Shown: positions 1 through 57,519 of the stretch, piece by piece | Layout: every line of letters begins with the position of its first letter | How positions within the stretch are numbered: the stretch's first letter is position 1 | Assembly: GCA_049999805.1 (NCBI GenBank) | Contig: JBNGIO010005227.1 | Span: 1 to 57,519 of the forward strand | Reading direction: 5' to 3' | DNA from: Folioceros fuciformis | Taxonomy: Eukaryota | DNA length: 57,519 nucleotides | Program-made: the position numbers and the translations under genes | The notes under the pieces: model-generated | Told to the model about the DNA's origin: nothing | What the model saw: the letters and a program-made list of their open reading frames with translations, nothing else | Databases searched by the model: none

Positions 1-1169
1 ACTGGTGACCACGGACGGTGGGGAGGGGGAAGACTAGAGTCCTGGACTGTGCAGTCCAGTGCACAGTGCGCGATGCGGAGTGGAAGAGTGGGCGGGATCA
101 GTGCAGTACAGCAACGCGCCCAGAAGCGTCAGTGCGAAGAGGGGCCGCAATTGAAGCAGGGTGCAATTAGTTAGGATGGCGGTAGCCAATGGGAGCAGGC
201 GCGCGTGACCTTCTCGGGAAGGCCGGGTGGGGGGACAGAGCTCTGACCACTAAAGCGGAGGTGTCGGGTGTGGAGGAGGCCCACCGACCACCTTCCTTCT
301 CCCTGTCCTTTCCTGCCTTATCTCTCGCAGCTCGCTCGCCAGCCGAGTACACTGTATGGGTGTATGTACAGTATGGACAAGTTGGACTCCGACGCCGGTT
401 GTTGCCTTGCAAGCCCTTGGGTCTCGTTTTGGCGGCGGCGCCCACGACCTAATTCTGTTTCCAGTTCCCATCCTTTCCATGGATGGTTTGTTTCTTCTGT
501 TCAACCGTTGTGCAGGTCAAACCCGTTGTTCCCAGGGGTCATGCGCATGCGCATGCGGGCTCGGGTTTGGGAAGACTTGATGACATAAGCATGTGGGGAT
601 GTGGCAACTTAGGGGCCGGCGCGGGTGCATGGATGCATTGGGAGCTGAAGCGCAAGCGTAGGGATCCAATGACAGGGCTGCGGCTGGAGGTTACTAATTT
701 CGGGAGGAGGATCCCAGTAAACTGTGGGGAGCACATGGCAAAGCGACGAGCGAAGTGGTGGTTGAGTAGGGCAAATGAAACGTGGGAGCGTGGCAGAGTG
801 GACAAAAAAACATCCGGCGCCGATGAGTTGCGGTCACACTGGGCCCGACTGCCGCCTGAGCTTTGGATGGAGCTGGTCGAATCACGAATCAGACACCGGG
901 TTGTGGAGCACCGAATGTGAACGACACGGCTGCGTCTTCCTGTTGCTCCCGGAACCTAGAACGGCCCCACTGGATGCTGTACGCAGTGCGCACTCAAAAA
1001 TTTTTGTGCGCGAAAGGGGAATTCCGAATCGGGTGTGTGGGCTGTGCACAGGTTGGGAATTCGAAGTGCCTGCCTGCACAGTGGTTTCGGGCAGGCTCTG
1101 GGCTCCCGGGTCCGTTCTTCTAGGGAGATGGGGCCGGTAATGCATCCTCGTGTACATAAATGTACAGTA

Positions 1170-1480
1170 TCTGCTGTGCTGTGCCCTGCTGTACTCTGCT
1201 CTGTTCTGTTCTGTTCTGTTCTGTGCTGTGCTGCTGTGTTCTGCTCTGCTCTGCTCCGCTCTACATCTGCTCTGCTCTGCTCCGCTCCGCATCTGCTCTG
1301 CATCTGCTCTGCTCTGCTCCGCTCTGCATCTGCTCTGCATCTGCTCTGCTCTGCTCTGCTCTGCTCTGCTCTGCTCTGCTCTGCTCNNNNNNNNNNTCTG
1401 CTCTGCTCTGCTCTGCTCTGCTCTGCTCTGCTCTGCTCTGCTCCGCTCTGCATCTGCTCTGCCTCTGCTCTGCTCTGCTC
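1170..1480. repeat. (CTGCT)n / (CTGTT)n pentanucleotide microsatellite, interrupted by a 10-N gap at 1387-1396
   Basis: Directly visible run ctgctctgctctgct...; it accounts for the spurious AEQSR/LLCSA ORFs in all frames. Confidence 0.95.
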
Positions 1481-1899
1481 AGCTGGTGCAGGATTTGAGC
1501 TGTTGCGCGGCCCTTTTTGCCCTGCCTCCTTCCTTTCAATCAATGTTGATTGCGCCTGTCTGCTGGCTGCGATGTGCAGGGGGCAACATCGTGCTCCCAC
1601 CACTGCTTTTGCTTTTCTGCTTCCCACTCTGTACCCGTACCGGCTCCTGCATTATTTGCATGTGACCACATCCGGCTAACTTTTCAACTACTGCTCCTCC
1701 CAACGTGCCTTTACTTTGCTTTCCGGATAAGCAAGAATTTAGTCATAGCGTACAGCTGGTGAGCTCCTCTAACTTCGTACACCAATTCACTTATCTTATT
1801 TCTGCATACTCAACTTTGTTACTTTTATTGTTTTTCTTTCTAGGTTTAAAACTGATATATCCAGTTTTACTCTAAAAAAAGATTACATTGAAAATATAT

Positions 1900-2870
1900 T
1901 GTTTTGAAAGGGAAAGAATTAGGATTAGATTTTTTAGTTCAGCTCTTACTTTAGACCTCAAATGATCCCAAAAGAAATAGTCAATACCAATGTGATGATA
2001 GTACGTATAAAAAAAATTCAAAATATACTCGAACTCAAAATACACAATCAGAATTGGATCCAATAAAGAAAAATTCTCATAGTGACTCACCATTGTACCA
2101 CATGACAGTCCACTTGGTAGTGGAGTCACTTTTGTACTCATTTGGAGTTGTTCTATTTTGATATATTCCATGTACTTGATGGCACGTCTTGAGAGACTTG
2201 AAGTGTGGCTTGTACACCTTGGGAAGAGCCACAGCTTGTTGTGATCTTTGAGACTTAAAATGTGACTTCTACACAGGGGAAAGAGTCACAGACCCTTCTT
2301 CCGATCTTTGCCCTGACAAGTCATTGAGAACCTGCAAGACATGACATCCTGTNNNNNNNNNNCTTTGCCCTGACAAGTCATTGAGAACCTGCAAGACATG
2401 ACATCCTGTGAAAGGAGCTATTTGGGGAAGGAGCATGGCACACCTCGTGAACTCCTAGGAACATGAACAGGAATATGAACAGGAACAAGCACTCGTAGAT
2501 TGCAGAAGCGTCTCCAGGCTGCCCAAGTACACTGATTCTGTAGGTGTTGTCGTCATGTGCCATATTTATCATGGATTGAGACAGTCCAAGAGTGTGAGAA
2601 CTTGGGAAGTTACTTCACATCTTTGGAGCCACCGAGTAGTGTGGAATCCTCCAAAGGGAGCCCTTGTCCCAAGAGGATAAATGAGCCTGGATAGCATGTC
2701 AGGGTTAATGTGTGGAAAGACACTTGGAAAGGTTTGTACATGTACAAGGCGGGGGCATTTATGATACATGGCTAGGCCATTGTTTAAAAGGAGGTGTTGT
2801 CCTTGAGGTTTGTGGAAACCCAGAATAGAATGGAATAGAATAGAGTAGAGTAGGGTGAAGCACGCCATGT
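1900..2870 (-). mobile_element. possible degenerate hAT-like transposase relic
   Basis: The minus-strand fragment FHTTRWLQRCEVTSQVLTLLDCL resembles the TRW motif of hAT/ZNF862-type transposases. Frames are broken and no TIRs were identified. Confidence 0.2.
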
Positions 2871-3731
2871 TTCATTACTATTCTGTAGTTTGAAGCATCG
2901 CTTGTACAACAAGTTCATCAATTATTCCTTGCTTGTATCCTGACTCAATTTGCATTTCATTCCTTGCTTGTACCAGCTTCTACTCCTCTCTAAGGCAAGG
3001 GGGGGATCATAGCTCACTATGTGAACTTGGCCATCTGCGTGGCCTGCTCCCCTACAAAGGTTAAATCATAGCACATTTAATAAGCGTGAGACAAGTAATG
3101 CGGTGGAACAGGACGACGAACCTTTCCTTGCCCACGTGGCCCTAGAATGTGATAGATGTTAAGAGAGCGGGCCCATTTGTACTTTTGGATCGCTCAACAA
3201 GTCACGGCTTCCCAAATAGACTCCAAAGGTGAAAGGTGAAACAATTGTGAGCCGTAAAGAGGGAGGTGTTCGTATCGTGCCTCTGTACCTACCCTATATG
3301 CAAACATTGGTTGGACATGAGCCTGGGCCAGCCACCGCACAAGGGGCCAAGAGGAGGAAGATGGAAGGGCTCAACAACCCTTCACCATCTCGTGGGCAAC
3401 GCTCCTGTCCGGGATTCCCACTGCTTATACATTCATTCAATTATTCACCTGCAACAGGAGCCGCCTCCGAGTCAGTCTGCATCGCGCAGCCAGACCCGCT
3501 GCTCCAGGCACGTGCATGCCGATTGTATCGCACAAAAAGGGTCCCAGTTTGTGGGGGGTGAGCGCGATGTCACACTCATCATGCACTCAGGCCTGCCATG
3601 GGCAATCAACCACGCTCTGCATGCCGGCTGGCGTGGGGACAGACAAGTCACAGCCTACAACCTCCGTGTTGTTGGCTGTTCCCACTTCTGCCAACAAACA
3701 ACTGGGCGTGGGAGTGGGCGTGGGCTGGGCG

Positions 3732-4410
3732 TCATTCGATGCTTTCGTCCTGAAAAGAGTCCAACTCTGTGTCCATCCCCTTGAGCCGCTCATCGCCGCC
3801 CCAACCCGAACCTTCCTGTACTTGGTGCTGATTGGAGTCGCCAAATCTTGACTGGGCTGCTGAATGGCTTGCGGCTACAGATTCTCCGCCCATCGCCTCT
3901 GTCGGTTCCTGCTTCCTGCATCCACACGTCCTCCCGAGACACAGCCAAAAAGGTCACCAATTTCACATCACACGAGCAATGTAGGATTAGATTAGAGTAG
4001 GAATACGCCGTCCGTCCGACTTCCTTGCTGTTGGGCTGCAAATGTCTTGTGCCCACGATCCCATGATCGCATCAACCATCACCAAACCCGATCTTGGTCT
4101 CACTTGTTATGGACAGCCTTCACCCCCTTGTGTAGACGTACATCTACTAAGCACTACAGGCAAGCCAGCGTTTGAGCTGCGCTGCAGGACCTGTTCCCTG
4201 TGAACCCCAAAACGGCTGGCATTCCAGACACACCCAAGTACGATCCAGTCCCAGGGTAAAAAGCACCCAGGCAGGAGATTAGCATCCTGGTGGGCCACAC
4301 GAGTCACATCTCAAGGAGCCATCGCAGGCTCATACACGTCCTTTACAGCAAAAGCAAACCACACAATCAAGACACAGCTTGCTATTGGAGCTGAGACACA
4401 CCCTCCACAT
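3732..4410 (-). CDS. putative small multi-exon gene of unknown function (missed by the ORF track)
   Basis: The acceptor tgcag at 3916 opens a stop-free last exon, KQEPTEAMGG...RLKGMDTELDSFQDESIE* (stop 3732). Candidate upstream exons are 4035-4009 and ~4143-4104 (VRLHKGVKAVHN). The 5' structure is unresolved. Confidence 0.3.
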
Positions 4411-5319
4411 GTGCAACAAGACGGCAGACAACGCCTGGTTGGGCCGTAACAACGTCACGCTTTTGGATTGCCGCCGAATAGTCCTATGCGCGGCCCGTAA
4501 GTTTCATGACAACTCAACATGCAGATGTCAGCTTCTCCATAATGTGAAACCTCCAAACGAAAACATTAACAAACCCTGGGGCACGTGAAGGCAACTACAT
4601 ATGGTGGCCAACTTGTGCCGTGCATCTGTCACCTGCGCACTGTATTCTTCGAGCTATTTATGCTGGAGTGTACCTACCTGTGTACAGCAACTATCAAACA
4701 AGGGACCACCCCCTTCTCGCTAAAGTCTCAGATGACAAATTGCTCCGGCAGCACAGGTGGTGCGCGCAGTTACTCCTCCCAGACTGACTCCAAGCAGCAG
4801 AAACGTCAACAAACAACGCCCTACATCACCCATACAGACAAATGTTACACCGTCTCCAGGAACTCCCAGCAAAAATCTTTGATACTGGAGCCAACATCTG
4901 CGAGTTACCCACTCGAAGTCTCGTCAGTACCGTCAGCCTTAAAACAAAATTGAAATGGACAACTCAGCAAATCGGAATCTCCTCCCGTAAGCAAGGCCAG
5001 CGTCGTTTGGAGGCGTCCATAGCCTAAAAATTCAAAGGCGGAAGCCAAGAACCTTAAGCAAATAAACAGTGGCTCATCTTCAGAAGGAGATGAAAACAGG
5101 TTATTTCAGCTGAACTACACTGCTGAATCTCAAGCCTGCCGGCTGGAAACTATCTTGCCTAGGCAGATCGAAGAACAACTATCAATCACGTGTACGCTGT
5201 GCAATGAATTCCAGCATACAGCCTATCACCTTCACCCTCGTCAGAAGCTCAAAGGAAAATGCACCCCACTAGAGTGCCAATTGCATCCCAGCCCGAAGCC
5301 TACTACTTTACATGAGCTT

Positions 5320-8300
5320 CTATTGCTTGAAAAAAGTACCAGCCGTGAGGGAAGAAAAATCATAAGCAGCCCCAGATGAAGGATTTAAACTGGAGCTAAC
5401 AGGCTTAATTGGTGCAGCTTGAGCATGACCACTGAGGTTCACCACATTCCCGGGAAGGACATGAGTTACCCCAGGTAAATATTGACCTGGAAAGACTGGC
5501 ACTGCAGAGCTTTGCAAGCTGCACAGCCAGAACGATCAGAGAGACGATCAGCAAGAGGAAAGGAAGATCCTCTACACCTTCAGTCCAGGCAATCTGCGTC
5601 AAAACCATGTCGTATTCTTGGTTCCATAAAATAAAAAATCAATCTCACAGCAACCACAACATACTGTCGAGACTTCCAGGTGGTTGCTTGAGTACAATAG
5701 CATGTCATGGTTAGCAATGATCAGCAAGAAAAGAAGGCCAGTCTCGTGGCAAATTCTTCTTCCAATAAAGCAACATACCTTGAGAGACCCCCAGGTGCTT
5801 GGGGAGGCACAAATGAAGGTACGGACCATGACGGCAAAGCTCCAGTCTGCATGACGACAAAAATAGTCAGCTCCTGCACTGAACAAACTGACCACAAACG
5901 GCCGCAGTGATAACAATATGAGTCGCAACTGAGCTTGCTCCTTCATGAAGAAGAAGTTTTCCAACTCACAAACACCCCAGCTTCCAGACACTGGGACCAC
6001 CTAGTAGAAACAATGACTAGGAATGTAAAACACACTAAAGGAGAAAACACCCAATTCCAGACAAGTTGCACCCAACCTGAATAGGGGGCTGTACTCCATT
6101 TTGGATTCCTCTATTAGGAGTCAAGAAAGCCCCAGGGAACTGCTGATTACCAGCACCCCAGACATTGGCGGCTGTTACACCATGACCATTTGAGAGCCCC
6201 AGACTGTCGTCTTTTCCATGTGACTGTTGATTCCCCTGTAAGAAGGCAGGAGTCTGCATTCCGGGTGCTGGGCCAGCCATGCGCACAGACTGCTGTTGTG
6301 CAAACATGCCGGCCATTTGTTGTTGATGCTGTGCATATGGTGATGCCATCACAGACTGGAATAATCACAGCATCACATCACCGCAGACATTAAGCACTGT
6401 CACTGGAGAAGTGCTTACAAAGACAAACCCCAAAACGCCAGAAGGAAATCAGTTGTACTATCTTCTGAGGCTTACAGTTTCGAATAGACTCAAAATGTTT
6501 TTGCGTATATTGTCATTGGAGGGTTGAGGCTTTTCCTGTGCAGGCTGGAGGGCTTCTGCTCGTCCACTAACTTCGGGGGAGCCTTTGAAGAGGTCCTCAA
6601 GATCTGCTGTGATGGGGTTCTTCGTGGCAGAAGTAGCTCCCTGGCTCTGGTCTGAAACTTTTGTTGTCGATGGTCCTGAAGCACTTCCACTCTCCACTGG
6701 TGCAGAAGGTATATCCGCAGCTGCTGACAATACAATAGTTTCCCAAGGTTAGAAGCTGCCAGCAACCAAAAGACTAACGACTCCTGGGGGGAGACCAGTG
6801 ACTTACACTGGAAGGCAGCCCAATCGTCACTGTCATTGGATGTGCCTGTGACAGCATCATCAACTTTCAGGAGCTCGAACAGATTGGCTGTTTCTTCTGG
6901 CTTTTTTGGAGCACTTGGGACAGCAGTCTGAGTCACTGGTGGCTGTGTTAAACCCCTCGAACCAGAAGCTGAGCTGCTGCTGTCAGAATTGTCCTGGAAA
7001 ACATGTATCGAGTGACTAAAAACCGATGACCAGAAGCTCTGTTTTACGTACACAAACATGATATTGCAACATTTGGTGCCTACCGTTGACCGAGTAGGAG
7101 AGGCCTGTGACACTGAAGTCTTTGATGTGGAAGGGGCGGGGGAGGAGGAAGGAATCGAAGGGCGGCTTGATTCTCTACCCTCAGCAAATTGATCGGCTGC
7201 CTGTGCTGATCCTCTCCTGCTGGCTGCTCGATGCTCGTTATCTCGATCTCCGGCACGAACTCTAGTCCCATCTTCACTTCGCTCATATCTTGCAGGACTG
7301 TCAGAATTTGACCGTTCACGATCACTTTCTATTCGCCTTCGATTATCCTCTGATAATCTCCTAGATGCACGCCTCTCCTCATTCCTGCTACTCTGGGGCA
7401 CCCACCTCTTTGCTTCGTATCTGACATCACCACAATTGCTTTGAGCACAAAGCCTACGGAAGAAGAAAGGAACCTTAACACCTGGGAAACCCTACGTACT
7501 TTGCACGAATGAAAGTCTCAAGTCCTGCGCGATCATTCTCTGCAGGACGCTTAAAATTGGGAGGCAGCTCTGCCTCCCAGTAGGTGTTGGACTTCACATT
7601 GCCCATACCTACAATCCATCGAGGTATACGATTTCATAAGTGGCGTGTTCACACAGCCCGCATAGCCACCGTAGAATTAGAGTTCAGGCAGTACCATCTT
7701 GAGTCACATACCTTGCATCACCCCAACTTGCTCCGGGAGCCATGTGTCAAGAGTTGCCGAGCGCACCTAGCAACCAGAAAAACATGTACACTGGTCAGCT
7801 AATCGGAAACAGAATCCAGCACTTAAAGTTCACCAAAACATTCAGGGTCCCAGATGAGTGTTCAATACCTTCGAGATATGCACACCAAGGCTCCGATGTA
7901 TCCCAGAGCACTGTATGCAGACAAAAATACCCAGATTCACACTGGCCCACCTCGGTCCCCTGTACCACAAATACGAGCAATAAGCAGCACGTTCGTGGCA
8001 CCAACCTCCTGACCCGCACACCTACTCGAATCGAAGCCTACCACACCTTGCTCCATACATCCAGGGACAGTGAAACATACTTGCTCTTGCAATCCGCGCA
8101 TTCCTTGTTTTCAGGCAGTTTCATCAATGTCTCCAAAATCTGCAACAAGGCACCTGCTCAGAAGATGCTAGCAGGGACCTGCCGAGAAATCCCAGCACAG
8201 CTAGACACACCCAATCACACCCTACAGAATCTGCAAGGGTGCCAAGCTGGCCGGGTTCACAATTCAGATCCACCCCCACTCCGGCAAGGGTGCCACAACA

Positions 8301-8487
8301 AATGCTCTCATCCCGCAGGGCTCTAGGGCTAGCTCCACCCTTCCTCATTAGAAGGGACCAGAATCAAAGCCGGGCAGCGGCGGCCTCTGCCTGCACGGGA
8401 TCCGCAGCCTGGCATCGGACTGGAGTGGCTCACCTTGCGGTTCTTGTCATTCTGCTCCTTAGTGACGGAAGCCTTCTCCCCAGACAT
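5320..8487 (-). CDS. AGD5: ADP-ribosylation factor GTPase-activating protein, AGD5/NEVERSHED (SMAP)-like, multi-exon
   Basis: Spliced exons read [82 protein letters not shown]..., giving the ArfGAP CxxC-x16-CxxC zinc finger. Also DDWAAFQ, a Q/M-rich tail and the C-terminus [14 protein letters not shown]. Confidence 0.92.
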
Positions 8488-11400
8488 GGTGCCCCGCTTG
8501 CGCTCCTTCCCGCTTCCACCTTGAACCCGGCCGCGGCCTCAGTGACGTCGAGCCCGACGTCTCCCAGCGGCCAAGGCGTACAGAGCGCGCTGCTACTGCT
8601 GCCTTTGTCAGATGAAAGGCGTGCCGTGACAAAGCGCCAGCGGGAAGCGTAGCAGCCCGCCGTTTTCCTGTTGTGATCTGGCCGCGTTAACGCGAAACTG
8701 AACTCGGTTCCGGAACGCGCTCCTGACGCCTGACTGGTTGGGACTTGCGGGGCTGGCCGTCCCGTCACGGGCCTGACTGGCCAGGGGCAACGGCACGAAA
8801 ATACCATGGTGATTCAACACCTTTCTGTAATACACTCTTCTCTCTTCTCCTCCTTGATTCGTCGCCATCTCTTCGTCTCCTTCCGTTGTCCGCTTCTGTT
8901 TACTCTACTACTACACTTCTACACATGTCTGAATGCGTTTCCACTTTATTAGCGTGAGTAAGGTTTCACGACCACCCAGGCATGCAAGTTTAGGGCGAGC
9001 TGCATCTGGAGCGACTGGTGCATCCGAGGACCAGGCATGCTTGGCATGTTTGTCGTCCTCCATCAGGTGGAAGGTTCCCGTGGAGAAAGCTCTGCAGTAC
9101 TCTGGAACGGACACGCTTGAAGATATGATGAAAGTAAAGCTTGAAATTTCGATGCTCCCGATGCGCACTTCCTAAAGCACAATGTCGCCTGCTGAGAAAC
9201 GAACCCGACACACACCAAGGTAGTAGGACCAGAAGTGGTGTTCGCGGTAAATGATGCGTCCGCTCTGGGAGACGAAGATGGTTATCACCAACAAGAACAA
9301 ACTATTGTCATTGAGAGAACCACAGAGATGTCGATTACGGCACAGGAGCAGGCTCCCTCAAACGCAGCGCCATGGAGCATCACAAGTACAGCAAAGAACC
9401 TGGAGATGTTTCCAAAGATGAAGACCGACCTTCCCGAGCTTGAGCATGAATCCCTTTCCAAGCATTTCACCCGGCTTCAAGCCTTTTGCATGGTTGCATG
9501 CACAATTCCGTGCTGGTCCACGCGAAGAAGCTTATGGAGTCCATAGTTCAGGCCAGATACCCCTCCTTGTACACTCACATCTTCTTTGCTCTGTGCAGAG
9601 GTACTTCGTCCCTCCTCTTCGGACGGGTCGGCCCACCCGCCACCAAACCTTACTGGACGTCCAGCTCGGCACAGAAGGAAAAAAAGAAAAACCATAACAT
9701 GTGCCCGTCATACGATCGTGTGTGTGTAGGTGTGCAGAAAAAGCGGAATCCAATCCTGCCCTTCCTTTTTTTTGCCTAGCTTCTCTGCCTATTTTTCCTT
9801 TCTCTAGGGTTTTGCCCCCGCTCCTTAATGTCCGCCGGACGGTTTCTCTCCATATCTTCCATTCCTCTTCGTCACGCAGGCATTCGCCAAGAGGGGCTGC
9901 CTACGGGGATAGCAACGTCCTTCCACCAATGCTCCTCGTCTTCGTTTGTGGCCTTCGTGAAGAACTCTGTGGGAGCTGTCTAGCCCGCCAGTCGTGTTCC
10001 TGTTACCCAAACTTTGAGCTCCCTTGTCTAGAATTGGGAAGTTTTGTGATCGTAGTAGGCGCTCCTCTCCGGAGGGTGGCGCATCTCTCAATCTCAGTTG
10101 CCCTGCCCGCGGAGCTTCCGAAACAGCCGCTCCAAGAATCCTGTTTGCGACCAGAAGCTGACTTAGGTCGTTGCCAGGGGCAGGATCAGATGGGGTCATG
10201 GTGCCTCCCATGCGAAGTCCAGCTCTCCGGATGTGCAGGGCGAGGCGGGGAATGGCTATGCGCACACCATGTCACGAGGGTAAGTATCTCTGTGCTCGTT
10301 GGAGGCCTCGAATCTCTGTCTTAGGCAGCCTTTTGTTTCTCAGTCTCTGTCTTGTGTACCGTGGAGAAGGATTTAGTTGTGGGGTTAGAAGCTATAGATC
10401 GGGATGTCAAACTTGTGCGGGTAGGCTAGAGGGAGCCATGCATGTGCATGCTAGGGTAGGCATACCGAAGGAAGCCATGAGATGCGTTGGTGAGGATTGA
10501 AAGCGAATGCTCGCGGGTTTGTAGCTGCCCCGTCCAGCATGAGCTGGAGTTTGAATCTGCCGGAGTTCACAACGTAGTCGAGTCTTCCAGGTGACCATGA
10601 AACTTGGGTTACGGCGTGGAGGATGATTGACGTGTGAAGACCTTTAAGGACGACGCTGCAAGGTGCAGTGTCCTTCGCGTTGTCCCCTGGCTATGTACGT
10701 CTTTTATCTCACTCCCCATTTCTTCGCTCCTTTCTTTGCTGGCAGGATGATTGCTCTACAACCGCGGTCAAGTTATGGAGCAGTGCATCAAGCCGAAGGG
10801 TTGTGAAGGGACGCTGAATATGTGTACTCGAGCTTCCACGGGCTGCTTCGCACTTCTTTTCCACGTATTCTGAGGGATTTTGAACACGAAATTTCCTGGT
10901 GCAACTTGGTTCCCCAGTATCTATGGCATGTTTCTGGGTTCCTTGGCCTATGGTTCTCTTTGATTCTTACCTTTCCAGAACCTCCTGTAGTTGTCATGTT
11001 CTTCGGCCCTTGCTAAGAAACTTCTGTTTCCTATGATTGTTATGTTTATCCGCAACAGGTACCAGGGTCTCCAAACGGTCTATATGCTTCCTTATTATTT
11101 GAGGTGGTCATTGCCATGTTGCTCGGTACCAGTCACCAAGGTCTCCAAAAATGTTAGAGGCTTCCATATTATTTGAGATGGTGCCCCAGTCGTGGTGGCT
11201 TTCCTGCCTCCATGATCGTTTGAGGGGGTCATGGCCATGTCGCTCGGGAACAGTTGCCAAGGTCTTCAGAAAATTTGGAGGCCTCCTTATTCAAGATACT
11301 GGCCCAGTCCTGGTGGCGGTCCTGCCTCCATTGTCATTTGATGTTGCGTGGACAAGGAGGTCAATATTAGTGACTCAGGTGAACAGAGATGTATGTTGCA

Positions 11401-12964
11401 AGAGAGGGTTTTTGACGTCTTTTGCAGATGCATTGACGTGGTGCTTGCCACACGGGGAGTGAAGTGCTGTGGAATCTTGCAGCGTACCCAAGAGGAATTG
11501 TAGGCGCATCGTGGTGCTGGGTAATTGTGTAAGGACCTGCAACATGCAAGGAAATGTTGAGTAGTGTGGAGACGCAACAGTGGTAGGTAGCGCAGCAACT
11601 TAAGATGGGATAAGACTCGGCGAGGGCAACAAGAAGATCCTTACATTTCCTTCATGGACTTCCTGATTTTCGTGGGTTGGCAGGAAAATATCATCCAGTT
11701 TCAATAGGTCTGTGGGAGGCAGTGTACATGGAGCCCTTGAGGAGTGATGTGGCAAACTACATCGCATGAAGACGAGTTGATTTCCCAGGGACAATTGACC
11801 TTCCTTGTTGGACTAAGAAGAGAATTAGATTGGATGAAAGGATTACACAAGTGGACGTCAATGAGAGTAATGGGATTTGTATCATACACAAGACAGAAGA
11901 TGGGAGGAGATCCCCCTACGCCCTCCCTATCAACAGAGTAGTAGCCTTCATGACAAGAGGATCACAGGAAGGTCACAGGTCATGACATGAGAATTACAAG
12001 CCATGAGCCCGAAGAATAAAAGCTCTCGTTGTAGGAGGATGGGAAGATTACAGGTCCTGATGTGAGGATTTCAAGCCAGGTCTCAGAAGGGCTGTGCCTC
12101 TCGGGATAGGAGGATTGGCAGATTACAAGTCATGGTGAAGGATTGGAAGGCTACAAACCATGACAGGAGGATTGCAAGCCAGGACCAAGAACGCGCAGAG
12201 CATAGATAGCTTCTATGACATGAGGTGAAAGCTGATTATTAAAATTGTTGGGGTAGGCCATTCACTCGAGGAGCCATACCGGATCGCAATTTCATCACCC
12301 ATGAGGTCAAAGAGAAATTTTGGAAGTCCACTGAAAATTTTTTCAAGCCCGTTAACGAGGTTGGAGACACCGGATATTCTTTTTTTTTCTGAGTACCTAC
12401 GATGTCCTCCTATGGAGAGATGGAGGGATTCTTCTTCTGAAGAAGCAGAAGTTGCATGATAGTCTTCCAGGTGTTTATTTTGAGGAAGTGGAAATAAATA
12501 TACAGATACACCTCCGAAAACTTTTTTTTCCTTTCTCAAAATAAGCACCCGGGAAGGTTGCTATGCATTTTCTGCCTCTTCCGGGTAACAATTCTGTCGT
12601 CCTCTCCATCAGTGGACAAGGTAGATGGTAGGGAAATATTGTCACGTTCTACTGCATTGGACTTGAGAAAGGCCTCCCTTGAGTTATTCATTATACTACT
12701 GTATGAGATGCTGGCCGGAATTGAAAGATCCCCACTGAACTGTTGTAAATGGCCTGCTCGTCTCACCTGGGAGTCCTTTTGGAGGAAGTTACGTGTCTTG
12801 GGTCTTTTTGATTGCATATCACTCCACGGTGAGCTCTGGATTAGAATATGCGTAGTGCCTCCCATACGCCTATCACAATTTTATCTAATCTTTTACTGCC
12901 CACAAATGACAATTAAGATCCTTAAAAGATGAACGGCCGAATGACACGTGAATATAGGCATTCT

Positions 12965-13123
12965 TAAGAGTAGGGCCCTCAGCTCCTCATTGTTGGAAGA
13001 TTGTCCGTCGTCTTCTTGTTCCACAGCTAACAGTATGTTGATATAAGAGTAGGGCCCTCAGCTCCTCATTGTGGGAAGATCCTCCTCCGTCATTCTTCTT
13101 CCTCAGCTAGCAGTATGTTGATA
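12965..13123. repeat. ~79-bp direct tandem duplication
   Basis: taagagtagggccctcagctcctcattg...cagtatgttgata occurs starting at 12965 and again at 13044. Confidence 0.9.
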
Positions 13124-14660
13124 TCGTTCTTTCCCTCAAGAGTAAAAATCCCCTTCAATGGCTTCTTGTCCTTATGGTCCCACCGCAACAAGTCAGCTGC
13201 AGCTCATAGCTTAGCTCCCAAGAAGATGCGTCACCTTGTATCCCTCAAAAAATATGCACTTCCATTCTCGCTATGCTTAGCCTACCAAGCAAAACCTTCT
13301 TCCAAATTTTGTGGAAATTAAGGAGCACGCTAACATAGATCTCTTCCATTTCTCAGGGCTTGCAGCAAAACAGCCCGTCCTTCTCACGGTAGCTCTCCCA
13401 TGAGTTATCGTTAACCTGGCTATCAGATCCCCGAAACCTTACCTGGCTGCTTCTTGCACTCTCCTCGCAACGAATTGTTAAGTGGCTCAATTGCTTCCTA
13501 CAGCGACTTGCTCGTTAATACGTCCCCCAGCATTCACCTCGGCAAGTAACTCAATCTCCCACACTTCTTAGATGCCTTCAGGCTCCTAGCTCCTGTGGCT
13601 TGGCCATAAAATCAACTGTGTGACCTGCAAGCACTCCTCCAACTAAATGACGAGGACACTCTCAACACACAGTCGAAGTCTGGTTCTCGGTTAAAGAATT
13701 GCAGCGCCTATCGTGCTATTCTCCTCAGGCAAGCCAGCGTCCGTGACCATTCACGTACACTCCTACCTGGACCAGCGCCACACGCCAGCTCGCTCTCACT
13801 GTAGTTGACGCCTTCTGTTATCAGACCCTCCGCTGCTAAGCTGCCTCACTGCTCAGCACTTCCTTACGACCTGCACTTCCTGACACACGTACCCAGGTCT
13901 GAATTCGTCTACGAGAGGCCATGAGGTTCTTCGCTGACCGGACCTTGCTCTCTTGGAGACTTGGCATGCACAGTGTCTCCACGAAGAACGCGAAAACTCC
14001 GTATTTAATGTAATATAATATAAAAATTCTCTGATTTATAAACCAACTTTATTAGCCTCAACGGCTGGATGATGTTATTCTTGCAGTGTCTAGGAAAGCG
14101 CGCCTTAACGGTTGTTTTTCTACTTCTAGGCGGCTGTGGCGGCAAGGAAGGAGGGAGATACCTTCGTATTTCTGGAAAGAGTGTCAATTTGAACAGCCAC
14201 TTTTTAATAAACCCTAAATGCCTTTAAAGTTATTATTTTTTGACATCGCTGTAAATTATGCATATGTGAATAAAATTTTACGCCAGCATGTTGACGGTGG
14301 CTGACGAGGACAGCATTCAATTAAGAATGAAGCACACACCTTGTGAATTTGAAACAACCTCACACCTATTGTATGACATGTTGCTATAGATTGAAGGGCC
14401 TCACAAGATAATGAGACTAGTGGTCTAGAAATTGCACCCTTGCGGAGTGAATCATCCTCCCTAAACAAGATTACTAGAAACACAATAGAAAAGATTCCAT
14501 TCTAGGAGCCAAGCATGCTCCAATGGTATTGAGGGCTTCACAACGCTCTCTAACACGACTTCAACAAATGACTTGGAACTAGCATGCTGGTGCACATTTA
14601 TGACCTTAAGTTTTACCCATGTTCCGATATTACCATAGCTAAGGTCTCAAAGGGAGGACA

Positions 14661-14866
14661 ATTCTAGTCCAACATGGTTGTTTAGGCACATTGTGTGCGT
14701 TCATCACCAGTGCTAACCAGAATGTGGCATGTGCAATGTCTATCTGGCTTTACTGTCTGATGACGATTCTAGTTCAATATGGTTGTTTAGCACATTGTGT
14801 GCGTTCATCACCAGTGTTAACTAGAATGTGGCATGTGCAATGTCTATCTAGCTGTACTGTCTCATG
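14661..14866. repeat. ~105-bp direct tandem duplication
   Basis: attctagt..atggttgtttag.cacattgtgtgcgttcatcaccagtg..gaatgtggcatgtgcaatgtctatct occurs twice in tandem. Confidence 0.9.
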
Positions 14867-16198
14867 TTCTTGCTCCCTCCAATCTTGGGGGTTTGCATGA
14901 AATGCCTGGTGGACAAGAGTAGATTCAAAACTGAGAGAATCGTGCGGAAGACGCTGGGAAAGAACACTGAGACATTCACCACTTTCATCAAGTCTGAACA
15001 TGACGAGGACGCATGGTTGAATTCAAGGCCGGGGAATTGTGGTCTCAGTCTTGTTTGCATTCAAACTCTCTAGCTTCGAGCTAATAGGAGCCAGATTGTA
15101 TGTTGTTGTGATGGTACTTGGGCGGCTTGGCATAGTCTATTGTTTGACTCATCTTCCGACACCTATTTTGAACAATGGCCACAGTATGACAATCGGATCC
15201 CTTGTGGACCCAACACATTGTTGTGAGTGAAGGAATTCTATTAGGAGCTCCTGCTGGCCTCACTATAGGGAGTGAAGCCCTAGCCAACAAAGTCAAGTGG
15301 CCCCAACTTTGACTCTACTTAGATTGTTCCTCCAATCTTCAGTGTAAATGGCCCCAACTTTGGCCCTGCTCGGGTTGTTTCTCCAATCTTTGGAGTAGAT
15401 GAGACTTTCCATCTCTTTTGCATGAATTTGAAACAACCATTAGGTTTCAAAAGGAGTAGTGAGGTGGTTTCTATGAAACCCAAACCCATATATGTAACCT
15501 ACTGGGCGAAGCAACAAGGACACAAGTGGGGCAAGTTATCCTTGGAGCCCCATAGCTCCAAAAGGTTCATTTACATGTTTCATACCATTTTTGTCTGTGA
15601 CATGCAAACCTGTCCACACATGGCATAATCTTCCAGAAGAGGCCGCCTGATCCAATCCAATATGTGAATACCCAGATGAATGCAGGAGAAGCACATGTCG
15701 GAATCTTCCATGGGACGGAATATAGAAGAAGAAAGGTCAGTGGTGTTTGCTAACACCATAGAGAGAGAAGAAGAAGAAGAAGTGTAAATATCATCGGCGC
15801 AGCCCATATGCTGCATGCTGTTAAGAAGGGCGAGCGCCGAGGGACGAAGGGAAGCCATGAGGAGGGCAGGGCAGGGCAGGGCTACGGCAGCGGAGGCGGT
15901 TAACGGAAGAAACAGAAAACGGGCAGGCCATAATGCGGGGCGTAACAAGTCATTCATGAGGTGGCACGGAACGGGAAGGCAGAGAGGCGTGGTAACGGGG
16001 TCACGGGCTAGTACGGAGTCCGTTAAGCGGCGCGAAGCTGCACGTACAGCGATGTGATGAGAGATGGGGTTGGAGCTGGGCAGGTAGCGTGTCAGCTGAA
16101 GCTCCGGCCCCACACGGTCGTCCCAAACTCCCTCCCCCCGCCTTCCTTATCCCAGTCAGTATGAGGTATTCCTGTCCTTTTGAGTCCCTGTTATATTT

Positions 16199-16598
16199 NN
16201 NNNNNNNNNNNNNNNNNNNNNNNNNNNNNNNNNNNNNNNNNNNNNNNNNNNNNNNNNNNNNNNNNNNNNNNNNNNNNNNNNNNNNNNNNNNNNNNNNNNN
16301 NNNNNNNNNNNNNNNNNNNNNNNNNNNNNNNNNNNNNNNNNNNNNNNNNNNNNNNNNNNNNNNNNNNNNNNNNNNNNNNNNNNNNNNNNNNNNNNNNNNN
16401 NNNNNNNNNNNNNNNNNNNNNNNNNNNNNNNNNNNNNNNNNNNNNNNNNNNNNNNNNNNNNNNNNNNNNNNNNNNNNNNNNNNNNNNNNNNNNNNNNNNN
16501 NNNNNNNNNNNNNNNNNNNNNNNNNNNNNNNNNNNNNNNNNNNNNNNNNNNNNNNNNNNNNNNNNNNNNNNNNNNNNNNNNNNNNNNNNNNNNNNNNN
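16199..16598. other. assembly gap (400 N); other gaps at 1387-1396, 2353-2362 and 27388-27487
   Basis: N runs in the sequence. Confidence 1.
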
Positions 16599-18772
16599 GA
16601 TTGGAGCTTTGGGGAGCCTCACTACGCTGAATGTGGAGGGGAATGCCTTCAATGACTCCATTCCCGCTAACATCAGCGGCTTGCGCAGCCTGGTGGTGTT
16701 TGAGGCTTCCGGGAATGCCTTGTCCGGGATTCTACCCGAGGGGGTCGGGGATTTGACGGAGCTGCAAACCTTGCGCCTGGCGCACAATCTGCTGCTGGGG
16801 TCTCTGCCAGAGGGGCTGGCGGCCTTGGACAGGCTCACGGTTTTGGACTTGTCGGATAACTTCTTGGAGGGTGATTTGCCTGCCGGCTTCCTTGTGTCTG
16901 CTGATGTCACGGACAACTGCTTCGCCAATGGCACCCTGGGGCAGCAGCAGAAGCAGGTTTCCACCTGTGCGGATTTCTACTCGCAACAAGGGCTCCAGTT
17001 CGGGGGAGTTGCATCCAGTTCCAGCAGCCCCGCTTCCGGGCCGTCGGTCGACCAGACTCCCATTCTTACGCAGGGGGTCGCGGGGACCACGAGGGGGAGC
17101 CGTGCTCGCTTCAAGCTCATCGCTGCTGCTCTGCTGGGCGGGGTTGGGGGCCTCTTGCTCGTGCTTCTGGTTGGCTGGCTTGCTCTCTGTGTTCTCACCA
17201 GAGCTGGGAAGGGAGGAGGAGCGGGACGACCTCCCGCCGCTTTCGCCTTTGACTGTTCCAATGTTGCCCAAGCTGCTAGTGCGGCTCCGGCTGCCGCAGA
17301 CCTGGCTCACCGGCTGGGAGAGGCGTTTGCGTACGCCATTTTGGAGGAGGCGACGAGGAAGTTCCATGCTGGGAACCTGATTGTGGCGGGCCGGTCAGGA
17401 GAGCTTTACAGAGGATTGCTGGATGGACACTTAGACGTAGTGGTGAAGCGGATAGAGATGAACAGCGTTAGACGAGGCTCCTTCGCAGCAGAGCTTGATG
17501 TCATGTACAGGACGTCGCACGTCAGAATAGTTTCGTTGCTAGGGCATTGTTTGGATAAGGAGGATGTCAAGTTCTTGGTTTACAGGTACATGCCCAATGG
17601 AGACCTGGCGTCCTCCTTGCACAAGAAGAAGCTCGTCACTTTCAGCCCTGGGGGAGCAGAGGTAGCCAACTCTCTGGATTGGATAACTAGGCTCAAGATT
17701 GCTATCGGTGTGGCAGAGGGGCTCACCTACTTGCACCAGCAGTGCAATCCTCCTCTCGTGCACAGGTGATGTCCATCGAGTTGGTGTTGCTTCCAAAGCT
17801 CTGCTGTCCTGTTGGGATAGGCTAGGCTAGGCTAGGGTGTGTGAATGTGTGAAAACTTGCTCTTCTCACACTGTTGTCCTCCTCTTCTGCTCCTTCAGGG
17901 ATGTTACATCTAACAGCATTTTGCTAGATGACAAGTACGAGGTCAGGATTGGGAGTTTGAGTGAAGTTCGCGTGCAGGATGGAGACCCACACCATCCCAG
18001 TATGATCTCACGTCTTCTTGGACTATCATTGTAAGCTTCCTGTCCTGTCAAGATCCTTCATTGGCTAGCTTATTTAACTTCGTTTCTTCTGCATGGCTGT
18101 AGCTGACTTGTTCCCAACTTTGTCCTCGTGTGCAGTAATTCGGAGCAAGTAGAGCAAGGAGGATTGGTATCAGTACCATCCACCTCACAAGATGTCTACA
18201 ACTTCGGGAAGGTTCTGCTGGAGTTGGTATCTGGACAGATCGGCATCAGCAGCTCCACGGACTCCAGGGCACACGCATGGCTGGAATGGGCTCTCCCTCT
18301 GGTGGACATCCACGACAGGGAGCTGCTTCCCAGGCTCGTAGATCCCACCCTCACGGTGCACGAGGATCTGCTAGAGGAGGTGTGGGCCGTGGCCATCGTG
18401 GCCAAGCTCTGCCTCAACGTCAGGCCAAGCAAGCGACCCAGCATGCGGCACGTCCTCAGAGCCTTAGAGAACCCGCACAAGGTGATCAGGGAGGAAAACT
18501 TCAGGGAAACACTGTCCCTCAGAACATCCTCTCACAGCTCCTGGAACGAGGCCCTCTTCGGCAGCTGGAGGAGCAATTTTTCTTCCCAACGCTTCGGCCC
18601 ACTGACAGGGTCACTGCGGGAGGAGTACTCTTTCAAGAACGGAATTGCGGGATTCCAGCTGGCGACCAACCCGGTCCCGCACTCCAGGCGGGCCTCCAGT
18701 GAGATCGCCCCGGAGCCTCTCAAAGACCGTTTCTACGGATCTCGCCCGGGGCAATCCGAGTTTGTGCACTGA
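16599..18772 (+). CDS. LRR receptor-like kinase, subfamily XIV (At2g16250-like); 5' end lost in the 400-N gap at 16199-16598
   Basis: Plant LRRs (LxxLxLxxNxLxGxLP), a TM helix, and a kinase with VVVKRI, HR|DVTSNSILLDDKYEVRIGSLSEV and DVYNFGKVLLELVSG. Exons: ..17765, 17899-18030, 18136-18772. Confidence 0.9.
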
Positions 18773-19143
18773 GAGCTTCGAGGATGCTTGAAAGGACAGC
18801 ACGCAATGCTTGAAAATTCTTCCCGCCCGGGTTCCCGGAGCTTTGCATCTATATCGTTACATACAGCAGGATGCTACGTACCTGGTCCTGGTCTTTTACG
18901 AGCATTGAAGGCGCACATGAACTGTCCATATGCATGTTGAATGCAGCGTGAACATGAAGCACCTCGCCCCAGTAGGAACCGACGGAGTCATGTGCCGGAA
19001 TGCACCCTCGTGACACATCTGTCCTCCTTTATGGCAACCACGCTTCCCCGAACACGGTTGCTTGACCGAGCGTGTGCCCATCGCGTCTTCTGCATGGCCA
19101 AGTGCTTTGGCTAGGCGAAGACCTCCATAACACCTGGTGTCAG

Positions 19144-20675
19144 ATGGTGGCCATGGAATCTCTCTTGATGGAGGGCCTGCGCCGGGGTCTTGCCGCCCGG
19201 CCGTCTGCCTTCTTCAGGCTCTGCCACTTCCCCTTACCGAAAGCCGCGAGGCCCGTTGGGCAGGGCTGCCAGCTGGGGTCGTGGAATCGGGGCCGGGGTT
19301 TAGTGCAGCAGCGGAGGAAGCTGAGCTCGGGTGCTGCTTCTGCGGCTTTGGAGATTGAGCTGGTGAGGGATCGTGCGTCTGAATTGGGCCGGCTTCTGGA
19401 TTCTGTGGTGTTGCCTTGCCTTGTTCTCTGGCTGAGAGAGATGGAGGGATAAACAGGTGCCGTGCCTGGTGGACAATTACGCGTACATCTTGCATGATGC
19501 CGCGTCAGGTGTGACTGGAGTGGTGGATCCGTCGGCGGCTGGGCCAGTGATCAGGGCGCTGAAACAGAAAGGCTGGAGCTTGTCCTTCATCCTCAACACG
19601 CACCACCACTGGGATCATACAGGAGGGAACGTGGATTTGAAGCGGGAATACGAAGCCAAGGTCAGGCAGGCAGACTTCTGGGTTGAGGTGTTCCGTGCCT
19701 AGGGTCCACGACTGGCTGGCCCTAAGGGTAGCTAGGTTGCGTGCAATTGTGCGCTCCGTAGGTTGTCGGCCCCAAGGCTGATGAGGGACGGATACCGGGT
19801 ATCGACCTAGGGTTACGAGATGGTGAAACATGGAGGTTCGGGACGCAGGAGATGCAAGTGCTGCTCACACCTGGCCATACTCGAGGTGCAATGCCGTCCT
19901 TTGCTGTGCCTCTGAACCCTTTCACTGCACTGACTGGCGCGTTGTTAGGGCGGTACTGAGATGCCTTTGTTCCAGGCCACGTGAGCTTCTACTTTCCGGA
20001 ATCCAGAGCCGTCTTCACAGGCGACACTCTGTTCTCGATCGGATGTGGCAGGTTGTTCGAGGGTTCAGCGGACCAGGTCACTTCGTCTCTCCTTGTTTGT
20101 TTTATCCCAGTCTCCCTTTCTGTACGTTCATGAGTTTCACCACAGACTGCTCTAACCGTGCTTCCTCTGGGTCTCAGATGTGGGCATCCTTGACAAAGAT
20201 TGCCGCACTGCCAGACGATACCCTAATCTACTGTGGCCATGAGTACACTCTGGTGAGTTGCTGTTGTCTGCATTTGCCTTGGGCTTTTGCCTCGTTGGGC
20301 GGATGTGTGTGGTTTCCTTGACCTGTGTGCACGGGTTGAATGAAGCAGTCGAATGCAAAGTTTGCTCTGTCGGTGGAACCACAGAACCGTGCTCTTGCTT
20401 CTCATTTTGAGAAAATAAAGGAACTCCGCAACAACAGCCGCCCCACGGTACGTGTTCTTGGTCAACCTATGCTTCGTGAATTGCAGATGCCTCATCTGCC
20501 ATTGACGTGTTTCTTGTTCCCGACGCAGATACCCACCACTTTGGAAGAGGAGAAATCATTCAATCCTTTTCTGAGACCTTCTAGTGTAGAGTTGCGGAAA
20601 TCCCTGCACCTGCCTGAAACGGCGAGCGATGCTCAAGTGTTCGCAGCTGTCAGGACTGCCAAGGACAAGTACTGA
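19144..20675 (+). CDS. GLX2: hydroxyacylglutathione hydrolase (glyoxalase II) with organellar transit peptide
   Basis: [14 protein letters not shown], the metallo-beta-lactamase motif [36 protein letters not shown] and [16 protein letters not shown], over several GT-AG introns. Confidence 0.95.
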
Positions 20676-20952
20676 GGCTCTCAACTCAACACGCGCCTAT
20701 TGGCTTTTCGCAAGATACGCGGCACGTCGGACTACTGGAAATTTCTAACTTCCGGTGGGGGAAGGCGGAGGAATCCTTCCTTTAAGAAGGGGAAAATAAA
20801 TAATTAGAAAGGAAAATATGGAGATCAGCTCTCCTGGGTCCCATGGAAACTTTTAAGTTTTGGTCGGGAATCGAGTGGCCAGCCGTATGGGGAGAAGTCA
20901 CACCTTTTTAAAGGAAGTGGAGAAAAGAGACCTTGAAGGACGAAGTGTAAGT

Positions 20953-20956
20953 AAAA
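20953..20956 (-). terminator. candidate Pol III terminator (T4) of the tRNA-like gene
   Basis: TTTT on the minus strand, 7 nt after the discriminator base. Confidence 0.4.
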
Positions 20957-20963
20957 TTACATT

Positions 20964-21040
20964 GGGGCGCTGCGAGACTCGAACTCGCGTCCTCTGGACG
21001 ATTCGATTAATCCAGCGTCATACCCCTAGACCAAGCGCCC
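20964..21040 (-). tRNA. tRNA-Pro-like gene with an aberrant 12-nt anticodon loop (no Pro anticodon)
   Basis: The reverse complement folds as GGGCGCT TG GTCT AGGGGTA TGAC G CTGGA TTAATCGAATCG TCCAG AGGAC GCGAG TTCGAGT CTCGC AGCGCCC C. Acceptor, anticodon and T stems pair perfectly. A box TGGTCTAGGGG and B box GAGTTCGAGTC are present. Confidence 0.85.
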
Positions 21041-21395
21041 TCGGCTTTACGATGTGCACATCGTGGGAAATAAATGTTTAAAAAATATTCAATTTTTGGA
21101 CCCAGAGGTGCGAAGAAGAAAGAATTCTCATAGGATTGCCATGAAATGTAGTTCTTTCGAAGAGGTAGAGGACAAGTACCAGAAGCAAACCAAAGACGCA
21201 CATATGACCGCAGAAACGACTCAAATTGAGTTGCTCAGGCAGTCTGGGGTTAACTTGCCCGGATGTGCGGGCAGGGTGCTCTAGGTCGAAACCGAAACCC
21301 TGGAGAGGCTGAACTCTTTGGGAGGCCGCATCGACGGGAAGGAGGAAGGACGGGGTCGGGGCTGACGGGCAGGGAGCTGCCGTCGGAGGGGCGGT

Positions 21396-23610
21396 ATGGC
21401 GTACGATAGCTATGGCGGAGGGCGGGGGGACTATGCAGGCGGCTACGATGACACATACGATGATCGCCCCGAGTTCCGGGATAGCTACCGGGACATTCAG
21501 CAGCAGGATCCTGGATTCGACAGCCCCAACTACGTGCCGGATGTGGTGAAAACCTTTGTGACCTATCTCTACAGGCACATCCGGGAGAAGAATACCTACG
21601 AGATTCATCAGATGTACGAGGGAAGCTTCCAGAAGCTGAGCGAGCGCATGTTCAAGCAGTCGTACTGGCCGTCCGTGGAGGCCATAGCTCCGCTGGTGGA
21701 CAATGACCATGTCTTTTGCCTGCTTTACCGAGAGATGTGGTTCCGCCACGTCTATGCCAGGCTCTCTCCCACCCTGGAGCAGAGATGCGAGTCCTGGGAT
21801 AATTACTGCGGTCTCTTCACTGTCGTGCTGCATGGAAATGTCAATATGCAGCTGCCGAACCAGTGGCTGTGGGATATGGTGGACGAGTTCATCTACCAGT
21901 TCCAGTCCTTTTGTCAGTACCGCGCCAAGCTTAAGAACAAGACCGAGCATGAGCTGCAGCTGTTGAGGCAGTACGAGGAGGTAACGTTTTTGTTGTCGGT
22001 GTTGTGACTTTTTTGTGTTTTTGCGGCATTAGGGTAGTGGTGAGCTCCAAGTCTCAGTCTATGCTTTGTTTCCTGTCCAGGTGTGGAACGTGTACGCAGT
22101 TTTGAACTACTTGCAGGCTTTGATTGACAAGTCCGCGATCCTTCAAGTTTTGGAGGATGAGAAGGACGGCCCTGGCCCTTTCACTATTAACGACGGTTAT
22201 GATTACGAGGGAGTTGGCTCCAATGTGCTGCGGGTTTTGGGGTATTTTAGTATCATTGGCCTTCTACGAGTTCACTGTCTGCTTGGGGATTACCAGAGTG
22301 GTCTTCGCAATCTGGCCCCAATAGATTTGGGTCAGTCTAGCGTGTGGAACAACAACATTGGGTCCCACATTACCACAATTTACTACTACGGGTTTGCCAA
22401 CATGATGCTAAGACGGTGGGGATAAAGTGTTGCGTGTTGCTTGCTGTCGCCCCTGCCTGTGCATGCTTGCTTACAGTCGCTCGATTTTTTGTCTGCAGCT
22501 ACACAGATGCAATCGGGGCTTTCAATCAGATCCTGCTGTACCTGATCAAGACGAAGCAGTTTCACCAACGCTTGTCACAGGCTGATCAGATTCATAAGAA
22601 AAACGAGCAGATGTATGCATTGCTCGCAATCTGCCTTTCCCTTTCGCCTCATGGAAAGCTTGTGGAAGAGAATGTGAACAACCAGCTGAGGGAGAAGTAC
22701 GCTGAGAAGATGTTACGGATGCAGAGAAGTGACGAGACTATTTATGATGAGCTCTTTTCGTATGCTTGTCCCAAGTTCATTACCCCTTCTCCACCCAACT
22801 ATGATGAGCCACTGGTCAATTACAACCAGGTCAGTGACACGTCTTTTAGGCCATTCCTGTTATCCCCGTCGTTCCTCGATTGCCTTTCTCCAATAGAATG
22901 TCTCTTGAGCTGTTTGGTGTGCAGGATGCGTACAGGTTGCAGTTAAAGCTTTTCCTGTCTGAAGTACGGCAGCAGCAACTGCTTCCAAGTATTCGTAACT
23001 ATCTCAAGCTCTACACCACCATCTCCATCGCCAAATTAGCATCTTTTATGGAAATAGACGAGCCCACTCTGAGGTTTGCAATTGCACCCTGCCCTGCATT
23101 ACATTCGACGTGTGGTGTGTGTGCTATGATGTTGACCATATTGGATTTGTACTCGGGGAAAGGCTTGCTAAAGGTAGTCGTTGAGTTGACAGGATGGCAT
23201 TGCTTACCTACAAACATAAAACACACGTTATCGACGAGGATGGCAGTATCTTATCCACTGCGGACGTGGACTTCTATATAGATGAGGTAGGGCTTCATGA
23301 ATTTTGAGTTTCAAAATTCGTTGTCCTTGTTCTTGCGAGTCCAGTTGCCCAGGCTGTAGGTCTTCCGTCTGTTTGCAGGACATGGTCCACATCGCCGATT
23401 TGAAAGTGACGAAGCGTTTTGGTGATATGTTCATTCGGCATATTGCAAAGGTATCCTCTTTCGTGGCTAATGCATGTTGGTACTATGCTTATGAATCCGT
23501 GTGGGGCTTGGTGGACCGTTTACAGACGAGTCCTTTGGCTATCTGTGCAGTGTGAGGAAATAGTAGAAGATTTGGGACGGATTCGGTCATCGGAGGGAGC
23601 AGCATTTTGA
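21396..23610 (+). CDS. eIF3L: eukaryotic translation initiation factor 3 subunit L
   Basis: [89 protein letters not shown]; multi-exon. Confidence 0.96.
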
Positions 23611-23965
23611 TTTGGCGGCAGCCCTACGGAGTCACTTCCTAGAGTTCGATCGGTGTAGGCATGATTTTGTCTCGAGTAATTTTACCCTACATCGTCTTGT
23701 AGTGTTAGGCAGAAATACTGCCCGGGGTTTGTATTCATGTGGATGCAGTAGAGTACACTTTCGGTGGGTGAGATGTGCACTCCATTTCCGTATTGGCAAT
23801 TGGAGTTTTCCCAGTCGCGAACCCCGGATACTTCATGTCTCGTACCTTCGGAACGAGGTTGTTTATGAGCATTCTATTGCGAAATGGTATCCAACCTCCA
23901 CTGCGGCCCATTCTCGCTGCACACTGCTGGGAAAATCGTTCTACAAACCAAAATTCGCCTCGGGC

Positions 23966-24758
23966 TCAGCTGCGCTGGCTTCCTGCAGAAGCCTTGGCTT
24001 GCCTACTCTTTTTCCATGCGTTAAGGTACAGCCAAGTCTGCCACACGCCTCCATTGGCAATGTGTGGAACAGTGCAGCGAGCCCAGAACGGGTAGCCAGG
24101 GCCAGGGAGCTTGAGAAGCAGGAAGACAACCATGCTGATAACCAAGTGCCACGGGACAGTGGCGTCCTGCACTCCACACGCAGGTCAGTACCCAAACCAG
24201 CAGCTGCAGGACAACACTAAGCCAAGGCAACCGCAATACCTTCAGCTCCGCCGAAACTTCCAGTACAGTCTCCTTCACAATGCCGGCCAAAGCGCTACCC
24301 ACCACGAGCCCGACAGGAACGCAAATCTCCTTGCTCTGCGCAAGCGCATAGGTGACCTCGCTCAGCGCGGACACAATCACCACCGGGAGCAGCAGCCATC
24401 CGCAAGATGTCCACAGCAGGTCCAACATCCGCTGCCCCAGCCTGAACACCACCCGCTGCCAGGGGAACGTCTGTACAGCTTCGGGAAACATGCCCGCCAC
24501 ACTCCCAACACTCCCCACACTTCCCACCTGCCGCCTCTCCTGCTTCCTCCCAGTGCCCCTTTTGGCCTGCGCTACAACCCCCAGTCTCCCGGGCCTCCGC
24601 TCCGCCCGCATGGCCAGCACTGAGCTCCAGCTCTTCCGAAGTACACATCCCCCTCCCCGGACCTCACGAAGACTCCCTCTGGAGCACCGCAAAGGCTGTC
24701 GGGGAACTCCGGCAGAGATCGCAGGGCTAGAGTATGCAGTGCTCGCCGCCATCGCCAT
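23966..24758 (-). CDS. plastid-targeted membrane protein (EMB1273-like), two exons
   Basis: Ser/Arg/Ala-rich transit peptide and several TM segments. Exon 1 is 24758-24240; exon 2 is 24166-23966 (DATVPWHLVISMVVFLLLKLPGPGYPFWAR..PHIANGG). The family assignment is from recall. Confidence 0.7.
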
Positions 24759-25005
24759 TTTCCTTGCCGCGCAGAAGGAATCAGGCTACTAATCCGTTAC
24801 CGCCGCACCCTCGATGCTCTAGTCTCCATTCCATCGATTTGGCGATCGTTCCTTCCTGGGATCACCCGCATCAACGCAATCACAACGCGCATAGGAAGGT
24901 TGTTATTTCGATCTAGGGCTTCGAGGCTCTTATTCAGAAGTGTTATTATATTAGCTCGAGGGAGGTCTAGGGGATTTGTGTAAGGCAAAATCTGTTTGTG
25001 CGAAG

Positions 25006-26765
25006 ATGAAGATGCAACCAGGGGAAGAGTATGCGGCCATGGCAGCGCAGGCCCGGAACTATGTGTGGATGGGAGCCATCCCGCTGTATCTGGAGTTACA
25101 CAAGGATGAGGTGGTCACTCTCCCGGCACCTCCTCCATTCATGGTACGTTTTCTAAGCAATGCTTTTGTTTGCCGCCGGTTTGTTGAATCTGCTGTGCTG
25201 ACATTGCTGCCCGGGGTGCAGGTTCTGGCTGCCAGGAACGGATACCTGCCGCTGCTCGCGGACATAATTCGCGAGCATTTTCAAGGCTCGTTGCCTCCAG
25301 GCGCGGAGACCCTGTGGTTTGATTACAACGGGTTGCCTTTGAAGTGGTCAGTAAAGTAAGCCATGGAGGAATTTTTAGCAGCAGGTCGTAGTAGCTTCAT
25401 GTGTCCTGACTTCTGCATTGATCTTGCAGGCATATTCCAACTGGCGTTCTCTTTGATCTGTTGTGTGTGGAGCCTCAGAGGCCGTGGAGGCTCACGGTAG
25501 TTTTGCTGTCATGAAGGTCTGCCGAATGGAGTTGTTTGGGTTTCATGTTGGAAGAGCTGAGTCTTTGTCCTGGTTAGGTGCACTTCAGAACCTATCCTTC
25601 AGATGTGCTCACGCCCTGTGATGGGGAAGAATCTGTCAAGTGGAATTTCATGAACGGGCTCAAAGAGGTGTGCAACCAGCTCTTGAAGTCTGAGCTTTTG
25701 ATTTTTCTGTAGCATTATTTGGTGACGAAGGCGGTCTCCATGCAGGCATCCTACATCATGTTTGGGAACACCAAAAGTGTCATGAACCTGCCTCAGGCAG
25801 AGCAGGTGGAGCTCTGGCGGTGTGTGGTAAGAGGTCGGTCGAAGATTTGTGTTTCATGTCATGCAAACTATGTCCCAATTTCATTTTCCATTACCCCTCA
25901 GCTATGGTCTGACGCATGGTGCAGATGGCAGGTGATGGAGAAGGTTATGATCGCATTTCTACTCGCCTGAGATCAATTGCACGTCCGTCAACCCGTGGAT
26001 CTGATGCGTCTGGTACACCAAAGGCGGGTAGGCGATTCGAGCATTCAGTTCTTTCTGTTTCCCATGATCTAGACCATTTAAGCTGACTCCAACAATGGCT
26101 GCTCTCAGTGTCGGCATCTGTGTCAAATCCTTCGAAGACTCCACTGCGACTGTACATCAGGGTCCTGCAAGAAGAGAGTGGAGACTACTTCGATGTGCCG
26201 CCTATTACAAGCTGGGACGATGTGGCATACGCGACAAAGCCCATCGAGATTCCGAAAACCGACGGTACCCTTCCACTCCCTGTCTCTGAAGTTACTCGAA
26301 GTGCATTACACAAATGTGAAGCAAAATATTTCTTGGTTTGCAGGACAGGTTTTCAGTCTCAGAGACGCGCTCATGAAAGTTGTACCACATCTTTTCTCCA
26401 AGCCAACCGCACAGGACGCAGAATCGAGCGACCTTTCAGACGCACAAGAATCCATGTGCAGACTGGACCTCGGCGAGGGCGTGACTGATGCAGCGGACGA
26501 ACCGGGGGAGGGCGAGTTTTCGCACACCCCTGGAGGCGGGCCAGAAGATTCCGCCCAGGAAGGTGAAGCAGCTGCCGTGGCAGACAGCTCACAGTGCGAC
26601 ACGGCTGCTGCATGCGCGGCAAGTCGCTTCAACGGCATAGTTAGAATACAAGGCATTGAACCTGACCTGGATCTACCTCTGGACTGGACACTTCGGAACC
26701 TGTCGGGGCCGGAACAATTTGTTCATGTGATCATCTTTACTTGGCTGAGCCGGCAGAACGTGTAG
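25006..26765 (+). CDS. ATG5: autophagy protein 5
   Basis: VWMGAIPL, RNGYLPLL, WFDYNGLPLKW|HIPTGVLFDLL, PWRLT|VHFR, FMNGLKE|ASYIMFG and C-terminal VRIQGIEPDLDLPLDW...FVHV. Confidence 0.95.
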
Positions 26766-27011
26766 TCTCTAAGAACTGCCCAGGACTTTATTTTAATTGT
26801 ACAGATTCTACTTATTTTTTTAAATCAGCGAAGGAACGAAATGTCCGATGCAGTTGTGACTTGATGTCCATGGAACGGGAGGTGGTAGGGAGCGGGGCAG
26901 CGTGATGAGCCTCAGAGCAGCCTGGCCGGAATGGTGCCGGGACGTGCCTCTGGCTTGTGAACGCGCGAGCTATCAGAAGCAAGGCAGGGCGGAAACGGCT
27001 ACAGGGCCGCC

Positions 27012-28231
27012 ATGGGGAAGACGTCGCATCCCAGTTCCTGGCTTGGATGGTCCTGGGAATTCGAGGACATGGTGCAGCAGCAACCTCGGGGAAGTGAAGT
27101 GAAGTCGGAGGCCGCCCCGGATTCACGCCGGGCCAGATTCCGGATGCAAGCGGGGCCGTCCCGAGAGCAGATGCAGGCAGACCGCATCCTGAGCATCGTC
27201 CGCAGCATCCCCCCACCCGCCGCGCTGCATTTCCTGGCACCCGGCGGGGAATTTCGCTCAGGAAACGGGGCGGCATGGCCGTTCGCGGCTGTGCACGGCT
27301 TCCCGGCTCAGACCTGGCTGGAGATCGACTGGGAGGCGATACCAGCCAGCGCGGACCCGGCGCGCGGGGGCGGGTATAAGCCGGAGCNNNNNNNNNNNNN
27401 NNNNNNNNNNNNNNNNNNNNNNNNNNNNNNNNNNNNNNNNNNNNNNNNNNNNNNNNNNNNNNNNNNNNNNNNNNNNNNNNNNNNNNNAGGAGCCGGGTGC
27501 GGCACATGTGCCGAGGAGAGAGGAAACAGTGGCAGGTGAGCGGGATCGCGGGAATTCTCAAGTCCCTGGAGTTGGAGGAGGGATCCGTGGTGGTCGACTT
27601 CGGGTGTGGGTCCGGAGCGCTCACGCTTCCGCTGGCGGCCGTCTTCCCGGCCTTGGTTTTTGTCGGAGTGGATCTGAAACGGAAGAGCGTAGAGCTACTG
27701 CGGCAGCGGGCAGCGGCGGGAGGGTTGCCAAATGTGCGGGCGTGGTGCGGGAGTATCCAAAGTTTCAGGCAGCCGTTCCAGGCCTGCGTCGCTCTGCATG
27801 CTTGCGGATCCGCCACGGACATGGCCCTGGTGCAAGCGCTGGACAGGGCGTCCGCTTACGTCGTGTCGCCATGCTGCGTGGGGAAGTTGCAGCTAGAGCG
27901 TTGCGGAGGAGTGGCCCCGCTTGTGTACCCTAGGTCGCAGTGGCTTCGGTCTGCCATCTCCAGTGAGGACTTTTTGTTTCTCGCTCGGTCCGCGGACTGG
28001 AGCAGCTATGACCGGGACTGCACCGACAGCCAGTTGCATGCTCTATGCAAGGCCGTTGTGGAGCTGGATCGGAACCAGGCAGCCGTAGAGCGGGACTACG
28101 TAACTTCAATTTTCTCGCTGCCGAATCAGGCCGCCGGGGTCGTTGGCATCAGTCATATTCTGGTGGGAAGGCCGGATGATGAATTGCAGGGTCTCTCAGC
28201 TAGAACGCGGAGGAGAAAGCTTTCTCCCTGA
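27012..28231 (+). CDS. class I SAM-dependent methyltransferase (GSTCD C-terminal / Methyltransf_32-like); spans the 100-N gap at 27388-27487, start uncertain
   Basis: VVDFGCGSGALTLPLA, VGVD, VALHACGSATD and VVSPCCVGK motifs; upstream IDWEAIPASADP..G. Confidence 0.8.
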
Positions 28232-28275
28232 CAAAATTGTTCGAGAAGGCCACTGCAGGACCCGCTCTCTGAAAA

Positions 28276-30545
28276 TCAAAGGTCGGCGAAGAAATCTGGC
28301 TTAGCGGATTGGGGAAGATTGCTTCTCTTTGCCGTCTTGGATGCTTTGCTCCTGGCACCTGCTCGGCAAAAAGAAGACTTGCAGCAGGTTACGCTTCAAT
28401 CAGAAGCCTAGTACTTTGGGATTGAGAAGGAACGGGACCCTAAACCTCGCACCTTGCTCTTCCATCTCCACGTCGCTGTCATCTGAGTCGGAATCCGGTT
28501 GGGCCCCGTTGGCTGCCTCCGACTGCTCCTCGGTTTCTTCCTTCTCGTCTTCTTCAAACAGATACTTTATGTCCCAAATCTGCAAAGGAAGTCCCACACC
28601 TTCAGAGGAGAAACACACCACGAATCACGCAAGGACATGAGTTTCGTGACCTGACCTTCAGCAGATTATCGTGCGAGGCACTTCCTAGCATCTGACGGTC
28701 GTGTGAATATGCTGGGAAAAACAGCCAGATGAGTATGTCAGCAGGGCCACAAGCCAAGTGGTGAAAACAAGAGCAGCACGGTGTTGAGATTACATACCGA
28801 GTCGTTCAATTGGAAACTCAGCATGCTCCCCGACCACGCCGATCATTTTATTTGGCAAAATGGAGACAACTCTGGATACGAGAGCACATGGACCGAGATT
28901 AGACGCCAATGGGGGCCATGCTTTCGCAGTCAGCAGCAAATCGCAGTCAGCAGCAAAACGTACCTTATTATGCCGTCACTAGACCCTGTCAGTAGCGTGT
29001 CTTCGTCAAACTGCGACGGACCATACACGTTAAAAATTTTGCAGTCACAAAGCAGAATTGGATTCAAAAGCCAGAACTGGGTGTGTCGAATCTGTTGCAT
29101 GACTGCTCACTTTCAGCAAAGCTTCGACAGAGGATGGATGCCCAACAAATCGATCACTGCACACAAGTCCGCAACAGTCAATACAGCCCTGCTCGTCCCT
29201 ATGCCAATCAAGACATTGGATGCAGCAACAACCTGATCCCTAGACTCTAAGAAGAGCTAATGGTCACCTGCAATCCCTGAAGTGACCCCATGAGTAAATT
29301 AGCAGCACCCCGTCTTGAGATCCACATATTACTTTCCGCCCATTCTGCATCAGCAGAATACACCCATCAGCCGCTTGTATGGAAAACTAGGACTATAACT
29401 GATCTTCTGCATCCGACAGGTGTTTGAAATACCTTAGCCACCACAACAGAGAGCAGCTCGTCCTCGGAAAACTCAGATTGAGCATCTACCTGCAGACATC
29501 ATGTGAGGGGCCATCCCATCCATACTCATCCTCTGGGCGAACAAAAGTCTCATCACCCTTACCCGCTGAGCCCGAACATCGTAAACCGAGAGAGTTCCAT
29601 CACCGCTGAAAACAAAGCGGTCAATGCCATTGTTATTCATGTCTCTACTGCTCTATGGAGCTTCCAGTGAAAGCTCTTGAATAGTGAACCAAAACACCGA
29701 AAAAGCTGGAATTCAAGGAGAAACTGTACCTCACTCCAAGCAACCGCGTAGAATCTGGCACATATTCCATGTCCGTTATGAAGTCATCATGGGCAGTGTA
29801 ACTGCAGCAACATATGTTCTGCCTCTCGTCCCAAACCTTGACAAACCAGAGACTGCACCTGTAAATGACACATGCAGCACCAGGTAACCGATTCCGAATT
29901 TTTCACCTCAACCCAGCCGTACCTTAATCATACCCTCATCATCCCCAGTCGCCATCGTAGTTTCCGCGACATTCACCATTCGATTGATGGCCGTCCTGGA
30001 ACCAACAAGACCCCAATCCTAAGCCTCCTTTAATCCAGCAACACAGGAATCCAAAAAACAACATAGGGCAAAGGTCTCCAAGTCTTCCACAACATCAGGA
30101 AGCTGATTTACTCACGGATGCGCATCAGTTAATCGAGCAGCAGCCTGTCCAGTGCTTGTATCGGTGGCAAGGATAGACTTATCCGGGCCTGCAGTCATCA
30201 CAACTGTACCCCAACCACAACCACAGCCAAAGTTACAAGTCCCAGCTCAGCTGGAGCTTCATTACAATCCTTCGAAGTCCAATATCAAAATTCTCCACTG
30301 CTGCAGTGTGCAAAAGAAACCCATCACTCACATCGACCTCCGTCTCCAAACCGTACGGCCCTGCACGAACTGCTGTGCGCACTGACATCCCATATCCTGT
30401 TCACGTCCTCGGACACCGAAGCACGGTACAAATGGACGTGCCCCGTGATAAGGCCAACAGCGACGAGAGGCTCGGCAGGATGGAACGCCAAATCGAAAGG
30501 CACTCCTCCCAGATTCACCTCCTGGCATCCGTTGGAGCCCGCCAT
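28276..30545 (-). CDS. WDR55: WD40 repeat protein 55
   Basis: MAGSNGCQEVNLGGVPFDLAFHP...AHSSSCRAVRF, ATGDDEG, LLTGSSDGII, IWDIKYLF, an acidic tail and the C-terminus PDFFADL*. Confidence 0.9.
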
Positions 30546-30877
30546 CGCCAGGGCCTCGGCCTCCGAGAACACCGAGCAAAATCAAAATTCAGGTTTTGTT
30601 TCGGGGCCTTATTACACTCATACATACACATCCTCAAACAAAGAGACACTACGTGTAGTCAGCAGTCTATATTTGTACATAGGTATACATATTGGTGGGT
30701 ACATACGCTGTATGATTTTGCACAATCCGACCGAGCCTAGGTTTAGATACTGGGACTGAAGACCGGGAGGCAAACGTACATATGCGAAGCCGACTAAGTC
30801 GAGCTCGCAAGGTAGTCTGTCTTGTCGCAGGCTGGCTGCGGGGGAGCTTCCTGCTGTTGACGTGACGGGGCTCCGGG

Positions 30878-33800
30878 ATGGGGTCCGTCTACATTCCCGT
30901 GCACAATTCCTCTGAGGAGGTTAGGGTGGCCTTGAACGAATTGCCTAGAGACGCGGCCGATATTCTCGACATCCTGAAGGCGGAGGAGGCGCCTCTCAGT
31001 CTCTGGCTCACGTTTGCGGTACTGGACTCCCGCCTTGAGGTTGCTCTCATTTTGGAATCTGATTCGGTGAGCAGTTGGAGTGATGGCGCGCTTGTGTGGT
31101 TGCTCAGAGGGAGTACTTCAAGCAGGGCAAAGTGAATGAGTTCTTACAAATTTTGGAAGAGGGATCCAGTTCAGGTGTGTTGGATTGACGGGCTTCCGGC
31201 GCGGAGCGGGAGGAGGTGGTTTGGATGCTGACGGCTGGTGCTGTGGTGCAGAGATCGATAACTATTTTAGCGACGTGAAGTACGACCGGATCGCAATTCT
31301 GAACGCGTTGGGAGCGTATTACACCAATCAGGGGAAGCAGGAGGTGAAGCAGAGGGAGAAAGATGATTGTTTTATTCGTGCAACTCATTATTACAACAAA
31401 GCTTCAAGAATCGATCAACAAGAGCCGACTACTTGGGTTGGGAAAGGTGGATACGGAGCTGCTGTGGTGTGCACGCACGGTGTCTGGAATTCATGCTGCC
31501 TTGTCTTTGCCGTTGTCGTGAAACTCTGAGTTTCTTCCAGGTCAGTTGCTTCTGGCGAAAGGTGACCTGGACCAGTCTTTTGAGCTTTTCAAGATTGTCC
31601 TGGACGGCCATCCGGAGAACGTGCCAGCTCTCCTGGGGCAGGTATGGGTTGCTGTTGTATGCAGCGCTTCGGGCATGCCGTTACTTCTTGACTTGAAGTT
31701 TTTTTAATTCGTGTGACCTCTTCTAGGCCTGCGTTCAGTTCAATCGTGGCAAGTTCCAAGAGGCCTTGAACCTGTACAAAGTAAGTCTCTCGATGCTTTC
31801 ATTGCTAGTGCTTGAGTGGCTATGGGGTGTGGCGTCGTAGCTCACTGTTTGTGTTTCATGACCTGTAGAAAGCCCTGCAAATTCATCCACAGTGCCCACC
31901 GTCTGTGCGGCTTGGGATGGGACTTTGCCGTTTGCGACTAGGGCAACTAATCAAGGCACGCCAAGCTTTTGAAAGGGTCCTGCAGGTATGCAGCCTGCGT
32001 GTTAATGCTGCTGACAACGGTTGGAGATTTTGTTCTGCTGTAAAGTGGACACTGCTGTGACGTGGCAGCTTGATCCTGAAAATGTGGAAGCGCTGGTCGC
32101 ATTGGGCACCATGGACATCAGCACAAATGATCGTGAGTAGAACCGTCCCGCACTTTTGTTTCACTGTTTTGGGTTGAGTACCTTTTAGTTGAAGTGTGGT
32201 GGAACTTGTTCTTATTACATGTCTGTGTTTGGTTCTTATGACCAGGTGACAACGTGAGAGAAGGGATGGAAAAGATGCGTGCTGCTTATGAGATCTATCC
32301 ATTTTGTCCTATGGCGTTAAACCATCTGGCGAATCATTACTTTTACACTGGTCAGCATTACATTGTGGAGCAACTTATGGAAGCTGCACTTGCGAGTACT
32401 GATCATCCTTTGATCAAATCTCAAAGTTATTACAACCTTGCCAGATCATACCACACTAAGGTCTTGGCTCTAGCCATGTGCACTTATTTTGTTGTATGCC
32501 TCTTGGTGGTCCTCGGGAAACTGTACTTGGTACTTCGTTGGCACTGACACTTGGTCTGTCATTTCTCGCAGCATGATTATGAGAAGGCAGCAGCCTATTA
32601 CAGAGCGGCAATTCAAGACCTAAAAAGCCCTCGAGACTTTGTGCTTCCTTATTATGGTGAGTTCTTTCGAGAAAAAGTTTGAAGTACAGCTAGTTGCAGG
32701 CAGACAGAGGTAAATGGACCTTGACGCCGAATCTGTGGTGAACAGGGTTGGGCCAGGCTCAGTTAAAACTTGGTGATGTAAAATCTGCACTTGCCAACTT
32801 TGAGAAAGTCCTGGATGTTCAACCTGAAAACTGCGACAGTCTGAAGGTTTCATGCCCTGTGGTTACTATGTCTGTAAGTTTCTTGGATTGTAATGTTCAA
32901 ACCAACAACCAACACTTCTGTTGGACTGTAGGCAATTGGCCATATTTACGTGCAACAAGGCCGAACAGATAAGGGTTTGGAAAATTTTCGCAAGGCCACC
33001 AAGCACAACTCTCGTGATGTTGATGTACGATTTTATCGTTGAGGCTCTGATCCAGCACAGCAGATGCTTGTATTATGCCACCTTTTCCGTCTTGTATGCT
33101 GATCCATCTTGATTTTCATTGAACCAGGCGTGGGTGGAAATCGGTGATCTTTTGGTCGCAACAGATATAGGCCAAGCCCTTGAAGCTTTGGAAACTGTAA
33201 GACACTTTCACGTCGTGTTTAAAAGTTTTAGCCATTATTTTGAGATGATTATCTTGAAGCATTTTGTTGTATCTTTGTGCCAGGCCCTAAATCTCCTCAG
33301 GAAACAGCAAGAACACATTCCTTTTCAACTCCTGAATAATATAGGAGTTCTCTATTTGGAGCGCGGAGAGTATGAAGTACGTTGGGTCACTGACCTTTGT
33401 GTCAGTTCAGTGCCTTGCAATTTACTTTTTATGCTGTCTGTTACATTGATTTCTCTCTCTTGGCAGGCTGCACAGCAGTCATTTAGGGAAGCATTAAATG
33501 TTGGGGAAAGCGAGAATTTCTTCACACGACTAGAACAGGAAGGAATGGCTTCAGATGTTCCTCTAGAACACGTTACGGTTCTTTTCAACTTGGCAAGGGT
33601 TCATGAGCTCTTAAATGAGACTGGCAAGGCAACAGTTTTGTACGAGCTCATTATATCGAAGGTATGCTGATGCCGAGATGCATTGAACCCAGTTGGTTGC
33701 TTCATCTGGAGTGGATCCTAAAGTAGCTGTGCGTGTTTCATTATGACCAGCATCCAGGATATGTGGATGCCTACCTCAGGCTGGCTGCCATGGCTCTAGC

Positions 33801-36151
33801 GAAGAATGAAATAGCACTCAGTACTGAGCTGGTATTGTTATTATTCTTCTTTTGGGCCATGGTTTGCTTTGCATTCCATGAGTGGATCAGATTGGTTGGT
33901 AAGCTGCTGAAGCCTGCTGTATGCCTTGAGGTGTACAGATTTCTTACTTTACTCATCTCTTGCAGGTTTCAAGGGCCTTGGAGAAGAATGAGCGGCATGC
34001 TGATGCTTTGACATTCCGGGCTAACCTTGAGCTAAAGGTGGATGACTGGCTGAAAGCCAAGGAAACAATCAAGGAGGTGCTCCAGTTGTCAGATGCCAAG
34101 GATAACTACGCAAATCTGCAATTGGTGAGCAAGCCCAAACAGGGAAGCCTAGTCGCTTGCCTGTCTGTCGGCTAGTAATGGTGGCATGAGACTTGCTATG
34201 CCTATTGTGCACAGGGGAACTGGAACTACTATGCTGCTGTTCGAGGTGAACGGAAGGATCCAAAGTTGGAAGCAACTCATCTGGAAAAAGCGAAAGAGTT
34301 GTATGTGAAGGTCGGCTCGTAGCTCATTATGGCCTGATTGGTTATGTCATTCTCATTTTGCAGTTTGAACGTATGCTGACTCTGCATGGTTGGGCAGGTG
34401 CTAAACCAGAAGCCCAACAACATGTATGCAGCCAATGGGATTGGAGTTGTTTTAGCTGAGAAAGGCTTGTTTGATCAAGCCAAGGAAATTTTCACTCAGG
34501 TTGTATGCCCTCAGGCGCCATGCCTTGTGTTGAATTTCCTTGGGTGTTCTTCTCAATTGTTTCTTCCTGGTGTCTTTGGCTTATGAAATGTGTTGATCTT
34601 GTGGGAAACTGAAATGTTTGGTTGTAGGTTCAAGAGTCAGCCTCAGGAAATATCACAGTCGAAATGCCCGATGTTTGGATCAACCTAGCTCACGTATTCT
34701 TTGCACAGGGCCAGTTTGCCCTGGCTGTCAAAATGGTAGTTCTGCCTTACTCCGTCGTCTACGCCTGTTTTTGACTGTTGGTAATTGATTGGGCCTTGTG
34801 TTTCGGGATGCGTTAACTTGAATCGTTGGACTGCAGTATCAAAATTGTTTAAGAAGATTCTACCACAACACAGACACCCAGATACTGCTGTATCTGGCAA
34901 GAACACATTATGAAGCAGAACAGTGGCAGGAGTGCAAGCGTGTGCTACTGCGTTCCATCCATCTGCAGCCTTCAAACTACACGCTGAGGTTCGACGCTGC
35001 AATTGCGATGCAAAAGTACTCCACTGCCACGCTGCAAAAAGCGAAGCGCTCTGCGGATGAGGTATGCGCAAGGTCTTCTGGTAGTTCGACAAGAGATAAT
35101 GTAGGGTATGTGTTAGACCTATTCCTCGATCAGGAGATGATGCAGTAATGCTTTCGATATGTCATACAGGTTCGACAGTCTGTCGCGGAACTGAAAAATG
35201 CCTTGCGGCTTTTCAGCCAGCTGTCTGGCATCAGTTCCCACCATCTGCATGGGTTTGACGAGAAAAAGATAGATATGCATGTGGAGTATTGCAAGCACCT
35301 TCTGGAGGCTGCGAAAGTGCACTTGGAAGCTGCTGAACGGGAAGAGCAACAAACTCGCCAAAAGCAGGAGGTTGCTCGCCAACTAGCAATGGCTGAAGAG
35401 GCACGTCGGAAAGCAGAAGAAGAGCGCAAGCTTCAGCTGGAGCGTAGGAAACGGGACGACGAATTCCGAAAAGTACAGGAGCAGGAGGCGAAGTTGACGA
35501 GGTGGAAGGTATGTACGAGTAGGATGCAGTGATTTCGGCCTGGATCCACAGCAGCAGCCTTCGAGCAGGTACAGTAAACAGTAAAATACTTCGTTACGTA
35601 GTAATTAGTTTTGGTACCTTTGTGGCAGGATTCATGGAAGGAAAAAGAGAAGCGCAGAGAAAAGGCGGCGCCTGACGAAGATGATGGCTTCATAGCCCCT
35701 GAGAAGAAAGAGAAAAAGAAGAAAAGGAGAAAGCGAGAGAAGAAGCAACGTGATGAGTACGAAGAAAGAACTCAGGACGAACCTGAGGACGAACCTGTTT
35801 CTGACGACATGGCTGCGGCTGGGCTGGAGGACAGTGACGACGGCTTGGTGAGAAACTCTGTATCTTGATGTCGTCTCAAGAAACTGATGTCGGGCCAGCA
35901 GCAGTTGATCAACCCGCTTTCATGTTCAGGTGCAGGACGACAGACATCGACACAAGCGAGGGCGACGGCAGGCCTTGTCCGAGTCGGACGAGGATATGGC
36001 TCGGCGTGAGGATGATGCCTCTCACAGACGAAAACGATATGTCGATAGTGACGAAGACGGTGAAGAGGAAGGGGCGATCCAGCACGACTCCAATGGTCAT
36101 CACGGGGACAGGAGTCGCAAATACAGGAAAGGAGATGGCCACAGCGACTAG
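30878..36151 (+). CDS. CTR9: PAF1 complex TPR subunit CTR9 (VIP6/ELF8)
   Basis: MGSVYIPVHNSSEEVRVALNELP..ILDILKAEEAPLSLW, MALNHLANHYFYTG, HPGYVDAYLRL, NMYAANGIGVVLAEKG, DVWINLAHV and a charged C-terminal tail; many short introns. Confidence 0.96.
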
Positions 36152-36746
36152 GTCGTATACGCGACTTATTCTGGGAATTGACGTAGCCTCCTAGTTTCTC
36201 AACAGCATCCGCTTGCCGCAAATTTGGCGTCACGCGCTTCTGATGCATGCAGAATGGTCACCACTGCGCTCACCGTCGAAGGTCTGGATGCGATGCGCAG
36301 CCGGTCAGGCGTTTTGTGTTGTGTGGGTGTTTTTGTAATTTTTTATTGTCTTGCACGCATTTGTTTTGTTGAGTCTGTCCCACTGATGATCACCTTGCGG
36401 TGGGCTGTGGCAGTGTTTAGGGTTCATGGCCAACTTGCTGCGCAGCCCCGCCCTTCAGCTGATTCTGGCATAACTGGCTGGTACACTGTTGGAGGCTAGG
36501 TTTAGCGGGATGTGGAGTGACGTCGCGGTGTGAGACAGTGGTGAAGCCAGCGTAGTGGAAGGCTTCCACTGACAGCAAGTCCAGGCTATCATTCTTTCAT
36601 CTGTATTCTTGTGCATACTGTTTCCTTGTTCCCGGTGAAGAAAATTTCCTTACCATAATTTTTTATGTTTATTTTCCATTTGTTGGAGACATTATCTTCG
36701 GACTATGTACTCTTCCATGTCAGCGTCTTCAGCCGTGTTCCGAGCC

Positions 36747-37810
36747 ATGGACTGCAGAGTGTGCTTCGAGGTCGAGCGGCGAGGCATCCGACCTCCTCCT
36801 GGCATGACGACTGTGGCACAGCTTCCCCTTGCGCACTCGTCCGCCGTGCCTCAATCCATCCAGCTGCCACAGTGCGGTTCTTTTAGCTCCCACCGCCGCC
36901 CGCTGAGAGCCAGTGTACGCGTCCCGAGGGCTACTGGGGCCCGAGTAGCTCTCCAGGTGCAGGCGTCCATAGCCGCCGGCCCCATCTCCGACCTGGTGCG
37001 AGTCTGTGTCTTCTACGCCCTGTTGCAAGCAGGAATCGCGGGCCCGTCTTGGGCTACCAGTCCACAAGGTGCGTAATAGTACTCTAGGATGGTTGCGCTT
37101 GCGGCAATGTGAATGTCGGGTTCCGGGAGTCCTTTAGCTCGTGTAATTCGCTGTTGTGTGTGTCCAATTGCAGGAGAGAGCGGTAGGTTGTTGCCGTCAT
37201 GGCTCAAGGGCATGTTTGCAAGCGGCCGTGGTACGCTTCAGCGCCTTTAGACCTACGGAAGGTGCTATTAAGCTAGCGCTTGTGGCACTTGGCAGCTGTG
37301 GTGATGTGTGGTTTGCGGGCCCCGTCTCTGACTTCACATTGCAGAGCACTGAAACAGTGGCGCACAAGGACCTGTCGAGGGTGCGCACCCAGTGGCATGC
37401 TAGCACCAAGGGCACGCTGGTGCGACGATACAGGGTGCCGACCAAAAGGGAGGGGCGGAGGCTGTTGAACGCAATTTCGTCTTTGCTCTCGGACGACGAC
37501 ACTTTCAGAGACGTAGCCACGCACAAGGCATGGTCTATCTCCTCATCCCTTGTGTGCAACATCTGCTCTTGGCTGGTCACTTCTGAGCCCTGCCGCTTGT
37601 ACACGTTGCGCGCAGGGGTGCCAGATAAGGCGGGAGAACGCCCATGCGGAAAGTGTGTGCTGCAACAATGTAAGGGCATTATTCGACGAACTCCCCACGC
37701 CGCACCTAGTGGTTGAGATCACTGTGTTTCCACCTGGTCCGGTCACTGATGCTCATTACCAGAAGGCTGAGAAATTGGAGAAGGTGCTCAAGGCCGGGAA
37801 CTCTATATAA
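36747..37810 (+). CDS. conserved plant protein of unknown function, probably plastid-targeted
   Basis: Transit-peptide-like exon 1, then LVRRYRVPTKREGRRLLNAISSLLSDDD..ATHK|GCQIRRENAHAESVCCNNVRALFDELPTPHLVVEIT..KAEKLEKVL. GC-AG intron at 37528-37615. Confidence 0.75.
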
Positions 37811-38224
37811 GATCGGTAGATATGGCTCCCAAGGTAGTGCCTAGTGATCGAGTGTAGAAGAGCAGGCATCAGGTTGATGTAGACGAGTTAAGCGGCCGTG
37901 TACTAGTATGCCATGGGTAGGGCATGAAGCCTTCAGTGCCTTTCTTACTCGAGATGCTGTGTTTCTTCCTCATTTCTCAACGTTACCGTTTAAGATTTGC
38001 CTTCGACGTAGTCCACTCCACTGTCTAGTGCTGTCGCCAGTCTCGCTCTACCATCACTCTCACCCCGTTCCTTGAAATTGAGAAAACTGCCTGTCCACTT
38101 GGAATAGACACAGCACATCGCGAGACAAGGGGTGAGATCAACCGATGAAACAGCCCGTCCTTCGTACAATACGAGTCGATGGTAGATTGCGGTGTGATTC
38201 CCGCGCCTCTGTTGCACAGATGGA

Positions 38225-38397
38225 GGCCTGCCATTGTTGCCTTGGGATACAGGAAGGCCAGTCGTTATTGCTTTAGGATGCGAGTTGGCCTGCAATTGTT
38301 ACCTTCCGATTTTGGTAGGCCTGCCATTGTTGGCATCGGATGCAAGTAGGGCTGCCATTCCTGGCTTGGGATGTAAGTCGGCCTGCTACTTATTGCC
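38225..38397. repeat. degenerate 31-bp minisatellite, ~5.5 units
   Basis: Units begin at 38225, 38256, 38287, 38318, 38349 and 38380; consensus ~ggcctgccattgttgccttgggatgcaagta. Confidence 0.85.
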
Positions 38398-39184
38398 TGC
38401 CGATTCGCGTTAGTGTGCCAGTGTTGGCTCTCGCGTCCCTTGTTGCTTTGGTTGTAGCTCACTTCAATCAAAGTGCGCACTGGATGGAATATTGGATATG
38501 GTAGGCATTCTTGTAGCTGACTTTCGCCATCTTGGGCACTGAAGGTAAGTAGGTTTGCTATTTCGCTTTGGTTGTATCTTACTTTCGTGGCGGGGGCAGG
38601 TTCGAGGACGTTCGCAATCCATGCGATGGACTCTGGATAATGGGTCTTCCATCTGAGCCGTAGCCCAACTAGACCGGTTCTGATCTGTAACGGGTTGGAC
38701 GAGCTCAACTCTTCCAGAGCCCAGCGCACTGCTTGTTTCACATCCTCCTTCACTTGGCTTCTATAAAAGTTTCTACCGCTAGTTATCACAGTGAGCCGCA
38801 AGCAAAGCTAGATGGGAAACGAGGGGCAGCGAATCTTTACGTGAGCCATTCAAGCATGGACAATTGCATAACCTCCGCAGGCACTGCAGGCTTGACGATT
38901 GCAGATAATGAATATCAAATGCTTGGTGGAACCAAGAATTCTTAGCGCCTCCAAGAGAAAAGTTCCTCCAAACCCTCAGGGTCTAGTGTCCTTGTTGTAA
39001 GTCCTAGTCCATCTAAGACAAGGTCCAGAACCCGCCGTTCTGGACTTGGACACCACTCTTAGCACCTATCTCTCTGCTTATACTCTTGAAGAAGCACGGC
39101 CACAGCTAACGCAATTCATTTTGGCAATCGTCATCTGTGCGAATCCGCATACAAAACACCACTTTGTCCAGACAACTCGAGCCG

Positions 39185-40953
39185 ATGGAAGCGCGGCAAG
39201 TTGTTCTCTACAATGGGGTCTGTATGCCGCGCATAGGATGTACGTAGGGCTGACATTTCGTTTCCGCCTTCCGTTTCGTTTGTGTTCTGTTGCAACTCAC
39301 TTCCGTCACAGTGGGCACTTTCAAGGCCAAGGGGGAGGACGTAAAGCAAGCCGTGCGGTGGGCTCTCAGTAACGGCTATTCCATGTAAGCTGCTTCTCAG
39401 ATGATTTTGCGGTCTCTTCTGCCAGGAGCTTCGCATCTTACAGGATTCGAATTTCGTTGTGGGAAGGATTGATACAGCATCCATCTACAAGAACGAGAGG
39501 GAGATTGGAGATGCGATCCGGGAATCTGGTGTCCACCGTGATCAGATTTTTGTGACCAGCAAAGTCTCACCTTTTGAACACGGGTATGGACGACAGACGG
39601 AACTGTTCCAGAACACTCACTTGTCATCGCGGAGGGTTGCGAGTTCTGTTAGACTCAGGAATCTCAGCAGTTTGTAACCTGACCTTTGGAACACGTAGGT
39701 TCGAGAGGGCCAAACAAGCTGTGAACGACATACTCGAAAGACTGGGATGCGGCTATCTGGCAAGTCCCATGTGCAGTATCCTCTCGTTCTTCATGTTTTT
39801 CTCTTGTGCTTGGTGCTGCGTAGGGCCGAATGAATAGTACCTCTGGAGTTCTTACAGCTCTTTCTCGTTTCATGTATCAGGATCTTTGTCTAATACACTG
39901 GTATGTCCCCTGGCTGGGCGCATTCATTTGAACTGGAAGGGCATCCATCTGACCTTCGAAGATGGAACTATGACGCTGTGGGTTGAAACAGGCCAGGAGT
40001 TGCAAAGCAAGATATGTAAGTTCAGCTTTGACCAGCCTTGTTTCCTGTTTGTGCAAATCGTATCACTGAACCATGGTAACTCCTCCTCTCACGCACAGAA
40101 AGTCGACAAAAAACTTTCAGCTTCGACGGGAAACCTGGCGCGCTTTGGAGCACCTGTACAAAGAAGGTAAGCCTAGCTGCCATTAGTACTTTGAGCTTAG
40201 TTTTGCAATCCGATCAGTGCACGCTCCTCCTATCGATCTCGCTTTAACCTTGGGGTGTGCAGAAAAGTGTAAAGCCATAGGGGTAAGCAATTATAACAGC
40301 AGGCATTTGACAGAGGTCTTTGGTAGCTGTGAAATCAAGCCCATGGTCAACCAGGTTTGTGATCCCGAATGACTTTATTGTGTTTGGAATGAGAGTGAGC
40401 ATGTTTGACGAGAATAATGATCACCCCAACGTATCACAGGTAGAAGTCCATCCGCAGTTGCAGCAACTGAACTTACGAGAATTTTGTGCTGCACACAAGA
40501 TTTGCGTTCAAGCTTATTCACCCCTCGGCAGTGGTGGTGTATGATAAATTGCTACGTCACTTAGTAACTTTTAAGTTTTTCCTCATTTCCTTCTGTGTTC
40601 CTCGGTTGGTTTTGATCATGTTTGTCCTGGCAGTTGCTGCAGGATCCTGCAGTTTGCAATATAGCCAGGAATCTCGTAAGATCACCTTCGCAAGTTCTTC
40701 TTCGCTGGGGACTCCAAAATGATTTGGGTACGAGGCCATCATCGGATCAAGTGTGTCTGCTAAGATGTGTCAGTATGGCTGACGTGACTCGGATGCTGTC
40801 GTTGCAGTAGTCCTCCCAAAATCGGTACAACAAACGCATATTATCGAAAATGCCGACATTTTCTCTTTTGTGCTAACTGAGAAAGACATGCAAACTCTAG
40901 GCAGCCTTGAGCGAGGGCAACATCTTTGCTGGTCAGCCGAAGAAGTGAGGTAA
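39185..40953 (+). CDS. aldo-keto reductase (2,5-DKG reductase / PGFS-like)
   Basis: LYNGVCMPRIGLGTF, IDTASIYKNEREIG, IFVTSK, YL|DLCLIHW|PG, KAIGVSNY, NQ|VEVHP, VQAYSPLG, SQVLLRWGLQ, VLPKS. Confidence 0.93.
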
Positions 40954-41156
40954 AGCATTTTGCTTCAAACGCGCAGCACAGGGATCAACCTTCTAGTACT
41001 GGACTGGTTCAAATCTCTCGCTCTAGGATCCGCAAGAAAGTGTCTACATCTGTAACAATGTCAGTGCTTGTCGGATGAGCACTCGTCTACGTGCTATGGC
41101 TTGCACTAGAGCTGTTAGCTCACCTTCATCCCCGCTTGATTTGATCCTGTGGAAAT

Positions 41157-42945
41157 CTATCGAAGCTGTGATAACTTGCTACGCACTAAAACAGGCAATC
41201 TATAGTACACGTATCGTGTGGCCCTTGCAGTCAACAGCATGATTATGGGGGAGACATACCCTGCGGCTGCAGAGAAGGCCACCCTTCCTGCCGCAGAGAA
41301 GGCCACCCTTCCTGCTGCAGAGAAGGCCACCCTTCCTGCTGCTGACTGTCTGGCTCGCCTCATAAAGTTTAAGAAAGAGACCCTGCAGAATTGGGTTGAA
41401 ATGTCAGCAGCTTTTAAGCCCATCCAGAGGCGAGAGAGAAAGTGCTGATCTTAAAACATAGCACCCACATGGCCAGAAAATAACGAGGGAGGTCCGGTAC
41501 AACAGGTGGTGCCTCTGGTACGCAGTCACCCGTTACATTCTCAGCGACGTCCACCATCCCCAGATCCCAAGGATTGTACTTGCACGGGTATATCGCATTT
41601 ACCTGCAATCAACTTGAGCGTCTTAGCAAATAAAATGGTGTCGGAACATAAATCCATACTGCTAGCTCCGGAGGCATTTTAATTACGAACGCCGAAAGAC
41701 AAGTCAACGATTTCTTACGTACTTGGTATCCTTCATTCAGTCTCCACACAGCACCAAAATCAGGACGACATTCTGCGCGCAGAGCCTGCCTCGGTGCCTC
41801 AGCAGCTGCTAACATGGGCAACTCGGATAGATGGGGTCTGTATTCTACCTGCAAATGAAGACATATTAGGAATACTGTAAGTGCTTGTCATTCAAGTCAG
41901 GCAATGCAGGACCGCCAAAACCCTCCGGAGCTTCAATTTTGAAGCACCTTCAAAACTGAAGCCCAGTAGTAGTCGAGGTAACACCAGATTTTTGACTCTT
42001 TGGAACTGATGTGCTTGTGCTTCCATGGCCGAACCTCACAGATCGTTGAAAACCTGAGATCCACTCCTACACATTCAGAATCAGCTAACCTATCCTATCA
42101 TCTGATTTTCTATCATGGTGGAAAGCATCCAATCTAAGAATATTAAGCCTAGATAGATGAGTATTTCACAATCGAGAAGGAATGGAAGGTAAGCCTCCAC
42201 AGCCATCAACAAACCACAGCGAACTGCCATCTCGAATGACGTAGTCAGCCTCTGCTGAACAAATGAGTGACGACAGTACAGTCCTTCGATCGCCGCTAGT
42301 CTCACCTTTGGACACAATCTTGCAATCAGTGGTTTGGCGGGCAGCCTTATTAATAGACGAGTCGATAGATAAGTAGGCCTGCAACCCGATCACGCGGGCA
42401 AACAGAAGGGCAAGGCCGCAGCAGGATAACACCAGAAACATCCACCTGGACAACAACTGCAGGCATGGTTGCGTTCGATTCCTCCCACTTGGTTGTTCCT
42501 CACTATCACTCACCCGCGCGTTACAAGAGGTTTTGACTCCATTGTCACATTCCTGATCACTCCGGCCGGAAGCTTCCAGTACTCGACCCCTAGAACAATT
42601 CTCTAGCTCGTCACCTCCGTCACCCTCTTCACTGCCGCTAGCAACCTCCAACACCCGACCGCCGGTTGCGACCAAATCTGAAGTTCCATGGTCGTTGGAT
42701 CTGCAGCTACCTACCCTCTCGTCTCGCATTCCGGTACCAAACCCGCAGTCAGCTGCAATTCCGAGCTCGCGTTTTCTGTCGTGTTTCCGCAGCAACCCCG
42801 CCTGACACAGCCCAAGTGCCAGAACAAGCACTACCACAGGAAGAGCCCCGAGCAGCATGGCTTGCCAGACATCCTCGCTTACCATCTCCAGTGCTTCGAT
42901 AGATTCATGCCACATAAAAGCTGCATCGCCCCAGCTTGGCATCAT
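41157..42945 (-). CDS. plant membrane protein of unknown function with a Cys-containing lumenal domain
   Basis: Exons join as TM..TTDCKIVSK|GVDLRFSTICEV..WCYLDYYWASVLK|VEYRP..EAPRQALRAECRPDFG..|VNAIYPCKY..|VSFLNF. The start and last exon are less certain. Confidence 0.7.
41269..41340. repeat. 24-bp tandem repeat x3 within the putative last coding exon (AAGRVAFS x3 on the minus strand)
   Basis: gcagagaaggccacccttcctgc(c/t) occurs three times. Confidence 0.9.
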
Positions 42946-43282
42946 CCTACGCTCTAATTGAGCTCACCTTTACACGCACACCTCTCACTGAGTCAAATTA
43001 CACAGATCTCGAGCTGATGTCACGCATTTATTCTCCCCGCATCTTGAAATCCGGCGGGCCAGAATGATGCTGAAACCCGTTTGACGAAACCACGAGCCGG
43101 AAAGAGCCACGACAAACGAGCTCACGTTGATGGGATTTCGCTCCTAAGGAATTTCCCTAGGGATGGCAAACGCATGTGGACACGAGGATGACGTGACTAT
43201 GCCATACAAGACTGGTGCTGAAAGCATACACGTTGCTGGCGCTTCCTAGGTTCCAAGTTCTTAATTTACCTATCTCTGATCA

Positions 43283-45743
43283 CTAGAACAGGTCAAAGAA
43301 GTAGTCCAAACCTTGTCCTATCTCCCAGATCGAGAGACCTGTGCCCCATAGATCTGCTTCTTCTAGCCTAAACGCCAAGGACAGCAGGGACGGGTAGAAG
43401 ACTGTATGCTTCACACCCGAGAGCTCATAGTCGAAGTAATGCTCCTTGCTCTCCTTGTCCCAAATCAGCTTGGGTTTCACGGTGGAAAGGAGGTCGATGA
43501 ACTGGTGCCCCACGACGGTGTCTCCACCTGCATTTGTGCAGCAAGTCAGTGTGGTGTCCAAGTCTGGACAACAAAGACCACTGAAACAACCACTCAGAGA
43601 CGATTATCCAAGGAGGACGGAAGTGAGCACCTTGGGGTTGTATATAATCGTTGCCATAGAAGTTGATTCCCAGAAGCACCTTGCCTACTACGTCTTTCTC
43701 CGGGTCTTTCGCCCAGAGACTCTTCAGCTCACGCCCTGAGTCGAAGTTCTCAAACCTCCTGCTCGCCGACTCGTAGTTCTCAAACTTCCTGCTCACGGCC
43801 TTGACGTAGTCCGGCTTTCTACGGATGTGTGTTTCAGGTAAGAGTGCACGCAAACATGCTTCCACCCATCGTATGGGGGCATTTGGACCTGGACTGTAAG
43901 GGCTTGAGAAGTCATAAGTCATCAAAGAAAATCCATCCACATAGCTACCCAGGTCAAGCAAATCATCTGTCGAGAACATTCTAGGATCTGCGTTGTGGGA
44001 ACTGCGAGAATTTGGAGGAGGTATCACGAACACAAACTGCATGTTCCGCCTGTCATGAGCCCCTCGTACAGCTGTGGAATGCAGAATAGAACCCAGAGCT
44101 TGTACGAACTCCACGGCCTGCGAGAAGGAATGAAAATGCAAACATGAGAACAGCAACTCCTCGGGGACATACAGGGAGGCAGCTGCACTAAACGTAATAC
44201 CTTCAGCCGCAGCTCTGGCACCTCTAAGAGCCGAGAAGCCTGCCATGAAGACCACGCCTCAAGGACAGCACCATCAAAACGCCTCTCTCTGCCAGACAGG
44301 TGAATAAATGGCAGTAAGCCACCCAGCAGAAGACACGAACGCCAAATCAAAGGCAGTGTTGCGAAATGGCGTGAAATCTGTCTTATGCTTACTTGCACTC
44401 AGATACAATGAGGTCGATGGCCCGTTGCTTCTCATCAGATTCGGTCAGCATCCTGTCCAGTGCCATCCCCCTCAAGACGAAGCGGGGAAGTATCTGAGAT
44501 GACAACCACACGACCCCAAAGCTGACGAGAGAGCGCATAAACGTGATCGAAAGCTCCACTGTAATCCTCATCAAAGGCTTGAAATGCCTCATACCCGTGG
44601 AGACCCGTTCTTCCGAACTTCCGAGATCCACTCCTGGTCTACATCATGACCCCCAATGAGGTCGACTTGAGACTTGACGTTCCCTCTGACATGAGCACAG
44701 TCATCCGACATGAAAAGATGTCCCAGCTGTGAGAACAAAGTGCCTCGTTTTGCGACAAACGATCACATTGAACCCATATCACCTTCAGGAAACTGTGAAA
44801 GTCAGAGGAAGCTGTGATCGATCCCGCATACCTCCTCAGTTCATACCAGACAGGCGAAACGTGCGTAAACTTTGACCTAAACCTCTTGGCATTATCATAC
44901 CCCTTCGAGTTCCTGCATCTAGGAAACACAATCAGCAAAATTACTTCCACACCAACATACTGCACGAGGATGGACAGCATGCTTGAACAAGCGACCACGT
45001 AAAAACATCAGCTTTCCCAAGCCTACATTGCACCCACTCCGTCCTGCTTCCGCCCAATTGCTCCCTTACAAGAAGAAACAAACTAGCCTAAAATCACAAC
45101 CTGCATTCATCACAAGCTTGTTACTCACACCCACCACTGGCCACCCCACAGCGCAGCTGAATCTAGAGAAGCCAAATGAGAATTTCTCAGAAAGGTTGCA
45201 CACACCACGGAGTGACATAGGCGAGCACCATGCCAGTCACGTGTCGGTGGTTCGTCCTATTCCAAGGCCGCGAGTGCTCCTGCTACCACAAAATCCTCAG
45301 CTCACAATGCTTCGTTCCTGCCTTGCTCCCATGCATGTGAGAACAAACAAGAATGCCGGGTTGCCCACCTTAAGAATCGTTTGGTAGGGAACTTCGGGAT
45401 TCACCAGACCGCGGTCGTAGACTGAGGTGGCAGCTTCAGGACTTTCGGGCAGGGCAGGCTTGAGTAGGCCCCAGAAGAACAGCGTGAGAATGACAGCAAT
45501 GAGAACTCCAGCAGGCCAGGAGAAGATAAGTTTAAAGGCTATCTCCGACTTCCGGCTGCTCCTTGGAAGCCTGGGACGGCGGGCAGGGCCAGAGCCCGTG
45601 CCATTTCTAGACCCAGAAGCAGAACCATTCCTAGCGCCCGAGCCAGAGCCGGGGCCAGGACCAGGACCAGGCCCAGGAACAGGAACAGAACTAGAGCCTG
45701 CACCGGGGACAGAAGCAGGGCTATCGTGCTGTAGCCGCCCCAT
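43283..45743 (-). CDS. CHID1: chitinase domain-containing protein 1 (GH18-like, probably non-catalytic), type II membrane anchor
   Basis: SKFTHVSPVWYEL, FDGAVLEAW, DGFSLMTYDFS, GPNAPIRW, LLGINFYGNDY and GLSIWEIGQGLDYFFDLF*. N-terminal (GP)n/GS repeats precede a TM helix. Confidence 0.92.
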
Positions 45744-46946
45744 GGCTGAAATGAAGCTCTGGGAAAGCTCTGAAAGGCAACACTGGAACTGGCCTACACT
45801 GGCACTCGGCTGGACAGGGAAAGGTGCAACAGCAGGTGGCGGCTATATGAATTGAAATTGGGTGAGATATGCTTACAGATCGATGACCTAGCACTGAAAG
45901 CCTATCTTCCATTGGCCCTGTGCTTCCACATAAAAAAACCTCCTTCCCAGATGAAAACGTTGCTGCCCACTTTGGCGGGCCAGCCAACGATGACGGATGC
46001 GTGCCCAACTTTTGCTGTTCGAAAGACGACGCCTTTTGCCAGCAGCAAGAAAGATAGATAACATATGCCGCAAGGAAGCCAGGCGTGACTTGGTCCATTT
46101 TCTTCTCGAAAGCTGAGCCCAGATTGAGGACAAGATTGTGCAGCAGAGAAAAATGGTATACAAATCCACATATGGTTAGAAAAAGTCTCGCAACAGGCTA
46201 GAGTTGTTCGACGCTTCTTTTTACCGGACGTCATCCCCAATCCAGCCATTCCTAAATCCAGCCATTCCTACTCCACTTTCGTGTTGATACGCTTTTACAG
46301 GCTTACACCTACCCACACATCCAGCCATACGAGCTCCCTGGTTACTGTCTGGCGAGAGGCAAGGCAACAACATTTCAGAGCAAAGTTAAATTTGCCACTC
46401 TGTCGCACTCCATGCTGGTCGCTCGGACAACGTGAAATCTTCATAGCATTTGTTGCTTTTCCCATAGCTCTTAGAGTTTGTCATGATCCTTCCCAGAGCT
46501 CTCAAGAGTTTGCCATGATCTATTCGCCGTAGAATGCTTGGGCCTTGGCAGACTCCTCGAACGCCACCCATATCCGTGGACGGATGCCTCGCCGTCCCTG
46601 GCGTGGTAGTTTTGAGTTCATGATTTGTTGGATATGGGTAGAATGCCACGATATGGGTAGAATGCCAAAAGTATCAATACGAAATTTTACGGAGCTGGTT
46701 CAGGTGCAGGACGGTGCAATGAATGAACCCTGCATCACGGAAGGCTCTCAGTTTGCCTTCAGTGGAAGTAATCCCACCTTGAGAAAGGTTTGTATCACTC
46801 AAGCCCAATACCGTGAAGCGTCAACCGGAGACACAGTCCTCTCACGTCTCTCGTACAGCACCCGGAAAAACGTAGGCGCGGATCTTCCAAGCTACAGTCA
46901 AGGCCTACATGCTCCACATGAACACAACAGAATGCTCCACTTTCTG

Positions 46947-47935
46947 TCACTCGTCATGATGATATTCGAACAATCCATCTGGCCCTGCAAAGCAAGACCA
47001 CAACTAAGAATCTGCCAAGGTGACTACACACCACCCGCAGGATCAACTCCACGAGAACGAAATTGAAGACAATTGAGCCCACTATCCACAGCGCATCAGA
47101 CTCATCATCTTCAATATGTATGGGGGCAGTCAGAGCATACCCCATGGAAACTCCTTGTTACGGATGTGAAGGTATGAGTAGGCCTGCACATGGCCAACGC
47201 ACATGAGTAGTTGACACGAGCAGCAGAGCTTGATAGCCAATCGCACTTACTTGCAGCGTCCCCAAGCAACCTTCAAATGTAGTGAGGATTATAGGTCAGA
47301 TGAACAATGAGAAAGCACAAGCTGCCTTCTTGAACGTACCGGTCTCTCATGATGTTCATGGTGTTCATTTCCAGAAAAGGTGTAAATGGCAAAGGCAACC
47401 ACGGCAGTGAAACCAAGAGCAGTAATCCGTTTCCATTTGTGCATCTCCTCTGGACAAGAGGGCCAAGTAAGCAAATATAGCCAGCAATGTGTATCAAAGA
47501 GACAACTCGGAGGCAACCAGAACAATAGCATGAACGCAGCAATCAGACAATCTTCAGCAAAACCACAGACAGACAGGATGTACCATCCGGCAGCAGGTAC
47601 AGCACTCAGTAGGCCCAACCCCCTGTGGAAAGCTCTGCTCGATGACATGGAAGCCGGGATAGATTAACATAACGAGGAAACATCCCACTCTTCAAGCCAT
47701 TTTCAGCAAATTCAGACAAAACTACCAAGCACTGTCAGCTACGATTGCCATCCAGATCCCGCGACGCGCAACTTGGAAGTAAGTATACAACAGGCAAGTG
47801 AAACCTACCACGGTCGTCAACAGCTGAAGAGTGCGCAAATCTTGGGGATGGGACTGCGACAGAAGCCCGACTGGCAGAGCGAGAGCCCAAGGAAGGCAGC
47901 AACGGCCCCAGCCGTTGCCTCAGTGCGGTCACCAT
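46947..47935 (-). CDS. COX6A: cytochrome c oxidase subunit 6a, mitochondrial
   Basis: Presequence MVTALRQRLG..AVDDR|EEMHKWKRITALGFTAVVAFAIYTFS..HHERP|AYSYLHIRNKEFPW|GPDGLFEYHHDE*. Confidence 0.93.
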
Positions 47936-49742
47936 GCTTGTCTCAGTGTGCCTTCCGCTCGCGTGAACAAATGCTAGCCTAGGGCTCTGAGATGCACCCG
48001 TCTCGTCGACCAGCCCAAGGAGCAGAACAGCGCTCAAATTATGATACTATTTGTTATTACTTCGTACTTGACGCGTATATATGTTTCAAAATGAATTTGT
48101 TTAACATGTTATGCACAGGATGACGGAATATATCCAACGAGCATGACCATCCATACCTTTCAGAGATAACTGTTCCCGTCGCCAACCAAGCCCAGTCAGG
48201 TGTTTTCATCTTTGGGTCGGGACTCCCGACTCGGGAGTGCCGAGGCATTCACGCTAAAATGAAAGAAGTAGTGCTGCCTACCAGCAATCCTTCCTACGGG
48301 GGCTGATGGGGCGGGGCGCACTGTTGGTTGCTCTAGGAAAGGACTAAAGGAATGTTCAGCCAGCACAACAACGAATACATCTCCTTGGCGTGCAGTTTTG
48401 CTCGGATGGTTTTCAAGAGAGCACACCTGTGTAGTACAGAGGGCCTTCATATCTGCACCACCTGCCACTTTCTCGAAACCCACCACATGCAGCCCTGTTC
48501 GAGCTTCAGGCGGTGGTACACCAACCAGAGGGTGAGGTACAGTGGTGGGGGGTGGTATGGGCTTGCATGCTGCACTCTCTGTGGCATCATCCCACGTCCA
48601 ACACAGATGATTTTCGGAGGACAAGCCCGGTAAGGGTAAGGAAGGTACTAGCAGTCATATGGGAATCGTGCCCTCGTCTGGCTCAGGTTTGTGTGGCACT
48701 CTGGCTGGGCAGCACCTCACCGAGAAACACTCAGGCTAGGGCGTGCATCCAACATCCAACGGGCTGCCATTTCGTAACATGCTCTTCACCTCGGAGTCCA
48801 TACTTTGCCTCTGGGCATGGCAGCATCTCAGGAATCCAATCATGCAGGCTCTGTCACAGCCATAACCAGGGTTTCTGGCATGATCACCGCAAAATCTCCC
48901 CAGCTCGACGCACGAAGTCGATAGGGTCGGAGCAAGCCCTGGCTCTCAGAGCACTGCGCAGGAGAAGAAGTTCGCCGAGCGGCGCAGGGAGTGGCACCTC
49001 TGCTCTGATACACCCGATATCAACAGCGATCAGACAGGGATGCATCAGAGACGAGGAAGGCTAACCCGGCTATTCTGCATCTGCAAGACTACAGAGCAGA
49101 GCGTACGTTCCCTCATGGCGCAGTGCCCTGCTGAACGCTTCGGTATCTTCCTCTAGTCTGCACCGATACCTTCGTGGACTGCACGCAACAGGGCGGTCCA
49201 AGGGACCGGTGACGAGTCGAGTCGGCAAGGGATCGAAGTGAAAGCACCTGCCAGCGGCTGGCTGGGAACCAAAGTCAAGCCTGACACGTCTCAGAAAGCT
49301 TCGGCGGTCAGAGCGCTGCAAAATGTACTGTAGTGTACTGTACAAGGTTCACCCATTCCTCTGCTTGTAACACGGGTCATTGCAAGAAAGGTGAGGAGCA
49401 GGGCCCACTTTGCTGGCACCTGCAGAAGGACTTTGACTAGTTGGGCTCCCAGCCTGACGCCTATATGAACGTGGCCACACTCTCACCAAGTCATCATACA
49501 GGCCTTCGCACAATCCAGACTCAGCAAACGCTACACCCCGTCACGTCACCGAAATCGGAAGCGCAGATAGCGCTGTGGAGCTGCAACCATTTCACTCGCT
49601 CAGGAACCATCCAAGGCGTTGGGAATTCGTGAACTGGTGCAGAAGTCGACGAATCAAGATCCACGGTACGCACCTTGAGGAGCCGTTGTAGAGTCTGTGA
49701 CAGCAGCACCAAGTGATTCAAGGAATCTACAAGGCAAACGCA

Positions 49743-50165
49743 ATGGCGATGGCAGGTGGACGAAAACTTGTGTTGGCTGCTTGGGTGGTGTGCGCCGTGA
49801 TGGCCGTGGGTCTGATGCCCCACGTTGCCCAAGCCCAGGACACCACACTGGTGTCGGGGCTGTGCAATACGGAGAAAATTCGTGACGGCGCTTACCTCTG
49901 GGCCGGAGTGGATGCCGCGCTCTCGGACTTGGACAAGAACACAGCCTACAGCGGATACATCTACCGCACACAATACCAGCACGGCAGTGGTGGTGACACA
50001 GCCTACGCCCAAGGAATCTGCAACCAGAAACTTACCCAGTCGGAGTGCAGCGCCTGTCTCAAGGCTCTTCACTCGGATATCGGGAAAATTTGTGACAAGG
50101 CCGTTGGAGCCAGAGTGCAGTTTGCTGACTGCTTCATCCGCTACGAGACCTACAATTTCTACTAG
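49743..50165 (+). CDS. secreted single-domain Gnk2/DUF26 (ginkbilobin-2-like) protein
   Basis: Signal peptide, C-X8-C-X2-C (CNQKLTQSECSAC) and GARVQFADCFIRYETY; intronless. Confidence 0.92.
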   Translation: MAMAGGRKLVLAAWVVCAVMAVGLMPHVAQAQDTTLVSGLCNTEKIRDGAYLWAGVDAALSDLDKNTAYSGYIYRTQYQHGSGGDTAYAQGICNQKLTQSECSACLKALHSDIGKICDKAVGARVQFADCFIRYETYNFY

Positions 50166-50730
50166 AAAACTATCACCAGCTTCCGGGAGCAATGCTTGCT
50201 GTACCTTGTGAGGGACAATTTATCGCCCTGACTAGTTGCAGCTCGCAACACGGTGACACCTGGTGAAGTCCGAGCGCCGCTTGTGAGAAGTTTGAAGCTG
50301 TCACACACGGCCCGTGGCCTGACAGAGCATGGTTGAAATCCAGAGTCAAGTTCTTGATGAAATGTACAAAACATGAAGTGACTGTTGGAAAGCATCATGC
50401 ATCGCGCCTGCTTCAGGACGCTTTGTGTCTACATTGGCCTCTCGCTCTCGCATTTTCGCATTTGTAGGCCGCCCACATCGTTGTGTTGGACTCGAGGCTG
50501 CCAGCTGACATGATCCTCACCGAATGCTACGAGCGTACGGAAATTCCGTGTTCAAATGGCTCGCGAGCCCAGCTACAAACCCTGCAGACAAATTGCAAGC
50601 TGTGGTGTTGAATTTCTGTTTGCTCCCTATAAGGCCTCGCTCGCTCTTGTAATTAGTGAACATATTCGGAATCCGTATGGATTTCCGAGCTTTGATATCA
50701 CGTTCGCAAACGGAGTAGGATGCTTTGTTT

Positions 50731-50766
50731 ATAGGATAGGATAGGATAGGATAGGAAAGGACAGGA
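50731..50766. repeat. (ATAGG)n microsatellite
   Basis: ataggataggataggataggataggaaaggacagga. Confidence 0.85.
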
Positions 50767-51376
50767 CTCTGCGCAGAGATCATTACGACCTGTGCTTAAT
50801 TTCATTGGTGACTTACAGGTAATAACATACAAATTAAATCAGTCCAGCCCACGAAATCTGTGGTGGAAGGCACCCGTGGATGTCACGTCACACCGCCTGG
50901 TTCCGTTGCTCTGGTACATGTTCCACATCGTATTCGATATTTGCGTTGCCATGATCGTCGTCCGCTGGATATTAGCAAGGCTGGGCCACCCATGGCCGTC
51001 GGCGGATTAGAGAAACTGGCGACCTCGCCGAGTCGCCGGGCCCGGCCCGGCCCAGGCCGGCAATTTGTTTCACATGTTGATGCGCAAGCGTGATATGAAG
51101 TCTGCACTGCACATGTTGCAGCTGCACTTGAGCCTATTCACTCGGAGCTGGGACGCAATTCTCTCGAGTTCTACGATAGCAAGCTCGAGGATGTCGCCGG
51201 TGTTGAATGGGCTGATGAGGAGAACGCTGACACAGCCTTAGAGCAGGAGTGAGGAAGCTCTGCCTTGATTTTGATAGGGGCATGCAGGAGGCTGTCAGTG
51301 AGGACCTCCAAGTTCGTGGGCAGCTAGCTGCAGTCAGTTTTGCGTTGAGCGACAACAGCTGACAACACTAACAAGA

Positions 51377-51826
51377 TTGGATGGCCGGGAACCCAGCATT
51401 GCCAAGTTTCTCCTGGCTGTCATGATGCTGTGCGTGGTGGGTAGGATGGTGCCCACCGCTGCCGGTACCAGATCCGTCAGGGCACCCAAGCCGAAAGGGC
51501 CCAACACCACGCTCCTCAGTGCTGCCTGCAGCACCGGCGACACCATCACCGCAGGGAGCCCTCTCTTTGACAACATACATATGGTGTTCCAGGATCTGCA
51601 CCGGAACACTGCCACCAGCGGGTACTCCTACCGTGCCGAGAAACTGGGCGGAAACAGCACGGCGCACGGCCAGGCGATCTGCAACCAGAGACTCTCCCAG
51701 GACCTGTGCACTCAGTGCCTGGGAACTCTGACGAACACCATCTTGGCTGTTTGCGCTAACGCTGTCGGAGGCAGGGTGCAGCTGGTTGACTGCTTTCTGC
51801 GCTACGAAAACTTTGACTTCCCCTGA
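51377..51826 (+). CDS. second Gnk2/DUF26 protein (tandem paralog); start codon anomalous
   Basis: CNQRLSQDLCTQC (C-X8-C-X2-C) and GGRVQLVDCFLRYENFDF. The first in-frame ATG is at 51422; the ATG at 51381 is out of frame. Confidence 0.85.
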   Translation: MDGREPSIAKFLLAVMMLCVVGRMVPTAAGTRSVRAPKPKGPNTTLLSAACSTGDTITAGSPLFDNIHMVFQDLHRNTATSGYSYRAEKLGGNSTAHGQAICNQRLSQDLCTQCLGTLTNTILAVCANAVGGRVQLVDCFLRYENFDFP

Positions 51827-52362
51827 TAACCTGGCTGCAGAATTCCCCACACCCCTCCTCCTCGTACATGATCGTTAAGTAAATTTGGTGACCACTGCTA
51901 CGTAGTAACCGTAGACTGGCGGAAATTTGCTCATCGAGCTAGCCTAGGCGGAATATGGAAAGCTGATCATTTCACTAAAAGCCTTCTGTGACCTGCAATG
52001 AGCTTCGTAATTTGATGTCTAATTCGTACACCACGGCATGTTTAGGCGGCCCCGTAGTAGAACAGTCTGTGTCCTTGCCACACATGCGACAGTGGACAAC
52101 GCGTCCAGTTTTGGTCAGCAGACATGGTAGGGATTCTCATCTCACACCGTTCTCCAAACGGTTGGCACTAGTACTGTAAGCCCCAAAAGCAGGCCAGGCC
52201 AGGCCAGGCGGGCAACATGCACACGGGTTCTTTCCATTATCATGAGAGGTGCCAGGAACAGCGTTCGAAATCCATGTCCTGAGTTTGGAGAGGAATATTC
52301 ATGTACCACCACTGTCTCAGCAAGCACATCCACCCCTGGGCAAATCAGCACTAGCATGATCC

Positions 52363-55296
52363 TCACGGTCGACCCTGACAACTGCAACAACCTTCAGTGA
52401 ATCGATGCACACGGTACCCATCCCTCACAACAATGTCTCTCTGTTCAAGCCGTGACATGATCTCCGTGGAACTGTGGCAGTCACTGCACATGCGTAGATT
52501 CTTCGTTACCACAAGAGGTGTCCCACTCGGAGTGTTCAACAGACCAAACGCTAAGGCTAACTTCTCAGCATGCCCACAAAGCACATCTTCCTTTTCCTTC
52601 TCAGAGACTGGCTTCAACACCAATTTTGTCTGAGGTACGTGGCCTCCTTCCTGCTTCACACGGGCATTCGTGCTCACTACCTTAAGAGCAAGATCATCTC
52701 TTTTCTCCCCCACGGCAAATGTATGTACCTGCTTCTTCACCTCAATCGTGGCCACTGCAGGTTTCTTGTTAGCTCCTACTGCCCTTCTCTGTGTTTCAAT
52801 CCTATCTACATCGGTCCACATACCTGCATCTGCGTAGGCATTAGCCATGAGCACATAGGCGGACGCCATTTGAGGGTCCAGCCTAACAATGCTTTCAAAA
52901 CACCATACAGCCCTCTCTATATCCCCGTGATTTTTGCAGGCATTCAACAAAGTCATCAAGCCAACTGCGTTACTCTGGCCCTCACTTGATAATAGCATCT
53001 TCTCTGCCTCATCCAAAAGGCCAGCACGCCCCAGAAGATCGATCATACAGGTGTAATGCTCAATAGTAGGTTTGATGCCATGTTGTTCGGCCATGGAATG
53101 AAAGTGTTTGCGTCCCTCGTTGACCAGTCCCTCATGACTGCATGCTACTAGAAGGCAAGTAAAAGTAGCATCATCAGGCTGAACACCAGCAACTAACATC
53201 TTCTCGAAACAAGCTAGTGCCTTGTGACCTTCATCGCAGGCACCATAGCCAGCAATCAGGGCATTCCATGTCACCGCGTCCTTTGTGGCCATGCTGTCAA
53301 AAACTTGGCAAGCATTTTTCAGATCGCCACATTTGGCATACATGTCCACCAGGCAGTTGCCCACCACAACGTCCTCCAGCAGTCCTCTTTCAACAATCTG
53401 TGAGTGCAGTTGCATACCCTTCTGCAAGGCACCAGAGCTTGCACAGGCCTTTAGAAGGCAAGCAAAAGTAAAATGGTCAGCTAAAATCAGCCCCTCCTGC
53501 TCCATTTGTCCATATACGGCAAGCGCCTCATGTCCAAGCTCTTGCTGTGAATACCCCGCAATCAGGGCATTCCATGTCACCACATTCTTTGAGGTCATGC
53601 TATCAAGGACCTGGCGTGCATCTTTCATTTCACCACATTTGGCATACATGTCCACCAGGCAGGTGCCCACAACCACATCATCCAGCAGTCCTCTATCCAC
53701 AATCTGGGAGTGCAGGTGCCTCCCCTCCTGTAAGGCGCCAGTACTTGCACAGGCCTTCAGAAGGCATGTAAAAGTAACATGGTCAGCCAAAATGAGGCCA
53801 GCCTCCTCCATTTGTCCATACACAACAAGCGCCTCACGTCCAAGCCCTTGCTGGGAATACCCAGCCATCAGCACCGTCCATGTCACCACATCCTTTGTGG
53901 CCATGCCGTCAAAAACCTTGCGCGCATCTTCCAGTTCCCCACATTTGACATACATGTCCACCAGGCAGTTGCCCAACACTACGTTATCCAGCAGTCCTCT
54001 TTCGACAATCTGTGTGTGCAGTTGCATGCCCTTCTGCAAGGCGCCAGTGCTTGCACATGCCTTCAAAAGGCAAGCGAATGTAACATGGTCAGCCAAAACA
54101 AGGCCTGCCTCCTCCATTTGTCCATACACAAGAAGCGCCTCGTGACCAAGTCCTTGCTGTGCATACCCAGCGATCAAGGTGTTCCATGTCACAACATCCT
54201 TTGTGGCCATGCTGTCAAAGACCTGGCGTGCGTCTTCCAGCTTCCCACATTTCGCATACCCAGCAATCATGGCATTCCATGTCACCACATCCTTTCTGGT
54301 CATGCTGTCAAAAACCTGGCGTGCATCTTTCAGCTCGCCACATTTTGCATACATGTCCAACAGGCAGTTGCCAACAAACAAGTTAGTAGGAATTCCACTC
54401 TGCACCACATCACGGTGCACTTTCCTGCCAGAATCCAAGTCGGAAGCAAATGCACAAGCTTGAAGGACAGCTACAAAGACGTGAGCGTCCGCCTTCACTC
54501 CTGACCTACACATGTCATCATACAGTCGTATGGCGTCATTGGGTTTCCCATGCTTTGCATATGCGGAGATTATGGAAGACCACATGAAGGCATCCGGTTT
54601 CCCAACTCTGGTGAGCACATCCATGGCCTCCTCTAACCTCCCTCCGCATGCGTACATGCGCAATATATGGTTCCCCAAGTACGCATTGGACTCGTACCCA
54701 AGTTTGACACTGAGATCATGAACCCGTCGTCCCACAACCAAATCCTTCTTCGCTGTACAAAGTTTCAGCACAGTGCAAACCAGAGACGGAGAAACAGCAG
54801 AGTCCGTGAGAGCCAGAGACTCCAGGGCTTTAACGGCCTCGGACAGCTTCCCCTGCTGACATAACATGCTCACAGTGACGGCAGAAGCGACGCCCATTTC
54901 CACCTGCATATCCAAGAAAACGAGCTTCTCATCAACCCAACCAGGCTTGAACGCACTGTTCAACCACAGCACCTCCCCGGATCCCTTACGCCGGAAGTCA
55001 GGCGAACGGGAGCCCTTCTTGTCTCGTCGGTTATCCCACCACATGGTAGGGTCCAGAAAATATTGTTCCCACAATTGCTCCTGCTCCTGGCGACGACCAT
55101 CGTTGGAAATCTCTTCCCCACCCACAAATTTCCTTGGCTGTGGAAGTGCTGGGCTCCTTGCAGTGCTGCACCTGGAGGCTTTGCTAGCCGGGGCTCGAGT
55201 CCCTAAGACGCTTTTAGCAGGAGCTCCCGGTAGAATGCCTGTACACATTCCAATTCGTGGGGTCGACAACAAATCCGGTTGCCATACTGTGGCCAT
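52363..55296 (-). CDS. PLS-class PPR RNA-editing factor with N-terminal PDF (OSB-type) motif and C-terminal DYW:KP / GRP deaminase-like domain
   Basis: Intronless, ~977 aa from the ATG at 55296. Order: transit peptide; WWDNR..PDF motif; about 19 P/L/S repeats ending P2-L2-S2; E1/E2; KKPAVATIEV, HAEKLALAFGL, CSDCH; terminal CSCQGRP*. Confidence 0.95.
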   Translation of the reverse strand: MATVWQPDLLSTPRIGMCTGILPGAPAKSVLGTRAPASKASRCSTARSPALPQPRKFVGGEEISNDGRRQEQEQLWEQYFLDPTMWWDNRRDKKGSRSPDFRRKGSGEVLWLNSAFKPGWVDEKLVFLDMQVEMGVASAVTVSMLCQQGKLSEAVKALESLALTDSAVSPSLVCTVLKLCTAKKDLVVGRRVHDLSVKLGYESNAYLGNHILRMYACGGRLEEAMDVLTRVGKPDAFMWSSIISAYAKHGKPNDAIRLYDDMCRSGVKADAHVFVAVLQACAFASDLDSGRKVHRDVVQSGIPTNLFVGNCLLDMYAKCGELKDARQVFDSMTRKDVVTWNAMIAGYAKCGKLEDARQVFDSMATKDVVTWNTLIAGYAQQGLGHEALLVYGQMEEAGLVLADHVTFACLLKACASTGALQKGMQLHTQIVERGLLDNVVLGNCLVDMYVKCGELEDARKVFDGMATKDVVTWTVLMAGYSQQGLGREALVVYGQMEEAGLILADHVTFTCLLKACASTGALQEGRHLHSQIVDRGLLDDVVVGTCLVDMYAKCGEMKDARQVLDSMTSKNVVTWNALIAGYSQQELGHEALAVYGQMEQEGLILADHFTFACLLKACASSGALQKGMQLHSQIVERGLLEDVVVGNCLVDMYAKCGDLKNACQVFDSMATKDAVTWNALIAGYGACDEGHKALACFEKMLVAGVQPDDATFTCLLVACSHEGLVNEGRKHFHSMAEQHGIKPTIEHYTCMIDLLGRAGLLDEAEKMLLSSEGQSNAVGLMTLLNACKNHGDIERAVWCFESIVRLDPQMASAYVLMANAYADAGMWTDVDRIETQRRAVGANKKPAVATIEVKKQVHTFAVGEKRDDLALKVVSTNARVKQEGGHVPQTKLVLKPVSEKEKEDVLCGHAEKLALAFGLLNTPSGTPLVVTKNLRMCSDCHSSTEIMSRLEQRDIVVRDGYRVHRFTEGCCSCQGRP

Positions 55297-56109
55297 CGCT
55301 GCTGTCGGAGGAGCATGGAGAGCACAGGACAGGACAGGACACGCCAATCGTCCTCTCCTCGCGCACCGAATTCACTGCACCCAGGCCAGGGTTGATGTAC
55401 AGGACTGAGTGACCCGGATGGTGAATGGGCGTGGAGTGCCTTCACATCTGCTGAACACCATAGCGAACAGTTAACCGCTTCAAAAGACATTCGAGCTTCA
55501 TTTTGTGTTCATCTTTGGGATATTTTGTGTTTGGGTATATTTTTAGTACCCATGGGCATATGCTACTTGGCAAGGACGGAACAAAATGCACACTTCATTC
55601 CAAGAAAGGAAGGGATGCTTTTAAATAATTGAATGTATAAAAATTATATAATGAGATGAAAGAAACTTAAGACAAGGGATGATTAACATAGTAACCTTGA
55701 TTAATTTTGCTTCATTTGAAGAAAGAAAAAATATGGATGAAAAGAAATATTACGGGTACAAGAAGAGTCATTATTATGAACTAAAAGTGGGTTTATACGA
55801 GTTTATACGAGCTCTTACAGTGCTCTTGGAACAAAGAAACCACAAAGTGAACAACACACCACATCTAAGTTCTTTCTAACAGTCATTGGCGCTAGGATTT
55901 GAAATCCTACTTCTCTAGGATGATTTGCTAAGTGATGAATAACAACTAAAAAATCCTAGAGTCAATCCAACAAGATGAACTCCCAACAATGGAGGGGAGC
56001 TTTTCAATCCAATAAGATGGCCATATGTGGATGAGGAAGCTCCACAAAGTTTGGTAGAACTGGAACGTGAAAAGGAGTTGCACCCGAGAAGAAGTTGCTT
56101 TTGGGTTGA

Positions 56110-57519
56110 TCACTTTTCATAGGATTCGTCCAAGGACGAAATATAACTACCAAAACTATCGTGTTCTGAAGCTGACGAGTCGTAAGAATTAAGGTCCGCA
56201 GAGTCTGTCAACGACGAATGAGCTGTAGCAGTGAATCCTGCAACAGCTCCGTTGGCATCCGGGACTCTGTCATTGCAAGCGGCAGCATCAGAGCCTGTGG
56301 GCGCCGCATTCCCAGCTGTAGCGCCAAGCTCCTCGTTTTCTAGATCCTCTTCCTCGTCTGTTTCGGAGTCGTTCTCGGCCCTTTCCCCGTGCCCTACAAC
56401 ATCCACATCCAGACAGTCAGCAGGCTAAAGTAGGCGGAGGTATGCACGAGGGCTTGAAAACATGGTAACCACAGTGCATGGTCCGTATGCCCAGGTCGGG
56501 ATGGATTTTGACCCGTACCCGTGGGTGACGCATTTCTGTTGCAATCTGGGAGCCTGTGATTGTGAGTTACAACAGCAGAGCCTGTGGGTGCAGGATTTTC
56601 AGTCGTAGCACCGAGGTTCCTGGTTCCGCGTTCCCCTTCCGCTTCATCGTCCGTTAGCCCTTCGATGTCGATGTCAGAGTCGGAAGAACTAAAGTAGTCC
56701 GCGAGCTGAGAGGTTTGAAAAGGAAAAGGTATTCTGGACATCGACGACGAGATGGGATTCACAGATTCCATGACGGTATCAGAGGCGATGGTGGCGGATT
56801 CCCGTGGGATTGAAGTCGCCCTAGAGAGTTTCGGCGACTGGACGCGATTTTGGTTCCTACTCGTGGGTCCTCCGACGGTGCCGTTGGAATCTGGGTCTCT
56901 ATGGTGATCATCCTTGTGAGTGGCATCTATATCAGAGCCTGTGGACCTCGGATTTTGAATCGTGCCAGCAAGATCTCTAGTCCCGCGACCCTTGACCTCT
57001 TCGGTATCTGCGTCTTCGAGATCGAGCGCTTCCATATGGATAATATCGGACTCAGTAAAGACCTGAGAGCCTGTTGGCGCCAGATTTTCAATCGCATCAC
57101 CGACTTCTCTGACTCCGGCTCCATCTTCCTCCTCGTCATCTGTACTACGGTCGATATCGATTATCCAGTCGGGAGGGCTAGAGTTGCAGGCTGTCGGACA
57201 ACAACCCGACCAGGCTGGTCGGGTTGTCAACCCGACCAGTCCCGACAACGAGATGGGATTTTGAGCCGTACTCGCGGGTCCTCCAACAGTTTGGTTGCAA
57301 TCTTGGATCCTGCCATTGCAAGTGACAAGTCCATGAGAACCTGTGGGCGCCGGATTAGCAATGGTACCATCGACTTCTGTGATTCCGCGTCCCTCTTCCC
57401 GTACATGTGCCTCTGCCTCTGCCTCTGCCTCTGCCTCTGCCTCTGCCTCTGCCTCTGCCTCTGCCTCTGCCTCTGCCTCTGCCTCTGCCTCTGCCTCTGC
57501 CTCTGCCTCTGCCTCTGCC
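56110..57519 (-). CDS. 3' part of an acidic, low-complexity repeat protein (5' end beyond the window)
   Basis: The frame is open from the window end through (EA)n and four units of the type RGxxxLG/DGxxxNPAPTGS (three of them followed by R.PD.N). A fifth unit lies in a different frame at 56110-56393, after an AG acceptor at 56394. Confidence 0.55.
57408..57519. repeat. (CTCTGC)n hexanucleotide microsatellite, encoding (EA)n on the minus strand
   Basis: Perfect run of about 18 units up to the window end. Confidence 0.95.

Follow-up and report, generated by a model that had tools for sequence, protein, structure and literature searches.

The window, meaning the whole stretch of 57,519 bases that was analysed, carries a glyoxalase II gene on the plus strand (Lactamase_B and HAGH_C domains, stop at 20675) and, to the right of it on the same strand, the beginning of an eIF3L gene, with an open frame from 21396 that carries a Paf67 domain. 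Antisense to both of these genes, in the ~450-bp spacer, is a tRNA-shaped gene which lies 24 bp past the end (20940) of an RNA-like contig of the glyoxalase II gene and ~350 bp before the eIF3L reading frame. A 290-codon frame on the minus strand (21078-21950) matches no family and is found opposite an eIF3L exon; it is treated as non-coding. The window also carries an LRR receptor kinase gene, interrupted by a 400-base run of N, and at 52363-55347 on the minus strand an uninterrupted 994-codon PPR frame with an E motif and a DYW deaminase domain, an architecture known from organellar RNA-editing factors of land plants. DYW-type PPR and LRR receptor kinase genes are presumably land-plant markers. 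Assembly gaps, seen as runs of N, are located at 16199-16598, 1387-1396, 2353-2362 and 27388-27487.

ARAGORN returned the tRNA-shaped gene as its sole tRNA call in the whole 57,519-base window, 77 nt in length and read from 21040 to 20964; the original prediction had the coordinates right and left the strand, which is minus, unstated. In a 401-base search the gene matched the Rfam tRNA model RF00005 over positions 1-71 of 71 with a score of 53.9 bits (E 5.1e-11), well above the gathering score of 29. The gene is unlisted when Rfam is run at the gathering threshold over the whole 57,519-base window, and because the 401-base search passes the same threshold, this is taken to be a loss in the speed filters and not an absence. 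Dropping out in the fast Rfam filters is something that can happen to tRNAs with an enlarged loop. The positions of the gene, its parts and its flanking elements are collected in Table 1.

Table 1. Features of the tRNA-like gene and its flanks (positions are those of the window; signed positions are relative to the gene).
Feature	Position	Strand	Basis or remark
tRNA-like gene, proline-type body, 77 nt	20964..21040	-	ARAGORN; RF00005 53.9 bits, E 5.1e-11
D arm with A-box region	21017..21033	-	17-mer TTGGTCTAGGGGTATGA at 21018-21034
Anticodon stem, 5' strand CUGGA	21011..21015	-	cloverleaf partner 20994-20998; predicted alternative-fold partner is the 5' half of the D arm
12-nt loop in the anticodon position, UUAAUCGAAUCG	20999..21010	-	sequence; DNA contigs
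Anticodon stem, 3' strand UCCAG	20994..20998	-	alignment and part-by-part split
T arm GCGAG-UUCGAGU-CUCGC with B box	20972..20988	-	single occurrence in window; L023 tRNA-Pro(AGG) has the same T stem
TTTT, candidate Pol III terminator	20953..20956, +8..+11	-	sequence; terminator role putative
Second downstream TTTT	20923-20926, +38..+41	-	sequence
Perfect 16-bp palindrome ACGATGTGCACATCGT	21049..21064, -9..-24	.	once in window
A/T-rich stretch, possible TATA-like upstream element	21068..21097, -28..-57	-	sequence; function putative

All four stems of the tRNA model (7/4/5/5) are present. The acceptor stem (GGGCGCU/AGCGCCC) is paired at 7/7 positions and its 5' strand is followed by U8 and G9; the D stem (GUCU/UGAC) has 3 pairs and a U13.U22 mismatch, encloses the D loop AGGGGUA and is followed by G26. 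The anticodon stem (CUGGA/UCCAG) and the T stem (GCGAG/CUCGC) are each fully paired at 5/5 positions, the variable loop is AGGAC, the T loop UUCGAGU and the discriminator base C. U13.U22 is the only non-standard stem pair and is common to 8/8 of the reference tRNA-Pro genes described below. The core bases U8, A14, G18, G19, G53, U54, U55, C56, A58 and C61 are all in place, and both Pol III boxes, A and B, are intact. ARAGORN, RF00005 and the sequence itself therefore agree with the complete cloverleaf, A and B boxes, C discriminator and downstream T4 that had been described from the letters. Upstream, the palindrome could be a candidate protein-binding site, serving either the tRNA gene or the promoter of eIF3L close by, and the TATA-like reading of the A/T-rich stretch is drawn from the upstream regions of plant tRNA genes. 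A scan for bacterial-type promoters and terminators, a type of scan unsuited to a Pol III gene, found nothing relevant.

To place the body of the gene, the genome_contigs collection was scanned with its D-arm motif, which gave 22 loci, 6 of them with eukaryote-type tRNA genes (L013, L015, L020, L023, L024 and L026). The tRNA genes of these six, some of them forming dense multi-isotype arrays, lie in records labelled as bacterial MAGs (Bacteroidota, Pseudomonadota, SUP05, Bdellovibrionales and others), for instance 10 tRNA genes in the 1,443 bp of L015 and 24 in the 4,456 bp of L020, and they look like eukaryotic DNA that was mis-binned. The gene was aligned with 64 tRNA genes, taken from the D-arm-motif loci and from two loci of a scan with its anticodon stem, variable loop and T arm, a set that is biased in that part of it was chosen by the D-arm pattern of the gene itself. 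The top two of the 64 are tRNA-Pro genes of L023, with alignment scores of 88 (57/72 bases) and 78, and all 12 eukaryote-type tRNA-Pro genes fall within the top 25; the remaining tRNA-Pro genes score 59-67 and are not clearly set apart from Leu-AAG (61) and some archaeal Val and Gly genes. Judged by this sequence likeness the body is proline-type, as had been proposed.

The tRNA-Pro genes of L013, L015, L020 and L024 share the 17-mer TTGGTCTAGGGGTATGA (positions 7 to 23) with the gene exactly; in the tRNA-Pro(AGG) of L023 (L023:92-163, minus strand), T replaces G at one of the 17 positions. When compared by eye, the same 17-mer is seen in the human tRNA-Pro sequence that PMC12217144 gives in its Methods and PMC5159642 in a figure legend. 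The human tRNA-Gln printed in PMC5159642 has the same 5-bp anticodon stem as the gene, a five-pair match that may be due to chance.

Pair by pair, the stems were compared with 11 tRNA-Pro genes, of which 8 are distinct; a 78-nt variant from L023 and one bacterial tRNA-Pro were left out. The gene differs from these references on both sides of a pair at 4 pairs (L023) or at 8-9 pairs (the others), on one side only at a single pair, where G10.U25 has become G10-C25, and no pair is broken. Unique to the gene against the 8 references are C25, G26, G29-C41, A31-U39, A47 and the whole loop. At C25, G26, A31-U39 and A47 the references are constant in 8/8 cases and the gene is changed without loss of any pair, such that A31-U39 stands where all 8 have C31-G39, and G26 and A47 stand where they have U.

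The closest of the references, tRNA-Pro(AGG) L023:92-163, is a normal tRNA-Pro gene that also carries the T stem GCGAG/CUCGC and GGG...CCCC acceptor ends, and it shares with the gene the discriminator C, U13.U22 and the length of the variable loop. Since L023 has this T stem and these acceptor ends, and since acceptor stems vary among the reference tRNA-Pro genes, most of the compensated differences can, on sequence comparison, be ordinary lineage variation among working tRNA-Pro genes, inherited from working ancestors.

The most radical departure from the references is in the loop. All 8 distinct tRNA-Pro genes have the seven-base loop UUAGGGU or UUUGGGU (anticodon AGG or UGG), in contrast to the 12 nt of UUAAUCGAAUCG, in which no GG is present and hence no NGG anticodon (G35, G36) can be found. 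The sequence confirms the earlier description of the loop as TT followed by AATCG twice, with the two AAUCG units of the RNA at 21008-21004 and 21003-20999. An exact 5+5 tandem has a probability of P = 0.0024 in a random 12-mer of the window's composition, and because it arises by chance so seldom, the repeat points to a duplication event. The loop occurs once in the window, even with up to one mismatch allowed; no second copy that could have served as a nearby source was found in the window, and TRF detected no tandem array around the loop within it.

As the unit is repeated, removal of any one AAUCG leaves the same loop, UUAAUCG, with the anticodon AAU followed by C37 and G38, which bears out the AAT anticodon that was foreseen for the one-copy form. 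That this loop has exactly the canonical 7 nt suggests a 72-nt gene that was hit by a recent 5-bp slippage duplication. The one-copy loop is still not that of a normal decoder, because it has a pyrimidine at position 37 and sits on a proline-type body with discriminator C. The gene as it stands has 12 nt in place of a 7-nt loop with U33 and a purine at 37, and its one-copy version has C37. With introns allowed, ARAGORN calls the gene tRNA-Ile(aat), with 72 bases and a 5-nt intron; without introns it calls Asp(atc), by forcing a poor 3-pair stem with two mismatches, and on account of this stem the Asp(atc) call was rejected. When the anticodon arm is folded in isolation, a 6-pair stem with an open loop of 10 nt is obtained.

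Slippage within the loop of a tRNA gene is also seen on the 1,031-bp contig of L023 that bears the normal tRNA-Pro(AGG): the D loop of a tRNA-Pro(TGG) gene there, likewise of eukaryote type (L023:625-702, minus strand), contains a tandem insert of 6 nt made of TAG repeats.

An assembly error in the loop had been named as one way in which the observation could fail. The contigs of the DNA runs X1 and X2 have 0 other letters and 0 gaps across the gene, and the contig of X4 is equal in length there, being too diverged to align within the GC-rich gene; all three derive from the same sample, possibly the one that gave the window itself, and no independent sample is among them. As far as these one-sample data reach, the loop is not an assembly slip. 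In X4, 24/25 listed differences from window positions 20800-21134 are C>T, and it looks like a bisulfite-converted library. For X3, from another sample and guessed to be RNA, there is one contig, and it stops at 20940, leaving 24 bases to the gene.

The other objection that had been raised, a SINE head with many degenerate copies, finds no support in the window or in the contigs of X1-X4. There is one copy of the gene and no degenerate copy in the window, and the stretch is matched at 80% likeness by 1 of the 1,277,711 contigs of X1, by 2 records of X2 and by 1 each of X3 and X4. No paralogue was found at this likeness among the contigs of X1-X4, a setting at which a 72-nt relative of ~80% identity could escape. 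Metagenomes were also scanned for this anticodon stem, variable loop and T arm, with any loop of 5-20 nt allowed; no relative came up, the matches being 7 loci, all of them unrelated prokaryote-type tRNAs or non-tRNA DNA. The exact 22-nt anticodon arm has 0 matches in genome_contigs and 0 in viral_contigs, and sequence strings of the gene were not matched in the literature searched.

Folding of the gene with ViennaRNA predicts a minimum-energy structure other than the cloverleaf, at -34.8 kcal/mol and with 0.41 of the ensemble; its z of -3.09 compares with -1.34 to -2.05 for 6 reference folds. In this predicted fold the acceptor stem and T arm are kept, and the D and anticodon stems are replaced by an 8-pair helix joining linear positions 8-15 with 26-33 and by a small hairpin, GUCC/GGAC, joining positions 42-45 with 49-52. 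The cloverleaf lies 7.8 kcal/mol above the minimum, or 6.2 if an extra U.G pair is added, in comparison to 1.7-2.8 kcal/mol in the 8 reference tRNA-Pro genes, and the mean pair probability of the anticodon stem is 0.00 compared to 0.99-1.00 in the 8 references, so that the predicted fold of the gene differs from theirs in having no anticodon stem. Deleting one AAUCG unit in silico leaves the alternative fold unchanged, with a gap of 7.1 kcal/mol; the fold would thus be due to the substitutions in the body and not to the duplication. As predicted, 6/7 of the unique body nucleotides are paired in it (C25, G29, A31, U39, C41 and A47, not G26), as is the last base of the loop, a G.

The contest between the two folds is one of in silico energies in which tertiary contacts and modifications are ignored, and these favour the L-shape in real tRNAs. 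With that qualification, the competing non-cloverleaf fold is a new result of this analysis, and it weakens the inference of selection for the cloverleaf, as the same "compensated" changes may also fit another structure. The original prediction had argued from compensated stems to selection on structure and against pseudogene decay. Its observation stands, with 4-9 both-side changes and 0 broken pairs, and its argument does not gain support, since the T stem and the acceptor ends also occur in the normal L023 tRNA-Pro(AGG) and the alternative fold is predicted to be more stable by 6.2-7.8 kcal/mol.

Taken together, it is considered moderately probable that the gene is a disabled descendant of a tRNA-Pro gene, stand-alone, single-copy and non-decoding, which belongs to the "tRNA-like" class and has no selected function of its own. 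That it reads no codons is almost certain, and of the readings first offered it is the non-decoding one that the anatomy supports best. In the proposed course of events, a nuclear tRNA-Pro gene would have given rise to a descendant without decoding ability on the minus strand of the spacer between glyoxalase II and eIF3L. Pol III transcription, trimming at both ends and CCA addition would probably still occur, since the A and B boxes, the downstream T4 and the acceptor/T-arm half are intact.

The anticodon arm, by contrast, would be disabled in three ways: it has no NGG, it would have C37 even with one AAUCG less, and its 12-nt stretch appears to have been reached through a perfect 5-bp tandem duplication of the replication-slippage type. 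Prolyl-tRNA synthetase depends on G35 and G36, and the ribosome needs a 7-nt loop, for which reasons the RNA would likely escape charging as tRNA-Pro and take no part in translation. In favour of a disabled copy, the gene is real and tRNA-shaped by both ARAGORN and Rfam, its two best matches are tRNA-Pro genes, its predicted fold gives up the D and anticodon stems, it is present once in the window, and slippage in tRNA gene loops does occur, as shown by the 6-nt tandem insert in the D loop of L023:625-702. Against it, a body in which all 20 Watson-Crick or GU stem pairs are preserved is strikingly intact for a gene in decay, five body positions that never vary in the 8 references have changed with no pair lost, and the loop departs from that of tRNA-Pro at no fewer than 4/7 positions. 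Neutral decay acting uniformly would not cluster changes in the loop; such clustering calls for one complex mutation, a parental isodecoder with differences already in place, or selection acting on the body.

In its account of the class, PlantRNA 2.0 (10.1101/2021.12.21.473619) describes "tRNA-like" pseudogenes and divergent tRNAs as common in plant nuclear genomes, and states that at such loci the two are indistinguishable without experiments. As far as that account goes, the gene resembles this class in being a cloverleaf detectable by tRNAscan or ARAGORN with no assignable working anticodon, and differs from it in being single-copy as far as seen, in its flawless body, and in a defect that does not reach beyond the anticodon arm and of which an exact tandem duplication is part. 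As a disabled copy the gene would be nothing unusual in the annotation of a plant genome, and useful as a warning, in that the ARAGORN labels Asp(atc) and Ile(aat) are both wrong for it.

A second reading, decidedly less probable, stays in contention because the body has no flaw and the changes are concentrated in the anticodon arm: a selected, non-decoding tRNA-like RNA. Here retention of the acceptor/T-arm half would let the RNA be produced and processed in the manner of a tRNA, and the enlarged loop or the alternative fold would have another use, for example in giving rise to small fragments, as a decoy for a tRNA-binding protein or as a bistable regulator. The absence of broken pairs despite 4-9 both-side differences from the 8 references is in line with this, as are the structure-preserving nature of the unique changes C25, G26, A31-U39 and A47, the z value below those of the 6 reference folds, and the pairing of all unique body nucleotides but G26, together with the last G of the loop, in the alternative fold; PlantRNA 2.0, in its treatment of the class, also allows that some "tRNA-like" genes are divergent functional RNAs. 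On the other side, no homologue or paralogue was found in the contigs at 80% likeness or in the scans of genome_contigs, viral_contigs and metagenomes, and the two identical AAUCG units look recent and not like an old conserved feature. Furthermore, much of the compensation could have been inherited from working tRNA-Pro ancestors, the T stem being common to L023, and the purine flips at positions 29 and 31 create the alternative pairing automatically, so that chance could suffice.

More tentative still is the fuller form of this proposal, in which the RNA is conserved and expressed in its lineage as a two-state, non-decoding molecule with a regulatory or fragment-precursor role, making use of the enlarged loop and a rod-like fold. 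If the gene is kept in relatives, it would be a rare stand-alone tRNA-like gene of Pol III type in a land plant with a non-decoding use, and the predicted competition between cloverleaf and rod-like fold would become worth testing. Known tRNA-like RNAs arise differently: the GUT15 tRNA-like RNA of Arabidopsis (PMC6152437) is reportedly cut from a Pol II transcript with no autonomous transcription, and mascRNA is likewise said to be a non-decoding tRNA-like RNA cut from a Pol II transcript. As far as these two are described, the gene is like them in having a tRNA-shaped body with no decoding role, and unlike them in having its own A and B boxes and T run and in lying outside the neighbouring transcript, as judged by one RNA-like contig.

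It is unlikely that the locus acts at the level of DNA, with the A and B boxes recruiting TFIIIC and Pol III as a roadblock or boundary before the eIF3L promoter and the RNA itself being irrelevant. tRNA genes have boundary activity in yeast and animals, and such an element is proposed to separate the upstream gene, which is called highly expressed, from the eIF3L promoter. The location of the gene is suited to this, between the end of the glyoxalase II RNA-like contig and the eIF3L frame, both on the plus strand, and the A and B boxes agree with the ones in working tRNA-Pro genes. The complementarity of the acceptor and anticodon stems, which lie outside the boxes, would be left unexplained, as would the odd loop, given that any working tRNA gene would serve.

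A 5-nt mini-intron is more improbable again. A splicing endonuclease would here leave a 72-nt tRNA with the loop UUAAUCG and the anticodon AAU, as in the intron-permitting ARAGORN call, and if the intron lay at 37/38, U32 could, on a reading of the sequence, form a pair with the base of the intron located three positions ahead of the 3' splice site. Pre-tRNA splicing needs an anticodon-intron helix, of which the proximal pair is critical, according to the part of PMC10485636 that concerns it. The arm of the gene folds into a 6-pair stem and a 10-nt loop with no anticodon-intron helix or bulge; the U32-A pair can be drawn, yet a plain 10-nt loop is what is predicted, and owing to the AAUCG repeat the cut site is not uniquely placed.

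As far as the accounts in PlantRNA 2.0 and PMC13578239 go, nuclear tRNA introns of land plants are at the canonical 37/38 position and limited to tRNA-Tyr and elongator tRNA-Met, with Ile-TAT as an addition in Ginkgo, and a proline-type body falls outside these isotypes. The early remark that the loop is too short for a normal tRNA intron is consistent with this: while too long for a decoding tRNA, the loop is shorter than any intron class known in land plants would require.

The gene resembles the plant precursors of tRNA-Tyr and tRNA-Met(e) in its extra anticodon-loop bases and the drawable pair of U32 to the intron; it differs from them in isotype, in having five extra bases only, in the lack of a predicted helix and in a product with C37. 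Under the identity rules, a spliced loop with C37 and G38 suits neither proline nor isoleucine when it sits on a proline-type body whose discriminator is C. No plant nuclear tRNA intron as short as 5 nt is known to the authors, and the gene is less likely to be the first land-plant tRNA with one than to be a two-state, non-decoding RNA. Neither this option nor that of a recoding or frameshifting tRNA, both of which the original prediction had listed, found positive support.

That the gene is the head of a tRNA-derived SINE, or an artefact of assembly, is highly improbable, as the weak 12-nt direct repeat (10/12 identical) that flanks a 236-bp segment containing the gene is set against one copy in the window, one X1 contig at 80% likeness, a cloverleaf that is perfect and not degenerate, and agreement in sequence or length among the contigs of three runs, though from one sample. 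The least credible reading is a decoding tRNA that reads at least four bases or shifts frame through its expanded anticodon loop: the enlarged loop, in which U-CGA-A resembles U33, an anticodon and purine 37 on direct inspection, is the only support for it, and the loops of known expanded-loop suppressors count 8 bases, seldom 9, in comparison to 12 here with no extra pairing and so no normal anticodon geometry, nor is there a synthetase identity for this combination of body and loop.

A last observation concerns the segment AAUCGAA of the loop, which is perfectly complementary to the T loop UUCGAUU found in the tRNA-Pro genes of L023 and L026, and which also resembles the B-box core (TCGAATC). 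Because TCGA is palindromic, the complementarity to UUCGAUU may well be due to chance.

What the first reader, a model, noticed from the sequence alone, without database searches (positions are those of the whole stretch)
52363..55296. PPR editing factor fusing an OSB-type PDF ssDNA-binding motif to a DYW:KP/GRP (U-to-C class) editor
Seen: between the transit peptide and the first PPR repeat (~54934-55074) is LWEQYFLDPTMWWDNRRDKKGSRSPDFRRKGSGEVLWLNSAFKPGWV, in the same stop-free, intronless ORF as the PPR array and DYW domain. Established: this pattern (LW..FF..P..WWDNR..K....PDF..K..GE.LWL...P.WV) is the PDF motif of plant organellar single-stranded DNA-binding (OSB) proteins; canonical PLS-DYW editors lack it. 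Inference: the fusion might tether an RNA editor to nucleoids, transcription bubbles or R-loops, giving co-transcriptional editing, or add non-specific nucleic-acid affinity. I do not know whether this architecture has been described.
Basis: partly seen in the sequence, partly recalled or inferred. Interest (0 to 1): 0.85.

Follow-up and report, generated by a model that had tools for sequence, protein, structure and literature searches.

The report
RNA-editing PPR protein with OSB-type domain
A hornwort-type RNA-editing gene carries, in front of its RNA-reading repeats, a small domain otherwise known from plant organelle DNA-binding proteins, and the same combination turns out to be common in mosses, liverworts, lycophytes and ferns although no paper we could search describes it.

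Summary
Window 52363-55296 (-) is one stop-free ORF of 977 aa with a transit-peptide-like N-terminus, one PDF domain (residues 67-133), a PLS-type PPR array, an E motif and a DYW deaminase domain of the hornwort GRP subgroup of DYW:KP. A profile built only from named angiosperm OSB1/OSB3 PDF motifs hits the segment at 70 bits (E 5e-18 at Z=1e6).

The fusion is neither unique nor tied to the U-to-C class. I collected 52 PDF+PPR sequences from ferns, lycophytes, mosses, a liverwort and unnamed assemblies. Of the 12 that carry a DYW domain, 10 end in canonical DYW/DFW and 2 in GRP. The PDF is always N-terminal and abuts the PPR array. PPR-linked PDFs cluster in a tree, and a single clade is not rejected.

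AlphaFold2 gives a confident small helix/three-strand/helix domain. Its last helix runs on into the first PPR helix. Foldseek finds no PDB analogue.

The likely role is inferred and untested: an accessory single-stranded nucleic-acid-binding module at the 5' end of the PPR footprint.

No paper in seven full-text searches links the PDF motif to PPR proteins. Three key papers are not held.

The parts
52363..55296 (-). Complete intronless coding sequence, 977 codons plus the TGA stop (52363-52365)
55117..55296 (-). Residues 1-60: transit-peptide-like N-terminus, rich in Ser/Thr/Ala/Pro/Arg, with one acidic residue
   Evidence: Composition read. This region is only 17% identical to the closest GRP homologue P0189. 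No targeting predictor was available.
54898..55098 (-).
   Evidence: AF2 pLDDT 88.4, with helix, three short strands, helix.
52930..54897 (-). Residues 134-789: PLS-type PPR array. The first PPR-like helix is continuous with the last PDF helix.
   Evidence: Pfam PPR families with 17 stretches. AF2 of residues 58-330: pLDDT 94.7, with one helix spanning model positions 63-90.
52771..52929 (-). Residues 790-842: E motif region
   Evidence: Pfam PF20431 at 790-852, 4.1e-14
52366..52770 (-). Residues 843-977: DYW:KP deaminase-like domain of the GRP subgroup
   Evidence: Pfam PF14432 at 885-975, 8.5e-34; PMC9478123
52759..52764 (-). K845-P846, the K-P pair in place of the P-G of the PG box
   Evidence: Sequence, compared with the moss PG-type consensus
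52564..52572 (-). H909-A910-E911, the HxE zinc/catalytic signature in its HAE form
   Evidence: HAE is named as the KP active-site form in PMC9478123.
52477..52488 (-). C937-S-D-C940, the CxxC signature
52366..52374 (-). C-terminal G-R-P in place of D-Y-W

Best explanation
The gene encodes an organelle-targeted PLS-class PPR protein with a hornwort GRP-type DYW:KP domain. It is a candidate site-specific U-to-C RNA editing factor. Its mature N-terminus is one OSB-type PDF domain.

The PDF-PPR combination is an old and widespread architecture of seed-free land plants, not a peculiarity of this gene or of U-to-C editors.

Shown here:
- homology of the segment to OSB PDF motifs;
- its fixed position directly in front of the PPR array in all 52 PDF+PPR sequences collected;
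- its conservation at the level of the PPR array and far above that of the transit peptide;
- a confident predicted fold whose last helix continues into the first PPR helix.

Inferred:
- PPR arrays bind RNA in parallel, with the N-terminal repeats on the 5' nucleotides (established knowledge, recalled). A rigidly attached PDF domain rich in aromatic and basic residues would then sit at the 5' edge of the RNA footprint.
- There it most likely adds sequence-independent single-stranded nucleic-acid affinity, raising occupancy of the target without changing specificity or the editing chemistry.
- U-to-C activity is inferred from class membership alone.
For: Homology to OSB PDF motifs:
- 622 proteins hit at E<=1e-3. 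Named OSB1 and OSB3 proteins are among them.
- A profile built from named OSB proteins only gives 70.1 bits on the window segment.

Fixed position:
- In 52 of 52 PDF+PPR sequences, every PDF copy (1-3 per protein) lies upstream of the first PPR match, usually within about 30 residues. Eight of the 52 are isoforms or allelic copies.

Spread across lineages (names):
- ferns: Adiantum, Ceratopteris, Pteridium;
- lycophytes: Selaginella, Diphasiastrum;
- mosses: Ceratodon, Sphagnum;
- liverwort: Calypogeia.

Not tied to the KP class: of the 12 with a DYW domain, 10 end in DYW/DFW and 2 in GRP.

Origin: PPR-linked PDFs cluster in the tree, with 12 label changes against a shuffled mean of 54 and 0 of 500 shuffles as low. 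One clade is not rejected, p-AU 0.83.

Constraint: identity to the GRP homologue P0189 is 49% in the PDF domain, 55% in the PPR array and 17% in the transit-peptide region.

Structure: pLDDT is 88.4 for the domain alone. It is 94.7 (pTM 0.77) for residues 58-330, with a continuous helix at model positions 63-90.

RNA-level support in a relative: Pteridium transcriptome ORFs carry the PDF and PPR repeats together (P0086, P0135).

Literature:
- The PDF motif of AtOSB1 is reported to be sufficient for ssDNA binding (PMC6963530, passages).
- GRP is a hornwort DYW:KP subgroup. A designer protein built from GRP sequences (KP3) is among those the paper reports as converting U to C (PMC9478123, passages).
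Against: No binding or editing data exist for any PDF-PPR protein.

A review states that AtOSB1 and AtOSB2 bind ssDNA in preference to dsDNA or RNA (PMC4166229, passages). RNA binding by a PDF domain is therefore not established.

Editing works without native N-termini. Designer KP proteins have no PDF (PMC9478123). Moss PPR56 is routinely expressed without its N-terminus (PMC10482289). Any role is thus accessory.

The module is dispensable in some relatives. The Physcomitrium/Funaria PPR_45 cluster has no PDF even with all filters off, while Ceratodon proteins about 60% identical to it do.

Foldseek found no PDB analogue (best E 3.6), so the fold gives no independent hint of nucleic-acid binding.

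The tool returns neither PAE nor coordinates, so the inter-domain geometry rests on secondary structure, pLDDT and pTM only.

The cleavage site of the transit peptide is not known.
Confidence: 0.6

Rival explanations
1. Nucleoid or ssDNA tether. The PDF domain binds single-stranded organellar DNA, such as transcription bubbles, R-loops or replication intermediates. This holds the PPR factor at nucleoids so that it meets its RNA co-transcriptionally.
For: The only biochemical data on PDF motifs concern ssDNA. The PDF of AtOSB1 is reported sufficient for ssDNA binding (PMC6963530). OSB1 and OSB2 prefer ssDNA to RNA (PMC4166229). The PPR-linked PDF keeps all invariant residues of OSB PDFs.
Against: The rigid helical continuity with the first PPR repeat places the domain in line with the RNA path rather than on a flexible tether. 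PPR-linked PDFs form their own cluster apart from OSB PDFs, so their binding preference may have diverged. No localisation data exist.
Confidence: 0.2
2. Protein-protein module. The PDF domain recruits a partner, or drives oligomerisation, for PLS-PPR proteins in lineages that lack the seed-plant helper proteins. It does not act mainly through nucleic acid.
For: All named PDF-PPR proteins in my sets come from seed-free plants. No seed-plant PPR protein listed or one search had a PDF hit. AtOSB2 is reported to be a tetramer (PMC6963530).
Against: Nothing points to a partner. The domain has 10 aromatic and 10 basic residues among the 63 of residues 71-133 (read), which suits nucleic-acid stacking. 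The published PDF function is ssDNA binding. Absence from seed plants is not shown, because only 150 of the 622 hits were listed.
Confidence: 0.12
3. Inert relic. The segment is removed with the transit peptide, or it is a decaying remnant with no role in the mature protein.
For: It lies next to the presequence. Close relatives can lack it (PPR_45). Heterologous editing needs no N-terminus.
Against: All invariant PDF residues are kept. Identity to the homologue is 49% in the PDF against 17% in the presequence. The fold is confidently predicted and joined to the PPR solenoid. The position is retained across the liverwort, moss, lycophyte and fern sequences and the hornwort-type gene here.
Confidence: 0.05

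Closest known systems
Hornwort DYW:KP proteins of the GRP subgroup (Gerke et al. 2020 and Gutmann et al. 2020, seen only as cited in PMC9478123; designer proteins KP2/KP3 of Ichinose et al. 2022, PMC9478123)
   Same: PLS-type PPR array, E motif, K-P in the PG box, HAE...CxxC active site, no HP dipeptide after the PG box, C-terminal GRP
   Different: The passages I read say nothing about a domain upstream of the PPR array. The designer proteins replace the native N-terminus with a tag and a consensus PLS array. This gene has a PDF domain there.
[quoted passage not shown] 2006, not held; seen as described in PMC6963530, PMC4166229 and PMC13393729)
   Same: The same ~65-residue PDF domain with its Trp/WWDNR/PDF/LW signature, and organelle targeting
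   Different: OSBs have an OB-fold-like domain followed by 1-5 C-terminal PDF copies and no PPR repeats. Here one PDF is N-terminal, there is no OB fold (Pfam), and the rest of the protein is PPR-E-DYW. PPR-linked PDFs cluster apart from OSB PDFs.
PPR proteins with accessory domains (RRM-PPR such as PPR4, PPR-SMR, PPR-LAGLIDADG such as OTP51, PRORP with NYN, also CBS and SAP; listed for Physcomitrium in PMC9459714)
   Same: A PPR array joined to a second nucleic-acid-related module
   Different: The domains listed are RRM, LAGLIDADG, SMR, NYN, CBS and SAP; PDF is not among them. [quoted passage not shown]

Membership tests
PDF motif/domain (as in OSB proteins) | Significant match to a profile of PDF motifs from bona fide OSB proteins | tested here: met
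   The profile was built from named Populus OSB1, Lupinus OSB3 and Amborella OSB3 segments only. It scores 70.1 bits, E 5.3e-18 (Z=1e6), on residues 67-133.
PDF motif/domain (as in OSB proteins) | Signature residues (conserved Trp, WWDNR, P-D-F, L-W, P..W) | tested here: met
   The window copy has all 9 invariant and the nearly invariant columns of a 42-sequence alignment.
PDF motif/domain (as in OSB proteins) | Binds single-stranded DNA | not testable with these tools
   Known only from the literature on AtOSB1 (PMC6963530)
OSB protein family | OB-fold/SSB-like domain upstream of C-terminal PDF motifs | tested here: not met
   Pfam finds only PPR, TPR-like, E and DYW families, and nothing in residues 49-139. 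The PDF is N-terminal. The protein contains an OSB domain but is not an OSB protein.
PLS-class PPR-E-DYW editing factors | Tandem PPR repeats followed by an E motif and a DYW deaminase domain with HxE and CxxC | tested here: met
   PF01535 1.1e-101 (17 stretches), PF20431 4.1e-14, PF14432 8.5e-34. HAE at 909-911 and CSDC at 937-940.
DYW:KP, GRP subgroup | K-P instead of P-G in the PG box | tested here: met
   K845-P846, compared with the ..EPGRSWIE.. consensus of moss PG-type domains. The definition is from PMC11845758.
DYW:KP, GRP subgroup | Last three residues G-R-P | tested here: met
   The subgroup is named in PMC9478123.
DYW:KP, GRP subgroup | xHP residues after the PG box missing, as in most DYW:KP domains | tested here: met
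   No HP follows the VH.F..G segment, whereas the moss PG-type consensus has ..GDTSHP... The criterion is from PMC9478123.
DYW:KP, GRP subgroup | U-to-C editing activity at a defined organellar site | not testable with these tools
   No organelle transcriptome or assay was available. Activity is shown in print only for designer consensus proteins (PMC9478123).

The most novel reading that the evidence does not exclude
PDF-PPR is an undescribed, ancient class of PLS-type PPR proteins. It arose once, before or at the base of land plants, and spread to dozens of genes per genome in hornworts, liverworts, mosses, lycophytes and ferns. The OSB-type PDF domain acts as a built-in single-strand anchor, on nascent RNA or nucleoid ssDNA. 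In seed-free plants it does the affinity-boosting job that separate helper proteins such as MORF do in seed plants, and it was lost when those helpers appeared.
Probability: 0.15. Interest if true: 0.8.

Novelty: new variant of a known kind. Interest (0 to 1): 0.5.

Why it matters
PPR editing factors are studied and engineered almost entirely as PPR array plus E/DYW domains. Native N-termini are routinely cut off (PMC10482289) or replaced (PMC9478123).

A conserved, folded, probably nucleic-acid-binding domain in front of the array, in five seed-free lineages, would be a missing part of the native editing machinery in the very plants that have U-to-C editing and simple one-protein editosomes.

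It also shows that the PDF domain is not private to OSB proteins. This bears on how OSB genes are counted. One review lists OSB as not detected in Selaginella (PMC4166229), yet a Selaginella PPR protein carries a PDF (P0128).

In practice, the Pfam copy used here has no model for the domain. Domain-based surveys therefore miss it. The 2026 kingdom-wide survey of editing-factor domain fusions does not contain the terms OSB or PDF (PMC13386178).

If the PDF raises RNA affinity, it could be a useful add-on for designer PPR editors.

Tried and rejected
- **Own genome:** no genome is held for this window, so I could not count PDF-PPR genes in the source organism.
- **Word-indexed search:** the search with the 75-residue segment alone found nothing. 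This is a limit of the word index, as the exhaustive search shows.
- **Pfam on the N-terminal 91 residues:** no family, even at E 10.
- **PF26713:** this family appears in precomputed annotations of many hits. I considered it as a possible PDF model and rejected it. Proteins without a PDF carry it (P0182, P0217) and proteins with a PDF lack it (P0186, P0189, P0197).
- **PDB:** the sequence search gave 0 hits at E 10. Foldseek against the PDB gave 15 matches, none at E<=0.001, with TM at most 0.31. I suspected a dsRBD-like helix/three-strand/helix topology, but no search supports it.
- **ESM Atlas:** the best score was 0.80, to phage clusters, which is below the level that means anything.
- **Sequencing runs:** no RNA holder was listed.
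  - Run X1 (kind guessed, Logan contigs) holds 66% of the sampled words. It has error-free contigs on 52100-52424, 52923-53077, 53207-53353, 53641-53830, 54712-54874 and 55080-55460.
  - No listed contig bridges the PDF-PPR junction.
  - Bins 55488-55700 had no cover.
  - None of this says anything about expression or splicing.
  - The many joints come from paralogous PPR repeats at 90% likeness and were not interpreted.
- **Characterised moss editing factor with a PDF:** the only named one retrieved, PPR_45 (Physcomitrium/Funaria), has none.
- **Earlier findings of this scan:** three look-ups returned nothing.
- **Papers not held:** Zaegel 2006, Gerke 2020 and Gutmann 2020. Supplementary files were not consulted. 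The PPR catalogues in those papers or their supplements could mention the motif.
Full report
**The observation**

The window holds one long ORF at 52363..55347 on the minus strand. From the first ATG (55296) it translates to 977 residues followed by TGA (P0001). Pfam finds PPR families (PF01535 1.1e-101, 17 stretches), an E motif (residues 790-852) and a DYW_deaminase domain (885-975). It finds nothing on the N-terminal 91 residues tested separately. A six-frame scan finds no other PDF or PPR coding segment in the window. An ORF at 16180-17769 has LRR and kinase matches, in keeping with a plant nuclear genome.

**Is it a PDF motif?**

phmmer with residues 61-135 against 1.84 billion representative proteins gave 622 proteins at E<=1e-3, 163 at E<=1e-10 and 18 at E<=1e-30. 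Only the best 150 are listed. Exact look-ups gave source names for some of them:
- Populus 'protein OSB1, mitochondrial-like' (P0034, E 3.7e-23);
- Lupinus and Amborella 'protein OSB3, chloroplastic/mitochondrial' (members of the P0004 and P0013 clusters).

To avoid circularity I built a profile only from the PDF segments of those named OSB proteins. It hits P0001 residues 67-133 at 70.1 bits, E 5.3e-18 with Z set to 1e6. In a 42-sequence alignment the window copy has every invariant column. The domain-level identification is therefore secure, and the conserved unit is about 67 residues rather than 47. The protein is not an OSB protein, because it has no OB-fold-like domain and its PDF is N-terminal.

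**The C-terminal domain**

The PG box reads K-P. The active site is HAE...CSDC. No HP dipeptide follows the PG box. The protein ends in GRP.

From passages of PMC11845758 and PMC9478123:
- the K-P pair defines DYW:KP;
- DRH and GRP are the two hornwort variants;
- most KP domains lack xHP;
- KP2 was designed mainly from GRP proteins and KP3 from GRP sequences of a hornwort genome, and the paper reports three of its seven designer DYW:KP proteins as converting U to C in bacteria and human cells.

The closest full-length homologue I retrieved is an unnamed 950-residue protein that also ends in GRP and also has a PDF (P0189). No identical or near-identical named protein was found.

**How common is the fusion?**

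Among the 150 listed hits, 12 also have PPR repeats. A search with residues 1-330 and one with five moss proteins brought in more. In all I hold 52 PDF+PPR sequences, 8 of them isoforms or allelic copies.

Named sources:
- ferns: Adiantum capillus-veneris, A. nelumboides, Ceratopteris richardii, Pteridium aquilinum;
- lycophytes: Selaginella moellendorffii, Diphasiastrum complanatum (at least 15 loci, some with two or three PDF copies);
- mosses: Ceratodon purpureus, Sphagnum compactum;
- liverwort: Calypogeia fissa.

The Pteridium entries are transcriptome ORFs, so in that fern the PDF and the PPR repeats are on one mRNA. None of the seed-plant PPR proteins in the lists had a PDF hit. Absence from seed plants is nevertheless not shown, because 472 of the 622 hits were not listed.

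**Not linked to the editing direction**

Twelve PDF-PPR proteins have a DYW domain.
- Two end in GRP (P0001, P0189).
- Ten end in DYW or DFW: P0146, P0186, P0197, P0205, P0219, P0251, P0261, P0316, P0336 and P0392.
- Seven of these ten have a verified P-G box.

Most PDF-PPR proteins have no DYW domain at all. Many have E motifs (precomputed Pfam) and several copies of the PLS-typical M-Y-x-K-C-G signature.

**Anatomy and evolution**

In 52 of 52 sequences all PDF copies lie upstream of the first PPR match, mostly within about 30 residues and 50-75 in the moss group.

In a FastTree of 437 PDF segments the PPR-linked ones cluster, with 12 label changes against a shuffled mean of 54 and 0 of 500 shuffles as low. 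In an IQ-TREE of 55 PPR-linked and 60 sampled other segments, the tree that holds the PPR-linked ones together is not rejected (p-AU 0.83) and was even better than the free search. Two isoform rows were dropped before that count. With only 65-70 columns this shows that one origin is compatible with the data, not that it happened.

Against P0189, identity is 17% in residues 1-60, 49% in the PDF, 55% in the PPR array, 60% in the E region and 71% in the DYW domain. The PDF therefore behaves like part of the functional protein and not like presequence.

In the coded runs, 15-29 (X1) and 33-48 (X2) distinct contigs carry other letters at PDF-coding positions 55014-55068 at 90% likeness or more (table 3). 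Near-copies of this stretch therefore exist there. What they are attached to was not shown.

**Structure**

AlphaFold2 on residues 58-140 with 42 aligned sequences gives pLDDT 88.4 and pTM 0.74. The elements are helix 8-24, strands 29-31, 44-46 and 52-53, and helix 63-76. Foldseek against the PDB finds nothing (best E 3.6, TM at most 0.31). The PDB sequence search is also empty.

AlphaFold2 on residues 58-330 with 29 PDF-PPR sequences gives pLDDT 94.7 and pTM 0.77. It shows a single helix from model position 63 to 90, so the last PDF helix runs straight into the first PPR-like helix. Neither coordinates nor PAE are returned, so I cannot describe surfaces or check the relative orientation further.

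**Mechanism**

The published function of PDF motifs is ssDNA binding. The PDF of AtOSB1 is said to be sufficient for it (PMC6963530), and OSB1 and OSB2 prefer ssDNA to dsDNA or RNA (PMC4166229).

Residues 71-133 hold 10 aromatic and 10 basic residues (read). PPR arrays bind RNA with the N-terminal repeats on the 5' side (established knowledge, recalled). The domain is rigidly joined to the first repeat.

I therefore think it most likely contacts single-stranded nucleic acid just 5' of the PPR-specified sequence and adds non-specific affinity. The alternatives are a nucleoid ssDNA tether, a protein-binding module or an inert relic.

Against a core role:
- editing by designer KP proteins and by N-terminally trimmed PPR56 needs no such domain;
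- the PPR_45 cluster of Physcomitrium and Funaria lacks it.

All functional statements here are inference.

**Novelty**

Seven full-text searches were made of about 8.1 million PMC papers and 0.36 million preprints. They found only five papers with 'PDF motif', three of them on OSB proteins, and none linking it to PPR proteins.
- The 2026 OSB family study has no occurrence of 'PPR' (PMC13393729, find).
- The 2026 kingdom-wide survey of editing-factor domain fusions has no 'OSB' or 'PDF' (PMC13386178, find).
- The Physcomitrium PPR review lists RRM, LAGLIDADG, SMR, NYN, CBS and SAP as extra domains (PMC9459714, find).

Zaegel 2006, Gerke 2020 and Gutmann 2020 are not held, and supplements were not seen, so a prior mention cannot be excluded.

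The gene itself is an ordinary member of the hornwort GRP family. The accessory domain on PLS-PPR proteins is, as far as I could check, undescribed, but it is widespread in public protein sets.

**Verdict**

I rate it a new variant of a known kind, of moderate interest.

Noticed in passing
P0047 (Coptis chinensis, 1526 aa), P0042 (Striga hermonthica, 1063 aa), P0002 (Kingdonia uniflora, 1160 aa): PDF motifs also occur in other predicted contexts. Three lie in front of a kinesin motor domain. Three are in a protein named 'Interactor of constitutive active ROPs 2'. Thirteen matched stretches are in one Kingdonia protein with no Pfam family. These may be true architectures or fused gene models.
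   Followed up: partly
P0016 (Astrephomene gubernaculifera, 383 aa): A volvocine green alga has a protein with four PDF stretches (E 1.8e-36). PMC13393729 states that Chlamydomonas lacks OSB genes, whereas PMC4166229 says PDF motifs are conserved in green plants including Chlamydomonas.
   Followed up: no
P0128/P0152 (Selaginella moellendorffii): PMC4166229 lists OSB as not detected in Selaginella, yet a Selaginella PPR protein carries a PDF at residues 3-63. The domain can therefore persist on PPR proteins where OSB proper was not found.
   Followed up: partly
P0342/P0430 (Physcomitrium/Funaria PPR_45) versus Ceratodon P0186, P0205, P0219, P0261, P0316, P0336: Six Ceratodon DYW proteins have a PDF. 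They are about 60% identical to the PPR_45 cluster, which has none even with all HMMER filters off. The module is therefore gained or lost among close moss paralogues.
   Followed up: partly
window 16180-17769 (+): An ORF of 529 aa has leucine-rich repeats and the start of a protein kinase domain. It is probably one exon of an LRR receptor-like kinase gene.
   Followed up: no
window 56394-57518 (-): An open frame runs off the window end. It begins with a long Ala-Glu dipeptide run, which is a simple repeat in the DNA. It also holds internally repeated acidic segments. No Pfam family matches.
   Followed up: no
window 55320-55345 and 52190-52215 (-): Short tandem pentamer and hexamer repeats (gtcct and ggcctg units) lie just upstream of the ATG and in the 3' flank of the PPR gene.
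   Followed up: no
cluster of P0342: The 90% identity cluster that holds PPR_45 also lists RabF1 small GTPases of Physcomitrium. This is probably because one 1416-residue gene model joins the two neighbouring genes.
   Followed up: no

Follow-up and report, generated by a model that had tools for sequence, protein, structure and literature searches.

An intact hornwort gene encoding a PLS-class pentatricopeptide repeat protein with a GRP-type DYW:KP domain, a candidate U-to-C editing factor

The window analyzed here is a stretch of 57,519 nucleotides from the hornwort Folioceros fuciformis (contig JBNGIO010005227.1). A first-pass annotation, made from the sequence letters and predicted translations, proposed that one of its open reading frames (ORFs) encodes a native hornwort factor for U-to-C RNA editing. 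The locus raises the question of whether it holds a natural gene for this reaction, U-to-C being the only pyrimidine transition without a directly assayed natural enzyme. Organellar U-to-C editing, guided by pentatricopeptide repeats (PPRs) and performed by a DYW:KP domain of the GRP type, was judged the best explanation of the gene, with a probability of about 0.7.

Gene structure

Minus-strand positions 52363 to 55296 contained an uninterrupted gene for a PLS-class PPR protein, as read from the ORF and its translation. Counted from the first ATG, the complete, intronless coding sequence comprised 977 codons and ended in a TGA stop codon (positions 52363 to 52365), with no stop or frameshift inside. 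The open frame extended upstream to a TTG at position 55347, for a total of 994 codons, and residues of the protein (P0001) are numbered over this longer frame, with the presequence beginning at residue 18. Compared to Pfam, the protein matched PPR (E = 1.6e-101), PPR_2 (E = 3e-98), E_motif (E = 4.4e-14), and DYW_deaminase (E = 8.8e-34). This is an intact nuclear gene, free of introns, that encodes a PLS-class PPR protein, and its structure and motifs are established: in order, a presequence, one PDF motif, 19 PPR motifs, the E1 and E2 motifs, and a 133-residue DYW:KP domain.

The N-terminal presequence (residues 18 to 87; positions 55087 to 55296, minus strand), read directly from the translation, was rich in Ser, Thr, Ala, Arg, and Pro and contained one acidic residue among its first 60. 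On the evidence of its sequence, the presequence is likely an organelle transit peptide, and the protein would be imported into the plastid or the mitochondrion.

Plus-strand ORFs lying over the gene (e.g., positions 53285 to 54145) were rejected as antisense artifacts of the repeat, and an 81-base stretch at positions 15175 to 15255, which was 76.5% similar to the start of the gene and contained a stop, was too small to interpret. Run X1, which is RNA by our guess, spanned intergenic stretches without mismatch and at a depth similar to that of the DNA run X2.

The C-terminal DYW:KP domain

The last 133 residues (862 to 994; positions 52366 to 52764, minus strand) were identified as a DYW:KP domain of the GRP subgroup from Pfam, solved structures, the tree, and residue columns. 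A KPAVA box occupied domain positions 1 to 5 (positions 52750 to 52764) in place of the PG box, HAEKLA was found at positions 52555 to 52572 in the same minus-strand frame, and the CxxCH motif, which supplies two further zinc ligands by sequence and alignment, read CSDCH (positions 52474 to 52488, minus strand). The translation ended in Gly-Arg-Pro (positions 52366 to 52374, minus strand) instead of Asp-Tyr-Trp. These four features had been listed in the first-pass annotation, and all were recovered in one minus-strand frame; the span given for them, 52363 to 52775, required trimming, its start being the last base of the TGA stop and its end lying 11 bases inside E2.

By alignment, the HAE triplet (domain positions 65 to 67; positions 52564 to 52572, minus strand) provides a zinc-binding His, a KP-type Ala, and the catalytic Glu. 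Lys88 of the domain (positions 52501 to 52503, minus strand), within TKNLR, was invariant in the DYW alignment, as were the His, the Glu, both Cys, and the His of CxxCH over 43 aligned DYW proteins. The full signature comprised K1, P2, A3, A5, H65-A66-E67, K88, M92, C93xxC96-H97, and the GRP end. The domain was 133 residues long and without xHP; PG rows mostly had 136 residues. The DYW:KP class is defined by an HxE(x)nCxxC signature in which Ala or Cys follows the His in place of Ser; here, Ala66 was present in 29 of 30 KP-clade rows, with Ser at that column in all 93 PG rows. K1, A3, and A5 were common to most of the 30-row KP clade, the corresponding residues of PG rows being E, G, and S. 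G131 and P133 were found in all five GRP rows and were specific to the GRP group, the other KP rows mostly carrying D131 (23 of 25). At three columns the protein differed from most of its KP relatives, with T6 (Gly in GRP rows), A26 (Ser in 25 of 25 other KP rows), and Y117 (His in 23 of 25).

The Pfam DYW_deaminase match covered residues 902 to 992 at 115.6 bits versus a 24-bit cutoff, and the last 165 residues matched solved DYW structures (9kfx, E = 1.9e-44; 7w86, E = 4.2e-30; 7o4e, E = 3.1e-28), so the domain match is not due to chance. An AlphaFold2 model of the same 165 residues had a mean pLDDT of 93.7. In Foldseek, this model was most similar to 9kfx (E = 2.2e-18, TM score of 0.88), followed by the DYW domains of OTP86 and DYW1; the top six rows were all DYW structures (chains of four entries), with bacterial deaminases coming next. 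The fold, as established by modeling, is the DYW cytidine deaminase fold with its gating insertion and C-terminal zinc motif. DYW:PG domains (OTP86, 7o4e/7o4f; DYW1, 7w86; synthetic PPR-DYW, 9kfx) have the same fold, with Foldseek E values from 2.2e-18 to 2.0e-9, and also share the HxE...CxxCH zinc site, the lysine that corresponds to K915 of OTP86, and, at the C-terminal end, H...CxC. In contrast, they carry PG rather than KPA, HSE rather than HAE, RFHHF rather than RVHRF, and DYW rather than GRP and are three residues longer, and the reaction ascribed to the KP class is the reverse of theirs.

Phylogenetic placement and class membership

From 199 proteins, 26 partial or nonmatching domains were removed, and the remaining 173 DYW domains were placed in an unrooted tree by a quick IQ-TREE search over 136 columns. 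The five GRP-ended rows, including P0001, formed a single branch (SH-aLRT, 97), which was nested in sets of 19 rows (SH-aLRT, 95) and 30 rows (SH-aLRT, 99); the 30-row set contained HAE in 29 rows and HVE in one. Within the 173-row tree, rows combining a PG box, HSE, and a DYW end were absent from the 5-, 19-, and 30-row sets. The first-pass annotation had called for such a phylogeny and held that clustering with DYW:PG would refute its reading; the domain grouped instead with GRP/DRH-type rows.

By every sequence test run, the domain belongs to the DYW:KP class, GRP subgroup, and this membership is established from the KP box, HAE, the 133-residue length without xHP, Lys88, Met92, the GRP end, and the place in the tree. 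Residues and tree thus bear out the class assignment in the proposal of a native hornwort U-to-C factor, of which the activity itself is predicted. The GRP subgroup is already known, reportedly having been described by Gerke et al. in 2020, and the gene adds one more member. By published definition, DYW:KP domains are 132 to 133 residues long, without the xHP found in 136-residue PG domains (PMC9478123, PMC11845758), and GRP and DRH are given as the two DYW:KP variants of hornworts (PMC9478123).

The features shared with GRP-subgroup hornwort domains, and with the consensus designer proteins KP2 and KP3 built from them (PMC9478123), were KPAxA, HAE, 133 residues without xHP, Lys88, Met92, and the GRP end; the likeness to KP2 and KP3 is by published features. 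The Lys that in PG domains pairs with the Asp of DYW was replaced by Glu (in CHSSTE), as is reported for GRP proteins in the same source (PMC9478123). The protein shared its branch with four other GRP-ended proteins; it differs from KP2 and KP3 in being natural, with its own 19-motif array and an N-terminal PDF motif. Domains of the DRH subgroup were 61 to 66% identical, had a KPAKA-type box, HAE, Lys88, and 132 to 133 residues in common with this one, and fell together with the GRP rows in a branch of 16 to 19 rows. They differ in the D-R-H end, in Cys at position 6, and in the Asp131 that is usual in the other KP rows, where GRP rows have Gly.

Predicted activity and direction of editing

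If the gene is expressed and its protein imported, the deaminase-like domain would turn the uridine at position 0 of its target into cytidine. The predicted chemistry involves a zinc site formed by His65, Cys93, and Cys96, together with Glu67 and Lys88; the lysine would attack C4 of uracil and thereby form a Schiff-base intermediate. A lysine Schiff-base model has been proposed in the literature (PMC11332814).

The first-pass annotation's background statements, on KPAxA classes and engineered U-to-C activity, agree with the literature. The GRP-based designers KP2 and KP3 performed U-to-C editing at about 26% and 22% in Escherichia coli, C-to-U editing was not detected, and the HAA and AxxA mutants of the designers were inactive (PMC9478123). 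K88A abolished U-to-C editing in KP2, KP3, and KP6, which makes the lysine essential in these designers (PMC11845758). According to PMC11845758, an assay of a natural DYW:KP protein was still lacking in February 2025, and no report of a later assay was found in a literature search.

The same experiments bear on the direction of the reaction. KP6 also makes C-to-U changes, and KP2, KP3, and KP6 all become C-to-U editors when K88 is substituted (PMC11845758); thus, single residues set direction. The zinc ligands and catalytic Glu of the protein are identical to those of C-to-U DYW domains, and T6, A26, and Y117 are unusual, all of which would fit a site-specific factor that, its KP-type domain notwithstanding, edits from C to U or both ways. 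Such a factor is improbable, however, as Lys88 and Ala66 are both present, the domain clusters with GRP/DRH rows and not with PG, and the GRP-based designers made the U-to-C change in E. coli with C-to-U below detection.

PPR array and predicted target

U-to-C editing by this protein would be directed by its PPR array, which is predicted to recognize roughly 20 nucleotides on the 5' side of a single site or a few sites, at one base per motif, with the S2 motif opposite position −4. The array (residues 154 to 793; positions 52969 to 54888, minus strand) contained 19 PPR motifs of the PLS type in a manual parse and in Pfam. It was parsed as P1?-L1-S1-P1-L1-S1-SS-(P1-L1-S1)x3-P2-L2-S2, with motif lengths of 31, 35, and 36, and was followed by the E1 and E2 motifs (residues 794 to 861; positions 52765 to 52968, minus strand; Pfam E_motif at residues 807 to 869, E = 4.4e-14). 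This is a PLS-class architecture of P/L/S triplets followed by P2-L2-S2, E1, and E2.

In the PPR code, ND specifies U, TD and SD specify G, and TN specifies A. The S2 motif stands opposite −4 and E1 stands at −3 (PMC9478123). From motif positions 5 and last, the predicted upstream target is 5'-nAUGnUUUnUGGAUnUUnAnnn-3', followed by the edited U; the L- and E-motif code pairs VN, AN, AD, TT, MM, and VK are not confidently readable. None of the relatives P0002, P0054, P0003, P0005, and P0008 had the same PPR code, the best agreement being with P0002 (6 of 17 comparable motifs). Because no retrieved relative has the same code, conservation of the target cannot be argued.

Repeat analysis revealed a tandem 306-bp unit (positions 53245 to 54259, minus strand; 3.3 copies, 83% matches), which corresponds to three near-identical P1-L1-S1 triplets (residues 385 to 690). 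The SS motif (residues 354 to 384; positions 54196 to 54288, minus strand) lay within a 93-bp tandem duplication (positions 54161 to 54352) and was missing from the closest relative, P0002. The three internal triplets differed at dS values of 0.51 to 0.55 and dN/dS values of 0.17 to 0.24, and variation among them affected five of six code positions versus 34 of 102 positions overall. At a dS of about 0.5, these dN/dS values indicate purifying selection on the frame since duplication.

Matches to the gene at 90 to 95% numbered in the thousands among contig pieces of related organisms, and the gene therefore belongs to a very large paralogous family. Within such a family, and with recent internal duplications in its array and no same-code orthologue found among the relatives retrieved, the gene might be a silent or redundant paralogue, intact but unexpressed or without a site of its own. 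This has about as little probability as an altered direction of editing, since the 977-codon frame is undamaged, all catalytic residues are retained, and the internal triplets have been under purifying selection.

An N-terminal PDF motif

Residues 88 to 148 (positions 54904 to 55086, minus strand) formed a PDF motif in alignment (LWxxYFxxPxxWWDNRxDKK..PDFRRK..LW...KPxWV). Across 60 residues, it was 48% identical (E = 5e-20) to the motif at the C terminus of an SSB/OB-fold ORF, and it matched that of a second SSB/OB-fold ORF with an hhalign probability of 98.6%. It thus aligned with the motif that two OSB-like ORFs carry behind their SSB/OB fold, had in common with OSB proteins the Pro-Asp-Phe signature for which the motif is named (PMC6963530), and conformed to the motif's length of about 50 residues. 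In OSB1, the PDF motif is sufficient to bind single-stranded DNA (PMC6963530). OSB proteins differ in having an OB fold, to which the motif is C terminal, whereas here the motif is N terminal, without an OB fold, and is followed by a PPR array. By Pfam, the whole protein lacked an SSB domain, and residues 18 to 160 had no match at an E value as high as 10.

An AlphaFold2 model of residues 80 to 216 had a mean pLDDT of 91.8, and a VIA fold search aligned the PPR part only (residues 70 to 137). Searches with the N-terminal motif gave no matches among PDB profiles, no usable match in the Atlas, and no candidate among longer proteins in a word-indexed search. The same arrangement, with the motif ahead of a PLS array, recurred in another GRP-type protein, in nine proteins of the lycophyte Diphasiastrum complanatum, and in 34 of the 38 plant-type metagenome loci that were long enough. 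A literature search found no description of a PDF motif-PPR fusion, and WWDNR gave only an unrelated match in literature full text. It is possible, although we hold this tentatively, that the PDF motif, PLS array, and DYW:KP domain together form a previously undescribed architecture.

That the protein is instead a noncatalytic binder of organellar RNA, or of single-stranded DNA through its PDF motif, acting as an RNA stabilizer or editing helper, would accord with the presence of that motif, with what it does in OSB1, and with the many non-editing roles of PPR proteins in general, but is very unlikely given a complete catalytic signature with Lys88 retained, a fold modeled at high confidence, and a helper role that truncated E or E+ proteins could fill.

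Implications

As many genes of this kind exist, this one alone does not change the picture of U-to-C editing. Knowledge of the reaction comes from consensus designs that are weak and stay crosslinked to their own RNA in bacteria; purified KP6 was without U-to-C activity in vitro (PMC11332814). An intact natural gene of the GRP type whose PPR code can be read offers a usable candidate for a first pairing of native factor and site. The PDF motif, the less expected part of the gene, suggests a nucleic acid-binding accessory that is absent from the designer editors. Were it to clamp RNA 5' of the PPR footprint or to tether editing factors to the nucleoid, it would constitute a new accessory module of editing in non-seed plants, and it could aid the poorly performing U-to-C designer proteins.

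Gene structure and genomic setting

The PPR gene occupies a single open frame on the minus strand, from TTG at 55347 to TGA at 52363-52365, with the first ATG at 55296 and 977 codons from there; the frame is intact and contains no intron. Residues are numbered from the TTG (ATG-based numbers are lower by 17). Residues 18 to 87, rich in Ser, Thr, Ala, Arg, and Pro and with one acidic residue within the first 60, look by composition like a putative organelle presequence. They are followed by a conserved N-terminal motif (residues 88 to 148; 54904-55086), 19 PPR motifs (residues 154 to 793) in the order P1?-L1-S1-P1-L1-S1-SS-(P1-L1-S1)x3-P2-L2-S2, E1 and E2 motifs (residues 794 to 861), and a DYW domain of 133 residues (residues 862 to 994), all on the minus strand.

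The neighboring PAF67/eIF3L-like gene (21366-23278, plus strand; four ORF pieces) and ATG5 gene (24955-26762, plus strand; UblA and UblB domains) are split into exons, so the window is plant nuclear DNA. Another multi-exon gene, for a leucine-rich repeat (LRR) receptor-like kinase (16600-17769, plus strand), is broken by a run of N. Four such runs, at 1387-1396 (10 bases), 2353-2362 (10 bases), 16199-16598 (400 bases), and 27388-27487 (100 bases), represent gaps in the assembly or masked sequence. Immediately downstream of the PPR gene lie two tandem cysteine-rich genes of the Stress-antifung (DUF26/Gnk2-like) family (49701-50162 and 51302-51823, both plus strand; Pfam E values of 4.3e-12 and 1.6e-11). 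An 81-base segment at 15175-15255 (plus strand) shares 76.5% identity with the opening codons of the PPR gene (MATV...); it contains an in-frame stop, and no PPR sequence follows it. The hexanucleotide TGCCTC forms a perfect repeat (57408-57519; 18.7 copies) that reaches past the window end; the open frame containing it (56397-57518, minus strand) has no Pfam match.

Mismatch-free pieces over 52353-55221 came only from organism A (sequencing runs X1 and X2). Runs X5 and X10, from two other organisms, covered this interval with contigs at 90 to 95% identity only, broken into short pieces that number in the thousands and contain numerous false joints; the number and identity of these pieces indicate that similar PPR genes form very large families in related species.

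DYW domain and class membership

All four hallmarks reported in the first-pass annotation were present in the minus-strand frame: KPAVA (52750-52764), HAEKLA (52555-52572), CxxCH as CSDCH (52474-52488), and a terminal Gly-Arg-Pro (52366-52374). The domain itself stands; the interval first drawn for it, 52363-52775, starts on the final base of the stop codon and ends a few residues inside the preceding E2 motif. The match to the DYW domain is far above the chance level, both in Pfam (DYW_deaminase, E = 8.8e-34, residues 902 to 992) and for the last 165 residues against solved DYW structures (9kfx, E = 1.9e-44; 7w86, E = 4.2e-30; 7o4e, E = 3.1e-28). AlphaFold2 modeled these 165 residues with a mean pLDDT of 93.7, and a Foldseek search with the modeled domain returned 9kfx (E = 2.2e-18, TM 0.88), the OTP86 DYW domain, and DYW1; bacterial cytidine deaminases trailed by a wide margin. 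The domain retains the full catalytic set (numbered from the KPAVA Lys as position 1): His65-Ala66-Glu67, Lys88, Met92, Cys93, Cys96, His97, and the C-terminal His...Cys-x-Cys; the His, Glu, Lys88, and cysteines were invariant in an alignment of 43 DYW proteins.

Class membership was examined in 199 proteins, comprising the query, 51 matches obtained when the domain region was used in a word-indexed search, and the 150 best of 2476 HMMER matches from a scan covering 1.84 billion representatives. After exclusion of 26 proteins with a best match that was incomplete or had no CxxCH, the tree held 173 DYW domains; it was a quick search over 136 columns in which many deeper forks are open, and conclusions are limited to the starred branches. 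The five GRP-ended rows formed one branch (SH-aLRT 97), nested in a 19-row set that includes DRH-ended proteins (SH-aLRT 95), itself nested in a 30-row set (SH-aLRT 99) with HAE in 29 rows and HVE in one. The query lay inside all three sets, and no row combining PG box, HSE, and DYW end fell within the largest, so that clustering with DYW:PG, named beforehand as the outcome against the proposal, was not seen. The query shares K1, A3, A5, D24, A66, and V119 with the KP clade, where 93 PG rows have E, G, S, E, S, and F; at G131 and P133 it matches GRP rows only, and T6, A26, and Y117 are unusual residues of its own. Tree placement and column comparison thus support assignment to the DYW:KP class.

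Presumed editing activity

Two hornwort DYW:KP variants, GRP and DRH, are described in PMC9478123 (citing Gerke et al. 2020). Since the subgroup has already been described, the gene counts as a further member, an unremarkable one in a class already known and rich in members. The restriction of KPAxA-type domains to lineages with U-to-C organellar editing, cited in the first-pass annotation, was upheld by a survey of 364 genomes, 22 hornworts among them (PMC13386178). The annotation's statement that engineered versions are reported to catalyze U-to-C editing likewise agrees with the consensus designer proteins KP2 and KP3, built from GRP sequences, which gave about 26% and 22% U-to-C editing in E. 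coli with C-to-U undetected; HAA and AxxA mutants lost activity (PMC9478123). Lys88 was required for U-to-C editing by KP2, KP3, and a third designer protein, KP6, and its replacement produced C-to-U editors (PMC11845758). The proposed chemistry is lysine attack on uridine C4 to give a Schiff base, and in bacteria the reaction does not proceed beyond a protein-RNA crosslink (PMC11332814). The presumed U-to-C function of the window protein derives from these consensus proteins, not from any natural protein, and is well founded, with a probability of roughly 0.7. No report was found in the literature searched for later work on a native U-to-C factor.

PPR array and predicted target

The array includes three near-identical P1-L1-S1 triplets, encoded by tandem copies of a 306-bp unit (53245-54259, minus strand; 3.3 copies, 83% matches). 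Between triplets, dS was 0.51 to 0.55 and dN/dS was 0.17 to 0.24, and 5 of 6 code positions varied, versus 34 of 102 positions overall. This pattern would be expected if the scaffold were under purifying selection while the specificity residues changed. By eye, the corresponding triplets of P0002, the closest relative, look more diverged from one another. The 31-residue SS motif, P1-like in its first half and S1-like in its second, arose by a 93-bp tandem duplication (54161-54352, minus strand; 86%) and is missing in P0002, where the alignment has a 31-residue gap.

In the PPR code, ND corresponds to U, TD and SD to G, and TN to A. Read from position 5 and the last position of every motif, with S2 set opposite -4 (PMC9478123) and the L, E1, and E2 code positions (VN, AN, AD, TT, MM, and VK) left unassigned, the predicted sequence upstream of the edited base would be 5'-nAUGnUUUnUGGAUnUUnAnnn-3'. 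The same code was absent from all five closest full-length relatives; the best agreement, at 6 of 17 comparable motifs, was with GRP-ended P0002 (56% identity over 928 residues). These five relatives are probably paralogues with other targets.

N-terminal PDF motif

The conserved motif at residues 88 to 148 (LWxxYFxxPxxWWDNRxDKK..PDFRRK..LW...KPxWV) was found in 11 of 316 collected proteins: the query, P0002, and nine Diphasiastrum complanatum PPR proteins (P0201, P0202, P0204, P0208, P0210, P0216, P0219, P0229, and P0248). Metagenome contigs scanned with the motif alignment gave 132 confirmed stretches, 80 of them kept and 54 of those in plant-type context; many of the motif-bearing loci (L001 to L058) are the same sequence repeated across several samples. 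The PLS signature DMYxKCG followed on the same strand in 34 of the 38 plant-type loci that extend 1500 bases or more downstream. The remaining four (L024, L027, L035, and L038) lack it, and three of these, L024, L027, and L038, match the OB-fold segment of locus L002 elsewhere in the locus. Many genomic loci have an intron after WWDNRxEK, where the window gene has none.

In the ORFs at loci L002 and L013, the motif comes after an SSB domain recognized by Pfam (E = 7.7e-17 and 2.9e-18). These ORFs share the architecture described for OSB single-stranded-DNA-binding proteins, an OB fold and a 50-residue motif named for Pro-Asp-Phe, in PMC6963530 and PMC4166229. The window motif was 48% identical to that of L002 over 60 residues (E = 5e-20), and the motif profile matched L013 with 98.6% probability; these matches to ORFs with an OSB-type SSB domain and the motif argue that residues 88 to 148 are a PDF motif. 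AlphaFold2 modeled residues 80 to 216 (mean pLDDT of 91.8) as a helix, three short strands, and a long helix ahead of the first PPR. Whereas OSB proteins combine an OB fold with the PDF motif, no OB fold was found in the window protein with Pfam, and its motif stands ahead of a PPR array.

No description of a PDF/OSB motif fused to a PPR array was found in the literature searched. The fusion is shared by a second GRP-type protein, nine PPR proteins of Diphasiastrum complanatum, and many plant contigs, and it is the part of the finding most deserving of further attention.
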